This document shows positions 1-64,000 of a stretch of DNA of 64,000 nucleotides, one piece after another (the stretch's first letter is position 1; each line of letters begins with the position of its first letter). This DNA comes from Candidatus Pacebacteria bacterium RIFOXYA1_FULL_38_18 (GTDB lineage Bacteria > Patescibacteriota > Microgenomatia > UBA1400 > PJMF01). Location of the stretch: positions 118,860 to 182,859 of the forward strand of contig MFWV01000011.1 in assembly GCA_001787405.1 (NCBI GenBank), read 5' to 3'. The position numbers and the translations under genes are program-made. Below the pieces are notes generated by a model. The model ran no database searches, was not told where the DNA came from, and was given only the letters and a program-made list of their open reading frames with translations.

Positions 1-45
1 ACATTTGCAATGTAGAGGTCAAGGGTTCGAGCCCCTTAGGGTCCA
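1..45 (+). tRNA. tRNA-Ala(UGC), 3' portion only (5' end lies before the window); spacer tRNA of the rRNA operon
   Basis: Anticodon loop ttTGCaa at 5-11. T-arm aaggg/TTCGAGC/ccctt at 23-37. Acceptor 3' strand agggtcc plus discriminator a. Sits immediately upstream of the 23S rRNA. Confidence 0.6.
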
Positions 46-225
46 CTTAGCCTATTTTGTTTGGCTGTTTCTTATTCGTTTCTGGTTTCGTCTACCGACG
101 AGACGAGGGCGAATAACAAGCAGCTAAAAAATGCTTGAAATTGCTCTTTAAAAAGTGAAGAGAATTATCATCTAATTAATACATTCGTCGAGAATGTTGA
201 AAAAAGAAAAATAATTTCGCTAATA

Positions 226-3130
<2,905 letters not shown>

Positions 3131-3286
3131 TTATTAACGAATTTCTTTTTAAAGATTTCAGACTTATGTTTGAAAAGATGATAAACACTCTTCACTTTTT
3201 AGTGAGCAAAAACAACCTTGCTTGAATGCTTGGTTGAATACTTGGTTAAATGCAACTTAACATAGAATTAGAAAAAGCGTTTTATT

Positions 3287-3402
3287 CTGGTCTCTAGAGC
3301 GAGGTGGAACCAACTCTTTCCATCCCGAACAGAGTCTTGAAACGCCTCAGCGCTGACAATAGTGTTTCCTAGTTGAAACGCGAAGATAGGTCGAGGCCAG
3401 AA
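3287..3402 (+). rRNA. rrf: 5S ribosomal RNA
   Basis: Helix I ctggtctc/gaggccag, conserved ccatcccgaac and gaaacgc motifs, ~116 nt, directly downstream of the 23S. Confidence 0.85.
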
Positions 3403-3470
3403 TTAAGCGCTTTTTTTGTGGGAAAATCGCAACTTTTACGGTAGCTATTTTGCTTTCAAGTAATTTGAAG

Positions 3471-3689
3471 TTACATCCAGAGGATAAAGTATAAAAATAA
3501 GCCGAGAACGAGCAATAAATGTATCCAGCCAAGCAGAGAAATTTCTGGCTCAAGCGTGGTAATCAAAGTTTTTTTCATGATAGTAATTTGTCGAATGACA
3601 ACAAAAGAGAATAAAAAATAGAGTCCGCCACCGATGATGAATAGCAATTTAATTACTATTAGTAGGGCATTATCAAGGCCGAAATTCAT
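3471..3689 (-). CDS. small hydrophobic membrane protein (two predicted TM helices), hypothetical
   Basis: Its ATG forms an ATGA start/stop overlap with the stop of the upstream bPH2 gene at 3686-3689, which suggests translational coupling. The protein is strongly hydrophobic. Confidence 0.4.
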   Translation of the reverse strand: MNFGLDNALLIVIKLLFIIGGGLYFLFSFVVIRQITIMKKTLITTLEPEISLLGWIHLLLVLGLFLYFILWM

Positions 3690-4393
3690 CGCGCTCTCCC
3701 TTCTATTTTTTCTTGTTCTTCTTCCAAAATCAGCTCATTGAGTAGAGCTGCCACTTTTGCTGGTTGAGGGATATTTTCAAATTGAAGCTCTCTTTGTTCT
3801 CCAGCAGTTTGGATATAGACCGTGCCGTAATTAATCACTGAGGCCAAAAAGCCACTTGTTTTGGAACTAATGTCTTGAATGGCATCGATCTTGGCAGAAG
3901 AAACATCTTTGAAAAGCAAAGAAACAAAATCCACATCAATGATGCGCTCATCAGTGATGATAAAAACACTAAAAAACCAGATGAGAAACGTAGATAATAT
4001 ATAACTGGAAATCAATAAATACCAACCCAAATTAAGGCCCAAAATGTAAGAATCAGGTAAAAATTCCGCAAAGAAACTACCCTTAGTTAGAATAGGTAAA
4101 AATAAAGCAATAATGATAATAACTATTTGTTTGAGAAGGGTAATGGGGTGTTGTCTGAGAATTAAAATAATTTGTTCATCTCTAGTCTGAGTGTCAAAAG
4201 TAATCTTTTGAGGTTTTGGTAAAAATGATCTGAAATTATTTCTAGATGATTTTTCTTTGCGCATAATCTCTGAATAATCATCAACATGACGATGATGGTT
4301 TTTTTTATTTTCTCGATCATCATCAGTTTTTTGATCAATAGATTTTGTTGGTGAATTTTTCAAACGAGAGAGGGCGTTAAAGATGTCAGGCAT
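3686..4393 (-). CDS. membrane protein with a C-terminal bacterial PH (bPH_2/YdbT-like) domain
   Basis: Central hydrophobic helices followed by a ...TSGFLASVINYGTVYIQTAGEQRELQFENIPQPAKV... region typical of bPH2 domains. Confidence 0.55.
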   Translation of the reverse strand: MPDIFNALSRLKNSPTKSIDQKTDDDRENKKNHHRHVDDYSEIMRKEKSSRNNFRSFLPKPQKITFDTQTRDEQIILILRQHPITLLKQIVIIIIALFLPILTKGSFFAEFLPDSYILGLNLGWYLLISSYILSTFLIWFFSVFIITDERIIDVDFVSLLFKDVSSAKIDAIQDISSKTSGFLASVINYGTVYIQTAGEQRELQFENIPQPAKVAALLNELILEEEQEKIEGRAR

Positions 4394-4446
4394 AACTGGG
4401 GAGAATTATATCATCTTCAATCGATACTATTCATTTACAGAAAGTT

Positions 4447-5235
4447 TTGGTATGTTCTATTGATATGTCTAAAAATTCTAAACAAATCAAAAGAGCTGCC
4501 TCCAGAAAAAAGGTTAGCAAAATTGAAACTACTAGCAAAACAAGCCAGCGTACAAAAGTCTCAACTTCACCAGTTGCAAACAACTTTTTTCAAGCAGAAA
4601 AAGTATTGCGTGCTTTTGATCTAACCAAAGTACGTCAATTTTTTGGTAAGCAACGCAATGTAGTGGCAACATTAATCATTTTAGTTATTTTTGGTTCGCT
4701 TTATCTTTTGAAAGATGTTTTTATTGTAGCGGTGGTAAATGGCCAGCCTATCTATCGTTGGACGATGATTAATCAATTGGAAAAACAAGGTGGACAGCAG
4801 GTATTAAGCTCATTGGTTACTGAAACCCTAGTAAAACAAGCCATAAAAGAGGCAGGAATAGTAGTGGCCAAAGAAGAAACAGAAGCTCAAATAGCGGAAA
4901 TAGAGACGAGTTTGGCTGCTCAAGGAATTACTTTGGAACAGGCTTTGATCCAAGAAGGAATGACTAGAGCTGAATTGATTGAGCAAATTGAGTTGCAAAG
5001 TGCTGTGGATCAATTGGTTGCCAAAGACATCGTCGTTACCGAAGAAGAAATAGATCAATATATTACTGACAATCAAGAATTTTTACCGACAGAGTTGACC
5101 GGTGATGCTTTGCGAGAAGAAGTTCGTCAACAGCTTTACAACATCAAGGTTAGTGAAGCCACTCAGGCTTGGGTGCAAAGTCTGCAAGATCAAGCTCAAA
5201 TTCTATATTTAAGAGATTACGGACTTAGTTTCTAA
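4447..5235 (+). CDS. membrane-anchored protein with a SurA N-terminal-like chaperone domain (hypothetical)
   Basis: Basic N-terminal tail, one TM helix, then an acidic helical domain resembling the SurA N-domain. The start is uncertain; Met at 4465 is an alternative. Confidence 0.5.
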   Translation: MVCSIDMSKNSKQIKRAASRKKVSKIETTSKTSQRTKVSTSPVANNFFQAEKVLRAFDLTKVRQFFGKQRNVVATLIILVIFGSLYLLKDVFIVAVVNGQPIYRWTMINQLEKQGGQQVLSSLVTETLVKQAIKEAGIVVAKEETEAQIAEIETSLAAQGITLEQALIQEGMTRAELIEQIELQSAVDQLVAKDIVVTEEEIDQYITDNQEFLPTELTGDALREEVRQQLYNIKVSEATQAWVQSLQDQAQILYLRDYGLSF

Positions 5236-5270
5236 CCTGAGATTAATTGGCTTGATTATTCAAAACTAAC

Positions 5271-7064
5271 TTAATTTTTCAAAACAGCCAAAAAGGTTTC
5301 TTGGTTGAGCTCGACTTTACCAATTGATTTCATTTTCTTTTTACCCTTGCTTTGTTTGCGCAATAGTTTTTGTCGTCTGGTCACGTCTCCACCATATAGT
5401 TTAGCCGTCACATCTTTGCGGTAGGCCTTAATAGTCTCCCGGGCAATGATTTTGCCACCGATGGCAGCCTGAATTGGTACTTCAAACATTTGGCGAGGCA
5501 TGACTTCTTTGAGTTTGGCCACCAGTGAACGACCTTTTGCCTCAGCCTTACTTTTGATAGTAATAAAACTTAAAGCCTCAATAGCTTCTCTGTTGATTAA
5601 AATATCAACCTTGATAGCATCTACCAATTGATAGTCGATTACTTCGTATTCCATAGAGGCGAAACCAGAGGTAATGGATTTGAGTGAATCATGAAAATCC
5701 GTAATCAACTCTGCCAGTGGTAATTTATATTCCAAGCGCACTCTAGTACCACTATTGATAGTGTTGATTAGCTCGCCTCTTTTTTCTCTAGTCAATTTAT
5801 AAACTGCTGGAATATATTTTTCTGGCGTAAAAATCGTGGTCCTAGTCATTGGTTCTTGAATGGTTTTAATTTGACTGGGATCAGGAAAATCAGCCGGAGT
5901 ATTAATAGTTAATTTTTCATCTCGATTATTGGTAATCTGATAGCTGACCGAAGGGGCAGTAGCGATCAAACTCAAATCAAATTCTCTTTCCAATCTTTCC
6001 AACACAATCTCTGCATGAAAGATCCCCAAAAATCCCACGCGCAGACCATTGCCCAGTGCTATCGAGTGAGTGGGTTTATTTTGCAGAGCAGAATCATGTA
6101 GAGTAAGTTTGGCCATGGCATCTTTGAGAGCCGTAAAATCATCGGCATCTATAGGATACAATTCCATAAAAACCATAGGTGTTGGTTCTTTATAGCCTGG
6201 TAATTTTTCAATAATATTTCTATCTTGTTGAGTGGTCAGAGTATCACCTATCTTGAGCGGTTCGATTTTCTTCAGCCCAGTCGCCACATAACCCACCTCG
6301 CCGGCAGCAATCTTATTTTGTTTTGTTCGTTCTGGTTTGAAAAAACCAATCTCAACAGGACTAATAGTGGTATTGGTGGAAAGTAAATGCAAAGGTTGTT
6401 TAACTAGCTCGCCGTCAACCACTCGCACGTAAGCAATCGCTCCTTGATGATTGTCAAATAAAGAAGTAATAATCATTGCCCGTAGGGGAGCGGTGGGATT
6501 ACCCAAGGGAGCCGGAATTTTTTCTACAACAGTTTGTAATATTTTCTCGATACCGGTTTCATTTTTGGCAGAGGCAGTCAAGATTTCATCTTCAGGCAAA
6601 CCCAAAACATCCATGATTTCCAATTTGGTTTGTTCTACGTCTGCACTTGGTAAATCAACTTTATTAATGATAGGAATGATTTTGAGCCCCAAAACTCTGG
6701 CTTTTTCAAAATTAGCCAAAGTTTGAGCTTGTACACCTTGACTGGCGTCGATTAGTAGCAACACTCCTTCACAGGCAGCCAATGAGCGACTAACCTCATA
6801 ACCAAAATCCACATGTCCAGGCGTATCAATCAAATTCAAGATATATTTTTGACCTTGATATTGATAATCCATTCTCACTGGAGCCAGTTTGATTGTTACC
6901 CCCTTTTCTTGTTCAATAGGATTGGAATCCATGATTCTTTCTCTGGACTCAGTGGCAGAAATAGTGCCTGTGGCACGCAATAGAGCATCGGTCAGGGTGG
7001 TTTTACCGTGATCAATGTGGGCGATGATTGAGAAATTCCGAATATAATTCAAAGCGTTGGACAT
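5271..7064 (-). CDS. lepA: translation elongation factor 4 (LepA)
   Basis: Full-length match: G-domain motifs AHIDHGKTT and DTPGHVDF, plus a LepA-specific C-terminal domain. Confidence 0.95.
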   Translation of the reverse strand: MSNALNYIRNFSIIAHIDHGKTTLTDALLRATGTISATESRERIMDSNPIEQEKGVTIKLAPVRMDYQYQGQKYILNLIDTPGHVDFGYEVSRSLAACEGVLLLIDASQGVQAQTLANFEKARVLGLKIIPIINKVDLPSADVEQTKLEIMDVLGLPEDEILTASAKNETGIEKILQTVVEKIPAPLGNPTAPLRAMIITSLFDNHQGAIAYVRVVDGELVKQPLHLLSTNTTISPVEIGFFKPERTKQNKIAAGEVGYVATGLKKIEPLKIGDTLTTQQDRNIIEKLPGYKEPTPMVFMELYPIDADDFTALKDAMAKLTLHDSALQNKPTHSIALGNGLRVGFLGIFHAEIVLERLEREFDLSLIATAPSVSYQITNNRDEKLTINTPADFPDPSQIKTIQEPMTRTTIFTPEKYIPAVYKLTREKRGELINTINSGTRVRLEYKLPLAELITDFHDSLKSITSGFASMEYEVIDYQLVDAIKVDILINREAIEALSFITIKSKAEAKGRSLVAKLKEVMPRQMFEVPIQAAIGGKIIARETIKAYRKDVTAKLYGGDVTRRQKLLRKQSKGKKKMKSIGKVELNQETFLAVLKN

Positions 7065-7210
7065 GATGTGTATTGTAAATGATTAAGGTTAAAATTCAGA
7101 AATATTCTTTACTTTTCTCCTTTTCAAATCTTGGAAATAAATTAAGTTTAAATATTTGCTCAAGCAATCAGATTCTCTCAGCGATTCAGTCGGCAAACAA
7201 AGAATATTTT

Positions 7211-7582
7211 TTATTTCTTTACAACCTTTTTTTTGGGAGAAACGGCTTTTTTGGCAGGAGCTTTTTTAGTTATTTTCTTGGCGGAAGCTTTTTTAGCTGG
7301 TTTTTTGGCAATTTTTTTGGCTAACTTGGGTTTTGCAGCCAACTTAGTTGGTTTAACCAATTTAGCTAACTGGGCCTTCATGCGAGCGCCTTTATTTGCC
7401 TGGTAGATATTTCTTTTTACGGCTTTATCAATGGCTTTATAAGCTTCTGATAAAAGTTCCATGCTTGGATTTTTGCGCATCAAAACTATTGCTGTTTTGG
7501 TTCGAGATTTCACTACCTGGTTATAGGCAGTTTTTCGCTTGCTAGCTCTGAGAGCTTTTTTGGCATTATCTAAAATTGGCAT
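7211..7582 (-). CDS. rpsT: 30S ribosomal protein S20 with a C-terminal lysine/alanine-rich histone H1-like tail
   Basis: N-terminus MPILDNAKKALRASKRK... is S20-like. The C-terminus is AKPKLAKKIAKKPAKKASAKKITKKAPAKK... Confidence 0.85.
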   Translation of the reverse strand: MPILDNAKKALRASKRKTAYNQVVKSRTKTAIVLMRKNPSMELLSEAYKAIDKAVKRNIYQANKGARMKAQLAKLVKPTKLAAKPKLAKKIAKKPAKKASAKKITKKAPAKKAVSPKKKVVKK

Positions 7583-7592
7583 GATGGGGAAT

Positions 7593-7621
7593 TATATCAG
7601 GCAGTACTTGATAAGGCAAAG
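7593..7621 (-). promoter_or_regulatory. putative sigma70-type promoter of rpsT giving a leaderless or near-leaderless mRNA
   Basis: On the minus strand: TTGCCT, a 17-nt spacer, then TATAAT. The -10 ends 8 nt before the rpsT ATG and there is no SD. Confidence 0.35.
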
Positions 7622-7945
7622 GGAGAAAGCCAATTTGAAATAATTGTGAAATTAGCCTATTTAACTTGAGAATTTAATTCTTAGCTAGCGACATAGTATT
7701 AATTTACCCATTGACAGCCAGCTTGTTACTTTTTATCTGGTCAAGCACCTACTTTGTCAAGTACCTTTAAAAAAGCAAATAGTGTAGACTTATGTATATA
7801 TAAAAGTTAATCCATGGTGTGAAAATTCTTGCGTTTTCAACAAAATATTCAAAAGGTATTTACTCATTGTTTCTTGATATATAATGATACAATAAATGTC
7901 TGTTTTTATATATTTATATATAAATAGTAAATTAACATAAACTGA

Positions 7946-8021
7946 GGGTGGACCTGAGGGGACTCGAACCCTCATTAGAACTTTTGGAGAGTGCTGTTCT
8001 AACCCTTTAAACTACAGGCCC
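7946..8021 (-). tRNA. tRNA-Trp(CCA)
   Basis: Minus-strand cloverleaf: acceptor gggcctg/caggtcc, U8, D-arm, anticodon loop ctCCAaa, T-loop GGTTCGAGTCC, and 3' ACCC. Confidence 0.8.
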
Positions 8022-8097
8022 ACCCACAACTTATGTTGAAGAACATTAAAAACTATATACTGAGTTGGCGAGGAAAATTTTAACTAAACTAAATTAG

Positions 8098-8268
8098 TTA
8101 TTTTCGTTTGGTTTCATCAACGAGTGTGAATCTTTGATGAACACCAAAATTATTTGGAGGTGTGATATCACCCTTGCTAAGGGTAATTTCACGACGGCTT
8201 CCAGCTGGACGATATTGTCCACTTCTGGGCGCGCGATGCCCTGTTTTGGCGGTGATTTTTTTCGTCAT
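8098..8268 (-). CDS. small basic protein (56 aa), hypothetical
   Basis: AAAGGAG RBS 8 nt upstream of the ATG for MTKKITAKTGHRAPRSG... The first in-frame Met of the ORF track (8310) is probably not used. Confidence 0.4.
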   Translation of the reverse strand: MTKKITAKTGHRAPRSGQYRPAGSRREITLSKGDITPPNNFGVHQRFTLVDETKRK

Positions 8269-8647
8269 AATTAGAATCTCCTTTCTGTAAATGTCTCCGT
8301 AGAATTCCATGTTTTCATGGTGGAGCAGATGAGGGGGTTGGCCAACCCAGTGTGTAATTTTTAAAGAGCTTTAATTACTACAACAAAACCACACCGTAAA
8401 TTACGGGTGTTTTTTGTTTCTGATAGTGAATTAAACAGGGATTATTGTATCGTAATAATTCTTTTTCTCCATATCTATAAAGCACCCATACACCGGTTTT
8501 AGTGCTTCTAAGCGGCTTTATAGCGATTTTCTCTTTTAAAATATTCTAGTAATTGTTGAAGAACGATGCATCTAAAATTATTTTTTCATAGTATTTATTA
8601 AAAAATGTAGCAATTATTTATTTTTTTTCTGATAGTATAAGCTTACA

Positions 8648-9439
8648 GTGGAGAATCTTGATGAGACAGCATTAAATATATTTACTGATGGTTCCATGTA
8701 TTCCCATCCACGAAAAGGTGGAATAGGAATCAAGTTTGTTTGGGTTGGAGATGATGGAAATGAAGAGAGTTACGATCATGAAGAGATAGGCTACAAAGGA
8801 GTAACCATTCAGCAGATGGAATTATTGGCATGCATAATTGCTTTGCGAGAAGTTATCAAAGAAAACCCAATGATTAAAAAAAATACAGCCAAAATAGTAA
8901 TATATACAGATTCAATTTATGTTAGTTCAAATCAAAATAATGCAATTTATAATTGGCCTCAGAACAAATGGCTTACCAAAAACGGAACTCCAGTTTTAAA
9001 TATTGATCTTTGGAAAGAACTTGTGAAGTTGCAAAAGAAAATTGGGAAGAGAGTGGACTTCAAGTGGCAAAAAGGGAAGTCAAGTGCGCATACTAAGGCT
9101 GTTGACAAACTTGCAAAGAAATCTGCAACAAGTGCTATTAGACCTAGTATTAGTGTAAAAAACGTAAGGAGAAAGAAGAGTAAAAAATCGGTTTCAAACA
9201 ACAATCTGGTTATGAAAGGACAAAGAGCGATAATAAGGATAACCAGCGATGAATATTTAAAAAAACACAAGCTTTATAAATATGATATTGAAGTTAAATC
9301 TAAAAAAAGTGATTATTTTCGTAGCGAACAACCAATTTTCTCCGAACGACTAATGTCAGCTGGGCATGAATATATGGTCCGTTTTAATAAAAACAATAAA
9401 AACCCTAGGATTATAGAGCTTTACGGCGAAATGAAATAG
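8648..9439 (+). CDS. rnhA: ribonuclease HI (cellular type) fused to a ~100-aa lysine-rich C-terminal domain of unknown function
   Basis: RNase H catalytic motifs in order: FTDGS (Asp), MELLA (Glu), YTDS (Asp), a basic-protrusion-like NWPQNKWLTKNG, then H..AVD. Probable GTG start. The gene is very AT-rich (~28% GC). Confidence 0.7.
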   Translation: MENLDETALNIFTDGSMYSHPRKGGIGIKFVWVGDDGNEESYDHEEIGYKGVTIQQMELLACIIALREVIKENPMIKKNTAKIVIYTDSIYVSSNQNNAIYNWPQNKWLTKNGTPVLNIDLWKELVKLQKKIGKRVDFKWQKGKSSAHTKAVDKLAKKSATSAIRPSISVKNVRRKKSKKSVSNNNLVMKGQRAIIRITSDEYLKKHKLYKYDIEVKSKKSDYFRSEQPIFSERLMSAGHEYMVRFNKNNKNPRIIELYGEMK

Positions 9440-9488
9440 TTCATCTTCCACCTGCAAGTTTTGTTTTCTCCTACTATAATTAGTTTTA

Positions 9489-11177
9489 ATGATTCTCAAA
9501 CTCTCTCAATTTTTTAGCAACAATGGTAAGTGGCTGGAAAAAAAGCAGACCTCGATTTTGTCTGCGGCGCTGATTATTACGATAGCCAATATTGCTTCTT
9601 CATTAGCGGGCTTGTTGCGAGAGAGATTGCTGATTTCCTCGTTTTTTGATTCGATAGAAACACAGTTAGCCTATGAAGCTTTTCAAGTGGCTTTTCAAAT
9701 TCCTGACATGCTTTTTCAATTGGTAATTCTGGGTGCGGTGGCGGCTTCATTCATTCCACTGTTTACGGATTTGAAAAAAAGTTCAGAAGAAGAGGCTTTC
9801 AGATTTACTTCTTCGGTTATGAATCTTTTATTACTCATTTTTATTATTTTTTCACTAATTATCGGTATATTTGCCTATCCACTAACTGAGTGGAGAACAG
9901 GAGCAGCTTTTACTCCAGAACAGGTTGGGATCACGGTAGGATTGACTCGATTAATGCTTTTTGCACAGTTATTTTTTGCTGTGTCAAATTTTTTGACCGG
10001 CATGTTGCAATCATATCGGCGTTTTATCATACCGGCTATTGCACCCGTGCTTTATAACTTTGGAATTATTTTGGGCGTGTATTTATTCAAGAGTTCTTTT
10101 GGCATTTATTCTGCTGGTTTGGGCGTGATTTTGGGAGCTTTTTTGCACATGATCATGCAAGTGCCTCTAGCTTGGAAGATGGGTTTTAGGCCCAAATTAA
10201 TAATTGATTTTAAAAGTGTTGCTTTGAGAAAACTTTTTCGAATGATGCCTCCCAGAGTGCTGACGATTGGTATTTCTGAGTTGCAAAATTTGGGATTGGG
10301 CTTTTTTGCGACCACGATTGGTGGGTTGAGTTTTGTAGTGATTAGATTGGGCATGAGACTGATGACTATTCCAATTCGTTTATTTGGAGTGCCCATCAGT
10401 CAGGCCTCATTGCCATTTTTGGCGCAAGAAACAGGCGAGGAAGAACATCAGCGTTTTAATTCATTGGTTATTCAGTCACTACATCAAATTTCGTTTTTTG
10501 CTCTGCCAGCCTCGGCTTTGTTATTGATTTTGCGTATCCCCATTGTGCGGTTGATTTTTGGAGCAGACAATTTTCCTTGGCAGACCACATTGTCTACGGG
10601 TAGAGTAGTAGCAATTTTGGCTTTTTCCGTGGCGGCTCAAGCCATGACGCAATTACTAGTTCGGACTTTTTATGCCCTAAAAAATACCAAGACGCCTCTC
10701 TATATTACTTTGGCTGCATCTAGTTTGTTTTTTACGATTAGTGCTTTGGCAGTCGCTTATACATCTTGGGGGGTTTTGGGTTTGGCTTTTTCATTACTGA
10801 TTAGTGCTTTTATTGAATTAATTCTCTTTATTATTACTTTGCAAAAGAAACTGCACTGTTTTACTTTCCGAGATTTTTGGTGGCCACAAATCAAGATGAT
10901 TTCCTCAAGTTTTTTGATGGCAGTGTTCTTATATTTACCGTTCAAGATTTTGGATGAACTGGTGTTTGATACTACTCGTACTTTGGAATTGGTTGCTTTG
11001 ACTTTGAGCACCAGCACAATCGGCATGTTGGTTTATATTTATTTCTCTATGTTATTTGAAGTGAAGGAGTTGAATTATTTGAATAAATTATTCTCAACTA
11101 TGACTCGTTGGCGTCAATTTTTGGCTAGCTCCAAAGAAGTACTCGTGGAAACCAGTGCCGATGGTAATGAAATGTAA
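9489..11177 (+). CDS. murJ: lipid II flippase MurJ (MviN family)
   Basis: 562 aa, 12-14 TM helices, MurJ/MviN family-like sequence (not checked residue by residue against a reference). Confidence 0.85.
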   Translation: MILKLSQFFSNNGKWLEKKQTSILSAALIITIANIASSLAGLLRERLLISSFFDSIETQLAYEAFQVAFQIPDMLFQLVILGAVAASFIPLFTDLKKSSEEEAFRFTSSVMNLLLLIFIIFSLIIGIFAYPLTEWRTGAAFTPEQVGITVGLTRLMLFAQLFFAVSNFLTGMLQSYRRFIIPAIAPVLYNFGIILGVYLFKSSFGIYSAGLGVILGAFLHMIMQVPLAWKMGFRPKLIIDFKSVALRKLFRMMPPRVLTIGISELQNLGLGFFATTIGGLSFVVIRLGMRLMTIPIRLFGVPISQASLPFLAQETGEEEHQRFNSLVIQSLHQISFFALPASALLLILRIPIVRLIFGADNFPWQTTLSTGRVVAILAFSVAAQAMTQLLVRTFYALKNTKTPLYITLAASSLFFTISALAVAYTSWGVLGLAFSLLISAFIELILFIITLQKKLHCFTFRDFWWPQIKMISSSFLMAVFLYLPFKILDELVFDTTRTLELVALTLSTSTIGMLVYIYFSMLFEVKELNYLNKLFSTMTRWRQFLASSKEVLVETSADGNEM

Positions 11178-11252
11178 ATGAATGATTAAAACAATAAATG
11201 CCTAGTAACGAGCGCATTTTTTCTCTACAATGGATTTAAGCTAACTGTCTAT

Positions 11253-11813
11253 ATGAAAAACAAATTAGTTGCCATAGATATAAATTTGGTTCCCAAAGAT
11301 CCTTTTTTTGAGACTTCTTTGGGTAGAATTTTGCAGTGGTCGCTATCTGTGGGTAGATATATCGTGATGTTTACTGAGTTGATTGTGGTGTTGAGTTTTG
11401 CCACGCGATTTTATTTGGATCGACAGGTTACTGATTTAAATCAAGCCATTACTAGAAAGGAAGGGGTGGTGGCATCTTATAGCGAGTTTGAACAAGAATT
11501 TCTGGCTGCTCAAGAAAAAATTAATCAATATCAACAAATTGCTCAACGAGAAAATTTGGTAGAAATTTTTCCGATTTTGAGACAGGTTATTCCCAATGGA
11601 GTAGAACTTGAAGAATTGGCAATTTATCCAGATAAAATTGCTATAACCGGAGTAGTTCTTTCTCAGCAATCTTTGAATTTATTGATCAATAACCTTCAAA
11701 TTTCACCCAATTTTGTCAATGTAGTAGTAAACACAATTGAATCACAGGGTTCATTGAGTGCTGGTTTTACTTTTAGACTCAATGCTCAGACGGTTTTTAC
11801 ATCAAAAGAATAA
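11253..11813 (+). CDS. pilN: type IV pilus assembly protein PilN-like
   Basis: N-terminal INLVP motif (PilN INLLP signature), a single TM helix, then a coiled coil and periplasmic domain. Confidence 0.6.
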   Translation: MKNKLVAIDINLVPKDPFFETSLGRILQWSLSVGRYIVMFTELIVVLSFATRFYLDRQVTDLNQAITRKEGVVASYSEFEQEFLAAQEKINQYQQIAQRENLVEIFPILRQVIPNGVELEELAIYPDKIAITGVVLSQQSLNLLINNLQISPNFVNVVVNTIESQGSLSAGFTFRLNAQTVFTSKE

Positions 11814-11815
11814 AA

Positions 11816-12436
11816 ATGGCTGATCCTAAAAATAAACAACTAACAACTTTTTTGGACAAATTTTACTACAATCCTGTGGCGATAGTGTCTTTTGAATTAT
11901 TTCTTTCGATTGGAGCAGTTATCTTTTTTGCTCTTTTTGCCATCCGTCCCACACTGTCAACTATGTCCAATTTAATCAAAGAGATTGAAGATAAACGAAA
12001 ATTGGACACGCAATTATCTCAAAAGGTTTCGGCACTTAATATTGCCCAGGAAAATTTTTCTGTTTTGCAAGATCGATTGTTTGTTTTGGATGAAGCTATT
12101 CCTAGGGGAGCAAACATGACTTACACTTTGAAAGTCATAGAAAAAGCAGCCAGCGATCAAAATTTAACGATTGCCAATCTGACTGTTTTGGAAATTCCCC
12201 CAGAACCACCAGCTGATGCTACCATCGACGAACTGGAGAGACAGTCAATGCCGATTCAACTGACCGTATCTGGTAGTTACGAATCAATTCGTGATTTCAC
12301 CAATCAGCTACAGTTTTCCAGAAGAAGTTTTGTAATTGATAGAATTATATTTACAACCAAAGACATTCGAGGCCAACGATCTTTGGAGGGGGTGTTGTTG
12401 CTGAATGCCCCATATTTTGGAGTAAAAACAAAATGA
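11816..12436 (+). CDS. pilO: type IV pilus assembly protein PilO-like
   Basis: Short cytoplasmic N-terminus, TM helix, coiled coil, ferredoxin-like periplasmic domain. Directly downstream of pilN. Confidence 0.55.
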   Translation: MADPKNKQLTTFLDKFYYNPVAIVSFELFLSIGAVIFFALFAIRPTLSTMSNLIKEIEDKRKLDTQLSQKVSALNIAQENFSVLQDRLFVLDEAIPRGANMTYTLKVIEKAASDQNLTIANLTVLEIPPEPPADATIDELERQSMPIQLTVSGSYESIRDFTNQLQFSRRSFVIDRIIFTTKDIRGQRSLEGVLLLNAPYFGVKTK

Positions 12437-12828
12437 GTCCTTTTAATCTCAACGATCAGCTTAAAAAGTTACAGCAAAGAAAAGATTTATTGATTATTTT
12501 CTTGTTATTTTTTGTTATCTCGATTTTTTGGATTGCTATTGATGTTCTTTCTTCTCAACAAAAAACAGGTATTTCTGCCGAGCAACGTCAACTGGCTAAA
12601 CCTTTGAGCCCTAGTTTGGATAGTCAAGTGATCGAAGATTTGGAACAGAAAATTATTTATTCTGAAAGTGAACTGAGAAACTTTCCTATTTATGTGATTA
12701 ATCCCAATCAAGCAGTGACAATGACCCAAACGACAGAATCCGCTGATGAAACAACTAGTCAGGATCAACAAATAACTTTACCGATGGAATTGGAAGGTGC
12801 CTTAAATCAATTGGAGGAGGGTTTATAA
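12433..12828 (+). CDS. small membrane-anchored acidic protein (PilP-position protein), hypothetical
   Basis: ATGA overlap with the pilO stop, one TM helix, acidic C-terminus. Confidence 0.4.
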   Translation: MSPFNLNDQLKKLQQRKDLLIIFLLFFVISIFWIAIDVLSSQQKTGISAEQRQLAKPLSPSLDSQVIEDLEQKIIYSESELRNFPIYVINPNQAVTMTQTTESADETTSQDQQITLPMELEGALNQLEEGL

Positions 12829-12988
12829 ATTATGTTGCTTTCCAACTCCAAATACTGATTTAGTTACTTCTTAAAATTTGTTTACCAGAGTAAAGAATGA
12901 ATACAAGTATTTTTTTACCACCTTGTAGTTTTCTTAATTTTTCTCTAGAGTATTATCAGGTGTGTTTTAATATACATCTCTGTTTATT

Positions 12989-14458
12989 ATGCCAGTGACT
13001 GCCAAAAAAACACCGCTTGCCAAGAAACAAATTCCTACACTCCTTGGTTTGGGAATCTTGATTGTCTCTTTGATAGCCGGGGTCTTGTTATTTGGTGATG
13101 GCACCGGAGTATTTGCTCCTCGCGCTACACCAGAAACTACTCCTAAAAACGTTACAATCAGCAACTTGACTGACAAATCTTTTACGGTTTCTTTCAATAC
13201 AGACGAGGCAACTAGTGGTTTTATTAAATACGGTGAAAAAGAAAGCTCTCTCAAATCACAAGCCAGTGATGATCGCGATCAGCTATCTGGATCAGTAGGA
13301 GAGAATCGTTTGCATCACATAACGGTCAGAAGTTTAATTCCCAATACTACTTATTTTTATACCATTGGCACTGGTTCGTCAGCCAAGTTTGATAATAATG
13401 GGGCACCCTTTACTGTTCGCACTTTACCCGCTCCATCTGGAGATTCCCCAATAAACAAGACTATTTATGGTACTGTCATCACGGAATCAGGTGCACCAGC
13501 AGAAGGAAGCATAGTTTATGTTCGAGGAGATAATATGGGCGAAATGTCTTCACTAGTTAAATCTTCTGGTAGTTGGGCGATTGCTTTGGCAAATGCTCGA
13601 AATAGTGATGGCAGTAATTTTGCTCAACTGACCGATGACACTATTTTGAACATTATCATTCAAGGAACGGATCCAGCCAAAAGTTCGATATTTTCTATTC
13701 CTGTCAAAGAAGCTCAGCCAGTTCCAGAACTTACTTTAGGGAATGTCCCGCCTGTTCAAACAACCGAACAGACAGATACTAGTGGTACAGATAGTAATAC
13801 TCCAGGAGGTTTAACTGATTTGTTAGATGAAATAGCCAGTGAAGAAGAGGCGAGCGAAGGTGGAATAAGTGAAAATGAAACAATAACTACAGACGAGAAT
13901 TCAGAACAAAAAACTCTTGACTTATCAGAAGTAGTAGAAGAAGATCGACCGACGGTTAATTCCACTCCGCTTATCAAAGGTACGGTTGCTCCTGGAGTAG
14001 CCGTTACTATTGAAGTAAATTCAGAAACCCAAATTACTCAAACCTTGATTGCTGATGAAGATGGCAATTTTAGTTTGGATTTAGCTAGCCTAGGACAAGA
14101 ACTAGAACCAGGCGAGCATAGTGTCACTTATACCTACACTGATCCCACCACTGGTGAATCGGTGACCAAAACTCAAGTATTCTTGGTTGAAGACACCAGC
14201 AGTCAGTTGGCTTTAGCAGACACCAACGATGAAACTACGAGCTTTGGCTCTGGAGATCCTTTTCCAGTAGAAGCTACCCCCACACCTACCCCTGTATCGG
14301 TACTAGACACCACTCGTTCTGCAGTAGTTTCTACAGAAGAAGGCAGTTTCCAGGCTGGTTCGGTAGAGAACACTATTATCTTGATTGTAGGTGGGATATT
14401 CTTTATTTTTGCTGGAGTTTGGAGTTGGTGGCTAGCTCACGAAGTAAGAGAAGACTAG
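12989..14458 (+). CDS. cell-surface protein with a fibronectin type III-like domain, acidic linker, Ig-like domain and C-terminal TM anchor
   Basis: N-terminal signal anchor. FN3/purple-acid-phosphatase-N-like block NVTISNLTDKSFTVSFNTDEATSGFIKYG...NTTYFYTIG. Ig-like GTVAPGVAVTIEVNSE...DEDGNFSLDL. C-terminal hydrophobic helix plus HEVRED. Confidence 0.55.
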   Translation: MPVTAKKTPLAKKQIPTLLGLGILIVSLIAGVLLFGDGTGVFAPRATPETTPKNVTISNLTDKSFTVSFNTDEATSGFIKYGEKESSLKSQASDDRDQLSGSVGENRLHHITVRSLIPNTTYFYTIGTGSSAKFDNNGAPFTVRTLPAPSGDSPINKTIYGTVITESGAPAEGSIVYVRGDNMGEMSSLVKSSGSWAIALANARNSDGSNFAQLTDDTILNIIIQGTDPAKSSIFSIPVKEAQPVPELTLGNVPPVQTTEQTDTSGTDSNTPGGLTDLLDEIASEEEASEGGISENETITTDENSEQKTLDLSEVVEEDRPTVNSTPLIKGTVAPGVAVTIEVNSETQITQTLIADEDGNFSLDLASLGQELEPGEHSVTYTYTDPTTGESVTKTQVFLVEDTSSQLALADTNDETTSFGSGDPFPVEATPTPTPVSVLDTTRSAVVSTEEGSFQAGSVENTIILIVGGIFFIFAGVWSWWLAHEVRED

Positions 14459-15645
14459 TTTTTAATTTCCAGTTCTTGATCTATTACGTTCCATAAATCT
14501 CTGGAATTTCCCTCATAACCCAATGACCAAATAGCAATGCCAGCCAAGTTTAATTGATTAACATATTCTAGTTTATATGAAACTGAGGCAGCATTCTCAA
14601 AATAGATTAAGTAATTTTTTCCATTTTCAACATAACTTAAATAAGGAGCTAGGGCATTTTTATCCCAATGTTCAACCAATGCCAATTCTTCTTTGCGAGC
14701 TAATAAGTCTTTAACCCGTTGATAACTGGCAGTAACTCCAGTGCGAGGTAGGGTAAATGACTCTGGTTGAGTGGAAGTGGTTTGCCACTCATAGCCATAA
14801 AAAGGAATGCCCAAAAGTAGTTTGTTGGTGGGTGCTTTTCTGGAAAAATCTCTCAAATAATCATTGATATTTTCTGACCAACTTGCTTCTTTTTCAAAAA
14901 GAGGAGCCACTGGTCCTGCAGTAGGCGAAGAACTGCGATGAAAATCGTAAGCCATCACGATGATGTAATCTACCAAAGGCACGATTTTTTCTACTTCCCA
15001 AAGCATATTTTTGGTTGCTGCACCAGCATACATATCAACTGTTAGTTCAATATCATCATAGGTGTCGTTTAAATGATCTCGAACTTTTTGTAAAAAAGAC
15101 GTATATTGTTGACGCAATTCTTGAGAAGCAAGGCCAACGTATTCAATGTCTAGATTAAGACCATTAAAAGGATAGGCTAGTAAGAGCGAGTCGATTTCTT
15201 GCAAAAAAGTTTCCTGGGCAGTTGAAGAAGCCAAGAAAGCCTCAATCTCATCATTATCAAATTGAGAGAGCACAATATGAGTTTTACTGCCATAAGTTTT
15301 GGCGGTTTCATTTATTTGTAAAAAATCTTCCGACTGCAAATTTCTAAAGCCTGGATCAGTCTCTCCATTGCTGACGGTTAATAAACTACCATCATCTTTG
15401 ATGGTCAATGAAAAATAAACCAAATGAGTCAACTCTGGTTGGAGTGTGACTTTTTTCATATTCCAGTAAGGCAGAAAACCATAAACTATTTTTTTGGTTT
15501 TAATATGAGGAAAGCTGGAGAGAAATCTAGAAAAAGGATTGTCTCCCAAGGGAGAGAGAAGAGGTGGTTCAATGAAAATCCAGATTACTACTAAAATGCC
15601 AATTAAAATCAGCAGAATGGTATTAATGATTTTTCTCACCCTCAA
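14455..15645 (-). CDS. glycoside hydrolase family 18 (chitinase-like) domain protein with an N-terminal TM anchor
   Basis: GH18 catalytic region ...FNGLNLDIEYVG... (DxxDxDxE-like with D-x-E retained) and FYGYEW. Its start overlaps the PBP1A stop by 4 nt. Confidence 0.65.
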   Translation of the reverse strand: MRVRKIINTILLILIGILVVIWIFIEPPLLSPLGDNPFSRFLSSFPHIKTKKIVYGFLPYWNMKKVTLQPELTHLVYFSLTIKDDGSLLTVSNGETDPGFRNLQSEDFLQINETAKTYGSKTHIVLSQFDNDEIEAFLASSTAQETFLQEIDSLLLAYPFNGLNLDIEYVGLASQELRQQYTSFLQKVRDHLNDTYDDIELTVDMYAGAATKNMLWEVEKIVPLVDYIIVMAYDFHRSSSPTAGPVAPLFEKEASWSENINDYLRDFSRKAPTNKLLLGIPFYGYEWQTTSTQPESFTLPRTGVTASYQRVKDLLARKEELALVEHWDKNALAPYLSYVENGKNYLIYFENAASVSYKLEYVNQLNLAGIAIWSLGYEGNSRDLWNVIDQELEIKN

Positions 15646-18122
15646 TCTTTTTCTTTTTTGTCTTTACCCTGACCATTATTTTGAGGAGTGCTGCTAGCTG
15701 GCAGGCTCATATTTTCTTGAGCATAATGCTTTTCGTAAATAATTTTTCCTTCTTCGTCTACTGCTCGGTTACAATCTCCGCAATAAAGTTCTGTGACGGG
15801 ATCTTGATAAATCATATGAGTTTCCAAAACTAAACCCTCTGCTTCTTCACCATATTCAGGAGGTAAACCGGTTTCAGGTTTGATCCAAACTTCTTTACTA
15901 ATAATAGTTGAGCGTGATGGTTTGCCTTCTGCCCAATAAAGCTCTTCATTGGTTTCTGTACAACCCTTTTCTTCACTCTTTTCTTCATTCTCAGACTCGG
16001 TACTAGTGACGGTCAATTCTCGTGGTAAACCACTAGGACAAACCGTTCCCTTCATTACGTCTGCTGGTTTTTCTTGCCAGCTTGGTTCTTGATTGCGCAA
16101 GACATAACTCATGATGTCATTGAAAATAGGGGCTGCTCCAGTGATGCCGGAAGCTAAATAACTCATTGGGGTATTGTCATTATTTCCCACCCAGACAATA
16201 GTTAGGAATTTTGGAGTAAAACCAATCGTCCAGTTATCTTTTAGATCATTGGTGGTACCGGTTTTTACACTGACTACTTGATTAGGAATTACCAATTCAG
16301 AATTGGTGCCAAAAGCCAGTGTTCTAGCGCTGTTATCTTGCATGATGTTACTAACCAAATAAGCTGGGGCTGGATCCATAACTCTTTGCAGTTCACCTTT
16401 ATTTTCATCAGTTGGATTGGCGAGTAGAGTTTGTAAATTTTCCAATCTCTCTTCCAAATCAATTTCCAGCAACTGCTCTCCTTTAAAATTTTCTATTTTC
16501 AAAATAGGTAAAATCGGTACCTTTACTCCTTGATTGGCCAAGACTCCGAAAGCCAAAGCCATGTCGATCATGCGCACCTCTCCACCGCCCAAAGCGAGAG
16601 AAGGACCGTATTGAGAAGGATCTTGCCAGCCGGTAATGCCCATTTTGGTAGCCTGAGCAATGAGACTTTCCACTCCAATGGTTTGGATCGCTTTGACTGC
16701 TGGGATATTAAGTGAATTACCCAAGGATTGACGAACCGTTACCGGTCCTTTGAAATCTCCAGTATAGTTTTTGGGACAATATTCTGGCTGGTTTGGCAAC
16801 TTGATGCAGGTGGGAATATCCAAAAGCATAGTGCCAGGATTCAGAGTTTTTTCTTGAAAGGCAGTACCATAAACAATGGGTTTGATAGAAGATCCTGGTT
16901 GTCTCCTGGCAAGAGTAACATTAACCTGACCATCATCTTCCAGATTAAAATAATTTTTGGAGCCGATCATAGCCAAAATTTCACCGGTATCAGGTTTAGT
17001 AATTAAGGCAGCTCCGTTGCCCACTCGTAAGCGCGCTAGACTGTCAACTTCTGCGGAAAGAGAAGCTTGAGCTGCTTCTTGTAGATCAATATCCAGAGTG
17101 GTGGTAACCCGCAAGCCACCTTTCTCCACCATCTCCTCTCCGTATTCTTCATATAACAAATCTCGCACGTAAAATACAAAGTGGGGAGCTTTGATATCGG
17201 TTTTTTTTAAAGCAAATTGTAGAATATCATTCTTGGCTTCTTCGGCTCGGGGAGCGTCAATAAATTTTTCTTCTACCATTCTGCGCAAAACTTCTTGTTG
17301 ACGAGTTTTAGCTCTTTCCGGATCTGAACCAAAAGGGGAGTAAAGGCTGGGAGCTTGAGGTAGGCCGGCCAACATGGCTGCTTCTGCTATGGTTAGATCT
17401 TTGGCACTTTTGTCAAAATAGTGTTGAGAGGCTGATTCAATACCAACGGCTGTACCGCCATAAGAAATATAATTAAGATACATTTCCAAAATATCTTCTT
17501 TGCTGTAAATCAACTCAGTTATGACAGATAAGACCGCCTCCTTGATTTTTCTAGTCCAGGAGCGTTCGGGGGTTAAGAGGGCATTTTTTACTAATTGCTG
17601 AGTAATGGTCGAACCACCTTCTAGGCGTTCACCAGTAAAATTATTTTTAACTGCCCGCAGAATACCCTCTAGATCAAAACCCCAGTGTTTATAGAAATTT
17701 TTATCTTCTATGGCGATTGTGGCTTGCAAGACGTGAGGGGGCAGACTTTCTATTTCAATGGGAATTCTATTTTCATCAGCAAAAATTTCGTAGAGTAAAA
17801 CACCATTACGATCAAAGATTTGAGTGCTGACAGCAAAGTTTTCTTGAGAAGTCAGTCGGCGAGGTGAAGGTAGATCGCGGATGAGAAAAGCAAAAACTGC
17901 CAGACCAGAGAAAAAAACGGCCAACAAACCGTAACCCACCAGTTTATTGCGAAAAGGTAAACTCAAAACTCGTCCAAATGAATGCCAGCGCTGGCGTTGA
18001 GTTGGTGTTTTAACTAGTTTTTTTTCAAGGGAATCAGGAAAACCTAGAAAAGTTTTTTTCAGATTATTCAATATTTTTTTTTGGTTCTTTGCAGAAGATG
18101 TTACTTTTTTTGATTTACTCAT
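15642..18122 (-). CDS. class A penicillin-binding protein (bifunctional glycosyltransferase GT51 / transpeptidase), PBP1A-type
   Basis: GT51 motifs IAIEDKNFYKHWGFD and GGSTITQQLVKN. Transpeptidase SSIKP (SxxK), SLN, KTGTT. Confidence 0.9.
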   Translation of the reverse strand: MSKSKKVTSSAKNQKKILNNLKKTFLGFPDSLEKKLVKTPTQRQRWHSFGRVLSLPFRNKLVGYGLLAVFFSGLAVFAFLIRDLPSPRRLTSQENFAVSTQIFDRNGVLLYEIFADENRIPIEIESLPPHVLQATIAIEDKNFYKHWGFDLEGILRAVKNNFTGERLEGGSTITQQLVKNALLTPERSWTRKIKEAVLSVITELIYSKEDILEMYLNYISYGGTAVGIESASQHYFDKSAKDLTIAEAAMLAGLPQAPSLYSPFGSDPERAKTRQQEVLRRMVEEKFIDAPRAEEAKNDILQFALKKTDIKAPHFVFYVRDLLYEEYGEEMVEKGGLRVTTTLDIDLQEAAQASLSAEVDSLARLRVGNGAALITKPDTGEILAMIGSKNYFNLEDDGQVNVTLARRQPGSSIKPIVYGTAFQEKTLNPGTMLLDIPTCIKLPNQPEYCPKNYTGDFKGPVTVRQSLGNSLNIPAVKAIQTIGVESLIAQATKMGITGWQDPSQYGPSLALGGGEVRMIDMALAFGVLANQGVKVPILPILKIENFKGEQLLEIDLEERLENLQTLLANPTDENKGELQRVMDPAPAYLVSNIMQDNSARTLAFGTNSELVIPNQVVSVKTGTTNDLKDNWTIGFTPKFLTIVWVGNNDNTPMSYLASGITGAAPIFNDIMSYVLRNQEPSWQEKPADVMKGTVCPSGLPRELTVTSTESENEEKSEEKGCTETNEELYWAEGKPSRSTIISKEVWIKPETGLPPEYGEEAEGLVLETHMIYQDPVTELYCGDCNRAVDEEGKIIYEKHYAQENMSLPASSTPQNNGQGKDKKEKD

Positions 18123-18274
18123 GTGACTGATTATTGATTATATATAAAATATTTTACCTTTAAGTTGCGTAATTGTTTAAGGTGAGGATAATATGTTATA
18201 ACTTTGCCCAAATAGGTTGAGTTCCTCAGACCTTGAATTATCTCTTATTTATAAAGGTACGGCAAGTTAAAAAT

Positions 18275-18916
18275 ATGTCCAATAATCCACTTTTTATTTA
18301 TAAAAATATTACTATTTCTGGTTTACCAGGAGCTGGTTCGACTACTTTACTACATAAACTCAGAGAAGCACTGGATAAAAACTGGCAAGCTTTTAGTGGC
18401 GGAGAATTTATGCGAGCATGGGCTGCTGAACACAATTATTTTGATAATAATGACAAATTTCATCACTCTTCTATAGTTTATGGTGAAGAATTTGATAAAG
18501 AAGTAGATATGGGTATGCGCCATAAACTAGAAACAGAAAAAAACTGGATTTTAGAATCATGGTTATCAGGCTTTGTAGCGCAACAAGTGCCAGGAGTACT
18601 CAAGGTTTTATTGGATTGCAGTAATGATTCGGTGAGAATTGATCGCATTGTAAATAGAGATACCGCCACTGTTGAAGAAGCTAAAAAACACATCAGTGCT
18701 CGCTATCAGGAGAACTTGACCAAATGGTCAAGGCTTTACACTAAAGAATGGCAAAAATGGGTAGTAGAGCCAGGCACACTCTCTGCAAATGAGCCAATTG
18801 ATTTTTGGCGCCCAGAACTTTACGATGTAGTTATCGATACATATTCAACTAATCAAGACGAAACACTCAAACAAGTTTTAGATGCCCTCAAGAAGAAAAC
18901 GCCGTCTAGCCACTAA
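18275..18916 (+). CDS. P-loop NTPase, cytidylate/nucleoside-monophosphate kinase-like family
   Basis: Walker A ISGLPGAGSTTL near the N-terminus. Start set at the Met 14 codons inside the ORF. Confidence 0.5.
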   Translation: MSNNPLFIYKNITISGLPGAGSTTLLHKLREALDKNWQAFSGGEFMRAWAAEHNYFDNNDKFHHSSIVYGEEFDKEVDMGMRHKLETEKNWILESWLSGFVAQQVPGVLKVLLDCSNDSVRIDRIVNRDTATVEEAKKHISARYQENLTKWSRLYTKEWQKWVVEPGTLSANEPIDFWRPELYDVVIDTYSTNQDETLKQVLDALKKKTPSSH

Positions 18917-19604
18917 GTCAAAAAGTCGCGCCCAAACCGGCTCTCAAAAACGATCGTATGGTACCAAAAAAGCCCAACACGTTGCTTTTTTTCCATTATT
19001 AATTTTAAGTTTTGTTTTTTGGTTTATTTATCGGGGAGTTTTTCAATTTCCAGTTTTTTTTGATGAGCTAATTGGCAAGGCAATTTTTTTTGGATTGCCA
19101 GTTTGGCTTTATATTTTGGTCAGTGGTTATAGAGAAATAGCCGATACTTTTGCTCCTTATAAAATGAAGCGAGGTTTGATGATGGGCATTGCTATCGGTG
19201 GTTTGTATGGTTTTGTGGCTACTTTTCTGGCTGTTTTACAAAGTAGAGCTATTTATCCCAGTTTTGCTTTTTTGACCAATCAATTCTGGCTGGAATTTAT
19301 TCAGGCTTTACTGACTGGTTTTTGGGAAACACTCTTCTTTTTTAGTTTTGTGATGTTGGTAATACAAAATAGTTTTAGAAACTGGTCTTTATTGAGCAAA
19401 ATTCTCTTAGTAGTATTGGTTTTTCTCGTCTTTCATTTACCGAACACCTTTTTACGCTTTCAAGGTGCGGATGGTTGGTACCAAGTTATTTTATTGACAC
19501 TTTTTGCTCTAGGTCAGTCACTTTTATTTTTAAAAGAAAAAAACGGCTACAGTTTGGCAATCTCACATGCCCTATGGGGGATGGTGCTAATGTTTCATTT
19601 TTAG
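18882..19604 (+). CDS. CPBP-family (CAAX protease-like) intramembrane protease, putative
   Basis: Multi-TM protein with motif-2-like FLVFHLPN and motif-3-like HALWG. The 5' end overlaps the previous gene and the start is uncertain. Confidence 0.45.
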   Translation: MPSRRKRRLATKSKSRAQTGSQKRSYGTKKAQHVAFFPLLILSFVFWFIYRGVFQFPVFFDELIGKAIFFGLPVWLYILVSGYREIADTFAPYKMKRGLMMGIAIGGLYGFVATFLAVLQSRAIYPSFAFLTNQFWLEFIQALLTGFWETLFFFSFVMLVIQNSFRNWSLLSKILLVVLVFLVFHLPNTFLRFQGADGWYQVILLTLFALGQSLLFLKEKNGYSLAISHALWGMVLMFHF

Positions 19605-19708
19605 CAAAATAAAGAGAGTTTGTTGTTTATCAAGATGACGTTTATAATCCAGTTCCTTATAGATTTGTCCACGAATTTTTAAAACCTAAATTAATTAACT
19701 AACTTAAC

Positions 19709-20248
19709 ATGAAATTTATCATCAAATCCTCTCCTCAATTATTATTTCTTATTTTTGGTGGAGTAGTAGTTTTGATGTCACTAATGTCTGCCAATCGCAT
19801 TTTTTCTCAAGGGTCTGGCTTGGAACTGACCAAACAGAAACTTTATTTTCAAGGAGAGATTCTGCCTGATCATTTGTTATATCCCACTTTTGCAGGCTTG
19901 GATCGTTTGCAAATAATTATGGCTAATAATTCAAATAAAGTTGATTTAAAAACAGAATGCGCTTGGAAAAGGTTGGCTTATACTCAAGCTCTTTTGGAAA
20001 AAGGACATCTGGAATTATCATTTTCCACTTTGACGAAAGCATATAAATATTATCTTGATGCCCTGATTACGGCTCAATCTCTATCTTTGACTACTTTACA
20101 AAAAGAGAGATTGATTGAGAGTGTTGAGATTTTTCAATTTACAGCTAATGATTTATTCACCAGTTTCTCTGATTCTCAACAAGAAGAGCTGAACAGATTG
20201 GGCAATCAATTAACCGTATTATCTCAATTTTTTATTGATTCCATTTGA
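19709..20248 (+). CDS. signal-anchored hypothetical protein
   Basis: ORF with an N-terminal TM helix and no recognisable domain. Confidence 0.45.
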   Translation: MKFIIKSSPQLLFLIFGGVVVLMSLMSANRIFSQGSGLELTKQKLYFQGEILPDHLLYPTFAGLDRLQIIMANNSNKVDLKTECAWKRLAYTQALLEKGHLELSFSTLTKAYKYYLDALITAQSLSLTTLQKERLIESVEIFQFTANDLFTSFSDSQQEELNRLGNQLTVLSQFFIDSI

Positions 20249-20312
20249 TTGTTTTTGTTCTATTGACTTAAGTCTATTGGGTATGAGATTCTTTATACCC
20301 TGTTAATTAGTG

Positions 20313-20360
20313 ACACAATAAGCTGTGTTCTGTTATAGAGGGAAACACTATATATAGTAT
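20313..20360. promoter_or_regulatory. tandem NrdR boxes (operator) upstream of nrdR-nrdJ
   Basis: acacaataagctgtgt at 20313-20328 and ACACTATATATAGTAT at 20345-20360, with centres 32 bp apart. Both match the NrdR-box consensus acaCwAtATaTwGtgt. Confidence 0.6.
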
Positions 20361-20373
20361 ATTTTAATAATTT

Positions 20374-20829
20374 ATGCTTTGTCCATTTTGCCAGTCTGAT
20401 AGTCTATCAGTTATTGATACTAGAGAAGCAGAGGGTGGAGAAACCACTCGCCGACGCAGAGTTTGTAAAAAATGTCAGCATCGGTTTACTACATATGAGC
20501 GACCTGAAGGCATTGATCTAAAAGTGATTAAAAAAAATGGAGCAACTGAACATTTTAGTAGAGAAAAAATTAAAAGAGGCCTTATTAAAGCAACTTGGAA
20601 ACGACCAGTTTCTATGACGCAAATCGAAGACTTGATCAACGAGGTAGAAAGCAAGCTTCGTATCAAAGGAGTGCGTGAGGTAAAAAGTTGGGAAATTGGC
20701 AATTTGGTTATTAACAGATTAAAAAAATTGGATCCGTTGGCTTACTTATTATTTGCTACGGTTTATCGAGATTTTGACACGGTTGAAGATTTTAAAACAG
20801 AAATCGGAAAACTGGAAAAACAATCATAA
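20374..20829 (+). CDS. nrdR: transcriptional repressor NrdR
   Basis: Zn-ribbon CPFC...CKKC, RRRR motif, ATP-cone domain. Confidence 0.9.
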   Translation: MLCPFCQSDSLSVIDTREAEGGETTRRRRVCKKCQHRFTTYERPEGIDLKVIKKNGATEHFSREKIKRGLIKATWKRPVSMTQIEDLINEVESKLRIKGVREVKSWEIGNLVINRLKKLDPLAYLLFATVYRDFDTVEDFKTEIGKLEKQS

Positions 20830-20860
20830 ATTATTTGGAAAATTATTTAGAAAGTGCCAT

Positions 20861-23059
20861 ATGACCTCTAAAGCCTCAGCCACTCTTCCCAAGAAAAAAA
20901 TGCAGTTTATTGATAGAAAATTGGCTAAAGGCTTGGGAGAAGCAGTGGCAAAGAGAACTATTTTGCGCACCAGTGATGATGGCAAAATAGAAACTTGGGC
21001 CGAGGTGGCAGAACGAGTGGCAAGCGGCAATTCTTCACTACTGACAACTTTTGGTAAAGGCAAAAAATTGGGTAAAGCCCATCAGCAGGAAGAATACGAG
21101 TTATTGCGCAAACACATTGCCAATGCCTCATTGTTAATGAGCGGACGACATTTACAACACGGTGATGAAACTCAGCCTGGCAGAAACATAGAAGTTTTCA
21201 CTAACTGTAGCACTGCTTCCAGTTCTTTTTTATTATTTTACTTGCTGCTCAATGGTTCGGGAGTGGGTCGTGCCTATGATGATGACTTGATGGTCGTTGA
21301 TTGGAACAACATGCCCATTGTGCGCTGTGTACTAGACGAGAATCACCCAGATTTTATTTGGGGAGAAGATGAAAGCATCAGAGATGCCAAACACAAATAT
21401 GAAAAGGTTTTTTGGTATGAAGTGCCAGATACTCGCGAAGGCTGGGCTCAGGCCATAGAAAAAATGGAGACCATGGCCTATGAGAAAAAATATAAAGATG
21501 ATTTATTGATTATTGATTTTTCCAAAGTTAGACCAAAAGGTTCAAAGATTAGAGGCATGCAAAATAGGCCAGCTTCTGGACCCAGACCACTCATGCAAGC
21601 TATTCAAAAAGTAGCCACGGTAAAAAATGCCGGCATTCCGCTTTGGAAACAAACTATTTATGTTGATCATTACTTGTCAGAATGTGTTTTGGTGGGTGGG
21701 GCACGTCGTGCAGCACGAATTGCTACCAAAACCTGGACTGATCCAGAGGTTTTGGATTTTATTTCTATCAAACGTGGTGGTTTCTTATGGTCGGCCAATA
21801 ACAGCGTGGCAGTAGATGATAAGTTCTGGAAACAAAAAACTCGTCACTCCAAAAAAGTTCTGGAGGCAATCATGCAGGCTTCTTACTTTGATAAAACTGG
21901 TGAGCCTGGCTTTATCAATCAGCACAAATATGTACAAAATGACAAGGGTTTCAATGGCTATACCGATGGTAAATATGCCGATAGTAAAAAATACCAACCC
22001 GCGCCCAAAACTAAAAAAATGCTGGCCAACATTGCCAAAAGAGTCAACGCCAAATATTACACTCAAATTCCCAATCCTTGCGGAGAAATTACTCTCAATA
22101 TGTTGGGTGGTTATTGTGTGATTGCAGATGTGGTGCCTTATCATGCTCCTGATGTTGATGCGGCTGAAGAGGCTTTTCGGGCAGCCACTCGGGCTCTTAT
22201 TCGTGTGAATACTATGGATGCTCTTTATGCTCGTGAAATAAAACGCACCAATCGAATTGGAGTGGGGATGACCGGCATTCATGAATATGCTTGGAATGCT
22301 TTTGGTTTGAGTTTTAGAGATGTGATTGATGAGAAAAAAGCCAAAGATTTTTGGCTGACTCTTTCACGCTTCAAAAGAGCGGTGGCAGAGGAGGCGGAAA
22401 GTTACTCCAAAAAATTGGGTTTAAATCCTCCGCATACCAACACCACTATCAAGCCGGCCGGCACGACTTCCAAATTATTTGCTCTTTCGGAGGGAGCTCA
22501 TTTGCCGGCGATGCGTGAATATATGCGTTGGGTGCAGTTTAGCAATGATGATCCTTTGGTCAAAAAATATAAAAAAATGGGTTATCCGGTAAGAGAATTA
22601 AAAAGTTATAAAGGCACGACCGTGATCGGTTTTCCCACTCAACCAGAAATTTGTCGTTTGGGTATGAATGGCAAATTATTGACGGCTTCTGAAGCAACTC
22701 CGGAGGAACAATATAAATGGTTGATGTTGCTGGAAAAATATTGGATTCGTGGAGTAGATGAGGCTGGTCAACCACTGGAACCAGATACTGGCAATCAAGT
22801 TTCTTATACTCTCAAATATGATCCGGAAAAAACCAGTTTTAAAGAATTCAAAAAAATGCTCAAGAAATATCAACCACAGATCAGAACTTGTAGTGTGATG
22901 CCCAAAATTGATTCTACGGCCTATGAATATCAGCCGGAAGAAGCGCTCAATGCCAGTGAGTTTATGAAAGTAATTCGCGAAATCAATGACGAAGAGGGAG
23001 TGCTGGAAGATATTGATTTAGAGCAATTAAAATGTGATACTGGTGCTTGCCCGATTTAA
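20861..23059 (+). CDS. nrdJ: class II (adenosylcobalamin-dependent) ribonucleotide reductase
   Basis: Active-site motif IPNPCGEI and a C-terminal redox cysteine pair CDTGACPI. Start set at the Met after the nrdR stop (20861). Confidence 0.85.
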   Translation: MTSKASATLPKKKMQFIDRKLAKGLGEAVAKRTILRTSDDGKIETWAEVAERVASGNSSLLTTFGKGKKLGKAHQQEEYELLRKHIANASLLMSGRHLQHGDETQPGRNIEVFTNCSTASSSFLLFYLLLNGSGVGRAYDDDLMVVDWNNMPIVRCVLDENHPDFIWGEDESIRDAKHKYEKVFWYEVPDTREGWAQAIEKMETMAYEKKYKDDLLIIDFSKVRPKGSKIRGMQNRPASGPRPLMQAIQKVATVKNAGIPLWKQTIYVDHYLSECVLVGGARRAARIATKTWTDPEVLDFISIKRGGFLWSANNSVAVDDKFWKQKTRHSKKVLEAIMQASYFDKTGEPGFINQHKYVQNDKGFNGYTDGKYADSKKYQPAPKTKKMLANIAKRVNAKYYTQIPNPCGEITLNMLGGYCVIADVVPYHAPDVDAAEEAFRAATRALIRVNTMDALYAREIKRTNRIGVGMTGIHEYAWNAFGLSFRDVIDEKKAKDFWLTLSRFKRAVAEEAESYSKKLGLNPPHTNTTIKPAGTTSKLFALSEGAHLPAMREYMRWVQFSNDDPLVKKYKKMGYPVRELKSYKGTTVIGFPTQPEICRLGMNGKLLTASEATPEEQYKWLMLLEKYWIRGVDEAGQPLEPDTGNQVSYTLKYDPEKTSFKEFKKMLKKYQPQIRTCSVMPKIDSTAYEYQPEEALNASEFMKVIREINDEEGVLEDIDLEQLKCDTGACPI

Positions 23060-23328
23060 AAAAAGAAAAAATGCCTATAGACGAGCAAGAGAGAAAAAGA
23101 AGAGAGGAAGAATACAAGAAGTTTGGCAGATTGCCGGTTGCGGCATATGATCTTTATATAAATGGTATTCAGAAGATTGCAGAAAAAAGAGGAATTTCCA
23201 TTGAACAAGCTGCTGCAGAATCAATTTCTGAAGCGGAAGAAAGACACGCTCACGAACATATAGATTTTATTAAAGCGGCTTTGAAATTTTTACAACAACA
23301 GCGCGATGGTGACAAGAAAAAGAAATAA
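23047..23328 (+). CDS. small charged hypothetical protein
   Basis: ORF overlapping the nrdJ end. Lys/Glu-rich, no recognisable domain. Met at 23071 is an alternative start. Confidence 0.3.
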   Translation: MPDLKKEKMPIDEQERKRREEEYKKFGRLPVAAYDLYINGIQKIAEKRGISIEQAAAESISEAEERHAHEHIDFIKAALKFLQQQRDGDKKKK

Positions 23329-23430
23329 TTTTTTTCAAGATTGATTAGTTTTTCAGCTCATTAGTTTTTATTTTTTCCAAACAGTAAATATTTTTTGTTT
23401 TTTTAAATTATTTAAATTTGAGCGTCAATT

Positions 23431-26067
23431 TTGAAAACTGGGTTCTTGCACAGTGCCAATTGGCTGACTATAATTCCCACCAACATGGTGGGAAAAAAAT
23501 TGGCAAAATCACGCAGAAAAAAAACAAAAATCTCTCGTCATTCTGTAGTTCCCAAAAAACCTTCTCTTTTCCAAAAAATTAAAATAAATCTTCGAAAAAT
23601 ATTTTTTTCACCAAAAGGTCGTGGTCGACCGCGCAAATCGTGGTGGTATCACGCACGCAAAAATTATTTAGCTCGTTACAAAAAAAATGAACGAGAGATT
23701 TATCGTTGGTTAGACAGTCAGCAACAAAAAATTGATGGTTTTTTTAAAATGATTGGTTTGCGAAGGGGGAAGGGGCGGCCGCGCAAAAAAATCTCGATAG
23801 TGGCGCGCTGGCGAGGTTTACTAGAGGAAAAAAAGCGTAAATGGCGTCGTTGGCTTGATTTTCACACTGGTATTTGGAGTTCCAGATACCATCGTTTACT
23901 TCAATGGCTGGGTTTACGCCGCCGCCGCGGCCGCCCTCACAAACAGCAAAAACCTACGGTTTGGCTATTACCCATTAGTGACCAATCAGAACTAGCCATT
24001 ACCCCCGTTCATTTGCAGTGGCGAGAAATTTTTGCTTTTTTATCTACTTTAATAATTTTACTTTCTACTTGGTGGGGATATAGCTATGTTTTTGTTGACT
24101 TACCATCTGTTTCAGATCTTACTCAAAAAAATCCTTTATTAACCACCAAGATTTTGGATAGAAATGGCAGAGTTTTATTTCGCATTTACGATGATGAGAA
24201 TAGAACCTTAGTGCCACTTTCAGAAATTTCCCAGCCGATGATTCAAGCAACTTTAGCAATCGAAGATAAAGATTTTTACAAACATCATGGTTTTTCTTTG
24301 GAGGGAATTATTCGTGCCACCATTGCCAATTTCAAGGGAGAGCAAATCGAACAAGGTGGCTCAACCATTACTCAGCAATTAGTCAAAAATCGCTTGCTCA
24401 ATTCAGAAAGAACGATCCAGCGCAAATTGCGAGAGTTGATATTATCAGTAGTCACCGAAGGTGTTTATACCAAAGATGAAATCTTGGAAATGTACCTCAA
24501 TCAGGTGGCTTATGGCGGGTCAACTTATGGAGTAGAGGAAGCAGCTTGGCGATATTTTCATAAATCAGCCAAAGACTTAAATTTGGCTGAAGCAGCTTTG
24601 CTGGCTGGATTGCCACAAGCGCCCTCGGTTTATTCGCCTTTTGGTTCCAATCCAGAATTGGCCTTTTCTCGTCAAGAAGAAGTTCTGCGTCGCATGTTTG
24701 AAGATGGCTATATTACTCAGGAACAATGGCAAGAAGCACGCGACACGATTATTGTTTTTGCAGAAGACAGAATCGATATTCAAGCCCCGCATTTCGTGAT
24801 GTATGTCAAAAGATTGTTGGCTGAAAAATTTGGTGAACTAGCGGTAAGCACTGGTGGCTTGGAAGTTAGAACTACTTTGGACTTGGGCTTACAAAAGGAA
24901 ACGGAACTGATTTTGCAACAAGAACTTGATCGCTTACAGTCTTTGAGAGTAGGTAATGGCTCTGTATTGGTTACCAATCCCAAAACAGGTGAAATTTTGG
25001 CTATGATCGGCTCCAAAGATTATTTTGATTTTGCTCACGATGGTCAAGTAAATGTAGCACTAAGACCTCGTCAACCAGGATCTTCAATCAAGCCTCTAAC
25101 TTATGCTTTGGCTTTGGAAAATGGCAAAACACCGGCCAGCATTATTGATGATTCACCAGTAATTTATCAGTCAGTGGGTAGCCCACCTTACGCTCCCCAA
25201 AACTATGATGGCAAGTTTCACGGCAAAGTTACCCTGCGTGAAGCGCTAGCCTCTTCTTACAACGTGCCAGCAGTCAAAACTCTAGCTGAGCTGGGAGTGA
25301 GCACTATGCTTGATCGGGCTGAACTAGCGGGGATAACCACCTGGCAAGATCGAGGTCGTTTTGGTCTATCACTAACTTTGGGCGGTGGAGAAGTAACCAT
25401 GGTGGAGTTGGCTCAGCTCTATGGAGTTTTTGCCAATTACGGAGATTTAGTGAGCCTCAATCCTTTTTTGGAAATAAAAAATCATAAAGGAGAAGTGTTA
25501 TACAGCAACCAATGTGTTACGGGAGAAGTTGCCTGTGCTCAAAATCGAGTTTTTGATTCATATACCTCTTATTTAATTACCGATATTTTATCTGACAACA
25601 AGGCTCGCACTCCGGCTTTTGGCGCGCAGTCAGTACTCAATATTCCCGGTCAAGAAGTAGCGGTTAAAACAGGCACCACCAATAGTTTGCGTGACAATTG
25701 GACCATCGGTTATACCACTGATCGTTTGGTGGCAGTTTGGGTGGGAAATAATGACAATACTCCTATGAACTCAATTGCTTCTGGTATTACTGGCGCTTCA
25801 CCAATTTGGAATAAGACTATGCGGTTGCTTCTTAGTCCAGAGATTTCTCACATATTTGCGACGCCTGACAATTTAATTCAAGTGGCTATTTGTAAAACGA
25901 CTGGCACTTTGCCTTGTAATGATTGTCCTTTGGTAGTCACGGAAACATTTTTAGAAGGCACGCAGCCCACTCATGCTTGTAATGCTTCATATTTTGAATC
26001 AAAAACAGATTCTCAGACCAGATCTTCAACCGGTCAAATTTTAGGGGAAAGTCAGCTTTTGGAATGA
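23431..26067 (+). CDS. class A penicillin-binding protein with a ~200-aa N-terminal cytoplasmic tail carrying three AT-hook (RGRP) motifs
   Basis: KGRGRPRKS, GKGRPRKK and RRGRPHKQ upstream of the TM helix. Then GT51 motifs IEDKDFYKHHGF and GGSTITQQLVKN, and transpeptidase SSIKP, SYN and KTGTT. Confidence 0.85.
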   Translation: MKTGFLHSANWLTIIPTNMVGKKLAKSRRKKTKISRHSVVPKKPSLFQKIKINLRKIFFSPKGRGRPRKSWWYHARKNYLARYKKNEREIYRWLDSQQQKIDGFFKMIGLRRGKGRPRKKISIVARWRGLLEEKKRKWRRWLDFHTGIWSSRYHRLLQWLGLRRRRGRPHKQQKPTVWLLPISDQSELAITPVHLQWREIFAFLSTLIILLSTWWGYSYVFVDLPSVSDLTQKNPLLTTKILDRNGRVLFRIYDDENRTLVPLSEISQPMIQATLAIEDKDFYKHHGFSLEGIIRATIANFKGEQIEQGGSTITQQLVKNRLLNSERTIQRKLRELILSVVTEGVYTKDEILEMYLNQVAYGGSTYGVEEAAWRYFHKSAKDLNLAEAALLAGLPQAPSVYSPFGSNPELAFSRQEEVLRRMFEDGYITQEQWQEARDTIIVFAEDRIDIQAPHFVMYVKRLLAEKFGELAVSTGGLEVRTTLDLGLQKETELILQQELDRLQSLRVGNGSVLVTNPKTGEILAMIGSKDYFDFAHDGQVNVALRPRQPGSSIKPLTYALALENGKTPASIIDDSPVIYQSVGSPPYAPQNYDGKFHGKVTLREALASSYNVPAVKTLAELGVSTMLDRAELAGITTWQDRGRFGLSLTLGGGEVTMVELAQLYGVFANYGDLVSLNPFLEIKNHKGEVLYSNQCVTGEVACAQNRVFDSYTSYLITDILSDNKARTPAFGAQSVLNIPGQEVAVKTGTTNSLRDNWTIGYTTDRLVAVWVGNNDNTPMNSIASGITGASPIWNKTMRLLLSPEISHIFATPDNLIQVAICKTTGTLPCNDCPLVVTETFLEGTQPTHACNASYFESKTDSQTRSSTGQILGESQLLE

Positions 26068-26117
26068 AGTTTGAAATAAATTAATTTAGTCAAATTTAAT
26101 TAAAATTTAATTGAAAT

Positions 26118-26315
26118 TTAGCTGAATAAAAAAATTACATAAGAAATAAGCATAGTAATCAATAGCAATAGAGGAGCAACCAAACGTTCTTTGAGAGTGG
26201 AGTTGTGATCATCTTTTTTCTCTGCGCGTTTGCGTTTTTTCTGTTTAGCTTCTTTTTCAGTAATTTTTGTTTCTTCTTGAATGTCGGTCAAGTTCCGATT
26301 TTTTTTCATTTTCAT
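26118..26315 (-). CDS. small C-terminally anchored membrane protein, hypothetical
   Basis: 65-aa ORF with a Lys/Glu-rich N-terminus and a hydrophobic C-terminus. Confidence 0.3.
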   Translation of the reverse strand: MKMKKNRNLTDIQEETKITEKEAKQKKRKRAEKKDDHNSTLKERLVAPLLLLITMLISYVIFLFS

Positions 26316-26323
26316 AAATTTGG

Positions 26324-27070
26324 TTATTTTTGATTGTGTGTTTTCATTTTTTTAGTTTTATCCACGATTTTTCCCACTACTTTTTCAATGGCGAGTTGAG
26401 TAGTATCCAGTTTCCAAGCTTCAGGCACTATTTTCAAAGGATCTGTTTTGCGATTCATGTCTCTAGTGTCTCTTTCTTTAATTTCTTGCAGAATTTCTTG
26501 AAGACTGGCATCAAGTCCTTTTAATTGCAGTTGCAATAAACGTCGTTTGGCTCTTTCTCGAACGTCCGCGGTTAGAAAGATTTTCAAATCTGCTTTTGGT
26601 AAAACACGATAGGTGATATCTCTACCTTCCATGACTACATTTTGACCATGAGCAATTTTTTGTTGTTTTTCAACTAATATTTTTCTCACTTTTGGCAAAA
26701 CCGAGACTTTTGAAGCGCCTTGGCTGATTTCTTCGGTTCGGATTTTCCAAGAAATATCTTCGCCATTTAATAAAACAGTAATCAATCGACCATCTTGTTC
26801 GCTGACGATAGACTTACTCTTTTGGGAGGGCTTGACGGGATCAGCAAGGGGAGTGCGCATCTCTATTTTGGAAGATTTAATCAAATCCACGATTTTTTGT
26901 TCTTCGGTGTAAGCTACTTGATTTTGTTGAGCAAGATAAGCAGCTACGCGATACATAGCGCCAGTATCGACATAAAGAAAACCGAGTCGTTGAGCAACTA
27001 GTTTGGAAACGGTGCCCTTACCAGCAGCGACTGGTCCGTCAATGGCGATGTGAAAAAATTTTTTAGCCAC
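26324..27070 (-). CDS. cmk: cytidylate kinase
   Basis: IAIDGPVAAGKGT P-loop and a Cmk-like sequence throughout. Confidence 0.9.
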   Translation of the reverse strand: MAKKFFHIAIDGPVAAGKGTVSKLVAQRLGFLYVDTGAMYRVAAYLAQQNQVAYTEEQKIVDLIKSSKIEMRTPLADPVKPSQKSKSIVSEQDGRLITVLLNGEDISWKIRTEEISQGASKVSVLPKVRKILVEKQQKIAHGQNVVMEGRDITYRVLPKADLKIFLTADVRERAKRRLLQLQLKGLDASLQEILQEIKERDTRDMNRKTDPLKIVPEAWKLDTTQLAIEKVVGKIVDKTKKMKTHNQK

Positions 27071-27147
27071 GATGTGTTGATTACTACAAATAAATTATTA
27101 TAAACAAAGGGGGGTTTTATCCCCCCTGATAATTTAAGTTAATTCAT

Positions 27148-27426
27148 TTATTTTCTTTTTCTACTACTTTTTTTAGCTTTCTTTTTAGCTGAACGACGAG
27201 GGCTTGCTTTTTTCTGGCTAGATTTTTTTTCTACGAGCCATTCATCTCGATCAGAAGTTAGCAAACCTCCCAAACCAGCTACGATTAAGATAATCGGCCA
27301 AAGGTTCCAAAAATGTGCTGGTAAATAACCCATATTGGAAGCCATGAAAATCAGACCCATTAATACCAAGGTCAACGGCCAAAATATTTTTTTAGGCATA
27401 TTATTTACTCTCTTTCTTCTTCCCAT
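27148..27426 (-). CDS. small membrane protein with a basic C-terminal tail, hypothetical
   Basis: Two predicted TM helices, then KKASPRRSAKKKAKKSSRKRK. Confidence 0.35.
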   Translation of the reverse strand: MGRRKRVNNMPKKIFWPLTLVLMGLIFMASNMGYLPAHFWNLWPIILIVAGLGGLLTSDRDEWLVEKKSSQKKASPRRSAKKKAKKSSRKRK

Positions 27427-27559
27427 CTAATGCAATCTAGTGCTGCGGGAAGGGGCAGGCAAACTATCTAAATGGTAAATTAAATTATTAAATGATACAA
27501 GAGGACTTATTGAATAAAACTTGGTTGTAAGAAAATTCCAAGTTTCCAAAGTTTTAAAT

Positions 27560-28084
27560 TTAAATCTTTAAAAGAGCCTGTTTATTTTCTCTTTGCATTT
27601 CTCGCTTTAAGTCACGTTTCTTGAGTTTTTCACGCTTTTCAAATTCTTGTTTGCCTCGTCCCAGACCGATTTTGAGTTTTATTTTGTTTTTTATCAGTTC
27701 AAATGAGAGTGGCACTAAAGTCCAACCCTTTTTATCGGCAGCAGTTTTTAAGTCAAAGATTTCTTTTTTACGCAGTAATAATTTACGTGTTCGTTTAGGA
27801 TCATAATCAGTATTGTCGGCAAATTTATAAGGAGTAATTTGTGCTCCAATCAAAAACAATTCATTACCGATTGCCTTAACATAACTACCACTCAAACTAC
27901 CGCTTTTATTACGCAAGCTTTTTACTTCGGCGCCCAACAAAATCACCCCCGCTTGAGTAGTTTGGGAAATTTCATATTCGTGTCTGGCTTTTTTATTCGC
28001 AATTAATAACATACCTCTGGCAATATTATACCTTTGCTCTGAACTGCGTTCTAGCTTTGCTTTATTATGCAAGGCATTTGGCAC
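27560..28084 (-). CDS. smpB: SsrA-binding protein SmpB
   Basis: NKKARHEYEI...GAEVKSLR...KRTRKLLL motifs. The start may instead be the internal Met at 28012. Confidence 0.85.
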   Translation of the reverse strand: MPNALHNKAKLERSSEQRYNIARGMLLIANKKARHEYEISQTTQAGVILLGAEVKSLRNKSGSLSGSYVKAIGNELFLIGAQITPYKFADNTDYDPKRTRKLLLRKKEIFDLKTAADKKGWTLVPLSFELIKNKIKLKIGLGRGKQEFEKREKLKKRDLKREMQRENKQALLKI

Positions 28085-28144
28085 TATTGATTGGTCAAAT
28101 ATTAGTTAAAGTGTTCAGTAAAACACTTGGTTCAACTTTAGCTT

Positions 28145-28176
28145 AATTTGGCAAAAGTGAAATTTGGCAAAAGTGA
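28145..28176. repeat. perfect 16-bp tandem duplication (aatttggcaaaagtga x2) in the smpB upstream region
   Basis: Read directly from the sequence: two identical adjacent units. Confidence 0.7.
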
Positions 28177-28186
28177 AATGAAACTA

Positions 28187-30052
28187 TCAAAAAGAAATTT
28201 TATAAACTAATGAACCGCTCACGGCAAAGACAGCATTTTCGCTCAAAGAGGCGGCGATGGTGTCGACTGTGGCCAGCGATTCGCTGATGATTTCTTTGAA
28301 AAAACTCCCGTCTTTACTCAAAACAACCAAGCGCTGACGAGCACGCTCCAATACAAATAAATATTCTGAATCGGGGTGGGTAGCAATTTTTAGTTCAGAA
28401 TCAAAAGCAATCGAGAGATCATTGACGGTAAAGTTTTGAGGACGACCTTGAGTATATTTTAGCAATTCTCCAGATTTGGTCGTCAGCCATACATCACCAT
28501 CAATAGCCAAATCAGTAATAGAATTAAATTCCAAGTTTTGTTTATCTACTAGCCAGCCAATCGGTTCGCTCAAACCCTCCGTATTTTTTAAATAACGATA
28601 AATATTTCTTTCTTCTGGATTGATAATATAAAGATAAGTAGCGAAAAGTCCCAATAAATTACCAGCTCGATCAGAATCTCCCTGTTCTTTGAGTCTAGTT
28701 TCTTGGCGAGTTTCTCCAGATAAATCATAAGCATAAATACCATCTGCCAAGACATAGATAGTTTCACCACTGACTGCCAGCGCTCTAGCAGTGCCAATGT
28801 TTTCCAAAGGAATTTGGGTTGTTTGCTTGGTGTCTAAATCTAGAGTGACGATTTTTTGTCCAGCTGCATCCAGAGTAAATAAAGTATCTTCATTTAAAGC
28901 GATTTGTTGAGCCACAAAATCGGCTTCAGTGAGACGTAAATCAAAAAATGGATCTAAAGGTCCGGCAAGTTGAGTGCTGGTAATGGATTGTACGAAATCT
29001 TGAGCCTCTTGGTAGTTTTGTTTTAATCTTTTGAGGGCTTGTGGTTTATCTTGATTGCCGGCGATTAAATCTTCTAGTCCTTTAATCACTTCTTTAGCAT
29101 CATTTCTAGCCATAATGGGATCATTTTCGGCAATACTTTGAGCTGACTCTAGTTGTTGTTCCAATTCGCCCAGTTTGGGTTGAAGAGCTTGAATTTCTTG
29201 ATTAATTTGATGTTTTTTCCAAAGGATTAAGCTAAGCAGTAAAACAATTATTAGTCCTGCTCCTAGCCAAAAATTGTAATTAGTTCGTTTGGACAATTGG
29301 TTGAGAGAACCCATTCTGGGTTTGCTGCCACTAGTAATGATGTTTTTGATTTTTCTCCAAGATTTTTTGACCAAAAATAAAGGGTTTTTTGGCCAGCGCA
29401 AGAGTTTAATTTTTTGAATTGTTTGAGAAAAAAGTTTTGGATTAAGTTGCTTGAGCAATTTTTTGGGTTGATCAGTTAAATTAATTGTTTCTTTTGGTTC
29501 GACAAGGCCATCTTCTATCCAGGCTAGGGCAGAGAGAGATGAGTTCTCTTGATTTTGCAACTCTGCCACCAATTGAGTGACCAAGCTTTCTGTATCGCGT
29601 TGTAAAAGAATTTTCAGTTCGGGAAAGATTATGGTTGATTGTTCGGTGGCCAGCACAAACAAGTCTTTTGACACTTTTGATCCCTCAATGATTTTGAGAT
29701 TTCCTTGAGAGGACAAAATTTCTCCCACTCGACCTTGGCGACGCAAAAACACTGAGCCACTGTGAGTGGCGATGATGTTTTTATCTTCGCTTTGCAAAAT
29801 ACAAGCCAGTTGCAGACGGCAGTCTTCTCTGCGAGCACTTTGTAATAAATCCAAGAGATCATTGTGCAGTTGAGCGCTGTTGATAACTTTGAAATGAGAA
29901 ATTTGTTCGGCTAGCGTTTTTCCGACAGAATTGGCATTTTTGCCAATTACTGACAGCACGCAAGTAAGAGCTCGAGAGGGGTGGGTAATTACTTGGGCCC
30001 AACCGTTGACCTGAGGCAGGCCGGTAATGGGTGTCACCTGTAGGCTTGACAC
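28187..30052 (-). CDS. large membrane protein: N-terminal cytoplasmic domain, one TM helix, coiled coil and C-terminal beta-propeller-like repeat domain; hypothetical
   Basis: 621-aa ORF. TM helix NFWLGAGLIIVLLLSLILW at mid-protein. Repeated beta-strand-rich C-terminus. Confidence 0.55.
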   Translation of the reverse strand: MSSLQVTPITGLPQVNGWAQVITHPSRALTCVLSVIGKNANSVGKTLAEQISHFKVINSAQLHNDLLDLLQSARREDCRLQLACILQSEDKNIIATHSGSVFLRRQGRVGEILSSQGNLKIIEGSKVSKDLFVLATEQSTIIFPELKILLQRDTESLVTQLVAELQNQENSSLSALAWIEDGLVEPKETINLTDQPKKLLKQLNPKLFSQTIQKIKLLRWPKNPLFLVKKSWRKIKNIITSGSKPRMGSLNQLSKRTNYNFWLGAGLIIVLLLSLILWKKHQINQEIQALQPKLGELEQQLESAQSIAENDPIMARNDAKEVIKGLEDLIAGNQDKPQALKRLKQNYQEAQDFVQSITSTQLAGPLDPFFDLRLTEADFVAQQIALNEDTLFTLDAAGQKIVTLDLDTKQTTQIPLENIGTARALAVSGETIYVLADGIYAYDLSGETRQETRLKEQGDSDRAGNLLGLFATYLYIINPEERNIYRYLKNTEGLSEPIGWLVDKQNLEFNSITDLAIDGDVWLTTKSGELLKYTQGRPQNFTVNDLSIAFDSELKIATHPDSEYLFVLERARQRLVVLSKDGSFFKEIISESLATVDTIAASLSENAVFAVSGSLVYKISF

Positions 30053-30222
30053 ATTTTGATTATATAGTATTGCTCCAGTTTTTGTTGATGATTTTTGATC
30101 ATTATTGACGATCTTATCCTTGTTAATGGGTTTGTTATCGACTTAAGTTATTGTCGACTGTCTCGAGTAGTTTTATTGATCAATTTATTGATAGTGGTTT
30201 TGAACAATCCTAATTAGCAGGT

Positions 30223-31347
30223 TTATTGTTGGCTGATTGGCCAACTGGGTCGTCGATCAAGTTTTTGGGCTTTGAAACTCGGTTTTCTAGCCAAAATATA
30301 GCTACCGGCTACACCAATCATGGCAGCATTATCACCAGTCAATTTTGAAGAATAGGGTGCACGAAAGCTTAGTTTTTGTGAGCGCGCCAAAGAGCGCAAC
30401 TTGGCTCGTAAAATCAAGTTGGCAGCCACTCCACCGCCCAACCATAATTCTTTAATCTCAATCTGATCTAATAATTTTTCAAGTTTGTAGATGATGTGAG
30501 AAAAAACTCCTTCTTGGAGAGAGGCGCAAAAATCATTGATGGTTTTTTGATCAAGTTTTTCTTCTACGATCAATCGTTTGATTAAGCGCTGAGAATGAGT
30601 TTTGAGACCGGAAAAACTCATATTAAAATTTGCTACATTGGTCATGGGCAAAGGAAAATCAAAGCGGTTTTTATCTCCTTTTTTGGCCAACTGTTCAACA
30701 ATAGGGGCTGCGGGATAGCCCAGATTGAGCAAACGACCAATTTTATCCAAACATTCGCCGGCTGCATCATCAACAGTCATGCCCAGTCGTCGATATTGAC
30801 CGATTTTTTTAATCAAAATAAACTCGGTGTGACCACCAGAAACAATGACGCTTAGGACGGGCAACTTTGGTTTGATGGTCCGATGAAGTTTTTTTCTAGC
30901 TTTGGCTTGGGCTAAAACCGATAAAACATGTCCTTCAATATGATTGACGGGAATGACTGGTTTTTGGTGTTGTTTGCCCAAATTGAGAGCGGTTTGCAAA
31001 CCTATTTCCAGAGCTGGTGCCAAACCCGGTCCTTGAGTAACAGCAATAGCATCAATAGCCGACCATTTCTCGGTTATTTTTCTGGCTAAACTTGCTTGTC
31101 TGAGAGCTGTTTTAATGACAGGCTGAATGTTTTCTTGATGGGCTTGTTTGGCGGCGGTGGGGAAGACTCCGCCGTAGCGTTGATGGATTTGTGCTTGAGA
31201 GGCGATGACGTTGGAAAGCACCACCTGCCCTCTAACCACCGCCGCCGACGTCTCATCACAAGAAGTATCGATTGCTAAAATGAGTGGTTTAGACATGGCT
31301 ACCCTGTTCTTTAAGAGTAATTTTTCTGGTTTCTTCATCAATTTCAA
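30223..31347 (-). CDS. tsaD: tRNA N6-adenosine threonylcarbamoyltransferase TsaD (Kae1/Gcp family)
   Basis: ILAIDTSCDETSAAVV and NHIEGH metal-binding motifs. Met at 31296 is an alternative start. Confidence 0.85.
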   Translation of the reverse strand: MKLMKKPEKLLLKNRVAMSKPLILAIDTSCDETSAAVVRGQVVLSNVIASQAQIHQRYGGVFPTAAKQAHQENIQPVIKTALRQASLARKITEKWSAIDAIAVTQGPGLAPALEIGLQTALNLGKQHQKPVIPVNHIEGHVLSVLAQAKARKKLHRTIKPKLPVLSVIVSGGHTEFILIKKIGQYRRLGMTVDDAAGECLDKIGRLLNLGYPAAPIVEQLAKKGDKNRFDFPLPMTNVANFNMSFSGLKTHSQRLIKRLIVEEKLDQKTINDFCASLQEGVFSHIIYKLEKLLDQIEIKELWLGGGVAANLILRAKLRSLARSQKLSFRAPYSSKLTGDNAAMIGVAGSYILARKPSFKAQKLDRRPSWPISQQ

Positions 31348-32374
31348 CGAAAGTGAGCAGTAAATCTGGTTTATTAGGCCTTGCTTTATCAGGCCAAAAC
31401 TTCATTACTTGCTGCCACCATTCTACTGCCACAACGTTGCCTGGTTGAAGCAAGCGGTCTGCTTGCAATTGATCAAAATCTGCTTGCGTATCGATTTTCC
31501 ACATATCCAAATGATACAATTTTCCTCTAGTGTCATGGCGAAGATAAGCATATTCATTTAAATAGGTATAGGTTGGTGAAACGATGGGCTCTGTTATTTT
31601 CAAAAACCGACCAATGCCCTGAGTAAAAACAGTTTTACCCGCTCCCAACTCACCATCCAAACCAATCAAAAGTCCCTGTTTACCAACTTGATTCCAATAT
31701 TTGAGCATTAATTTACCAGCCAATTCTCTAGTTTCTTGATCTGAAAAAGTAGTAAAAACTTGATCATTTGTGTCTTGATGACCACGCACCGTCAGAGGTG
31801 TTGAAAAAGTAGTGTCAATGACGATTGATGGTTCATGATGAGGCAATTCTCCAGCATCAATCGCTAAATCAATTAAAGATTTTTGCTTTTCAGATAAATG
31901 ATCAAAAATATCTGTCAAAGAATAAGGGCGTTTTTTACCAGAAGTATTGGCTGAAGTAGCGGTGATGGGTTTGGCTAGTTTCCCAACCAGCTGAGTAACC
32001 AAATCATAACTGGAAAGTCTGATGCCCAATGTGCCAAACTCAGATTCTACTCCTGGAGCTACTCGTTCCAAACCTTTGGAAATGATGGTGTAAGGACCAG
32101 GCAGAAATTTTTGGTAGAGCTGATGCGCCTGATCAGTCAACTCAACATATTGCTCAGCCATTTGTTGACTGGCAACAGCAATGGAAAGAGGCTTGCCTTC
32201 TCGACGAGATTTATAGCGCAGTAATTTTTCAACAGCACCAACATGAGTTGCATCTGCACCCACCCCATAAACTGTTTCAGTGGGATAAATTACCAAGCCA
32301 CCTTGGCGCAGTGCGGTCACAGCTTCTTCAATCACTTTATCAATTGAGTTAGTAGTGAGCTTGATTATTTTCAT
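31289..32374 (-). CDS. fusion protein: N-terminal TsaC/YrdC (L-threonylcarbamoyladenylate synthase) domain plus C-terminal TsaE (YjeE P-loop) domain
   Basis: YrdC motif LVIYPTETVYGVGADAT in the N-terminal half. TsaE motifs GLDGELGAGKTVFTQG and SPTYTYLNEY in the C-terminal half. Confidence 0.8.
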   Translation of the reverse strand: MKIIKLTTNSIDKVIEEAVTALRQGGLVIYPTETVYGVGADATHVGAVEKLLRYKSRREGKPLSIAVASQQMAEQYVELTDQAHQLYQKFLPGPYTIISKGLERVAPGVESEFGTLGIRLSSYDLVTQLVGKLAKPITATSANTSGKKRPYSLTDIFDHLSEKQKSLIDLAIDAGELPHHEPSIVIDTTFSTPLTVRGHQDTNDQVFTTFSDQETRELAGKLMLKYWNQVGKQGLLIGLDGELGAGKTVFTQGIGRFLKITEPIVSPTYTYLNEYAYLRHDTRGKLYHLDMWKIDTQADFDQLQADRLLQPGNVVAVEWWQQVMKFWPDKARPNKPDLLLTFVEIDEETRKITLKEQGSHV

Positions 32375-32595
32375 CGTCAGTATTGTACCAGGCTAGTTTT
32401 GGAAAGCCCTCAAATTGCCATCCCTTCCAAATCAAACTCAAATTCTAAATCAAAGTCAAAATCAAAGATTTTGTTTTTAATTCAAAAATAGCTAAAAACA
32501 AACTGAAGATAAATAATCTTGCTCAAGTAATATCCTCAAAATAGTGTCATCAAATTTTATTTATTGTTTTAGCATATAGAGTATAATTAATTTAC

Positions 32596-32964
32596 ATGCA
32601 AAAAAGTCGTTTTATCAAAGTTGCCATTCCCGACGATCAACAGATACTAACCAGAGAAGAAAATATCTTGGATGAACAGGTAAGATTTGATCTTTATCGT
32701 AAAGAAAAAGAAATCAAGGAAATCTCACAAATTCTCAAAAATTTGGCAGTCAAAGAAACAGCTGAACGGCGTTGGTTGCAAGATAACGAAGGTTTGGCTA
32801 CTGATTTGGTAGAAGAGTTTGTCGAAGATTCTCTATATAAACTGGATGGTGCTCAAATGAATGGCGAAACCTTGGAACTTTCTGTAGAAGTGATGAGTAA
32901 ATTACGCGAAACGCTGGGATTATTCCAGGCAGTGATTGCCAATAGTGAAGAATTGGAGGCTTAG
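32596..32964 (+). CDS. acidic hypothetical protein
   Basis: 122-aa ORF with no recognisable domain. Confidence 0.4.
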   Translation: MQKSRFIKVAIPDDQQILTREENILDEQVRFDLYRKEKEIKEISQILKNLAVKETAERRWLQDNEGLATDLVEEFVEDSLYKLDGAQMNGETLELSVEVMSKLRETLGLFQAVIANSEELEA

Positions 32965-33006
32965 TGCTTTTCCCAAATTCACGAACTTGCGGTAGAATAG
33001 GAAGTT

Positions 33007-33645
33007 ATGGAATTTGATCGATTGGTAGTTTCTTTTTTTGTTGACGAAGTTGTGGGCGGATTTTTCATCTCTGTTCCACCTGGTCACGTAGCCTGTGTCT
33101 ATGATCGTGGTCGTGGTGTTTTACCCCGGGTTTGGGGTCCAGGCCTTCACCTCAAGATTCCTTTTTGGCAAGTGGCCAAGTTATTTAATGCTCAAGTTTT
33201 GGAATATTCCATAGATGCCAATTTTGACTTGTCTATCAACAAAGAGGCTTTGGGTGATCAATCAATCATGACTTCCACCAAAGATGGTAAAGATGTTTCT
33301 ATTCAAGGCTCGGTTTTATTTAGAATTGATCGAGAGAATGCTCCTGAACTTTGGGAAAATATTGGCGAAAACATGGTTTCCAAAGTCGTACGTCCTTTTT
33401 CCAGAAGTCGTATTTCTTCGGTTATCAGTGAATATACCTTGGATCAAATTAAAAATAATCGTTCTCAAATCGAGGCAATCATTCGTGATGATCTAAGTAA
33501 ACACTTCCGCGATCGCGGTTTGAACTGTGAGGGATTTTTACTTTCTGAAGTGAGAGTGAAGAGTTCTGGCGGTAAAGAACAAACCGTGATTAGTGCTGCT
33601 TCCACCAAGCAAGAAGAGCAAGTTACTGACTCCGTGAAGGAATAA
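33007..33645 (+). CDS. SPFH/Band 7 (prohibitin/HflC-like) domain protein
   Basis: N-terminal TM helix followed by an SPFH-like core. Confidence 0.65.
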   Translation: MEFDRLVVSFFVDEVVGGFFISVPPGHVACVYDRGRGVLPRVWGPGLHLKIPFWQVAKLFNAQVLEYSIDANFDLSINKEALGDQSIMTSTKDGKDVSIQGSVLFRIDRENAPELWENIGENMVSKVVRPFSRSRISSVISEYTLDQIKNNRSQIEAIIRDDLSKHFRDRGLNCEGFLLSEVRVKSSGGKEQTVISAASTKQEEQVTDSVKE

Positions 33646-33664
33646 TTTTTCATTTTCTCTCGGC

Positions 33665-33693
33665 TTGACAGAATTTTATTTGTTCGTTATCAT
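33665..33693 (+). promoter_or_regulatory. putative sigma70 promoter of groES-groEL
   Basis: TTGACA, a 17-nt spacer, then TATCAT. Confidence 0.45.
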
Positions 33694-33704
33694 CACGACT
33701 AATG

Positions 33705-33747
33705 TAGTGCTAGCAAACGAAGAGCTTGTTTGCTATTATGAGCACTC
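33705..33747. promoter_or_regulatory. nested inverted-repeat operator downstream of the groES promoter (atypical, everted CIRCE-like)
   Basis: tAGTGCTAGCAAAC-gaagagct-GTTTGCTA-ttatg-AGCACTc. The outer arms carry CIRCE half-site cores in reversed order. The inner arms form TAGCAAAC-N8-GTTTGCTA. Confidence 0.45.
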
Positions 33748-33795
33748 GGACGGAATTTGTTTAGTATTAAACAGTATTTATTTGAAAGGAATTTC

Positions 33796-34191
33796 ATGAA
33801 AAATCTCAAAGCAACTCAATTGAAACCTCTGGCTGGATATGTTCTAGTCGAACCAGCTCAACCAGAAGAAAAAACTGCCTCAGGCATTATTTTACCCGGT
33901 AATAAAGAAGAAAAACCTCAATATGGAACGGTTTTAGCTTGCGGTAAAAGTGATTGTGGTTCTTGTGGAGATTGTAGTGGTTGTGGTGAGGGTTGTGGGG
34001 ATTGCGGTGAGGGTTGTGGAGACTGTGGCGATAAAGCCAAAAAAGCCAAATCAGGCAGTTGCGAATGCCCGGTAGCAGTTGGCGATTTGGTGATTTATAA
34101 AAAATGGGGTGGTAATGATGTCATGATTGATGATGTGGAATACCAATTCCTAAAATTTGAAGATATTTTGGCGGTAGTGAGTAAAAAGTAA
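33796..34191 (+). CDS. groES: co-chaperonin GroES with a 13-cysteine, Gly/Asp-rich insertion in the roof-hairpin region
   Basis: GroES mobile loop and C-terminal strands are conserved. The insert KSDCGSCGDCSGCGEGCGDCGEGCGDCGDKAKKAKSGSCECP is encoded by tandem ggttgtgg.gattgcggtgag-type repeats. AAGGA RBS and ATG at 33796. Confidence 0.85.
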   Translation: MKNLKATQLKPLAGYVLVEPAQPEEKTASGIILPGNKEEKPQYGTVLACGKSDCGSCGDCSGCGEGCGDCGEGCGDCGDKAKKAKSGSCECPVAVGDLVIYKKWGGNDVMIDDVEYQFLKFEDILAVVSKK

Positions 34192-34267
34192 AAATCAAGA
34201 TTTAGTTGCAAGCTAATTTTTAAAGCTTTCAACTTTTAATTTAAAAATTAAAAAAAAGGAGTAATTT

Positions 34268-35890
34268 ATGGCAGCAAAACAATTAATTTTCGGTGACGAA
34301 GCTAGACAAAAAATGCTGGGTGGTATCACTCAGTTAGCTCAAGCAGTGACCACTACTTTGGGGCCCAAGGGTCGTAATGTAGCCCTAGATCGTTCTTGGG
34401 GAGCTCCCAGTGTGATTCATGATGGCGTGACAGTGGCCAAAGAAATCGAACTGGAAGACAAATTTGAAAACATGGGCGCTCAATTGGTCAAAGAAGCAGC
34501 CTCCAAAACCAATGATGTGGCTGGTGATGGTACTACCACTGCTACACTTTTGGCCTGGAAATTGGCCGAACGGGGCATGAAATATGTTACTTCTGGTGCC
34601 AATCCAATGATTATGAAACGAGGTATTGATCGAGCTATCAAGGCAGTAGTGGCAGAGATTAATCGAGTGGCCAAACCAGTCAAAGAAAGCGACTGGGAAA
34701 AAGTAGCCACGATCTCTGCTCAAAGCGAAGAGATTGGTCAAAAAATTGCTGAAGCTCTCAAAAAAGTTGGTAAAGATGGAGTAGTGGAAGTGGAAGAGGG
34801 CAAAACCATGGAAATCGAGATAGAACATAAAGAGGGCATGGAGTTTGATAAAGGTTATGCCTCTCCCTATTTTGTAACCGATTCAGAAAACATGGAGGCA
34901 GTGATCGAAGATACTCTAATTTTAGTCACTGATCAAAAACTTTCCAATATCAAAGACATTTTGCCTTTATTGGAACAAGTAGTAAATGCTGGCAAAGGTT
35001 TGGTGTTGATCGCCGATGAAATTGAAGGCGAAGCCCTGACCACTTTGGTAGTCAATAAACTGCGCGGTTCTTTCAAAGTTTTACCAGTCAAAGCTCCAGG
35101 ATTTGGTGATCGCAGAAAAGCGATGTTGCAAGACATTGCTGTTTTGACAGGAGCCTCATTTGTCAGTGAAGAAACCGGTGTACAACTCAAAGACGTTACC
35201 ATTGATCTACTAGGCAGAGCAGATAGTGTCAGAAGCACCAAAGATTCCACCAGAATTGTGGGTGGTAAAGGGAGCAAAAATGACATCAATGCCAGGGTTG
35301 CTCAGATCGAAGCAGAGATTAAAAACTCTACTTCTGATTTTGACATCGAAAAATTACAGGAGCGCAAAGCTCGTTTGACTGGCGGAGTGGCCGTAATCCA
35401 AGTAGGTGCTAGTACCGAAATGGAGATGAAAAACCTGCAAGAGCGAGTCAAAGACGCCAAGGAAGCAACCAAAGCTGCGATTGAAAGCGGAATTATTCCT
35501 GGTGGCGGAGTGACTCTCTTGCAAGCCGAAAAGGCTTTGAGTGCGATTAAAACCAGCAGTGAAGATGAAAAAGTTGGTGTGGATCTAGTCCGCTCCGTCC
35601 TAGAAGAGCCATTGCGGATGCTTGCTACCAATTCTGGTGAAGATGCCGGTTGGGTAGTGGGTCAAGTGCGCGAAAAAAATGATGGTTCTTGGGGCTTTAA
35701 TGCTTTGACCAATAAATTTGAAGATTTAGTGGCAGCTGGAGTAATTGAACCTGCCAAAGTAGCGGTTGCTTCTCTGGAAAATGCCGCTTCAGTGGCTTCA
35801 ATGATTCTAACCACGGAGTGCTTGGTGACTGATGTTCCCAAAAACGAAGAAGCTCCCGCCATGGGCGGAGGCATGCCTGGGATGATGTAA
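34268..35890 (+). CDS. groEL: chaperonin GroEL
   Basis: Full-length GroEL with the C-terminal GGMPGMM tail. Confidence 0.97.
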   Translation: MAAKQLIFGDEARQKMLGGITQLAQAVTTTLGPKGRNVALDRSWGAPSVIHDGVTVAKEIELEDKFENMGAQLVKEAASKTNDVAGDGTTTATLLAWKLAERGMKYVTSGANPMIMKRGIDRAIKAVVAEINRVAKPVKESDWEKVATISAQSEEIGQKIAEALKKVGKDGVVEVEEGKTMEIEIEHKEGMEFDKGYASPYFVTDSENMEAVIEDTLILVTDQKLSNIKDILPLLEQVVNAGKGLVLIADEIEGEALTTLVVNKLRGSFKVLPVKAPGFGDRRKAMLQDIAVLTGASFVSEETGVQLKDVTIDLLGRADSVRSTKDSTRIVGGKGSKNDINARVAQIEAEIKNSTSDFDIEKLQERKARLTGGVAVIQVGASTEMEMKNLQERVKDAKEATKAAIESGIIPGGGVTLLQAEKALSAIKTSSEDEKVGVDLVRSVLEEPLRMLATNSGEDAGWVVGQVREKNDGSWGFNALTNKFEDLVAAGVIEPAKVAVASLENAASVASMILTTECLVTDVPKNEEAPAMGGGMPGMM

Positions 35891-35916
35891 TCTCAGTCCT
35901 AAATTATTACAGATAA

Positions 35917-35945
35917 AAGGGCGGATAAAACCGCCCTTTTTTTGT
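35917..35945 (+). terminator. rho-independent terminator after groEL
   Basis: gggcgg-ataaaa-ccgccc followed by a T7 run. Confidence 0.7.
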
Positions 35946-36113
35946 TTTTCCTCGAGTTGGTAATTTTACTTTATCCTATAACTATTGACACTGTCTTATA
36001 GTATTTGATATAGTGATAGATAGTAAGTCTAGCCCCATGCTCACAAGGAATCTTTGCGATTCTTGGTGTGTGCATGAGGGGATGGCTTGCTCTTTAAAAA
36101 TTCGGTTTTCAAA

Positions 36114-36134
36114 TTCCCGCTTAAAAAGCGGGAA
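36114..36134 (+). promoter_or_regulatory. perfect 7-bp stem hairpin (ttcccgc-ttaaaaa-gcgggaa) ~25 nt upstream of the lipoprotein RBS
   Basis: Read directly from the sequence. No trailing T-run, so it is not a classical terminator. Confidence 0.3.
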
Positions 36135-36159
36135 AATTTCCCACACCCAAGGAGAAGAA

Positions 36160-36618
36160 ATGAAAAAAATAATTTTTGTTATTTTTCTTTCCATGGCCCT
36201 AGTGGCCTGTGGAAAGGAACAAAACTTGGCACCAGAAACGGTGCCAAGTGCTGCTCAAGTCGAGGCTGGGCGGGCTTTGCCCGCCCAGCCCACCCCAGCT
36301 TATGAAGAGCTGGGAGTTTCCTCTCACCACCTGATATTTCAGGTGGAAGAGGGCGACGCAGGCGTCTTGGACGCCATGCGACGGACCTTGGGCGAAGAGC
36401 CCAGGGAAAAAGGAACTTTCATCCTCGAGATGATCGAGGTTGAAAGCCAGGGGGAAGTTTTTGCATACGACTGGGAAGCGCTTTTAGCGCTGAACCCAAT
36501 CGTACGCGAAGGAGATAGGGTCTGTATGACCTATATCCTTGGTTGCCTCGGGGAGGAGATCCCCGAGGAGAACGTTTTTATCTTCTGGCAGCCTTCTCCG
36601 GCTGCCGGAGGAGAATAA
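36160..36618 (+). CDS. lipoprotein (signal peptide plus lipobox LVAC/G), hypothetical; body encoded by a high-GC segment
   Basis: AAGGAG RBS at 36149-36154. MKKIIFVIFLSMALVACGKE lipoprotein signal. The sequence from ~36230 onward is ~58% GC against a ~40% background. Confidence 0.55.
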   Translation: MKKIIFVIFLSMALVACGKEQNLAPETVPSAAQVEAGRALPAQPTPAYEELGVSSHHLIFQVEEGDAGVLDAMRRTLGEEPREKGTFILEMIEVESQGEVFAYDWEALLALNPIVREGDRVCMTYILGCLGEEIPEENVFIFWQPSPAAGGE

Positions 36619-36635
36619 AAACCGAATAAAAAGAA

Positions 36636-36666
36636 AAAGCCTCGCTGAAAAGCGAGGCTTTTTTCT
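36636..36666 (+). terminator. rho-independent terminator after the lipoprotein gene
   Basis: aagcctcgct-gaaa-agcgaggctt followed by a T6 run. Confidence 0.75.
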
Positions 36667-36765
36667 AGCTTTTTTCTATTTTTTTTCTAACTAGCGTGAT
36701 AATAAATTGCCAGACTTTTTATACTTACAACTTCCCAACCAAAACAACGGGTTGAATAACCTTGT

Positions 36766-36838
36766 ACCAGGGGTGAGAGTTGAACTCACGACCTCAGGTT
36801 TATGAATCCTGTGCTCTAACCAACTGAGCTACCCTGGC
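36766..36838 (-). tRNA. tRNA with anticodon CAU (elongator tRNA-Met or lysidine-type tRNA-Ile2)
   Basis: Minus-strand cloverleaf gccaggg...D-arm tagctcagttggttagagc...anticodon loop ttCATaa...T-arm gtgag/TTCAACT/ctcac...ccctggt-a. Confidence 0.75.
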
Positions 36839-36957
36839 TTTACTTCTTGAGTTTGATAAATAAATTTATCAACTCTTTGAGAGTGAGCCTAAATTATACC
36901 AATCACTAGATGTTTTGACGAGAGCCCCAGAGAAGGTTATAATGACGCTCTGTTAAT

Positions 36958-37026
36958 CGCGGGGTAGTGTACGGTGCACGTGAGGCTCATAATCTCACAG
37001 GCTAGGTTCGACTCCTAGCCCCGCAA
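36958..37026 (+). tRNA. initiator-type tRNA-fMet(CAU)
   Basis: 5' CGCGGGG and 3' CCCCGCA-A with the C1xA72 mismatch diagnostic of bacterial initiator tRNA. Anticodon loop ctCATaa. T-arm ctagg/TTCGACT/cctag. Short D-loop. Confidence 0.7.
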
Positions 37027-37138
37027 CAATTAATTTATCTTTATATTTTATATTTTTCTAAGTCATTTTTTTAAATCAGTTTTTATTAGTTTTAAATTTA
37101 TTGTATACTTATTTAACTATCAAATTTTAAGGACTAAA

Positions 37139-37342
37139 ATGGAAGAAGAACAAAGCTCACATTTACAAGTAGAATCGTCAGTCGAAAAGCTTGATGAAAG
37201 AATTGCAGAATTAATTAAGGAAAACAAAGAACTCAGAACTGAATTTGAGGAATTTAAACGACAAGTAAAACAAGTTTTAAATTTTTTGATTGAAGATAAG
37301 ATTATTCCTGAAGGTTATGGTAGCTCAGTTGATGAAATGTAA
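37139..37342 (+). CDS. small coiled-coil hypothetical protein
   Basis: 67-aa ORF in an AT-rich region. Confidence 0.3.
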   Translation: MEEEQSSHLQVESSVEKLDERIAELIKENKELRTEFEEFKRQVKQVLNFLIEDKIIPEGYGSSVDEM

Positions 37343-37380
37343 GCCTCCAGAGAGGTTTCTTATATTTTATCGATCATATC

Positions 37381-37782
37381 TTAAATTAGAAAAAAGAAGA
37401 GCGCAATTAGATTTTGATCGGATTCTTTTATTGAAACATTTTTAGACTGAAGTGATTCCAAAAAATCTTTAGTAAGGTTTAAAATTTGTTCTAAACTATG
37501 GTCTGTTCGCATTAGCCTATGTGCTTCGACGGCTCGATCGTATGCTTTTATAGATTCAGAATTACCAGGATACTGTTTTATCTTTTTAGCTTCCTCAACC
37601 ACTTTTCTCCCCGCAATTGCATTATTGATAAATTCTAGAGCTTTTCTCACTGTTTCCATCGTGATTGATTCAATAGCACTTCTTTCCCAACCACGAGTTT
37701 GAATAAAATATGCAAGAGCTATTGGGGCGAAAGGTGGGTTTTGTTCTTCGGAATAAGAAGAATATTTTTCTGGTTTACTCAT
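37381..37782 (-). CDS. hypothetical protein
   Basis: 133-aa ORF with no recognisable domain. Confidence 0.4.
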   Translation of the reverse strand: MSKPEKYSSYSEEQNPPFAPIALAYFIQTRGWERSAIESITMETVRKALEFINNAIAGRKVVEEAKKIKQYPGNSESIKAYDRAVEAHRLMRTDHSLEQILNLTKDFLESLQSKNVSIKESDQNLIALFFFLI

Positions 37783-37962
37783 GTGTCCTTTATATCCTTT
37801 TAATTAATAGATAATTTATTGTATCATTTTGATTAATTTTAATACAATTAAACTATTTTTACCATCAAAAAATAAATTCCAAATTAACCTTAATTAGTGA
37901 ATGATCTAAACTGATTGAGTAATAATTATCAAGATAGAAAATAAAATTTAAAATTACTATTT

Positions 37963-38313
37963 TTAAAACAACACCGCCCGCCATTCCTCCCAAGGAGTTT
38001 TTTGTTTTGCGATAGTGTCTTCGATCAGCAATGTTTCATCATCAGGGATTTGCAAGACATATTCTCCTGGTTTTTGGAGCAGTAGTTCGTCGCGTAGAAT
38101 TTTTTCTTTGGCCAAGTCAGTATTGGAGTAATCAATCAATTCTCGCTCTTTCTCAATTTGATTGGCTAGGTCCTGAATTGATTCTTCTAGGATAGCGACA
38201 TTTTCAATAGCGATTTGGCTTTTTTGAGCAGTTTTTCTCAGAGAAAAAATAAAAAGTACGGCTAGAACCGTTAAAACCACTATTACCAGAGGGTGAGAGA
38301 TGATCTTATTCAT
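37963..38313 (-). CDS. septum formation initiator FtsB/DivIC-like protein
   Basis: N-terminal TM helix, coiled coil, and a ...LRDELLLQKPGEYVL... motif typical of FtsB/DivIC. Confidence 0.55.
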   Translation of the reverse strand: MNKIISHPLVIVVLTVLAVLFIFSLRKTAQKSQIAIENVAILEESIQDLANQIEKERELIDYSNTDLAKEKILRDELLLQKPGEYVLQIPDDETLLIEDTIAKQKTPWEEWRAVLF

Positions 38314-38437
38314 AAGTTATGCTTGCCTATAATCCCGACTCATGATACTATAAGACGTCTTAAATGCTATTTTTGTAAAAAACAAAATTTAGGTCTGCTC
38401 CAATCATAACACTGCCTTAGAAGTAAAAGGAAAAAAA

Positions 38438-39307
38438 ATGCAACAAGCAGTACTCGTCGACTCTCATGCCAAGTTTGAACAACACTTGAGAGAGGCTGGC
38501 AAGGCAAATGCCACAGTAATCGCTTACAGCAAAGATATTGAACAGCTGATTGAGTTTGTTGGCGAAAAAGGCAAGACTCTAGTCGCAGAAGTAACGGCTG
38601 ATGATATTGATGAATTTAAAAGCATCTTGAAACAGCGTCGTTATACTAGCAAATCAATTTCCAGAAAAATTAATTCTATCAAAGCTTTCTTCCGTTATTT
38701 AATTGACGAAGAAATCTTGACAGACAATCCGGCAGAGGCAATTTCTCATCCCAAAATAGAACAATCTCCGCCCAGAATGCTATCCAAATTGGAGTATCGA
38801 GCTTTGCGTGATGCTGCCAGTGGTGATGAGCGTTTGTTTGCTATCGTGGAATTATTACTACAAACCGGTATGCGCATCAGTGAATTAGCAGCTTTGCAAA
38901 TGGATGATATGGATGTGGATAGGGGCGTAGTTACTATTCAAGCTCAAAATTCTCGCGATGAACGCAAGGTGCCTTTGAATAAACCAGCCAAAAAAGCTTT
39001 GATGGATTATCTCAAAGTTCGTCCTCGTGCCCGCGAAAAAACCGTTTTTCTAACCAAAACCTCTCGTCCATTTTTGGTAAGAAATATTCGTACAGCCATA
39101 GATCGTTATTTCCGTTTGGCCGGCATCAAAGATGCCAAAGTTAATGACTTGCGTCATACTTTTATTGTGGAACAGCTTAAGGCTGGTACCCCTTTGGTCT
39201 ATGTTTCTCAGTTGGTTGGACATAAACGCATCACTACTACCGAAAAATATCTTAATTTAATCGATTCTCCAGATATGAATCCCAATGTTCAGATCGAGGA
39301 ACTGTAA
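38438..39307 (+). CDS. tyrosine site-specific recombinase (XerC/XerD-like)
   Basis: N-terminal SAM-like domain. Catalytic R...LRHTF...GHKRITTTEKYLN (R, H-x-x-R, H, Y). Confidence 0.8.
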   Translation: MQQAVLVDSHAKFEQHLREAGKANATVIAYSKDIEQLIEFVGEKGKTLVAEVTADDIDEFKSILKQRRYTSKSISRKINSIKAFFRYLIDEEILTDNPAEAISHPKIEQSPPRMLSKLEYRALRDAASGDERLFAIVELLLQTGMRISELAALQMDDMDVDRGVVTIQAQNSRDERKVPLNKPAKKALMDYLKVRPRAREKTVFLTKTSRPFLVRNIRTAIDRYFRLAGIKDAKVNDLRHTFIVEQLKAGTPLVYVSQLVGHKRITTTEKYLNLIDSPDMNPNVQIEEL

Positions 39308-39323
39308 AATAATTTAAGCAAAA

Positions 39324-39512
39324 ATGTTGAAAAATTTAATTGAAAGACTAGGAATAAATGGAGGCCAAGACATAGACGGGAATACTCCAGAAGAGTACAC
39401 AACCGCTCATCTTCAAGCTTTGCAAGAGTCAAGTGAAGATCCGAATACGAGGGCTTGGGCAAAGCGAGAATTAGAGCGCAGAAGAAAGTGGATTATAAAT
39501 AAAACAAAATAA
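39324..39512 (+). CDS. small hypothetical protein
   Basis: 62-aa ORF. A terminator follows. Confidence 0.25.
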   Translation: MLKNLIERLGINGGQDIDGNTPEEYTTAHLQALQESSEDPNTRAWAKRELERRRKWIINKTK

Positions 39513-39540
39513 AATAATTACAAAATTTATTAATTAATTA

Positions 39541-39566
39541 GCTCTCTGCGGAGAGCTTTTTTGTTT
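39541..39566 (+). terminator. rho-independent terminator
   Basis: agctctc-tgcg-gagagct followed by a T6 run. Confidence 0.7.
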
Positions 39567-39618
39567 TTATGGTGCAAAAAGCTCAAAAAATAGTACGATA
39601 CAATGAAAAGAAAGAAAT

Positions 39619-40641
39619 ATGAAGGAAACTAAAAAACGAATTTTGTCGGGAATAACGCCCAGTGGTAATGCACTGCATATTGGCAATTATTTTGGTGCCG
39701 TCAAACCGCAAATCGAGTTGCAAAATACTCATCAAACCTATTATTTTGTGGCTGATTTACACGCCCTGACCACTATCCATGACAGAGAAGAATTGGAGCG
39801 AAACATCACTGGGGTGGTGCTTGATTATTTGGCACTGGGTTTGGATTCGGAAAAGTGTGTTTTTTTCCGCCAATCTACCGTGCCGGCTCATAGTCAACTA
39901 GCCATAGTGTTGGCCAACTATATCTCTTTTGGCCAAATGCAGAGAATGCATGCTTTCAAAGATAAGTTGCAAAAAGATACTGGTGTTGAGTCCATCAATA
40001 TGGGTTTGTTTAATTATCCGCTTTTGATGGCAGCAGATATTTTGCTTTACAAGCCATTTGGCGTGCCGGTGGGTGATGATCAGCGTCAGCACGTAGAACT
40101 AGCTCGTGATATAGCCGAAAAATTCAATAAAACTTATGATCAGGAAGTTTTCCCCTTGCCAGAGCCGTTGATCTCTGAAACCGTGGGTCGCATTGTGGGC
40201 ACGGATGGCAAACGCAAGATGAGTAAATCGCTGAACAACATCATTGGTATTTTTGAAGATGAAACTGTGATTAAAAAACAAATCATGGACTGTTTTACTG
40301 ATCCCAATCGTCAACGTGCTACTGATCCAGGAAAAGTGGAAGGCAACCCTATCTTTATCTATCATGATTTAATCAATGATAATCACAAAGAAGTAGCCGA
40401 ATTAAAAGCTCGTTATCTACAAGGCAAAGTAGGAGACGTAGAAGTCAAAGAAAAACTTTTTCTTGCTCATCAACGTTTATTTGCTAGTGCTCGGACTAGA
40501 CGTCAGGAATTGGTGCAAAATTTGACTGTAGTTAAAAAAATCTTGGCTGAGGGTGCAGAACAAGCCTGTCGGTTGGCAAAACAAACTTTGGCAGAAGTTT
40601 ATCAAGTGATTGGTGAAGATAATCAACTCAATAAAAATTAA
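39619..40641 (+). CDS. trpS: tryptophanyl-tRNA synthetase
   Basis: Class I motifs HIGN and KMSKS. TrpS-like sequence throughout. Confidence 0.92.
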   Translation: MKETKKRILSGITPSGNALHIGNYFGAVKPQIELQNTHQTYYFVADLHALTTIHDREELERNITGVVLDYLALGLDSEKCVFFRQSTVPAHSQLAIVLANYISFGQMQRMHAFKDKLQKDTGVESINMGLFNYPLLMAADILLYKPFGVPVGDDQRQHVELARDIAEKFNKTYDQEVFPLPEPLISETVGRIVGTDGKRKMSKSLNNIIGIFEDETVIKKQIMDCFTDPNRQRATDPGKVEGNPIFIYHDLINDNHKEVAELKARYLQGKVGDVEVKEKLFLAHQRLFASARTRRQELVQNLTVVKKILAEGAEQACRLAKQTLAEVYQVIGEDNQLNKN

Positions 40642-40678
40642 AAGTTATAATCATTAAAAATTCCCAAAGAAAGAAACT

Positions 40679-41014
40679 ATGAAGCCAATTATTGAATATG
40701 CTGATTTTGAAAAGCTTGATTTACGGATAGGCAAAGTGACGAAGGCTATTGCTCCAGAATGGAGTGAAAAACTCTTACAACTAACTGTTGATTTTGGTCC
40801 GGAAATTGGTGAGCGCAATATCATGGCCGGGATTAAACAATGGTATAAACCAGAGGAATTGGTGGGTAAGCAATATCCATTTATCGTCAATTTGGCCGAA
40901 CGGAAGATGGGCGAGAGTGTCAGTCAAGGCATGATGCTGATGGCTGATGGAGAGCCTCAGCCCGTGCCTTTTGCAGTTGCTGCCACAGTTACCTCTGGCA
41001 CTGTAGTTCGATAG
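40679..41014 (+). CDS. tRNA-binding protein (CsaA / EMAP-II-like OB-fold domain)
   Basis: LDLRIGKVTKAIAPEWSEKLLQLTVDFG...GMMLMADG pattern of the tRNA-binding domain. Confidence 0.7.
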   Translation: MKPIIEYADFEKLDLRIGKVTKAIAPEWSEKLLQLTVDFGPEIGERNIMAGIKQWYKPEELVGKQYPFIVNLAERKMGESVSQGMMLMADGEPQPVPFAVAATVTSGTVVR

Positions 41015-41047
41015 TTTTTTATCCACTAAACTTATTTTTGTTTTTCT

Positions 41048-41413
41048 TTGGATACTTATGATAATATCGCTGATATGAGCAGAAGTAATGGAAGTGGCAA
41101 AGAAATTAGTCGAACAATCAGGATTCTAGGCCAAAGAATAGCGAGTCTTTCTCCAACAGTTTTGCAGAGTTTGATTGAGCAAGCTCAACAAATGGAACAG
41201 GGAACTTCACCACAAACCAGACTCAGTTTTTTTCTAAATCATTATGAACTTCCAGAACTAACCAATGGTCAAATCAATCGTTTTTTAAAGACGGCCAAAG
41301 TTTTGGGAGAATCTGGCAAATCAGCATATTTGTTTTATCTTTATTTAAGTTTTGGTTGGGAAGATTTTAATCAAAATTTTCTTGAGATTACTTCTTCCAG
41401 CGAAACTGATTGA
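41048..41413 (+). CDS. hypothetical protein
   Basis: 121-aa ORF with no recognisable domain. Confidence 0.4.
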   Translation: MDTYDNIADMSRSNGSGKEISRTIRILGQRIASLSPTVLQSLIEQAQQMEQGTSPQTRLSFFLNHYELPELTNGQINRFLKTAKVLGESGKSAYLFYLYLSFGWEDFNQNFLEITSSSETD

Positions 41414-41514
41414 TTGTTTTCCTGCTTGCTTTATGACGATATTTTTCGTAAAACTACCTTTGTTCTCACCAGTAATTCTGCCCAATTGTTAATAACCAAC
41501 GGAAAGCAATCGCA

Positions 41515-42009
41515 GTGGAGTATCAGCGAGGTGGAAGACTGGTAGAAAAATCGGTAAAGATTGCGAGTTGGATTTTATCTATTTACGCGTTATATGAACT
41601 GAGTTTGTCTGCTGCCAATAAAGTGGCTCGAGATGTTATTTATGAGAGATCAAAAGGAGTTTGTGAGGGTTGCGGTAGAGAAGATTTGAATGGATCTGGA
41701 ATCGTCAGTCATATCAATCATACCAAAAATAAACATTACAATGCTCCAGATAACTTGCGGTTTTATTGTCCCAAATGTGAAGCATTACATCATCTCAAAC
41801 ATTTTAAAAAAGCTCATAAGATAGGTTTGAAGGAAAAAGACAATAATGCTTCTGCCTTGGGTCGATTGGTTGAACTGATTAATTTTGATCCTGCCGAGTT
41901 TGAACTTTTCTATAAAGAACATCAACAAAAAATAGATTTATTATTTGGAAAATATAAATTGTCCTACCGACGATTTATTCTCACTTATAGTAATGGTAGT
42001 AGTGATTAG
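41515..42009 (+). CDS. HNH endonuclease domain protein
   Basis: CEGCG...HINH...N...CPKCEALHH: HNH zinc-finger and His-Asn-His core. Confidence 0.55.
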   Translation: MEYQRGGRLVEKSVKIASWILSIYALYELSLSAANKVARDVIYERSKGVCEGCGREDLNGSGIVSHINHTKNKHYNAPDNLRFYCPKCEALHHLKHFKKAHKIGLKEKDNNASALGRLVELINFDPAEFELFYKEHQQKIDLLFGKYKLSYRRFILTYSNGSSD

Positions 42010-42086
42010 TTGGCTTGTTGGTCAAATTACCAACTTGATAAATTTTCCGATTAAATAATAGTCGTGTTACAATACAAATTCGAACT

Positions 42087-44018
42087 ATGCCTGGTACCAA
42101 AACACCACCTCCAGTCAAGAAGGCTCCCGGCCTCAAAGCAAATCAAAGCGCTCCCAAAAAACGCAACCTGATTGAAAAACGTTTTGAAATGAATCTGAAT
42201 CTCAATAAATTTTTTAATCGAGGCTTGATTTTTTTGATTATTTTCTTGCTTTTTCTTCCTTATTTGCGCGGTTTATTTGGAGTGGGTGCTTCGGAATATA
42301 TTTCCCTAAGTCAGTTAGTGCGTGACGTACGAGAAGAAAAAGTAGAGACTTTGCAAGTGACCGGTACGGAACTGCGTGCTATTTATAAAGATGGTGAGCG
42401 TCGCTATACACTCAAAGAAGAAGGTCAAGAAGCACTCTCGATTTTAAATGCAGCCGGTATTGATTTTGCCCAAGTGGATGTAAATGTAGAGGACGTGTCT
42501 TTTGGCCAATTATTCTGGGAATTAGTTATTAATTTCTTACCAATTGGTCTAATGATTTTCTTTTTCATGATGATGTTTAGACAAGCACGAGGAGCGCAAG
42601 ACGGCATTTTGGGCATTGGTCGTAGCAAAGCCAAGGTGTTTGTAAAGGGCAAACAGAACATCAGTTTTGATAACGTGGGTGGCATGGATGAAGCCAAGCA
42701 AGAGCTCAAGGAAGTGGTTGATTTTTTGCGCAATCCCAAAAAATACATCAAAGTTGGCGCGCGTACGCCCAAGGGAGTGTTATTGGTTGGTCCCTCTGGA
42801 ACAGGTAAAACTTTACTCGCCCGAGCTGTGGCTGGGGAAGCTAATGTTCAGTTTTTGTCTATTGCTGGCTCTGAATTTATGGAAATGCTAGTGGGAGTGG
42901 GTGCTTCACGAGTGCGTGATTTGTTTGATACAGCCAAAAAAATTGCTCCTTCGATTATTTTTATTGACGAAATTGATGCTATCGGTCGAGTACGTGGCCA
43001 GGGAAGTATGGGCGGCCATGACGAGCGAGAGCAAACTTTGAATCAAATCTTGGTCGAAATGGATGGCTTTACTCAGAATGACAACGTGATCGTCATGGCC
43101 GCCACCAATCGCGGTGACATGTTAGATCCCGCTCTCATTCGTCCCGGTCGCTTTGATCGCAGAGTAATGGTGAGTTTGCCTGATCTGGAAGAGCGTAAAT
43201 ATATTTTGAAGATTCATGCCAAAGGCAAGCCTTTGGACAAAAACCTCACTTGGGAAAAAATCGCCAGACGCACTGTTGGTTTTTCTGGTGCTGATTTGGA
43301 AAACATGCTCAATGAGGCAGCCATTGCCATTGCCAGAGAAAGTCGCAAGGCTATTACCATGGAAGATATTGAAGAAGCTTCTATGAAGGTCAAATACGGC
43401 CCCAGCAAGAAACGTTTGCGCGATGATTATGAACGAGAGCTTACGGCTTATCATGAGGCTGGTCACGCGGTGTTAGCTCATATTTTGCCCTACACGGATC
43501 CGGTGCACCGCATCTCGATTGTTTCTAGAGGTCAGGCTTTGGGCTACACTTTTACCCCACCGGAAAAAGACAAATTACAGATTCTAAAATCAGAAATGTT
43601 GGATGAAATTACGGTAATGATGGGCGGGCGGGCCGCAGAAATCCTGGTTTTTGATGAGCAAACTGCTGGAGCTAGCAATGATATTGATCGGGCCACTCGA
43701 GCGGCCCGCGCCATGGTAGTAGAGTACGGCATGAGTAAACTGGGACCGATGAACTTTGGACCGCAGTATGAACAAAACTATTCTAGAATATGGGGAGAGC
43801 CGTCCAAAATTTCCGGTAGTTTACAAGAAAAAGTTGATTTAGAAATTCGTAAAATCATCGAGACTGCCCAAACCAGGGCCATGGATTTACTCAAAAAACA
43901 TCGTTCTCAACTAGATGCTGTTTCTCGCAAATTATTGGAAGTAGAAACTTTGGACAGTATTGAGTTTGAAAAGGTTATCAAAATCCCCAAAGCTCGTCGC
44001 GTTGCCAAAAAATCTTAA
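42087..44018 (+). CDS. ftsH: ATP-dependent zinc metalloprotease FtsH
   Basis: Walker [12 protein letters not shown] motif, HEAGHA zinc site. Start could be Met at 42189; the longer form adds a Pro/Lys-rich N-terminal tail. Confidence 0.95.
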
Positions 44019-44068
44019 TTCTTTGATGAAAAGCAAGCTTGTTATAATTCAAGCTATAATTCAATGAT

Positions 44069-44998
44069 ATGTCTCGTAAAAAATTTTTATTGGTAGATGG
44101 CCACGCTTTAATTTATCGTTCATTTTTTGCTTTCCCCAAAAGCTTCACCAGATCAGATGGTCAAATGATCAATGCCGTTTACGGTTTTTCACGCATTTTA
44201 TTGACAGCCATTCGCAATCTTGATCCATTCTACATGGCCGTTACTTTTGATCATCCCTCACCGACCAATCGAGCCAAAGATTTTGAGTTTTACAAAATTA
44301 ACCGCCCCACCATGCCCGAAGAACTGCAACCGCAGATTGCCATTATCAGAGAAGTAGTGGAGGCGCTCAACATTCCACAGTTTCAATTGGAGGGTTATGA
44401 GGCAGACGACTTAATCGGTACGATCAACACCAGAGTTGAAGAGCGCGACAAAACTCTGCTCACGATAATTCTTACCGGTGATCAAGATATGTTTCAATTG
44501 GTTGACAATGACACCCATGTTTATCTGCCTGGTCGTGGCAAAGGTCAAGAAGATACAGAATATGATGAAGAATTGGTCAAAAAAAAGATTGGCGTACAAC
44601 CAGACCAAGTGATTGAGCTCAAGGGTTTGATGGGTGATAGTTCGGATAATATTCCTGGTGTAAAAGGAGTTGGTCCCAAAACCGCCATTGCTCTGATTGA
44701 AAAATTCGCTTCAGTAGACGGAGTTTATGAAGCTTTGGACAAACAAACAGCTGATCCGATTTTTTCTCCTTCATTGATCAAAAAATTAAATAGCGATCGA
44801 AAAAATGCTTTTTTGAGTCGAGAACTAGCTACCATCATCAAAAATGCTCCAGTTCAATTTAATCTAGAAGATTGTGCCGTAACTCAATACAATAAAGAAA
44901 AAGTGGTCACTCTTTTTCAAAGTTTGAACTTTAAGTCATTACTTAATTTTTTACCCAAAGATGAATTTGAGACCACTGTTCAGGAGGCATTGTTTTAA
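44069..44998 (+). CDS. 5'-3' exonuclease (FEN/Pol I N-terminal-domain family)
   Basis: LLVDGHALIYRSFFA N-terminus and an H3TH region ...GDSSDNIPGVKGVGPKTA... Confidence 0.8.
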   Translation: MSRKKFLLVDGHALIYRSFFAFPKSFTRSDGQMINAVYGFSRILLTAIRNLDPFYMAVTFDHPSPTNRAKDFEFYKINRPTMPEELQPQIAIIREVVEALNIPQFQLEGYEADDLIGTINTRVEERDKTLLTIILTGDQDMFQLVDNDTHVYLPGRGKGQEDTEYDEELVKKKIGVQPDQVIELKGLMGDSSDNIPGVKGVGPKTAIALIEKFASVDGVYEALDKQTADPIFSPSLIKKLNSDRKNAFLSRELATIIKNAPVQFNLEDCAVTQYNKEKVVTLFQSLNFKSLLNFLPKDEFETTVQEALF

Positions 44999-46095
44999 TG
45001 AAAATAGCTTTAGTTCATGATTATTTACGAGAATTTGGTGGGGCAGAACGCGTCTTGATGGCTTTGCACGAAATGTTTCCAGAAGCTCCTGTTTATACTG
45101 CTTTTTATGATAAAAAAGCACTGGGAATGCATGCCCAGCATTTTGCTGGCTGGGATATTCGCGAAACTTGGTTAGCCAAAGTGCCATGGATCAAAAAACT
45201 TTATTCTCCACTGCGCTTTCTTGCGCCCAAGGCTTTTGCAGATCTGGATTTATCCAAATTCGAGCTAGTGATTTCTTCTAGCAATGCCTATTTTGCCAAG
45301 GCAGTCAAAGTGCCTCATGGTAAACATCTTTGTTATTGTCATACTCCACCCAGAGTCATGTATGGTTACTCGGTCATGAGTGAGTGGCGTAGCAATCCCA
45401 TCTTGCGTTGGGCAGGAACATTTTTGAATCATTTTTTGCGAGTAATTGATCTGCGAGTTTCCAGAGAGAATGTAGATGTTTTCATTGCCAATTCTCAAGA
45501 AACGGCCAGCAGAATCAAGAAATTTTATAAACTTGATTCGACAGTAGTTCATCCGCCCATTGAAGTTCCTGCTCGCCCAAAGCTAGTTCCCGCCAAAGAT
45601 CGCTCTTACTATCTTTATGCCGGTCGGCTGACTTTTTCTAAACATCCAGAATTGGCAGTGGCTGCTTGTAACAAATTGGGTTTGCCCCTCAAAGTAGTTG
45701 GTTTGGGCAAAATGGATGAAAAACTGAGAGAAATAGCTGGTTCTACCATTGAACTATTGGGAGAAGTAACCGATCGTGATCTTACAGAACTTTATGCTCA
45801 TGCCAAAGCGCTGATTTATCCCTCCGAAGACGAAGATTTTGGGATGGTACCAGTAGAAGCAATGGGGTGGGGCACGCCGGTAATTGCTCATCACTCTGGG
45901 GGTCCCAAAGAAACAATAGTGGAGGGCAAAACAGGTATCTTTTTTGAACGATTAACGGTCGAAGATCTGGTCAAAGCTTTGCAAAAATTTCAAAAAACCA
46001 GCTTTTCAGCTCTCAAAATCCATCAACACGCCCAACGATTCAACCAGACAGCTTTTGTTAAAAACATCAGACGAGTGATTGATGAATCAGCTTGA
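44998..46095 (+). CDS. glycosyltransferase family 4
   Basis: EDFGMVPVEAMGWGTPVIA (E-x7-E motif). Confidence 0.8.
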   Translation: MKIALVHDYLREFGGAERVLMALHEMFPEAPVYTAFYDKKALGMHAQHFAGWDIRETWLAKVPWIKKLYSPLRFLAPKAFADLDLSKFELVISSSNAYFAKAVKVPHGKHLCYCHTPPRVMYGYSVMSEWRSNPILRWAGTFLNHFLRVIDLRVSRENVDVFIANSQETASRIKKFYKLDSTVVHPPIEVPARPKLVPAKDRSYYLYAGRLTFSKHPELAVAACNKLGLPLKVVGLGKMDEKLREIAGSTIELLGEVTDRDLTELYAHAKALIYPSEDEDFGMVPVEAMGWGTPVIAHHSGGPKETIVEGKTGIFFERLTVEDLVKALQKFQKTSFSALKIHQHAQRFNQTAFVKNIRRVIDESA

Positions 46096-46126
46096 CTTTT
46101 TAGCACTCAATCCGTATTATTGCTAA
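46092..46126 (+). promoter_or_regulatory. hrcA promoter overlapping a CIRCE operator (TTAGCACTC-N9-TATTGCTAA)
   Basis: TTGACT at 46092-46097. CIRCE at 46100-46126. -10 TATTAT at 46115-46120. The hrcA ATG is at 46131, so the mRNA is likely leaderless. Confidence 0.6.
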
Positions 46127-46130
46127 TACT

Positions 46131-46853
46131 ATGATTGATCTAGTTGCTCGCCAAATTCAGATTCTTCGCGCTGTCATCGAGGAATTCATCGAAACAGCCA
46201 ATCCAGTCGGCTCTGACACGATTGATAAAAAATACAACATTGGTGTTTCTCCAGCCACTATTCGTAATGAAATGGTTTATTTGACCAAACAAGGTTATTT
46301 GCAGAAAACTCACATGAGTGCTGGTCGCATTCCCACACCATTGGCTCTACGCCTTTATGTCAACGAGTTAATGAAAGAAAAGGAACTATCAGTAGCAGAT
46401 GAAGTGAGTGCCAAAGAAAAAATCTGGGAACATAAAGAAGACAGAGAAGATTTATTACAAGAATCAGCCAAGGTGCTGGCAGAAAAATCCAGAGCTATTG
46501 GTTTAGCCATGGATCAAGAACAGCATATTTATAGTGCTGGTTTGGCCAATTTACTGAATATGCCAGAATTTTTTGATATTCGTGTCACTCGCAATGTTTT
46601 TAACATGATTGAAGAAGAAAACTTGATGCAAGAGATTTTTGAAATGGGTCAAAGCGAAAATCCTATACACGTAGTCTATGGTAAAGAATTGGGTAATAAA
46701 GATCTGGAACCAGTTAGTATTATTTTTACGGAAGTTAATTTTGGCAATCAACCCTTTACTTTAGGGGTGCTTGGTTCTCATCGATTTGACTATGCCTATG
46801 TCATTCCCATGATGAGATATTTTAGAGCACTAATAGAAGAAATTGCCGGTTAA
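46131..46853 (+). CDS. hrcA: heat-inducible transcription repressor HrcA (short form)
   Basis: N-terminal winged-helix region ...RQIQILRAVIEEFIETANPVGSDTI... Position immediately upstream of grpE-dnaK. Confidence 0.75.
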   Translation: MIDLVARQIQILRAVIEEFIETANPVGSDTIDKKYNIGVSPATIRNEMVYLTKQGYLQKTHMSAGRIPTPLALRLYVNELMKEKELSVADEVSAKEKIWEHKEDREDLLQESAKVLAEKSRAIGLAMDQEQHIYSAGLANLLNMPEFFDIRVTRNVFNMIEEENLMQEIFEMGQSENPIHVVYGKELGNKDLEPVSIIFTEVNFGNQPFTLGVLGSHRFDYAYVIPMMRYFRALIEEIAG

Positions 46854-46870
46854 TTAAAAATTCATTTGAT

Positions 46871-47326
46871 ATGTCAAAAAAATCAGTCAAAGCTTCTGCC
46901 CATGTTGATCAACTTCAAGCACAATTGGAGGATTTGCAGATTAAGTTAGCGCAAGTTCAGGAACAAGAGAAGCGGGCTTTGGCCGACTATCAAAATCTTT
47001 TACGCAGAACTCAGGAAAATCGCTTGGAAATGATTCAAATGGCCAATCGAAACCTGATTGAAGCACTATTGGCGCCACTAGAGCATTTAGAATTGGCAGT
47101 CGCGCAGCACAGCGACTCAGGACTCAAGATGATCTTGGAACAACTCAAACGAAGTTTGACGGAGTTTGGTTTGGAAGAAATCAAGGCGCAGGGAAAAGAA
47201 TTTGATGTGCAAACTATGGAAGTAGCAGAGGGTTCTGGTCAAGGCAAAAAAGTAGCCAAAGTTTTGCGCAAAGGCTATTTATTGAATGGCAAGGTTATTC
47301 AGCACGCCAAAGTGATCTTGGGATAA
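46871..47326 (+). CDS. grpE: nucleotide exchange factor GrpE
   Basis: Coiled-coil N-terminus, ADYQNLLRRT motif, C-terminal beta domain. Confidence 0.85.
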   Translation: MSKKSVKASAHVDQLQAQLEDLQIKLAQVQEQEKRALADYQNLLRRTQENRLEMIQMANRNLIEALLAPLEHLELAVAQHSDSGLKMILEQLKRSLTEFGLEEIKAQGKEFDVQTMEVAEGSGQGKKVAKVLRKGYLLNGKVIQHAKVILG

Positions 47327-47346
47327 AAAAGTGAGGCTGGTTAGAG

Positions 47347-47373
47347 TTAGCAGTCACTTGACTTGTCTGCTAA
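47347..47373. promoter_or_regulatory. CIRCE operator upstream of dnaK (TTAGCAGTC-N9-GTCTGCTAA)
   Basis: 8/9 and 7/9 matches to the CIRCE half-sites. A TTGACT lies inside the spacer. Confidence 0.55.
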
Positions 47374-47551
47374 TTTTGTTAAGATAGTTAAGACAATTAA
47401 AAAACTTAGGATAGTTAGAAAACCTAAAAAGATATTCGGGAAACTTAAAAAAAATAGTAAGTAAAAAGTATTAAATTAAAAAGTAGTAAAAGTAATAAAT
47501 TGTGTTACTGATTTAAAAATTAATTCAGAAAGCAAAAATTAAGGAGGATAT

Positions 47552-49486
47552 ATGGCAAAAACAGGAAAAATTATTGGTATTGATCTGGGAACCACCAACT
47601 CAGCAGTGGCTGTAATGGAGGGTGGCTCACCCAAAATTATCGCTACCACAGAGGGTCGCAACACTTTTCCCTCAATCGTAGCTTTTAAAGGTGATGAAAC
47701 TCTGGTGGGCGATTCAGCCAAACGCCAAATGGTGATGAATCCCAAATCTACGATTCACTCAGTCAAACGTTTTATGGGTAAGAAACACAAAGATGAGGCA
47801 GTTAAAAAAGCCCTCAAACATGTTTCTTATGAACTGACTGAAGGTAAAGATGGTATGGCGGTGGTGAAAGTGAATGGTAAAGACTTCACTCCTCAAGAAA
47901 TTTCTGCCAAAGTCTTGGGTAAAGCCAAGGCTGATGCGGAAAGTTATCTGGGTGAGACGGTTGATCGGGCAGTTATTACGGTTCCGGCCTATTTTGATGA
48001 TTCTCAACGCCAAGCTACCAAACAAGCAGGAGAGATCGCTGGTTTGAAAGTGGAGCGTATTGTCAATGAACCGACCGCAGCAGCCCTGGCTTATGGTTTG
48101 GATAAAAAAGGCACCAGCACCATTGCTGTTTATGATTTGGGTGGGGGTACTTTTGATATTTCTATCTTGGAAATTGGTGATGGAGTTTTTGAAGTCAAGT
48201 CAACCAACGGAGATACCTTCTTGGGGGGAGATGATTTTGATAGCAGAATCATTGATTATGTTTTGGAAGAATTCAAAAAAGAGCATGGCAAAGATTTGAG
48301 CAAAGATCCTCAGGCTATGCAAAGAATTAAAGACAGCGCAGAAAAAGCCAAGATTGAGCTATCATCTGCTGCTCAAAGTGAGATCAATCAACCCTTTATT
48401 GCTCAGGGAGATGATGGCCAACCCTTGCATTTGACCATGACCATTACCAGGTCCAAATTGGAAGAATTAGTTGACGACCTGATTAAGGGTTCTTTTGAGC
48501 CAGTCAAAAAAGCGCTCAAAGATGCCAAGTTGGAACCCAAAGATGTTCAAGACGTAGTTTTGGTGGGTGGTCAAACCCGAATGCCCAAAATCCAAGAAGA
48601 AGTTAAGAAATTTTTTGGCAAAGCTCCGCATAAAGGAGTCAATCCAGACGAAGTAGTGGCTGTGGGAGCAGCTATTCAGGCTGGAGTGATTGGTGGAGAT
48701 GTGTCTGACGTTGTTTTGTTAGATGTCACTCCTCTGACTCTTGGTTTGGAAACTTTGGGTGGAGTGCGCACGCCTTTAATCGAACGCAATACCACTATTC
48801 CTACCAGCAAATCGCAGATTTTCTCGACCGCAGCTGACAATCAGACTCAGGTGGAAATCAATGTCTTGCAAGGAGAGCGAGAAATGGCAGCTGACAATCG
48901 TTCTTTAGGACGCTTTATTTTGGACGGCATTCCGCCAGCCAGACGTGGTATTCCTCAAGTAGAAGTCACTTTTGATATTGACTCAAATGGTATTTTGAAT
49001 GTTTCAGCCAAAGATAAAACTTCTGGTAAAGAGCAAAAGATTACGATTCAAAACAGCACCAATCTTTCTGACGAAGAAGTTGAAAAAATGAAGGCTGATG
49101 CTGAAAAACACGCCGAGGAAGACAAGCGCAAAAAAGAATTGGTTGAGGCAAAAAATCAAGCCAATGGCGTAGCCTTTGAAATAGAAAAACAACTCAAAGA
49201 TTATGGTGACAAACTCGACAAGAAAGACAAAGAAGCAATCGAAGAAAACGTCAAAAAACTGCAAGAGTTGGCAGGCAAAGAGGATGTTACCAAAGAAGAA
49301 CTAGACAAAGCTGCTGAGGAAACTCTAACTTCAGCTCAAAAACTTGGTGAAGCAATGCAAAAAGCCAATCAAGCCAAAGAACAACCCCAGACCGATGAAG
49401 CTGAGGCCAAGCCTGATGATAAGAAAAAAGCCAAGAATAAAGAGGATAAAGCAGAGGCTGAGGAGGGTGAAGTAGTCAAAGACTAG
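47552..49486 (+). CDS. dnaK: molecular chaperone DnaK
   Basis: Full-length Hsp70 with [10 protein letters not shown] and [18 protein letters not shown]. Confidence 0.97.
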
Positions 49487-49507
49487 ACCGTTCGCATGAA
49501 CTTTAGA

Positions 49508-49534
49508 AAACCCCGCCAAAAAGCGGGGTTTTTG
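49508..49534 (+). terminator. rho-independent terminator after dnaK
   Basis: ccccgc-caaaaa-gcgggg followed by a T5 run. Confidence 0.75.
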
Positions 49535-49585
49535 ATGATAATTTTCCGCTCGGCAAAATCTTTGAAAAATTGTATGATCAACTTT

Positions 49586-50278
49586 ATGAAGCTCTCAGTC
49601 ATCATGCCGGTTTATAACGAAGAGGAGACAGTGGTCGTCATTTTGGAAAAATTGGCAACCATTTCCATTGTTGACGAGATCATAGTCGTCAATGACGGCA
49701 GTCAAGATAGTTCAGAGAAAAAAATCAAGAATTTATTGAAATCTAATAAAAAAGGTATCAAAAAAATTAAGTATTTTGCCAAAGAAAATGGTGGAAAAGG
49801 TTCGGCAGTGCGATTGGGTCTGACCAAAGTCACTGGTGACTACACCATGATTCAAGATGCTGACTTGGAATATGATCCAGATGATATTCTGGAGCTAATC
49901 AAGCCGATTCAAAAGCAACGAGCGGAAGTAATTTATGGTTCGCGTTTTTTGGGTCCTCATTCCAATTTGCTCTTTTGGCATCGAGTGGGCAACACTTTTC
50001 TCAATTTATTGGTTAACTTGCTTTACAACACCACTTTGTCAGATATGGAAACTTGCTACAAAGTCCTTCCCACCAGTCTTTTTAAATCACTGAACATTCA
50101 AGCAAACAAATTTGATCTGGAGCCAGAAATTACCTGCAAGGTTTTGAAACGTGGTTATAAGATTTATGAAGTACCGATTACTTATGTGGGACGGGATTTT
50201 TCCGAAGGTAAAAAAATCACTTGGCGCGATGGAATCGACGCTTTGCGGGTAATTGTTGCTTTGCGCTTGGAGTTTTAA
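49586..50278 (+). CDS. glycosyltransferase family 2 (dolichyl/polyprenyl-phosphate sugar transferase-like)
   Basis: MKLSVIMPVYNEE... and DAD motifs. Met at 49574 is an alternative start. Confidence 0.75.
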   Translation: MKLSVIMPVYNEEETVVVILEKLATISIVDEIIVVNDGSQDSSEKKIKNLLKSNKKGIKKIKYFAKENGGKGSAVRLGLTKVTGDYTMIQDADLEYDPDDILELIKPIQKQRAEVIYGSRFLGPHSNLLFWHRVGNTFLNLLVNLLYNTTLSDMETCYKVLPTSLFKSLNIQANKFDLEPEITCKVLKRGYKIYEVPITYVGRDFSEGKKITWRDGIDALRVIVALRLEF

Positions 50279-50410
50279 TCTGGTTGAATTTTTTTTGAGC
50301 CCTGGTTTTTTAGAGGTTTAGTTGGAATTTTTATCGATTCTGATTTGAGTTTTTTGAGTTTTTTTTCAATATCAAATTTGAGTTTTTCTCGATACAATGT
50401 TTGAGGACAT

Positions 50411-52729
50411 ATGTTGAAGTTTAATAAAATTTACGATTTATTTAAAAGTAATAGTTTTCAATTTTGGTTATTGTTCATTCTCATCATTTTGCTTCGTTTT
50501 TGGCCATTTTTTCAGGGGAAAACCCTAGTTTTTGGTGATAATTATTCATTACTAGTACCGGTGCGGCTTTTTACGGCTGACTGGCTCAAACAAGGAGTAT
50601 TGCCACTCTGGAATCCACTCAATTTTGCGGGCATTCCTTGGTTGGGAGATATCAATCCTCTCTATCCAGGTATTTGGTCATTTGTTATTTTTCCTCCGGC
50701 CTTGGCGCTCAACTTGACTGTTATTGGTCACTTATTGATTAGTTACGCAGGCATGTATTTATTGGCAAAAGCCTGGCTTAAAAAACATGCTTGGGCCATT
50801 ATCTCAGCTGTGTTTTGGATGCTTTCCACTCAAATTACTGGCAGTATTAATAATTTAGCCACTCTGCAATCAATTGTTTGGTTGCCTTGGTTGTCATATT
50901 TTGGTTTACAAGTAGTTCGGCAACCACGAGCGCGGTGGTGGTTTGCCCTAGTCGTACTGTTACAGTTTTTGGGTGGTTATCCGCAGCACATTCTTTATGG
51001 TGTTAGTTTGGCAGTATTATTTTCAGCTTTTATTAATTGGCGTCAAATTACTTTCAAAAATTGGCTTTCCGCCTGGATTATCACGGCTTTGGCAGTTTTC
51101 AGTTTATCGGCAGTAGCTTGGCTTCCTTTTGTAGATTTGCTTGTGCGCTCTACCAGAACACTGCAAACCTCAGCTCAAGCTTCGGTCGGTTCATTGCATC
51201 CAGTGATGTTTATCAAGTTTATTTTGCCCTACTTTTTTGACAATGCCAGTGCGGGTATGAAGTGGGGACCGGTGTGGAGTGGTCAGCTCAATGCTGGTAT
51301 TTATATGACTTGGCTGGGTTGGTTGGCGGTAGGGAGTTCCTTGTTTAACAAAAACATCAGAAAAAATATTCTCAAAAAAGAAGTGTGGTTTTTTGCTGTG
51401 CTTACTTTGATTACACTAGTAATTTCTTTGGGCCAATATTTACCAGGATTTATGTTTTTACAAAACGCATTGCCGTTTTTACGGGTAGCGCGCTATCCCA
51501 GTATGATGATGATTTTAACCAATATTATTTTGGCATTGTGGACAGCAAGAGCATTACAAAACTGGACACTTACCCGCGTGGCAAAAAAATGGTTACTGAG
51601 TTTGGGAGGAGTGAGTTTGGGGGTGGGTTTGCTGGGATGGTGGATCACTCAAACAGACTTTGAGAGTCTATGGAATGCGGTCAATAGTTTCGCCTCTTTT
51701 TCGCTTAGCAATAGTCCTTTCCATACGCTAGAACGAGATAAAATAATTATGTTCGAAATAGTAAAAAATATAGTATTTAACAGCTTTTTCTTATTGGCAT
51801 CAATTTTTGTTTTTTCCAAAATTAAGCGCTGGTGGGCGCCGTTTGTTTTGGTTTTTATAATCAGTTTGGATTTGATTTTTAACACTCATGGTCAGTTCTT
51901 TTTTGCACCCAATAAAATTTATGATACTCAATCTTCGTTTGTACAAAACTTACGCTCACAAACAGCAATAACTCATTCCGGTTTTGAGCAAAGATTGCTC
52001 ACGCGCAACTTTAATGTGCCATACACAGATTTTGGTTCATATTGGGAAGCACTGGTAGTGCGAGCGCCATTTTCTGATTCATTTGTAGATGAGCGTGAGT
52101 TGCAAGAATTCAATCACGTTCAAGCACTGCGTGATGGCCAAACACCCAACTGGAACATTGTTTATGGTTTACCCACCATCAGTGGTTACACCACGCTTTT
52201 GCCTCACGATTACGCAGCCATTTGGAATAAAGATGGAGAGCCGAGTATTAATTTTATTACCATGGTTGATCCAGCCGATTCCTTATTAGATGACTGGGCA
52301 GTCAAATATTATCTAGTAGATACTTGGTTCAAAATTGATGAAGATTTGAGTCAATTTCCGCTAGTAGCCAAATTTGATCGTTGGGAAATCTTGGAGCGAA
52401 AGTATGCCAAAAAGAGAATTCGCTTTGGTGATGATAGTGCGGCGGAACTGATTGAGTTTCAGGAAAATCCCAACTCAATGAGTTTTAGTTTGGAAAACTC
52501 TGATCATCAATCAACCCTGATTATTGCCGATCGTTTTGATCCCGATTGGCAAGCAAAAATCAATGGTTCACCAGTCAAAATCGAGAATCATCAAGGTATG
52601 AGACGAATTTCTTTGACATCAGGCGTGAATCAAATAGAGTTGCGTTATTGGCCAAAATGGTTTTATTTGGGTTTGGGAATAACTTTGATGAGTGGATTGA
52701 TAATGATCTATCAACTGCGGAAAAAATAA
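50411..52729 (+). CDS. large polytopic membrane protein (YfhO/ArnT-like putative membrane glycosyltransferase)
   Basis: 772 aa, ~13 TM helices, large C-terminal extracytoplasmic domain. Confidence 0.5.
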   Translation: MLKFNKIYDLFKSNSFQFWLLFILIILLRFWPFFQGKTLVFGDNYSLLVPVRLFTADWLKQGVLPLWNPLNFAGIPWLGDINPLYPGIWSFVIFPPALALNLTVIGHLLISYAGMYLLAKAWLKKHAWAIISAVFWMLSTQITGSINNLATLQSIVWLPWLSYFGLQVVRQPRARWWFALVVLLQFLGGYPQHILYGVSLAVLFSAFINWRQITFKNWLSAWIITALAVFSLSAVAWLPFVDLLVRSTRTLQTSAQASVGSLHPVMFIKFILPYFFDNASAGMKWGPVWSGQLNAGIYMTWLGWLAVGSSLFNKNIRKNILKKEVWFFAVLTLITLVISLGQYLPGFMFLQNALPFLRVARYPSMMMILTNIILALWTARALQNWTLTRVAKKWLLSLGGVSLGVGLLGWWITQTDFESLWNAVNSFASFSLSNSPFHTLERDKIIMFEIVKNIVFNSFFLLASIFVFSKIKRWWAPFVLVFIISLDLIFNTHGQFFFAPNKIYDTQSSFVQNLRSQTAITHSGFEQRLLTRNFNVPYTDFGSYWEALVVRAPFSDSFVDERELQEFNHVQALRDGQTPNWNIVYGLPTISGYTTLLPHDYAAIWNKDGEPSINFITMVDPADSLLDDWAVKYYLVDTWFKIDEDLSQFPLVAKFDRWEILERKYAKKRIRFGDDSAAELIEFQENPNSMSFSLENSDHQSTLIIADRFDPDWQAKINGSPVKIENHQGMRRISLTSGVNQIELRYWPKWFYLGLGITLMSGLIMIYQLRKK

Positions 52730-52757
52730 TTAGCAGTCATTGATTTTGTCTGCTTAA
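52730..52757. promoter_or_regulatory. CIRCE-like operator upstream of dnaJ (TTAGCAGTC-N9-GTCTGCTTAA)
   Basis: Left half identical to the dnaK CIRCE. The right half carries a one-base insertion. Confidence 0.45.
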
Positions 52758-52820
52758 CTTTCAAAGCAAAGCTTGTTACAATTGCGTTCATTAAATAATC
52801 AATTTTTTAGATAATTAATT

Positions 52821-53690
52821 ATGGTAACCAAACGTGACTACTACGAAATTTTGGGTTTGAAAAAAACCGCTACTGCAGCTGAAATTAAGTCGGCCTATCG
52901 TAAAATGGCCTTGAAATATCATCCTGACAAAAATAAAGAATCAGACGCTGAACAAAAATTCAAAGAGATTAATGAAGCCTATCAAGTTTTATCTGATGAA
53001 AAGAAACGTCAGATGTATGACCAGTTTGGTCACGCAGCCTTTGATCCAGCTTCGGGAATGGGCAATATGGGTGGTGCTGGCGGTCCTTTTGGTGGTTTTC
53101 AACAGGGTCCGTTTACTTGGAGTTATACCACTGGTCGGGGCGGCGGGCAGGAGGGTGCTAACTTTGATTTTGGTGATCCTTTCGAGATTTTTGAGCAGTT
53201 TTTTGGTGGTGGTTTCAGCCGTGCCCGCCGCCCTCGCTATGGACTCACCATTGAATTTATGGAAGCCGTACACGGAGTAGAAAAAGAAATCGAGATAAAT
53301 GGTAAAAAACACACTGTCAGAATTCCTGCTGGAGCCAATGATGGCACTCGCTTACGATTTGACGAGTTTGATGTCTCGATAGAAGTCAAGACTCACTCCA
53401 GATTTAAACGTGATGGTTATGATGTTTTTTTGCTAGAAAAAATCCCCCTAACCACCGCACTTTTGGGAGGAAATATAGAAATTCCCACTTTGCGAGAAGA
53501 AAAACTAAAATTAAAAATTCGTCCTGGTACCCAATCTCACAGTCTAATTCGTTTGCGTGAAGAGGGTATTAGAAATTTGCGTGGTCGAGGTAAAGGAGAT
53601 TTATATGTGCGCATTGTCATTGATGTTCCAGAAAAATTGACCCGCGAGCAGAAAAAATTGATCGAAGAGCTCAAAAAAACCGAGTTATAA
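52821..53690 (+). CDS. dnaJ: J-domain co-chaperone DnaJ/CbpA-type (no Cys-rich zinc finger)
   Basis: J domain DYYEILG...HPDKN, G/F-rich region, C-terminal substrate-binding domains. No CxxCxGxG repeats. Confidence 0.85.
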
Positions 53691-53869
53691 CCAATTTATC
53701 CTCAAAAATAAACCTAGTTTTTTATCACCAATTGGTTGTTTTACAAGATTAGTGATATAATCACTCTCGGTCGAAATACTCTGATGAAAGACGGATCCTT
53801 GAAGACCGTCTTTTTTGATAAATTGGACCAAAAATAGTAAAAATAAAAAACAGCAAAAATAAGGACAAC

Positions 53870-55216
53870 ATGGCAAATTTAAGCAATGTAATGAGAACAG
53901 AATTCGCAGCGGCTATCAATCAGATTGCCACTGAAAGAAAAATAGATCCAGAGGAAATCTACGAAGCAATTCGTCAGGCTTTAGTTTCTGCCTATCGCAA
54001 ACAAATGGGTATTTTGGATGAAGAATTTTATTATTTCACCAAACTAAACCCAGAAACTGGAGAATCAAGAATTTTTAGTGCTCCAGTTTTGGAACGAGAT
54101 GAAGAAACAGAGGAAATTACCAAATGGGATGAAACTCAAGTCAAAGAAGTAACTCCTCCTGGTTTTGGTCGGATAGCTGCTCAAACTGCCAAGCAAGTGA
54201 TTTTGCAACGCATTCGCCGTTCAGAAAAAGATCAGATTATTGCTTCTTTCCAAGATAAGATTGGTGAAATGATTACTGGTCAAGTTTTGCGTATGGATCG
54301 TCGTAGTGTGGTAGTTGATCTGGGTCGTGGCCATGGCTGGATGCCCCCAGAAGAACAGATGCGTGGTGAGTTTTATCGTTTAAATTCTAGAATTGCGGTT
54401 TTGATCAAGGACATTCGAGAAACTCCCAGAGGAGAAACCGTCATTGTTTCTAGAGCTGATAAAAACCTAGTTGCCAAACTTTTTGAGCGTGAAGTACCAG
54501 AAGTAGCTTCCAAAGCAGTAGAGATTGTAGCTATTGCCCGCGAGGCAGGCGTGCGTACCAAATTGGCGGTTCGATCCACTCAAGAGGGTGTCGATCCGGT
54601 TGGTTCATGTGTCGGTCAACGTGGAGTGCGGGTTCAGAAGGTTATTGAAGAACTGAATAATGAAAAAGTAGACATCATTCCTCATTTTGAAGACATGCAA
54701 CTTTATGTCAAAGGCGCTCTAGCTCCGGCCGAAAATTTACTGGTTGAACTTGATGAAAAGAAAAAACTTATCACGGTCACAGCTCCTGACGATCAACTTA
54801 GTCTGGCAATCGGACGAGGTGGTCAAAATGTTCGACTAGCAGCCAAGTTACTTGGTTATAAAATTACGATCAAGACTGCTGCTGGCAAAGTAGAGACTCA
54901 AGCCACTGGTGATGAAGAATATGAGATAGACACCTATGATGGTTTGACTGATGAAGCCAGAGAAATCTTGGTGCAAAATAAACTGACTACCCTCAATGAC
55001 TTGGTTCGTTTCCAAGACAAATGGTTGGCTATGGAAGACTTGGCTACAGATCAAAAAGAAATCTTGCGTCAACGAGTTGAACAAGATATCAAGGATCAAG
55101 CTGCCAGAGATGCTGCCAAAGAAGCAATGGCCAAGGCTTTCGCGGAACCCGTGGCAGAAGTGATTGAAGAGACCAAAGCAGAAAAACAAGTAGAGGAACC
55201 AGCAGAGGAGAAGTAA
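53870..55216 (+). CDS. nusA: transcription termination/antitermination factor NusA
   Basis: N-terminal domain, S1 and two KH domains, plus an acidic C-terminus. Confidence 0.9.
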   Translation: MANLSNVMRTEFAAAINQIATERKIDPEEIYEAIRQALVSAYRKQMGILDEEFYYFTKLNPETGESRIFSAPVLERDEETEEITKWDETQVKEVTPPGFGRIAAQTAKQVILQRIRRSEKDQIIASFQDKIGEMITGQVLRMDRRSVVVDLGRGHGWMPPEEQMRGEFYRLNSRIAVLIKDIRETPRGETVIVSRADKNLVAKLFEREVPEVASKAVEIVAIAREAGVRTKLAVRSTQEGVDPVGSCVGQRGVRVQKVIEELNNEKVDIIPHFEDMQLYVKGALAPAENLLVELDEKKKLITVTAPDDQLSLAIGRGGQNVRLAAKLLGYKITIKTAAGKVETQATGDEEYEIDTYDGLTDEAREILVQNKLTTLNDLVRFQDKWLAMEDLATDQKEILRQRVEQDIKDQAARDAAKEAMAKAFAEPVAEVIEETKAEKQVEEPAEEK

Positions 55217-55222
55217 GACGTT

Positions 55223-56716
55223 ATGGCCATGCAACCACGCCCACCCATCATCACCATCTTAGGTCACGTTGATCATGGCAAAACCACGCTTTTGGATTAT
55301 ATCCGTAAGACTAATCTGCAAGCCAAAGAAGCTGGCGGTATTACCCAACACATTGGGGCATATCAAATAGAATATGAGGGAAAACCATTGACCTTCATCG
55401 ATACTCCTGGTCACGCAGCTTTTAATAAAATGCGCCAACGTGGTGCACAAATTACTGACATTGTGGTTCTGGTAGTTGCGGCCAATGATGGTGTCAAACC
55501 TCAAACTATTGAATCTTTGCGATATATAAAAGAAACTAATGTTCCTTTCTTAGTCGCAATCAATAAAATCGATATAGAAGGTGTCAGAATAGATGAAGTC
55601 AAAGCTCAATTAGTCGAACAAGAAGTGATTGTCCGCAGTTTTGGAGGAGAGATAGAATCAGTTGAGATTTCTGCCAAATCTGGCAAGGGTGTTGATAAAT
55701 TATTGGAAACATTGACGGTAATGGCCGAGCTTTTGGAACTAAAGGCCGATCCTCAGGCTCCGCTGAAAGCTGTGGTAATAGAAGCAGCTAAAGATCCTCA
55801 TAAAGGCCCGATTGCCAGAGTAATTGTTCAACAAGGCACTCTCACCACTCGCCAGGATATTTTAGTAGGCGATATTGAGGGTCGCGTTAAATTGCTAACC
55901 AATGAACAGGGCAAGCAACTTCAGCAAGTACTACCAGGAGAGCCTGCCGAGATTGTTGGTTTGAAAGATGTTCCAGAAGTGGGCTCAGTGATTCAGGCAA
56001 AGGGAGCGGATTATCAAGTTGCTGATGAATCGGCAAAATTGAGTGAAAAGGATGAACCATTGACCGTGAACGAAACCGACGGATTGACTGGTTGGGAAGA
56101 TGTTGATTTTGATGAGGCTTTTGGGGAAAAAATCAAACTTAATTTAATTGTTAAAGCTGATGTGAAAGGTACCCTGGAGGCTATTTTGCAAAACATTGAC
56201 AAAGAAAGTGTTAACCTGATTGCTTCAGGAGTTGGTCCAGTCACCGAACACGAAATTGAACTAGCCGATACCAGTCGTTCATTGATCATTGCTTTCAATA
56301 TTAAAGTACTGCGCAATACCAAGAATTTTGCCAAAGATCTAGGCGTCAGAATCAAGGAATATAAAATTATTTATCACCTAATTGAAGATTTGCAAAAACA
56401 AATGCTCAAAGTGATGGAGCCGACCATTGATGAAGTGGTCATTGGCGAGGCAGAAATTGTTCAGCTTTTTGAGATCAAAGGAGAGCAGATTGCTGGAGTA
56501 AAAGTCAAGACTGGTGAGATTAAAAAATCTGATCTTTTACATTTGAAACGTGACGATAAAATCTTGGCCAATCCAGTCATTACTCAAATGAGGCATGGTA
56601 AGGATGAGATTTTATCTGTCAAAGCCAAAAATGAAGCTGGTCTGACTTTTAAAAACAAAAAACTTGATTTCCAAGTAGGTGACACTATCATCGCTTACAA
56701 AAAAGAAGACGATTAG
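55223..56716 (+). CDS. infB: translation initiation factor IF-2 (short form lacking the long N-terminal region)
   Basis: G-domain GHVDHGKTT and DTPGH motifs. Position after nusA. Confidence 0.9.
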   Translation: MAMQPRPPIITILGHVDHGKTTLLDYIRKTNLQAKEAGGITQHIGAYQIEYEGKPLTFIDTPGHAAFNKMRQRGAQITDIVVLVVAANDGVKPQTIESLRYIKETNVPFLVAINKIDIEGVRIDEVKAQLVEQEVIVRSFGGEIESVEISAKSGKGVDKLLETLTVMAELLELKADPQAPLKAVVIEAAKDPHKGPIARVIVQQGTLTTRQDILVGDIEGRVKLLTNEQGKQLQQVLPGEPAEIVGLKDVPEVGSVIQAKGADYQVADESAKLSEKDEPLTVNETDGLTGWEDVDFDEAFGEKIKLNLIVKADVKGTLEAILQNIDKESVNLIASGVGPVTEHEIELADTSRSLIIAFNIKVLRNTKNFAKDLGVRIKEYKIIYHLIEDLQKQMLKVMEPTIDEVVIGEAEIVQLFEIKGEQIAGVKVKTGEIKKSDLLHLKRDDKILANPVITQMRHGKDEILSVKAKNEAGLTFKNKKLDFQVGDTIIAYKKEDD

Positions 56717-56871
56717 AGTTTTTGGTTTTATTTCCCTTTTTTTGAATAAATTAATTTTACTTTTTCTTTTTTGAGCTAATCTGGTACAATACACTTCTTA
56801 CAAATAAACCAAGGTTACTTTGTCGGCTGGCCAATTGGGAGCGAGCGGAACAAAGGAAAGAAAGGTATACC

Positions 56872-57141
56872 ATGGCACTAACAAGCGCCCAAAAAAATCA
56901 AATTATTAAAGACTTTCAGTTATTTGAAGGCGACACTGGTTCTCCAGAGGTGCAGGCTTCGTTACTGACGGCATCAATTCAAGAACTAACCGACCATTTG
57001 AAAACTCACAAGAGAGATAATCATTCCAGACGTGGTTTGCTCAAACAAGTTTCCAAACGTCGTCGTTTACTAAAGTTTTTACAGAATCGCAGTGAAGATC
57101 GCTATAAAAAGTTGATCGAAAAGCTGGGTTTGAGTAAATAA
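56872..57141 (+). CDS. rpsO: 30S ribosomal protein S15
   Basis: S15-like sequence and its position upstream of pnp. Confidence 0.93.
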
Positions 57142-57358
57142 CTGCTTTTTCTGGTATAATACTCATTGATTGGAAAAAAGTGGGCGAGAGGCCCTCGATT
57201 GGCAAAGAGTGATTGAACATCAAGTACTCTCTGCCGCTTGAGATCCCCCGTTCCACAAAATAATAATATATTTTCCAATCAGAAATATATTAATTAAAAA
57301 AGTTCTACTAAAATCTTGGCTCTTTAGAGAGTGAATTTTTTGGTAGCAAAAGGAATAA

Positions 57359-59707
57359 ATGGCATACCCCAAATATCCAGAAACATATAAAAAAACCATT
57401 GCTATTAATGGTAAAGAAATAAAAATAGAAATTGGAAAATTTTCCGAACAAGTCAGCGCTGCTGTCTTAGTTACCTGTGGTGAAACCACGGTCCATACTA
57501 CTGTAGCTTTGGGTCGTAAAGTCGATCTAGGTTACTTCCCTTTATCGGTTGAGTTTGCTGAAAAACTCTACGCTGCCGGGATTATCAAAGGCTCTCGTTG
57601 GGTAAAACGTGACGGCCGACCTTCAGATGATGTAATCTTGAAAGCTCGGGTGATTGATCGTACTTTGCGACCGCTTTTCCCAGAAGGTATTACTCATGAA
57701 GTACAGATCGTCAACACTGTTTTTTCATACGACGAGGAAAATGATCCAGACATGTTAGGTTTACTAGGTAGTGCCATTGGTTTGGCAGTATCTGAAATTC
57801 CTTTTGATGGTCCGATTGCTGGTTTACGCATTGGTTTTCAAAAAGAAACCGGTAAATTTATGTTAAATCCCACCAATACTGAGCGTGAAACTAGTGACTT
57901 GGATTTGATCGTTTCTGGTCGCAGTGATGCGATCGTAATGGTAGAGGCAGGAGCCAACGAAGTGAGCGAAACTACTGTCATAGAAGCAATGGCTTTAGCC
58001 CAACAAGAATTGGGTAAAATCTGCGCCACTATTGAAGAAATCGTGAGTGAAATCGGTAAAGAAAAAATCGAGTTAGTTACGGCAGAAGACAAACAAGCAG
58101 AGGCTGATCTTAAAGCTTTGGCAGAGCGTATTTATGCTGATTTTGCCAAAGAAGTTCGCACGGTAGTCGATCTTCAAGGCAGATTACAATCGATAGATTT
58201 TGAGCCAATTAAAGAAAAAATCTTGGCCAAACTCAATGACGGAGTGGAAGATGAAGTTGAGTTAATAACTGATAAACAGGTTGTAAAAGCTTTCAATCAC
58301 CTTGCTAAACAAGAAGCACGCAAAATGATTTTGGAAGATAATGTGCGTCCTGATGGCAGAAAAACAGATGAAATTCGTCCTATCTGGTGTGAAGTTGATC
58401 TTTTCCCCAGAACGCATGGTTCTGCTATGTTCAAAAGAGGTGCTACTCAAGCAGCTACGATTACTACGCTTGCTGATCCTACCTTAGGTCAATTGATTGA
58501 AAGTATTGAGGGTGAAAAAACTCATCACTATATTCATCATTACAACATGCCTCCTTATGCTTCCGGTGAAGCAGGTCGATTTGGTTGGCCCAAACGCCGA
58601 GAAATTGGTCATGGAGCCTTGGCTGAGAGAGCTTTGGTGCCCATGATACCAGATCAAAAAGACTTTCCTTATACCATTCATGTGGTTTCAGAAATTATGA
58701 GTTCCAATGGATCTACTTCACAGGCTGCGGTTTGTGGTTCTACATTGTCTCTCATGGCCGCTGGTGTACCCATTAAACGTCCAGTAGCAGGTATTGCTAT
58801 GGGTTTGATGTCTGATGGCAAAAAATACGTAGTGCTATCTGATATTCAGGGTTTGGAAGACCATGTCGGTGATATGGATTTCAAGATCGCTGGTAGCAAA
58901 GAGGGCATTACTGCCATTCAAATGGATATTAAACTCAAAGGTATTCCTCAAACTATTTTGGAACAAGCTTTACAACAAGCTAAACTTGGCAGATTGCATA
59001 TTTTAAGTGAAATGCTCAAAGTTATTAGTGAGCCTAGAAAAACACTTTCACCTTTTGCTCCCAAAGTAGTTCAAATCGAGATTCCTGCCGATAGAATTGG
59101 CGAGTTAATCGGTCCAGGAGGTAAGATGATCAAGGCTTTGATCGAAGAAACTGGTGCTGAAATCAATGTAGATGAAGATAAAGATCGTGAGCTAGGCTTG
59201 GTTAATATTTCTTCCAGCGATCAAACAAAGATTGATGCTGCGGTGGAAAGAGTTTCCAATATGATGCGAGTGATCGAGGTTGGTGAAGAATTTGATGGTA
59301 CAGTCACCAGGGTTGAAAACTACGGGGCTTTTGTAGAATATCTACCTGGTAGAGAAGGTTTGGTTCACATTTCTGAGATGTCACTGGAACGAGTAGACAA
59401 CGTCGATGACATTGTAAAGTTGGGCGACACAGTCCACGTCAGAATCAACGAAATTAAAGAAGACGGCAAGATTGGTTTGTCCATGCTTTCTGCAGAAGAA
59501 GGCGAACAAAAGAGATCTTCACGCAGTAATGGTGGAGATCGTGGTGGAAGTCGTACCGGCCGGAATGGTGGTTCCTACGAAAGAAATGGTCGTAACAATG
59601 GTCGCAGTAATGATCGCAACAGCAGAGGTGGTAGTTACAGCGGTTTTCGCAGTGACAATCGCGGCGGTCGTGATTCAAGAGGTGGTGGTTCATACGGCGA
59701 CAGATAA
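57359..59707 (+). CDS. pnp: polyribonucleotide nucleotidyltransferase (PNPase) with a C-terminal RGG/Arg-Gly-Asn-rich tail
   Basis: Two RNase PH domains, KH and S1 domains. Tail SRSNGGDRGGSRTGRNGGSYERNGRNNGRSNDRNSRGGSYSGFRSDNRGGRDSRGGGSYGDR. Confidence 0.95.
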   Translation: MAYPKYPETYKKTIAINGKEIKIEIGKFSEQVSAAVLVTCGETTVHTTVALGRKVDLGYFPLSVEFAEKLYAAGIIKGSRWVKRDGRPSDDVILKARVIDRTLRPLFPEGITHEVQIVNTVFSYDEENDPDMLGLLGSAIGLAVSEIPFDGPIAGLRIGFQKETGKFMLNPTNTERETSDLDLIVSGRSDAIVMVEAGANEVSETTVIEAMALAQQELGKICATIEEIVSEIGKEKIELVTAEDKQAEADLKALAERIYADFAKEVRTVVDLQGRLQSIDFEPIKEKILAKLNDGVEDEVELITDKQVVKAFNHLAKQEARKMILEDNVRPDGRKTDEIRPIWCEVDLFPRTHGSAMFKRGATQAATITTLADPTLGQLIESIEGEKTHHYIHHYNMPPYASGEAGRFGWPKRREIGHGALAERALVPMIPDQKDFPYTIHVVSEIMSSNGSTSQAAVCGSTLSLMAAGVPIKRPVAGIAMGLMSDGKKYVVLSDIQGLEDHVGDMDFKIAGSKEGITAIQMDIKLKGIPQTILEQALQQAKLGRLHILSEMLKVISEPRKTLSPFAPKVVQIEIPADRIGELIGPGGKMIKALIEETGAEINVDEDKDRELGLVNISSSDQTKIDAAVERVSNMMRVIEVGEEFDGTVTRVENYGAFVEYLPGREGLVHISEMSLERVDNVDDIVKLGDTVHVRINEIKEDGKIGLSMLSAEEGEQKRSSRSNGGDRGGSRTGRNGGSYERNGRNNGRSNDRNSRGGSYSGFRSDNRGGRDSRGGGSYGDR

Positions 59708-59832
59708 CTCTTTGAATTCCTGATCAAAACTGAATAATTTCGAAGACAGACAGCTGGATAATTTCGAAGCAGTTTGGTAACAACGAAGAAGAGTGATTCC
59801 AAAAATCTCGAGAAATCGATATACTAGTCTTC

Positions 59833-60681
59833 ATGAAATTGTCTGCCCTAAAAAAAGAAGCTGTCTCACTTGGTATTGTTTCCCTAGACGAAGCTTATTT
59901 ATTGGCTGATTTACTCGGTCTTTCTTTGCAAGAATCTTCTCATGAACAGTTATTGACTGAAGTTTTGAATCAGTTGGTAGCGATTCACGCTCATCAAGCA
60001 ACGGGAATAGTTTTGGATCCAATTTACTCCCTTCAACTTTTGACAGAAGGCACTGAGTTGGCTGGAGCCTTAGTTCGTCTGGAACAAATGCAAATGCCAG
60101 ATCCTTTGGCAATTCCCAAGTTCATTCCCAATTTTGGCATTGAAAATATTCGCAATATGTATGGTTTGGCCAAATTAGAACTTTTTTATCATCCTACAGA
60201 AGAAAAAGCCATGGAAAAGAAGCAGCTTGTGGCAGAAGTTTTTGATTTTTGCCAATATGAAGAGATTGATTTTTTACTCAAATTAATCATTTACAACCCG
60301 GCAGGAAACAAGCTTAAACCAGAGGAGTTCCAAGAAGCTCAGTTGGAATCGATTAGCGAATTACAGCGTTTTGCCAGTGCCTTGGCGCTACAGTATCCGC
60401 AAGATCCCTTGGCTGCTGCCACACTCACCAGCCACTTGGATATTCCTTGGCTGATTAGTTCAGGTGACGAAACATACGAAGTTTTTAAGAATAATTTACG
60501 AGTGGTGCTGGAAAATGGAGCCATTGGTTTTTTGGCGAGTGAGGTTTTATGGCGAGAAATTGGAGGAATGCGTTTGGAAGATCAATCCCCAGATATGGAG
60601 GCCATTAGTAAATTTTTGCAAACTACCAACAAAGACAGAATCATTGAGTTGATGAGAATTAGCAACCAAGCCGAAAAATAA
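59833..60681 (+). CDS. LacD/tagatose-bisphosphate aldolase-like (class I aldolase family) protein, possibly non-canonical
   Basis: Blocks resembling LacD: GIVLDPIYSL, KLELFYHP, DIPWLISSGDE...FLASEVLWREI. The protein is shorter than LacD and the catalytic Lys could not be placed. Confidence 0.4.
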   Translation: MKLSALKKEAVSLGIVSLDEAYLLADLLGLSLQESSHEQLLTEVLNQLVAIHAHQATGIVLDPIYSLQLLTEGTELAGALVRLEQMQMPDPLAIPKFIPNFGIENIRNMYGLAKLELFYHPTEEKAMEKKQLVAEVFDFCQYEEIDFLLKLIIYNPAGNKLKPEEFQEAQLESISELQRFASALALQYPQDPLAAATLTSHLDIPWLISSGDETYEVFKNNLRVVLENGAIGFLASEVLWREIGGMRLEDQSPDMEAISKFLQTTNKDRIIELMRISNQAEK

Positions 60682-60812
60682 AAAATTAGCCCGTAAAAAA
60701 CAAACAGCATTTATTTAATAGTTTAATTTGTAAGATAACCAACAGTGTTATTGTTTAATATTTGTTAGACTTTTAGTAGATAAATACAAATTATTTTAAA
60801 AGAAAGGAAGTT

Positions 60813-61418
60813 ATGCACACTCTTCCCCAATTACCTTATAAATATGAAGCCTTGGAGCCATACATTGATGCGCGAACCATGGAGATTCATCATACCAAGC
60901 ATCATCAAGCTTATATTGATAAACTCAACGAAGCTTTGAGTAAAACACCAGAATTGGCAGGTTTGTCAGTCGAAGAATTATTGGGTCAGTTAAATCAGGT
61001 TAGTGATGAAGCTATCAAAACTGCCATTCGCAATCACGGTGGAGGACACGCCAATCATTCTTTGTTTTGGCAGATTCTTTCTCCAGAGGGCGGTGAGCCG
61101 ATTGGAGCACTTTTGCAGGCAATCACTGCGGATTTGGGCGGTGTCGATAAATTCAAAGAGGAGTTTGCTGCTGCAGCTGTAGGTCGGTTCGGTTCTGGTT
61201 GGGCTTGGTTAGTGGTTGAGAATGGCAAATTAAAGATTTTGAATACAGCCAACCAAGACAGTCCCTTGATGGACGGCCAAATTCCCATTTTGTGTTTGGA
61301 TGTTTGGGAGCATGCTTATTACCTCAATTATCAAAATCGTCGTCCAGATTATATCTCCGCTTTTTGGCACGTGGTCAATTGGGCCAAAGTAGGTGAGTTG
61401 TATGAAGCGGCAAAATAG
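60813..61418 (+). CDS. sodA: Fe/Mn superoxide dismutase
   Basis: [17 protein letters not shown] and metal ligands. AAGGAAG RBS. Confidence 0.9.
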
Positions 61419-61620
61419 GCGTGTTGTTTCATTGTTTAACTAGTTTTGGCAGGCGAACTGTTAAAACACAATTTATTTAGCGGTGAAGTTTAAGTTTTGT
61501 CTGGTATTTATTTCTCTCCTTTTTTTTCCTGTTTAAATTCGCTAAGGTAGTTAATGGATTTGTAAGGGCCGGGGGAGGCTTTTTTATTTTGGAAAAATTA
61601 GAAAGAAAACAAAAAATCTG

Positions 61621-62205
61621 ATGCTACAAGTAATTTTGGATGTAGAAACTCAAAAAATCTTCGACGAAGTCGGTGGTTATTTTCCCGATCGTTTGGGAAT
61701 TTCTTTTGTGGGCGTCAATGTTCGTCATAGTTACGGTGAGCCAGGCGAGTTTCAGTCTTATTTTGAAAAAGATCTGCCCAAACTATTTCCTTTATTGGAA
61801 AAAGCAGACGTGATTGTTGGTTTCAATGTGGATGATTTTGACATGCAAACTTTTCTTCCGTATTACAACGGTGAAATCACGACTCTGCCCACGCTAGATA
61901 TTATGAAACGCATCAAAGACAGTATTGGTCACCGAATTAGTTTGGACGCGGTGGCGCAAGAAACACTCGGCATTGGTAAAACCGGTAATGGTTTGGATGC
62001 CATTAAATATTTTAAAGCCAAAGATTGGGATAAGCTGGAAAAATATTGTTTACAAGACGTAAAAATAACTCGCGACCTGCTTGATCATGGTTACTCAAAA
62101 GGCGAAGTAAAGTTTCGCAATAAATGGAACCGCCTGATTACCACTCCAGTAGATTTTACTTTCACCCCCCAAAAACGCATGGGAATTCAAATGAGTCTGA
62201 TTTAA
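61621..62205 (+). CDS. DEDD-type 3'-5' exonuclease / RNase H-like fold protein, putative
   Basis: ILDVETQ (Exo I), GFNVDDFDM (Exo II), and YCLQDVKITRDL (Exo III-like Y..D). Confidence 0.5.
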   Translation: MLQVILDVETQKIFDEVGGYFPDRLGISFVGVNVRHSYGEPGEFQSYFEKDLPKLFPLLEKADVIVGFNVDDFDMQTFLPYYNGEITTLPTLDIMKRIKDSIGHRISLDAVAQETLGIGKTGNGLDAIKYFKAKDWDKLEKYCLQDVKITRDLLDHGYSKGEVKFRNKWNRLITTPVDFTFTPQKRMGIQMSLI

Positions 62206-62267
62206 ATTGGGATTTTTACCCAGTTGAACTAGGGGAAATGCCTTCCAGATGTTAGAATTACCAGACC

Positions 62268-62810
62268 ATGGTTGAAAATGCTCAAAAACTAGCACCCAAA
62301 ATTTGCATGACTGCTGCTGGTTTTTTGGTACATGATAATAAAGTTTTATTAGTTAAACATAAGAAGTTGGGATTTTGGTTGGCTCCCGGTGGACACATTG
62401 AAGATGACGAGTTGCCCCATCAGACTGCTGAGAGAGAATTTTGGGAGGAGACAGGAATTAAAGTCAAGGCAATCAGTACCGGTGAAGTTTTGCCCAAAGT
62501 GGGCAAAACCAGTTATCATCCATTGCCTTTTGCCATCAATTTGCATTGGATTAGTCCTGAAAATTACGAGGCACGTTTGGCTAGTAGCAATCCCATCAAA
62601 CGCTATTTTTCCAATCAAAAATGGCCCAAGGGTTGTGAACAACACGTTTCAATTATTTATTTAGTAAAGCTGATTGCTGGTTTGGATTTCAAACAAAATA
62701 CTGAAGAAACGGATGGTATTGGCTGGTTTACTTTAAAAGAACTAGAAAAAATCAAAACCATTCCGGAAATGAAAGAAGAGGCTAAACACGCATTAATCTT
62801 GGTAAAATAA
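62268..62810 (+). CDS. NUDIX hydrolase
   Basis: Nudix box GGHIEDDELPHQTAEREFWEETGI. Confidence 0.75.
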   Translation: MVENAQKLAPKICMTAAGFLVHDNKVLLVKHKKLGFWLAPGGHIEDDELPHQTAEREFWEETGIKVKAISTGEVLPKVGKTSYHPLPFAINLHWISPENYEARLASSNPIKRYFSNQKWPKGCEQHVSIIYLVKLIAGLDFKQNTEETDGIGWFTLKELEKIKTIPEMKEEAKHALILVK

Positions 62811-62818
62811 GGAATATT

Positions 62819-63289
62819 ATGTCATTGACCAACACCATCAAATTTTTACAAAAAGCTGCCCTCATTCATCAAGGAAAAGTCTTGATTTTGAAGCGTCCTG
62901 AAAACTCGGTCAGCAGACCGGGTGCTTGGGATTTGCCTGGTGGCAATGCTGAGTGGCCGGCAACCAATCAGAAGACTGCCAATTTACATCGTCAAGAAGT
63001 TTCCCGGGAAATTGAAGAAGAAACTGGTTTGAAAATAGATCCAGATGTCTTTACTGATGAAAATCTAGTGCATTTTGCTACTTATTTTGAGGCTGATTTG
63101 CCCCGTTTTGCTTTTATTACCGGTTGGCGAGTAAGTTTGGCTGATGATTTTAATCCAGACAGCATTAAGATTTCAGACGAGCACACTCAACTGGCCTGGA
63201 TTGGTTTTACTGAGCTTAGTGATTATGATTTTGGTGAACCAGTGGGCACTTACGTTAAAGTAATAATTCAAAACGCATTCAAGGTATAA
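62819..63289 (+). CDS. NUDIX hydrolase (second, tandem)
   Basis: Nudix box GGNAEWPATNQKTANLHRQEVSREIEEETGL. Confidence 0.75.
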   Translation: MSLTNTIKFLQKAALIHQGKVLILKRPENSVSRPGAWDLPGGNAEWPATNQKTANLHRQEVSREIEEETGLKIDPDVFTDENLVHFATYFEADLPRFAFITGWRVSLADDFNPDSIKISDEHTQLAWIGFTELSDYDFGEPVGTYVKVIIQNAFKV

Positions 63290-63292
63290 ACA

Positions 63293-64000
63293 TGGCAAAA
63301 ACTTTGCAAATTAGCAAGCTGAAAGCTCAGGTTGCTGGAGAAACTATTTTACGCGGTATTGATTTGACGGTTCACCCAAACGAGATGGTGGTAATTATGG
63401 GGCCAAATGGCTCTGGGAAATCCACTTTGGCCAAGGTTCTAGCTGGTCATCCTGAGTATGAAGTCAAAGGTTCAGTCAAGTTAAACAATCAAGAATTATT
63501 GGAATTATCACCAGATGAGCGAGCTCAAGCTGGATTATTTTTGGCCTTCCAATATCCAGTTGAAATTCCCGGGGTGAAGGTGCTCAATTTTCTCTGGACG
63601 GTTTATACCCAACAGCATCCTGATCGCAAAAAACGCCAATACGCTTCGATTGTGGATTTCAGAAACTACTTGTTTGGTTTGGCTAGTCAGTTGAGTATCT
63701 CTGAGAAGCTTTTAGATCGAGGTTTAAATGAAGGTTTTTCTGGTGGTGAAAAGAAACGTTTGGAAATTTTGCAAATGGCAGTCATAAAACCTCGGTTTGC
63801 CATTTTAGATGAAACCGATTCTGGTTTGGATATTGATGCAATCAAAGTTATCGCTCGCGGTGTAGAGCAGATCAGTCAAGAAACTGGCATGGGTACGATC
63901 ATCATCACTCACTATCAGCGAATTTTGCAGTATCTGCACTATGACAAAGTGCATGTCGTTATTAATGGCCGAATTATCAAGAGCGGTGGTCCAGAATTGG
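63293..64000 (+). CDS. sufC: Fe-S cluster assembly ATPase SufC (3' end beyond the window)
   Basis: MAKTLQISKLKAQVAGETILRGIDL...GPNGSGKSTLAKVLAGHPEYEV, then ABC signature LNEGFSGGEKKR and Walker B ILDETDSGLD. The frame is open to the end of the window. Confidence 0.85.

What the first reader, a model, noticed from the sequence alone, without database searches (positions are those of the whole stretch)
23431..24030. Class A PBP with three AT-hook DNA-binding motifs in its cytoplasmic N-terminal tail
Before the single TM helix the protein carries KGRGRPRKS, GKGRPRKK and RRGRPHKQ, all canonical R-G-R-P AT-hook cores. They are spaced ~50 aa apart by Trp/Arg-rich amphipathic segments, and units 2 and 3 share an (I/L)GLRR-x-GRP-(R/H)K motif. 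The encoding DNA is locally GC-rich (ggtcgtggtcgaccgcgc, ggccgccct). AT-hooks bind the minor groove of AT-rich DNA, so on a peptidoglycan synthase this would tether cell-wall synthesis to the AT-rich nucleoid, or have a regulatory role. I am not aware of this architecture being described. The window also encodes a second class-A PBP without such a tail.
Basis: partly seen in the sequence, partly recalled or inferred. Interest (0 to 1): 0.65.

Follow-up and report, generated by a model that had tools for sequence, protein, structure and literature searches.

The report
Cell-wall synthase with DNA-hook tail
A peptidoglycan-building enzyme of an uncultured ultra-small (Patescibacteria) bacterium carries, on its intracellular tail, three evenly spaced copies of a short motif that grips AT-rich DNA in other proteins; relatives keep the same layout, which hints at an undescribed and still untested physical link between chromosome and cell-wall synthesis.

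Summary
The gene (ATG 23485 to stop 26067) encodes an intact class A PBP of a Candidatus Pacebacteria MAG. Its 178-residue N-terminal tail (53 K+R, 9 D+E) has RGRP at residues 46-49, 96-99 and 148-151. Three GRP arise in only 7 of 200,000 shuffles of the tail.

Of 113 homologues with a complete N-terminus, 76 carry GRP motifs in the tail. Spacing between consecutive motifs is exactly 50 residues in 75 of 109 intervals. The only invariant tail columns are the hook cores; the rest is 16-53% identical.

AlphaFold2 places the hooks in low-confidence loops that separate two confident 37-residue cationic amphipathic helices: hook-helix-hook-helix-hook, then the TM helix. A conserved promoter whose -10 box ends 9-10 nt before the ATG, and in-frame conservation, put the start codon upstream of all hooks. 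Topology is N-in.

DNA binding is inferred from the motif only. The Pfam AT_hook score is below threshold, though so is an HMGA1 control. Positional orthologues without hooks exist. No literature on this architecture was found.

Best reading: a membrane-anchored, multivalent AT-rich-DNA binder that couples the enzyme to the nucleoid (confidence about 0.5). It is a new variant of known kinds.

The parts
23446..23474 (+). Sigma-70-type promoter: TTGCAC (23446-23451), 17-nt spacer, TATAAT (23469-23474). The -10 box ends 10 nt before the ATG, which implies a leaderless or near-leaderless mRNA.
   Evidence: Consensus scan. The same cTTGCr-N17-cTATAATcc, ending 9-10 nt before the ATG, is present in six orthologous loci (L087, L088, L090, L091, L081, L092). 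L083 and L093 have TAAAAT at about the same distance.
23474..23494 (+). Palindrome or hairpin spanning the start codon: TTCCCACCA-ACA-TGGTGGGAA. Its function is unknown.
   Evidence: RNAfold gives -14.0 kcal/mol. Arm changes are compensatory in L087, L088, L090 and L091. Nine cells changed on both sides, reached by 4 of 500 shuffles.
23485..26067 (+). Coding sequence of the class A PBP (860 aa plus stop), counted from the likely true start ATG 23485.
   Evidence: Pfam Transgly 212.7 bits and Transpeptidase 98.1 bits. TIGR02074 scores 513.5 against a cut-off of 508.75. The 860-aa NCBI record OGJ37562.1 is in the same 90%-identity cluster.
23485..23610 (+). Variable, basic pre-hook segment (aa 1-42). 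It is absent in one clade, where the protein starts directly with MAxKKRGRP.
   Evidence: Alignment. AF2 pLDDT is 45-64 here.
23611..23640 (+). Hook 1, PKGRGRPRKS (aa 43-52).
   Evidence: R-G-R-P is invariant in the 27-sequence alignment. Residues 42-47 have pLDDT below 50. The isolated 22-mer scores 13.8 bits, E=0.053, against Pfam AT_hook.
23641..23751 (+). Spacer helix 1 (aa 53-89): a 37-residue cationic amphipathic helix.
   Evidence: AF2 helix H53-89, pLDDT 83-87 in the full-length model and 92-98 in the tail-only model. Hydrophobic periodicity is 3.6 across homologues.
23761..23790 (+). Hook 2, RRGKGRPRKK (aa 93-102), preceded by the conserved motif phi-G-phi-(K/R)(K/R).
   Evidence: G-R is invariant. 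Pro is replaced by Lys (RGRKKLP) in many relatives. It lies in an AF2 loop, with residues 96-102 at pLDDT below 50.
23797..23907 (+). Spacer helix 2 (aa 105-141): a 37-residue cationic amphipathic helix.
   Evidence: AF2 helix H105-141, pLDDT about 87, seen as H67-103 in the tail-only model. Periodicity is 3.6.
23917..23946 (+). Hook 3, RRRRGRPHKQ (aa 145-154).
   Evidence: G-R-P is invariant. The residue before G is R or V in relatives. The loop 152-177 has low pLDDT.
23947..24018 (+). Juxtamembrane linker (aa 155-178), variable in sequence and length.
   Evidence: Alignment. AF2 pLDDT is below 50.
24019..24093 (+). Single transmembrane helix (aa 179-203), N-in and C-out.
   Evidence: It is the highest hydropathy window in the protein. 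AF2 helix H179-203, pLDDT 90-94. Charge is strongly asymmetric: 53 K+R before it.
24166..24696 (+). GT51 transglycosylase domain (aa 228-404), with EDKDFYKHHG at 260 and GGSTITQQ at 291.
24958..25818 (+). Transpeptidase domain (aa 492-778), with S533-S-I-K536, S591-Y-N593 and K728-T-G730.
15642..18122 (-). Paralogous class A PBP with no hook module (comparator, not part of the feature).
   Evidence: Pfam Transgly and Transpeptidase. Its roughly 60-aa tail has no GRP. The same neighbour is conserved in relatives.

Best explanation
The gene encodes a catalytically intact bifunctional class A PBP of a Pacebacteria (Patescibacteria/CPR) bacterium. Its roughly 178-residue cytoplasmic N-terminal tail contains a conserved module: hook-helix-hook-helix-hook.

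Anatomy (shown or predicted). Three RGRP AT-hook-type motifs sit in flexible loops. Two 37-residue cationic amphipathic helices hold them 50 and 52 residues apart. A linker of about 25 residues and a single TM helix follow.

Mechanism (inferred). The three hooks insert into the minor groove of A/T tracts, which are ubiquitous in this 40% GC genome. Binding would be multivalent and of low sequence specificity. The helices would act as rigid spacers that lie on the inner-leaflet surface or along the DNA backbone. The synthase in the membrane would thus be physically coupled to the nucleoid. That coupling could anchor DNA to the envelope, or make the enzyme's position or mobility depend on where the chromosome is.

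Status of each step. Shown: the motifs, their conservation and spacing, the start codon, and the domain architecture. Predicted: the loops and helices. Inferred: cytoplasmic location, DNA binding, and its physiological consequence.
For: 1. Three basic-flanked RGRP motifs, far more than chance (7 of 200,000 shuffles).
2. In a 27-sequence alignment of tails that are only 16-53% identical, the sole invariant columns are RGRP, GR and GRP.
3. Of 113 homologues with a complete N-terminus, 76 have GRP in the tail. Inter-hook spacing is exactly 50 aa in 75 of 109 intervals and 52 aa in 14.
4. The RGRP core is the published HMGA1/CarD AT-hook consensus, which binds the minor groove of AATT-type DNA (PMC8476142; PMC8156234).
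5. A profile of these tails, searched against 1.84 billion proteins, retrieves multi-AT-hook proteins besides PBP fragments. Three of them pass the Pfam AT_hook cut-off.
6. AF2 puts the hooks in low-pLDDT loops, as expected for AT-hooks, between confident helices.
7. The tail is cytoplasmic by inference: 53 K+R against 9 D+E before the only TM helix, and the GT51/TP domains and invariant Cys residues after it.
8. The tail is translated. The reading frame and motifs are conserved even in loci where gene callers started at the TM helix. A conserved promoter ends 9-10 nt before the ATG.
9. Targets are plentiful: 34 A/T runs of at least 5 bp per kb in the window.
Against: - There is no experimental or structural evidence of DNA binding.
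- Pfam AT_hook does not reach its cut-off. The whole tail gives no hit, and hook 1 alone scores 13.8 against 17.4 bits.
- In relatives, hook 2 is often RGRK (no Pro) and hook 3 is often VGRP (no first Arg).
- Strictly fixed spacing and structured amphipathic helices with a conserved hydrophobic stripe are atypical for AT-hook regions. They could point instead to a protein or membrane partner.
- Positional orthologues have equally long basic tails but no hooks, so the hooks are dispensable for the enzyme.
- More distant Patescibacteria PBPs lack hooks altogether.
Confidence: 0.5

Rival explanations
1. The RGRP motifs are docking sites for a cytoplasmic adaptor or cytoskeletal protein. Precedents are Arg-rich motifs in the tails of Firmicute PBPs that bind GpsB, and the Caulobacter PbpC tail that binds bactofilin. 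The fixed 50-residue spacing would then match the geometry of an oligomeric partner, and the hydrophobic stripes of the helices would pack against it.
For: PBP cytoplasmic mini-domains are known protein-interaction modules with Arg-based motifs (PMC11062636). The spacing is strictly conserved, and each helix has a conserved one-residue-wide hydrophobic stripe. Hookless orthologues show that the module is an accessory, lineage-specific add-on.
Against: The defined GpsB recognition motif (S/T)-R-x-x-R-(R/K) is absent. It occurs in 2 of 113 tails, against 7.5 expected by chance. No candidate partner gene is conserved next to the PBP. The invariant residues coincide exactly with the nucleic-acid-binding RGRP core.
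Confidence: 0.17
2. The tail is a membrane-surface module. The cationic, aromatic-rich amphipathic helices lie on the anionic inner leaflet. The G-R-P elements are mainly helix-terminating and helix-initiating turns (Gly C-cap, Pro N-cap) with basic residues for lipid contact. The module would control localisation, clustering or curvature sensing rather than bind DNA.
For: The two 37-residue helices have 3.6-3.7 periodicity, Trp/Phe/Tyr on one stripe and K/R elsewhere. Hookless orthologues keep long polybasic tails. The only (insignificant) PDB sequence matches are designed helical repeats with 'G-D-P' loops.
Against: A turn or lipid-contact role does not explain why both arginines of R-G-R-P are invariant while everything else drifts. 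The hydrophobic stripe is narrow, about one residue per turn. AF2 gives no confident helix packing (pTM 0.41), and Foldseek finds nothing. This reading is also compatible with DNA binding by the loops.
Confidence: 0.17
3. The hooks and basic helices bind RNA (rRNA, mRNA or a small RNA) rather than DNA. AT-hook-like and RG-rich peptides can do this. Possible roles are localised translation or insertion, or sequestering the tail.
For: The polycationic composition is extreme (53 K+R in 178 aa). Extended AT-hooks and basic tails of bitopic morphogenetic proteins such as RodZ have been reported to bind RNA; this is my own knowledge and was not checked here.
Against: No RNA-binding domain or family hit was found. 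The invariant core is the minor-groove DNA motif. There is no structural RNA gene in the conserved neighbourhood.
Confidence: 0.1
4. The motifs are a non-functional by-product: low-complexity basic sequence, or an untranslated upstream region, with the real start near the TM helix.
For: Some gene callers do start the orthologues at the TM helix (P0017, P0019). HMMER bias filters treat the tail as low complexity.
Against: The frame is open and the hooks are conserved in exactly those loci. Motif columns are invariant among tails of 16-53% identity. A promoter is conserved 9-10 nt before the ATG. There is no Met between hook 3 and the TM helix.
Confidence: 0.02

Closest known systems
Class A penicillin-binding proteins (PBP1A family, TIGR02074; GT51 plus transpeptidase)
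   Same: Full domain set, catalytic motifs, a single N-terminal TM anchor and N-in topology.
   Different: Known aPBP cytoplasmic tails are short or serve protein contacts or phosphorylation. None is described with AT-hooks (literature searches). Here the tail is about 178 aa with a three-hook, two-helix module.
HMGA-type AT-hook proteins (eukaryotic HMGA1/2; Myxococcus xanthus CarD C-terminal domain)
   Same: Several RGRP cores flanked by K/R. Hook 1 (GRGRPRK) matches the first HMGA1 hook as I recall it. Binding to spaced AT tracts is the documented mode (PMC8476142, PMC8156234).
   Different: Those proteins are soluble and intrinsically disordered, with variable linkers. Here the hooks are separated by rigid 37-residue helices at fixed spacing, and the module is fused to a membrane enzyme. 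Pfam AT_hook is below its cut-off.
AT-hook-like RGR/QGR loops of the xenogeneic silencers Lsr2, Bv3F and H-NS
   Same: A bacterial use of an R-G-R element to read the AT-rich minor groove (PMC8476142). The variant hook 2 (RGRK) retains this RGR.
   Different: In the silencers the loop is embedded in a folded C-terminal domain of soluble, oligomerising proteins. There is no homology to this tail.
Bitopic membrane proteins with a cytoplasmic N-terminal nucleic-acid-binding module (ToxR/CadC/TcpP winged-helix regulators; RodZ with an Xre-type HTH)
   Same: The same topology: a cytoplasmic DNA-binding-type element, one TM helix, and an extracytoplasmic domain. RodZ also belongs to the wall-synthesis machinery (my own knowledge).
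   Different: No HTH or winged-helix domain is detectable here. The outside part is an enzyme, not a sensor. AT-hooks give low sequence specificity.
GpsB-binding mini-domains of Firmicute PBPs and the bactofilin-binding tail of Caulobacter PbpC
   Same: Short conserved Arg-containing motifs in the cytoplasmic tail of a class A PBP, used for spatial control (PMC11062636).
   Different: The motif (S/T)-R-x-x-R-(R/K) is absent. Here the motif comes in three copies at fixed 50-residue spacing.
DNA-membrane tethers: Noc (amphipathic helix plus ParB-like DNA binding), plastid PEND, and the nuclear lamin B receptor (a membrane sterol reductase with a basic chromatin-binding N-terminal tail)
   Same: The functional analogy proposed here: a membrane-associated protein whose basic segment holds DNA at the membrane. 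LBR is likewise an enzyme with a chromatin-binding tail (my own knowledge).
   Different: There is no sequence or fold relationship. The analogy is untested.

Membership tests
Class A PBP (PBP1A family) | GT51 transglycosylase domain with catalytic EDxxFxxHxG and GGSTITQQ motifs | tested here: met
   PF00912 scores 212.7 bits. EDKDFYKHHG at aa 260 and GGSTITQQ at aa 291. These positions are invariant in 82 homologues.
Class A PBP (PBP1A family) | Acyl-serine transpeptidase domain with SxxK, SxN and KTG motifs | tested here: met
   PF00905 scores 98.1 bits. S533SIK, S591YN and K728TG are present and invariant.
Class A PBP (PBP1A family) | Curated family model above its cut-off | tested here: met
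   TIGR02074 scores 513.5 bits against a cut-off of 508.75.
Class A PBP (PBP1A family) | Single N-terminal membrane anchor, with the catalytic domains outside | tested here: met
   One hydrophobic helix at aa 179-203. Orientation is inferred from charge asymmetry and enzyme function, not measured.
AT-hook motif (Pfam PF02178 / SMART AT_hook) | G-R-P core preceded by R and flanked by K/R on both sides | tested here: met
   GRGRPRK, GKGRPRKK and RRRRGRPHK. The consensus RGRP is given in PMC8476142.
AT-hook motif (Pfam PF02178 / SMART AT_hook) | Score at or above the Pfam gathering cut-off (17.4 bits) | tested here: inconclusive
   The whole tail gives no hit. Hook 1 as a 22-mer scores 13.8 bits, E=0.053. 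The three hooks concatenated score 12.9.
AT-hook motif (Pfam PF02178 / SMART AT_hook) | Motif lies in an extended or disordered segment | tested here: met
   AF2 places the hooks in loops, with residues 42-47, 96-102 and 152-177 at pLDDT below 50. This is a prediction only, and the flanking helices are ordered, unlike HMGA.
AT-hook motif (Pfam PF02178 / SMART AT_hook) | Binds the minor groove of AT-rich DNA | not testable with these tools
   This needs EMSA, NMR or footprinting, or protein-DNA co-folding.
AT-hook motif (Pfam PF02178 / SMART AT_hook) | Located in a DNA-containing compartment | tested here: met
   The tail is N-terminal to the only TM helix and carries 53 K+R against 9 D+E. Cytoplasmic location follows from the positive-inside rule and aPBP topology; it is an inference.
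GpsB-binding PBP mini-domain | (S/T)-R-x-x-R-(R/K) motif in the cytoplasmic tail | tested here: not met
   Absent in this tail. Present in 2 of 113 homologue tails, against 7.5 expected from shuffles. The motif definition is from PMC11062636.
ToxR/CadC-type membrane-bound transcription regulators; RodZ | Folded winged-helix or HTH DNA-binding domain in the cytoplasmic part | tested here: not met
   The tail gives no Pfam or NCBIfam hit. AF2 shows two isolated long helices rather than an HTH. Foldseek against the PDB finds nothing.
Hin/resolvase-type 'GRPR arm plus HTH' DNA-binding domain (about 50 aa) | Three-helix HTH immediately after the GRPR minor-groove arm | tested here: not met
   Each roughly 50-aa unit is predicted as one continuous 37-residue helix. 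There are no HTH_7 or related hits.

The most novel reading that the evidence does not exclude
In a clade of ultra-small Patescibacteria, a peptidoglycan synthase is itself a nucleoid-binding protein. Three rigidly spaced AT-hooks clamp chromosomal DNA to the inner face of the membrane. Chromosome position would then directly template, restrain or license class A PBP activity, or the enzyme would double as a chromosome anchor. Either way this would be a direct DNA-to-cell-wall coupling device with no described counterpart.
Probability: 0.3. Interest if true: 0.8.

Novelty: new variant of a known kind. Interest (0 to 1): 0.6.

Why it matters
How bacteria coordinate chromosome position with envelope growth is known only for a few model systems, and there it works through dedicated soluble factors such as Noc, SlmA, MatP and ParB-DivIVA. 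A wall-building enzyme with a conserved, geometrically fixed, multivalent AT-hook module on its cytoplasmic side would be a direct one-protein link between DNA and peptidoglycan synthesis.

It occurs in a major uncultured lineage whose cell biology is almost unknown. The hypothesis is cheaply testable with peptides or a recombinant 178-aa tail.

Two further points have practical value:
- RGRP AT-hooks are described as rare in bacteria (PMC8156234). This clade shows a recurrent, membrane-anchored use of them.
- Gene callers truncate this tail in some relatives, so the feature is under-annotated.

Tried and rejected
1. Word-index homology search with the tail alone and with the tail profile. These returned nothing, or only a 163-aa fragment; low complexity apparently defeats candidate collection and scoring. 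The full-length protein had to be used instead.
2. Exhaustive profile search of the tail against 1.84 billion representatives. Only 18 hits, because 50%-identity clustering collapses the PBPs. It was useful only in showing that the profile signal equals the AT-hook.
3. Genome-contig scan with the full-length alignment. None has hooks, so it bounds the distribution but does not map it.
4. Foldseek of the tail model against the PDB found no match. A PDB sequence-profile search gave only insignificant designed helical bundles.
5. Hin/resolvase-like 'GRPR arm plus HTH' idea for the roughly 50-aa unit. Rejected: each unit is a single long helix, with no HTH hits.
6. GpsB-type motif. Rejected.
7. 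Link between hooks and AT-rich composition. No significant difference in a FYMINK/GARP proxy between hook-bearing and hookless homologues (p=0.09, in the opposite direction).
8. Special codon usage or GC island at the hooks. Rejected as a codon artefact.
9. Six literature searches found no description of AT-hook PBPs.
Full report
**1. What is at the coordinates**

The mechanical ORF 23431..26067 (+) encodes 878 aa. Pfam finds a GT51 transglycosylase domain (aa 228-404, 212.7 bits) and a transpeptidase domain (aa 492-778, 98.1 bits). The NCBIfam PBP1A-family model TIGR02074 scores 513.5 bits against a cut-off of 508.75. The catalytic motifs are all present: EDKDFYKHHG, GGSTITQQ, S533xxK, S591xN and K728TG. 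They are invariant in 82 homologues. The enzyme part is therefore an ordinary, apparently active class A PBP. The N-terminal 173 residues match no Pfam or NCBIfam family.

**2. Start codon**

The TTG at 23431 is probably not the start. Four lines of evidence point to the ATG at 23485:
- It begins MVGKK..., which aligns with the N-termini of the closest homologues (MVVKN, MVGKN, MVGRK).
- It is the start of the 860-aa NCBI record in the same cluster (OGJ37562.1, Candidatus Pacebacteria MAG).
- A sigma-70-type promoter, TTGCAC-N17-TATAAT (23446-23474), ends 10 nt before it.
- The same cTTGCr-N17-cTATAATcc element, ending 9-10 nt before the ATG, is present in six orthologous loci whose surrounding sequence differs. 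Two Woesebacteria-type loci have TAAAAT at about that distance.

This geometry implies a leaderless or nearly leaderless mRNA. Translation would then begin at this ATG, upstream of all three motifs.

Some relatives are annotated as 662-676-aa proteins starting at the TM helix (P0017, P0019). In their loci, however, the roughly 165 upstream codons are open, in frame, and encode the complete three-hook tail. Those are gene-calling errors.

**3. The observation itself**

Numbered from Met 23485, the tail reads:
- aa 1-42, a basic segment
- PKGRGRPRKS (43-52)
- a Trp/Arg-rich segment
- RRGKGRPRKK (93-102)
- a second such segment
- RRRRGRPHKQ (145-154)
- a linker
- the only hydrophobic helix (179-203)

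The GRP cores are 50 and 52 residues apart. The 178 residues before the TM helix hold 53 K+R, 9 D+E and 9 W. Three GRP arise in only 7 of 200,000 shuffles of the tail, and no other ORF in the window has a basic-flanked GRP.

The local GC richness is a consequence of Arg/Gly/Pro codons. The tail is 42.4% GC against 39.6% for the window, and CGN already accounts for 70% of Arg codons in the window's genes. The second class A PBP (15642..18122, minus strand) has a tail of about 60 aa with no such motif.

**4. Conservation**

A search with the full protein returned Patescibacteria PBPs. Those that carry a source name are called Pacebacteria, Woesebacteria or 'Patescibacteria group', apart from one labelled Vitreimonas sp.. 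They are 52-70% identical overall.

Among 113 with a complete N-terminus:
- 76 have at least one GRP in the pre-TM tail, and 23 have three.
- 48 have three units when the RGRK variant is counted as well.
- The distance between consecutive units is exactly 50 residues in 75 of 109 intervals, 52 in 14 and 49 in 5.

In a 27-sequence alignment of the module, pairwise identity to the window protein is only 16-53%. The invariant columns are R-G-R-P (hook 1), G-R (hook 2) and G-R-P (hook 3), and nothing else. In many relatives hook 2 is RGRKKLP (Pro to Lys) and hook 3 is KKVGRPKKK. One clade starts directly with MAxKKRGRPRK, so the pre-hook segment is dispensable but the three-unit module is not.

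The genes are positional orthologues. The order nrdR, class II RNR, PBP, small ORF (-), cmk (-), LiaF-TM protein, smpB recurs in Pacebacteria- and Woesebacteria-type contigs.

The module is nevertheless not universal:
- Relatives at the same PBP-cmk-LiaF-smpB position have equally long, very basic tails without hooks (P0033, P0046).
- 59 more distant Patescibacteria and Chloroflexota PBPs whose N-terminal region could be read, from 80 species-representative loci, have none. Most of them have short tails.

The hook module is thus a lineage-specific elaboration of a polybasic tail.

**5. Predicted structure**

AlphaFold2 on the full-length protein with 82 homologues gave mean pLDDT 82.9. The hooks fall in loops, and residues 42-47, 96-102 and 152-177 have pLDDT below 50. 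Between them lie two helices of 37 residues each, H53-89 and H105-141 (pLDDT 83-87), followed by the TM helix H179-203.

The module alone gives the same two helices at pLDDT 92-98. Its pTM is only 0.41, so there is no confident mutual packing. Foldseek finds no PDB match. A PDB sequence-profile search gives only insignificant hits to designed helical repeats.

Across homologues the hydrophobic positions of both spacers recur every 3.6-3.7 residues. That is a narrow aromatic/aliphatic stripe on an otherwise K/R-covered helix. The anatomy is therefore hook-helix-hook-helix-hook, with helices that behave as spacers of conserved length.

**6. Is it an AT-hook?**

By sequence, yes. RGRP flanked by K/R is the published consensus of HMGA1 and of the four hooks of Myxococcus CarD, and it inserts into the minor groove of AATT-type DNA (PMC8476142; PMC8156234).

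A profile of the PBP tails, run against 1.84 billion representative proteins, finds PBP N-terminal fragments and eukaryote-type multi-AT-hook proteins. It also finds one bacterial membrane protein. Three of these hits exceed the Pfam AT_hook cut-off.

The Pfam model itself does not report the tail. Hook 1 as an isolated 22-mer scores 13.8 bits (E=0.053) against the 17.4-bit cut-off. This test is inconclusive rather than negative.

Differences from classical hooks are the ordered helices, the fixed spacing, and the hook 2 and hook 3 variants seen in relatives.

**7. Topology**

There is a single TM helix, with about +44 net charge on the N-terminal side. On the C-terminal side lie the GT51 and TP domains, which act on lipid II outside the membrane (established for aPBPs), and six invariant cysteines. 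The tail is cytoplasmic by inference. No dedicated topology predictor was available.

**8. Mechanism**

My best-supported reading (confidence about 0.5) is that the hooks bind the minor groove of A/T tracts. Such tracts occur 34 times per kb in this window as runs of at least 5 bp, so binding would be multivalent and essentially sequence-unspecific. The membrane enzyme would be held against the nucleoid, or the nucleoid against the membrane.

A 37-residue helix is about 55 Å long, roughly 16 bp of B-DNA. With the loops, successive hooks could reach minor grooves about two helical turns apart. This geometric argument is my speculation. It would, however, explain why spacer length is conserved while spacer sequence is not. 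The hydrophobic stripe may rest on the inner leaflet.

Rival readings:
- An RGRP-dependent protein adaptor, by analogy with GpsB-binding PBP tails (PMC11062636). The defined GpsB motif is absent.
- A purely membrane-associated or structural module, in which G-R-P acts as a helix break. This does not explain the invariant arginines.
- RNA binding.
- A non-functional or untranslated region. This is excluded for practical purposes by sections 2 and 4.

**9. Comparison with known systems, and novelty**

The protein is a member of the class A PBP family. It carries AT-hook-type motifs, but membership of that motif class in the functional sense (DNA binding) is untested. It resembles ToxR/CadC/RodZ in topology and Noc, PEND and LBR in the proposed function. 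It shares no domain with any of them.

Six full-text searches found no paper that links AT-hooks with PBPs, peptidoglycan synthases or Patescibacteria. RGRP hooks are described as rare in bacteria (PMC8156234). I therefore rate it a new variant of known kinds: a known enzyme with a known motif, in a new and conserved architecture that has an unusual rigid-spacer design. Interest is about 0.6. It is well founded as an observation, easy to test, and functionally unproven.

Noticed in passing
window 23474-23494; also L087, L088, L090 and L091 at the equivalent position: A palindrome or hairpin encloses the start codon (TTCCCACCA-ACA-TGGTGGGAA, RNAfold -14.0 kcal/mol). The arms change in a compensatory way in orthologues (CCCGCCA/TGGCGGG, CGACCA/TGGTCG). 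If transcription starts about 7 nt after the -10 box, the 5' arm is not transcribed, so this may be a DNA operator rather than an RNA hairpin. It is weak or absent in L081, L092 and L083.
   Followed up: partly
window 23446-23474 and orthologous loci L081, L087, L088, L090, L091, L092: A conserved sigma-70-like promoter has its -10 hexamer ending only 9-10 nt before the ATG. This suggests that the PBP mRNA is leaderless or nearly so in this clade, and no Shine-Dalgarno sequence is visible.
   Followed up: partly
L087 2497-3000; L088 2436-3000; L089 1-623: Gene callers started the orthologous PBPs at the TM helix (662-676 aa products P0017, P0019). That leaves gaps of 505 nt (L087) and 565 nt (L088) after the RNR gene that in fact encode the whole three-hook tail in frame. 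The feature is therefore under-annotated in public data. NCBI also labels the window's own protein 'hypothetical protein' (OGJ37562.1).
   Followed up: yes
window 20374-27426; L081-L084, L087-L095: Synteny is conserved: nrdR, B12-dependent class II ribonucleotide reductase, hook-PBP, small ORF (-), cytidylate kinase (-), small LiaF-TM protein (-), smpB. The wall synthase with the putative DNA-binding tail thus sits among nucleotide and DNA-precursor genes. A second aPBP and a GH18 gene lie a few kb upstream in the window (14455-18122, minus strand) and directly upstream of the PBP in L094. A divergently oriented aPBP also lies upstream in L081-L084.
   Followed up: partly
P0155; L085 5001-6068: An unrelated bacterial multi-pass membrane protein (355 aa) has four C-terminal KKRGRPKKQ AT-hooks (Pfam AT_hook 31.4 bits, above the cut-off). 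Its context looks Firmicute: hrcA-grpE-dnaK-dnaJ-rsmE-[gene]-yicC-remA-rpoZ-gmk-priA. Membrane-anchored AT-hook proteins therefore exist outside this PBP clade.
   Followed up: partly
window 27148-27426 (-): A small LiaI/LiaF-TM-type membrane protein (92 aa) ends in a strongly basic tail (…KKSSQKKASPRRSAKKKAKKSSRKRK). It is a second envelope protein with a polybasic, presumably cytoplasmic, tail next to the PBP locus, and it is conserved in relatives.
   Followed up: no
window 23047-23328 (+): A 93-aa ORF with no Pfam hit overlaps the end of the RNR gene and lies just before the PBP promoter. ORFs of 120-130 aa occupy the same position in L090 and L093, but there is none in L081 or L083.
   Followed up: no
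window 25819-26064 (aa 779-860 of the PBP): The C-terminal extension beyond the transpeptidase domain carries four of the protein's six invariant cysteines (C803, C811, C814, C832; the other two, C677 and C684, lie in the transpeptidase domain). It also has a weak NlpE-N-like hit (E=0.04). It is probably a disulfide-stabilised extracytoplasmic mini-domain.
   Followed up: no
window 1-3402: The 3' part of a tRNA (1-45), a complete 23S rRNA (222-3137) and a 5S rRNA (3286-3402). Two tRNA-Met genes face each other at 36764-37027.
   Followed up: no

Follow-up and report, generated by a model that had tools for sequence, protein, structure and literature searches.

A conserved TsaC-TsaE fusion protein encoded immediately upstream of tsaD in Candidatus Pacebacteria

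In the canonical bacterial system for t6A37, a universal tRNA modification, TsaC or TsaC2 acts together with TsaB-TsaD-TsaE (YrdC, YeaZ, YgjD, and YjeE in E. coli; the TsaB2D2E2 assembly of T. maritima, 6S84 and 6N9A), and TsaE is a stand-alone protein of ~150–160 aa with an ATPase activity that is activated by TsaB-TsaD. Two aspects of this chemistry are unsettled, namely the purpose of ATP hydrolysis by TsaE and the route that TC-AMP takes from TsaC to TsaD. In T. maritima, TsaE occupies the entrance to the active site of TsaD, where it blocks tRNA and leaves access for TC-AMP open, and it has been proposed that TsaE opens or “prepares” TsaD (TsaBD) to accept TC-AMP from TsaC; the four-protein complex has been detected just transiently (Missoury 2018, PMC6009658). 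TC-AMP is an unstable intermediate, and TsaC has been postulated to lie close to TsaD (PMC10484737).

Covalent linkage of t6A-type modules has precedents. [quoted passage not shown] Among natural fusions of t6A pathway components, archaeal Kae1-Bud32 (MJ1130/PRPK) joins the transferase to a kinase/ATPase and Mycoplasma genitalium TsaC-HemK joins TsaC to a release-factor methyltransferase; both have been cited in support of a functional link. We found no paper describing a fusion of TsaC with TsaE, nor one that links CPR/Patescibacteria with t6A genes.

The DNA analyzed here is a 64-kb stretch (the window) from a Candidatus Pacebacteria genome of ~0.6 Mb, the host being an ultra-small member of the Patescibacteria (CPR). 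It contains a single gene whose product combines the two activities, with the architecture TsaC/YrdC, linker, and TsaE/YjeE:

31289..32374, minus strand: tsaC-tsaE fusion CDS, 361 aa plus stop, with an ATG start, defined by domain models
31784..32374, minus strand: TsaC/YrdC-type L-threonylcarbamoyladenylate synthase domain (aa 1–197), from Pfam, NCBIfam, motifs, and Foldseek
31742..31783, minus strand: interdomain linker (aa 198–211), 14–51 aa long across homologues
31292..31741, minus strand: TsaE/YjeE P-loop ATPase domain (aa 212–361), from Pfam, NCBIfam, motifs, PDB matches, and Foldseek

The protein families and catalytic motifs are those of the canonical system, and the TsaD encoded next to the fusion is of the typical bacterial type; the difference is that TsaC and TsaE form one polypeptide of 361 aa here, TsaE being its C-terminal portion, and that the stop codon of the fusion overlaps the start of tsaD. 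In contrast to TobZ, HypF, and TsaN, the partner of the YrdC-like module is a regulatory ATPase, and TsaD remains separate, in another frame with an 8-nt overlap; the rationale of protecting a labile adenylate intermediate would be shared. The fusion is a variant assembled from known t6A parts and not a new system.

An earlier note on this DNA had read the gene as a single TsaC-TsaE ORF, and this reading is upheld. Translation of the ORF gives 361 residues with no internal stop, and both halves exceed curated cut-offs: PF01300 (Sua5_yciO_yrdC) matches aa 21–197 with 146 bits (E 9e-43, cut-off 25.1), PF02367 (TsaE) matches aa 212–330 with 89.4 bits (E 2e-25, cut-off 26.6), and the NCBIfam models TIGR00057, an equivalog, and TIGR00150 (T6A_YjeE) score 154.2 bits (cut-off 123.2) and 72.8 bits (cut-off 60.1), respectively. 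With domain E-values of 1e-25 to 1e-43, chance is ruled out as a source of these assignments. The same note had raised the possibility of a frameshift or sequencing artefact, which finds no support, as the identical 361-aa protein was recovered from independent NCBI, ENA, JGI, and Logan assemblies and all 40 aligned fusion orthologues are uninterrupted. Four GenBank entries (OGJ37569.1, OGJ38147.1, OGJ39631.1, and OGJ39899.1) are identical to it, each labelled “hypothetical protein”. That two genes have been joined by a frameshift, that the N-terminal half is a YciO-type paralogue, or that the C-terminal half is a generic P-loop protein is thus extremely improbable: the noncommittal GenBank label is the one thing that could be read in favor of misassignment, whereas the four-source identity, the intact orthologues, the family-specific models, the catalytic tetrad described below, and the match of the fold to solved TsaE structures all speak against it.

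The N-terminal domain carries the KRSN tetrad (K-x-R ... S-x-N) by which TsaC/Sua5 is told apart from its paralogue YciO (Thiaville 2015). In the fusion the tetrad reads K55-S-R57 and S141-A-N143, residues that were equated with the E. coli ones by motif and not by structure superposition. K55, S141, and N143 do not vary across 40 fusions and R57 reaches at least 90% conservation, with R58 also among the conserved columns. The AlphaFold model of this domain has the YrdC α/β twisted open-sheet fold (Foldseek TM(target) 0.77–0.82 and rmsd ~3 Å to 1hru and 1k7j), and its PDB sequence matches are Sua5, TsaC2, MTH1692, and YrdC, the nearest being the Sua5/TsaC2/MTH1692-type domains. The domain retains the catalytic signatures of its family, from which synthesis of TC-AMP is predicted.

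The resemblance to Sua5/TsaC2 extends to the overall plan, since both proteins share the type of N-terminal YrdC-like domain and both have a second α/β domain after a linker. That second domain is a Rossmann-like SUA5 domain in Sua5/TsaC2, whereas here TsaE, a P-loop ATPase, takes its place; no SUA5 domain is found in the fusion by Pfam at E ≤ 0.01, and the full-length model superposes on Sua5 with an rmsd of ~14 Å in Foldseek. A His/Tyr-containing motif of the Sua5 type is not seen in the fusion linker.

The C-terminal domain has a Walker A motif (G241-x-L-G-A-G-K247-T248) followed by S266-P-T-Y269, H288-x-D290, and E318-W319. Thirteen positions of these motifs (G241, L243, G244, G246, K247, T248, S266, P267, Y269, H288, D290, E318, and W319) are invariant in the 40 fusions. 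E. coli YjeE needs E108 and W109 for its function, and E318-W319 would be their counterpart as judged from the motif. In the AlphaFold model the domain adopts the TsaE fold, with Foldseek TM(target) values of 0.83 to 1htw, 0.78 to 5np9, and 0.76 to 6s84_B. TsaE too retains the catalytic signatures of its family, and ATPase activity is predicted from them. M222 is Leu in most homologues, so there is no conserved internal Met from which a separate TsaE could be started.

The earlier note had called the fusion unusual. This holds relative to model bacteria and to the t6A literature that we found, in which the fusion is undescribed, but it does not hold in the sense of a one-genome oddity. PF01300 and PF02367 are both present in all 120 of the best homologues, and a probe spanning the junction retrieved 183 clusters at 50% identity, the majority of which span the junction; at least ~100 clusters at this identity have the same TsaC-TsaE junction. 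Almost all carriers are Patescibacteria (Pacebacteria, Woesebacteria, and relatives), and divergence within the family reaches identities of ~35%. TsaC precedes TsaE in every fused homologue found, and none of the fused loci shows a secondary split. Longer variants of 415–486 aa were considered as triple fusions containing TsaB and were rejected; they consist of only TsaC and TsaE, with insertions.

Such persistence bears on whether the fusion has a function of its own. Genome compaction could have produced the fusion as a by-product with no effect beyond fixed co-expression, in a near-neutral “Rosetta-stone” event in which a stop codon and an intergenic region were deleted during streamlining, leaving two independent domains with no kinetic coupling. 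CPR genomes are indeed compact, one related locus (L075) has an unfused tsaE followed by tsaD, and the linker is poorly conserved, identity among homologues being 23% there compared with 65% in the TsaC domain and 50% in the TsaE domain; its length range of 14–51 aa argues against a precisely tuned geometry. We nevertheless regard this explanation as quite improbable, in view of the retention of the fusion down to ~35% identity in at least 100 clusters with constant domain order and no secondary split, and because an independent proposal places TsaC and TsaE at the same step of the cycle (PMC6009658). The predicted structure points the same way: AlphaFold arranges the two domains compactly and with high confidence (pLDDT 90.7, pTM 0.84), with pLDDT dipping to 72–81 in the linker.

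Downstream, the fusion meets a separate tsaD gene, and there is no PF00814 match inside the fusion itself. The features of this junction and of the upstream flank are as follows:

30223..31296, minus strand: tsaD, tRNA A37 threonylcarbamoyltransferase, 357 aa, from TIGR03723, PF00814, and public gene calls
31289..31296, minus strand: 8-nt overlap of the fusion stop with the start of tsaD, ATGTCTAA, by direct reading of the sequence
32384..32392, minus strand: possible extended −10 element, TGGTACAAT, a weak candidate 9 nt upstream of the fusion ATG

TsaD is identified by TIGR03723 (333.8 bits, cut-off 296.1) and PF00814 (E 3e-78). Its longest ORF is 30223..31347, and the ATG at 31296 agrees with the 357-aa calls in four public assemblies. 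The overlap of the fusion stop with the start region of tsaD, which the earlier note had also described, is confirmed and amounts to 8 nt: in ...GGT AGC CAT GTC TAA, the tsaD start ATG lies at 31296–31294 and the fusion stop at 31289–31291, in different frames. An overlap of this kind suggests translational coupling of the two genes, and together with the fusion itself it makes the “tight coupling” of TsaC and TsaE put forward earlier a reasonable, if indirect, reading. All 14 loci that have enough sequence to show tsaD (the window included) keep the order of fusion and then tsaD; tsaD comes directly after the fusion in 11 of them, and in three a single gene intervenes. A 621-aa gene downstream of tsaD was considered as a functional partner and dropped, since its conservation is confined to the closest relative (L005) and does not extend to the other fused loci. 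The genes groES-groEL adjoin the locus. A promoter and terminator scan of the region returned 9 sites against 6.3 ± 2.3 in shuffled sequence, which is no excess.

The absence of a visible tsaB near the fusion, likewise remarked on earlier, stands. Among 54 ORFs of the window, PF00814 matches TsaD alone, and an HMM built from 94 TsaB sequences has TsaD as its sole match in the window plus ~20 kb of flanks (~84 kb, ~14% of the genome). Searches with phmmer using E. coli YeaZ (checked against PDB 4wq4_C) and TsaD, and a search for the GPGSFTG motif, also returned only TsaD, and neither PF00814 nor the TsaB HMM finds tsaB within ±10 kb of 15 related loci (~270 kb). Several ORFs were inspected as divergent TsaB candidates and rejected: 36013..36618 encodes a lipoprotein-like protein, a 198-aa ORF in L005 a membrane protein, and ASKHA motifs are lacking both from a 176-aa ORF that separates the fusion from tsaD in L006 and from a 199-aa ORF in L014. 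A motif scan of IMG/VR for a CPR TsaB yielded one TsaB, from a non-CPR genome, and a low-GC-biased metagenome scan yielded 119 TsaB loci, none demonstrably CPR. One of the loci considered, L157, was discarded as a CPR TsaB locus on account of its compact 16S-23S-5S operon and its Lys/Asn/Ile-rich, Mollicutes- or Firmicutes-like composition.

These results could be taken to mean that the clade has lost tsaB, along with rimI, from an ancestral tsaE-tsaB-rimI-tsaD cluster, leaving TsaC-TsaE as the sole accessory protein of a TsaD that acts as a Qri7-like homodimer or is partnered by the fused TsaC domain. The comparison with the alr-tsaE-tsaB-rimI-tsaD-groESL operon of M. tuberculosis (the alr-groEL1 operon) is suggestive in this regard, as here too tsaE adjoins tsaD with groESL close by, but the cluster is without tsaB and rimI and the fusion stop meets tsaD exactly where those two genes would lie; mitochondrial Qri7, moreover, works without accessory proteins. 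The resulting two-gene, three-domain t6A machine, made up of TsaC-TsaE and a homodimeric or TsaC-paired TsaD, is nonetheless unlikely, as is TsaD acting without TsaB in this lineage at all. The ~84 kb searched represent a small part of the genome, and tsaB is clustered with tsaD in just ~20% of genomes, the two genes lying apart in most bacteria. A survey of 9176 genomes found TsaE lost with TsaB kept, reported no TsaE without TsaB, and found both missing in two Mycoplasma only; this makes a distant tsaB the more likely case. In the solved complex TsaE touches both TsaB and TsaD (PMC6009658), and the strong constraint on the TsaE motifs in the fusions implies a normal partner surface. Most likely, TsaD continues to have a TsaB partner whose gene lies elsewhere in the genome. 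If tsaB were truly absent, the locus would represent a novel minimal architecture for t6A synthesis, intermediate between the Sua5/Qri7 pair of mitochondria and the bacterial system of four proteins, and TsaE would for the first time be known to act with no TsaB.

With a distant TsaB as the preferred reading, we consider it likely that this conserved bifunctional gene shares a transcript with tsaD, probably with translational coupling of the two, and that its product serves in the hand-over of TC-AMP. Judging from sequence, the most likely role of the protein is that of a bifunctional subunit delivering the TC-AMP synthase to TsaD along with TsaE. In such a cycle, the TsaC domain would convert threonine, bicarbonate, and ATP to labile TC-AMP, and the ATP-bound TsaE domain would dock at the opening of the TsaD active site. 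The tether between TsaC and TsaE would mean that TC-AMP is produced beside the TsaE-opened TsaD and loaded there. ATP hydrolysis would then release the TsaC-TsaE protein, allowing tRNA binding and subsequent modification of A37. Tethering would ensure 1:1 stoichiometry and proximity at the hand-over, and the fusion would also spare one intergenic region and one promoter in a streamlined genome. Such a role fits the Missoury 2018 model of TsaE action on TsaD. Should the compact arrangement predicted by AlphaFold hold, no TobZ-like channel could lead to the same TsaD, and TC-AMP would have to be released close by or handed to the second TsaD in an assembly of the TsaB2D2 type.

A natural fusion of TsaC and TsaE beside tsaD, conserved across a large radiation of bacteria, provides independent genomic evidence that the two proteins act at the same step. 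It may also serve as a covalently stabilized reagent for structures of TsaCE-TsaD(B) complexes and for channelling assays. The family has a practical consequence for annotation as well: GenBank names this protein either “hypothetical” or just “L-threonylcarbamoyladenylate synthase”, so that pipelines counting a separate tsaE would score these genomes as TsaE-negative. In IMG, some members are already named bifunctional Sua5/YjeE proteins.

The tsaC-tsaE fusion, tsaD, and the genes around them are arranged as follows.

31289..32374, minus strand: tsaC-tsaE fusion, a single ORF of 361 aa with an ATG start
30223..31347, minus strand: tsaD, downstream of the fusion (mechanical ORF limits; start in use at 31296)
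28187..30052, minus strand: gene for a 616–621-aa protein, directly downstream of tsaD, with no Pfam family
32596..35890, plus strand: groEL, groES, SPFH/Band-7, and a 122-aa gene, divergent from fusion-tsaD

The fusion matches Sua5/YciO/YrdC (PF01300) at residues 21–197 (E = 9e-43) and TsaE (PF02367) at residues 212–330 (E = 2e-25), and the Pfam scan reveals no other domain in it. Both halves also pass their NCBIfam equivalog cut-offs, with 154.2 bits against 123.2 for TIGR00057 (L-threonylcarbamoyladenylate synthase) and 72.8 bits against 60.1 for TIGR00150 (T6A_YjeE); the downstream protein scores 333.8 bits on TIGR03723 (cut-off 296.1) and is a typical bacterial TsaD. The junction reads ...AAA GAA CAG GGT AGC CAT GTC TAA, with the tsaD ATG inside it at 31296–31294, the start that gives the 357-aa TsaD of four public gene calls. 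Read directly, the fusion and tsaD share 8 nt (ATGTCTAA), each in its own reading frame, an overlap that probably couples their translation. The earlier note had described one ORF with an N-terminal TsaC and a C-terminal TsaE, its stop overlapping the tsaD start region; this description is correct, as the ORF, the domain matches, the identity of TsaD, and the overlap are all as read. One chain carries a predicted TC-AMP synthase domain and a predicted TsaE ATPase domain, in the same orientation as tsaD and overlapping it.

A sequencing or assembly artifact is ruled out, as the exact 361-aa protein recurs on contigs of NCBI (GCA_001787375.1, MFWY01000010.1), ENA (ERZ27254811), JGI (3300025087), and Logan (SRR5855237); it is present in 37 blocks of the indexed sequence collection. 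Its GenBank equivalents (OGJ37569.1, OGJ38147.1, OGJ39631.1, and OGJ39899.1), each named “hypothetical protein,” all come from Candidatus Pacebacteria MAGs, which NCBI taxonomy assigns to Minisyncoccota, the phylum formerly called Patescibacteria or CPR.

Both PF01300 and PF02367 are found in 120 of the 120 best database homologues, at identities down to 49%, under names that include Pacebacteria, Woesebacteria, and “Patescibacteria group”; IMG automatically describes some as Sua5/YrdC-family/YjeE proteins. A 101-aa junction probe (residues 165–265), run against 1.84 billion representatives of 50%-identity clusters, retrieved 183 clusters at E <= 1e-3. Because most of the best 150 of these match in one unbroken stretch (about residues 165–267) in proteins of 350–450 aa, at least about 100 divergent 50%-identity clusters share the TsaC-TsaE junction. 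Longer homologues outside the window (P0123, P0130, P0131, P0181, P0193, and others) reach 415–486 aa because the YrdC domain carries insertions or the linker extends to as much as about 100 aa, and no Pfam domain beyond TsaC and TsaE was found in them. A scan of GTDB species representatives yielded 14 fused loci (35–57% identity). Some carry implausible titles (L007, L008–L011, L017, and L018: “Vitreimonas sp.,” “uncultured Pseudomonadales,” “Clostridia bacterium,” “uncultured Gammaproteobacteria”); their TsaD scores resemble those of Patescibacteria and their fusion and TsaD proteins are Patescibacteria-like, and they are probably mislabelled MAGs.

Across 40 aligned fusions, the TsaC signature K55-x-R57(R58) ... 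S141-x-N143, the KRSN tetrad that is missing from YciO (Thiaville 2015), is (near-)invariant, as are the TsaE Walker A motif (G241 to T248), S266-P-T-Y269, H288-x-D290, and E318-W319. By motif, the last pair is equated with E108 and W109, which E. coli YjeE needs for activity. Compared with the window protein, homologues average 65% identity over the TsaC domain, 50% over the TsaE domain, and only 23% over the linker, whose length across homologues ranges from 14 to 51 aa. The alignment contains no conserved internal start codon able to give a separate TsaE, and no further TsaC or TsaE homologue is encoded in the window. An AlphaFold model built on the same alignment is confident (pLDDT 90.7, pTM 0.84). 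The N-terminal half of the model aligns with YrdC and YciO (TM 0.77–0.82) and with the Sua5/TsaC2 catalytic domain, and the C-terminal half with HI0065, YdiB, and T. maritima TsaE (TM 0.70–0.83). Over its full length the model fits Sua5 badly (rmsd about 14 Å), and hence the second domain, TsaE, does not mimic the SUA5 domain that Sua5 has in its place.

The minus-strand gene order is tsaC-tsaE, tsaD, the 616–621-aa membrane protein, and smpB. Counting the window, tsaD directly follows the fusion in 11 of 14 fused loci with enough downstream sequence; the remaining three (L006, L007, and L017) have one gene in between. The divergent layout of the 122-aa gene, SPFH/Band-7, groES, and groEL against tsaC-tsaE and tsaD is kept in loci L005–L012. 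The 616–621-aa protein starts with a domain of about 240 aa and also has a single transmembrane helix and a coiled-coil stretch, and its C-terminal region gives weak beta-propeller/SGL-like matches; its gene is kept in the closest relative, L005, and is missing from more distant fused loci. Linkage of a tsaE part, tsaD, and groESL is reminiscent of the actinobacterial cluster, seen in M. tuberculosis as alr-tsaE-tsaB-rimI-tsaD-groES-groEL1, although tsaB and rimI are absent from the corresponding position here. At L075 (labelled Saccharibacteria; 9905..11512), a stand-alone tsaE (176-aa ORF) is followed immediately by tsaD, then rplS and rnhB, with no tsaC or tsaB found within 10 kb. Such an order may predate the fusion, and it suggests that the fusion arose by placement of tsaC ahead of an existing tsaE-tsaD pair.

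That no tsaB is visible nearby, as had been noted, holds for the window and its 10-kb flanks. TsaD alone matches PF00814 among the 54 window ORFs, and no tsaB was found in the 10 kb past each window end. Probes of E. coli YeaZ (identical to PDB 4wq4_C) and TsaD matched only TsaD over all fused loci, and when 350 kb of fused-lineage DNA was scanned, every filter switched off, with an HMM of 94 metagenomic TsaBs, it likewise returned TsaD alone (E = 1e-8 to 1e-15). For this genome the search covered about 84 kb, the longest assembled contig being 579 kb. The fusion would be surprising only if tsaB were truly absent. We consider a fused lineage that lacks TsaB unlikely, because a survey of 9176 bacterial genomes has TsaE as the subunit lost by symbionts, finds TsaB and TsaE both missing only in two Mycoplasma, and reports none that keeps TsaE without TsaB; because TsaE touches TsaB as well as TsaD in the crystal structure (PMC6009658); and because tsaB and tsaD cluster in only about 20% of genomes.

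Each part is a typical TsaC, TsaE, or TsaD; what is non-canonical is the architecture. Known t6A-related fusions are YrdC-Kae1 (TobZ, HypF, Pandoravirus TsaN), Kae1-Bud32 in archaea, and TsaC-HemK in Mycoplasma genitalium, besides the SUA5 domain of Sua5 itself. We found no mention of a TsaC-TsaE fusion or of CPR t6A genes in the t6A reviews and evolutionary studies consulted. Since databases already hold hundreds of such proteins and IMG automatic names reveal both halves, the fusion is an undescribed rather than undiscovered variant, of value both as Rosetta-stone evidence and as a reagent for work on the mechanism.

TC-AMP is described as very unstable (PMC6009658, PMC10484737). TsaE-ATP docks at the TsaD active-site entrance, touching TsaB and TsaD, and competes there with tRNA while TC-AMP access stays open; TsaE is freed by ATP hydrolysis, on which multiple turnovers depend (PMC6009658). 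Missoury et al. proposed that TsaE switches TsaBD to an open state, ready to take TC-AMP from TsaC, and noted that the four-protein complex is only transient (PMC6009658). On the most likely reading, tethering TsaC to TsaE would bring the synthase to TsaD exactly in its acceptor state and would fix a 1:1 TsaC:TsaE ratio. [quoted passage not shown] The fusion would also remove one intergenic region; that it is a near-neutral product of genome streamlining is a less likely alternative.

Further features of the window are listed here.

33757..34191, plus strand: groES (Cpn10 homologue), 131–144 aa against the usual about 95–100
222..3137: 23S rRNA (region window 1..3402 / L087 10923..15430)
3286..3402: 5S rRNA (same region)
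36764..36838, minus strand: tRNA-Met (CAT anticodon)
36958..37027, plus strand: tRNA-Met (CAT anticodon)
62268..62810, plus strand: NUDIX hydrolase, first of a tandem pair
62819..63289, plus strand: NUDIX hydrolase, second of the pair

Within the GroES homologue, a Cys/Gly/Asp-rich insertion (…CGKSDCGSCGDCSGCGEGCGDCGEGCGDCGDKAKKAKSGSCECP…) resembles a metal-binding segment, and the 131-aa length is retained in L005. Ahead of the 23S and 5S genes lie a tRNA and then protein-coding genes where no 16S gene was found, and the rRNA operon therefore appears unlinked. The two tRNA-Met genes are divergent and 120 nt apart, one being only 70 nt long with a lower Rfam score; the pair may consist of an initiator and an elongator tRNA, or include a tRNA-Ile2 precursor. 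Past the window end, the tandem NUDIX genes are followed by a suf Fe-S cluster operon.
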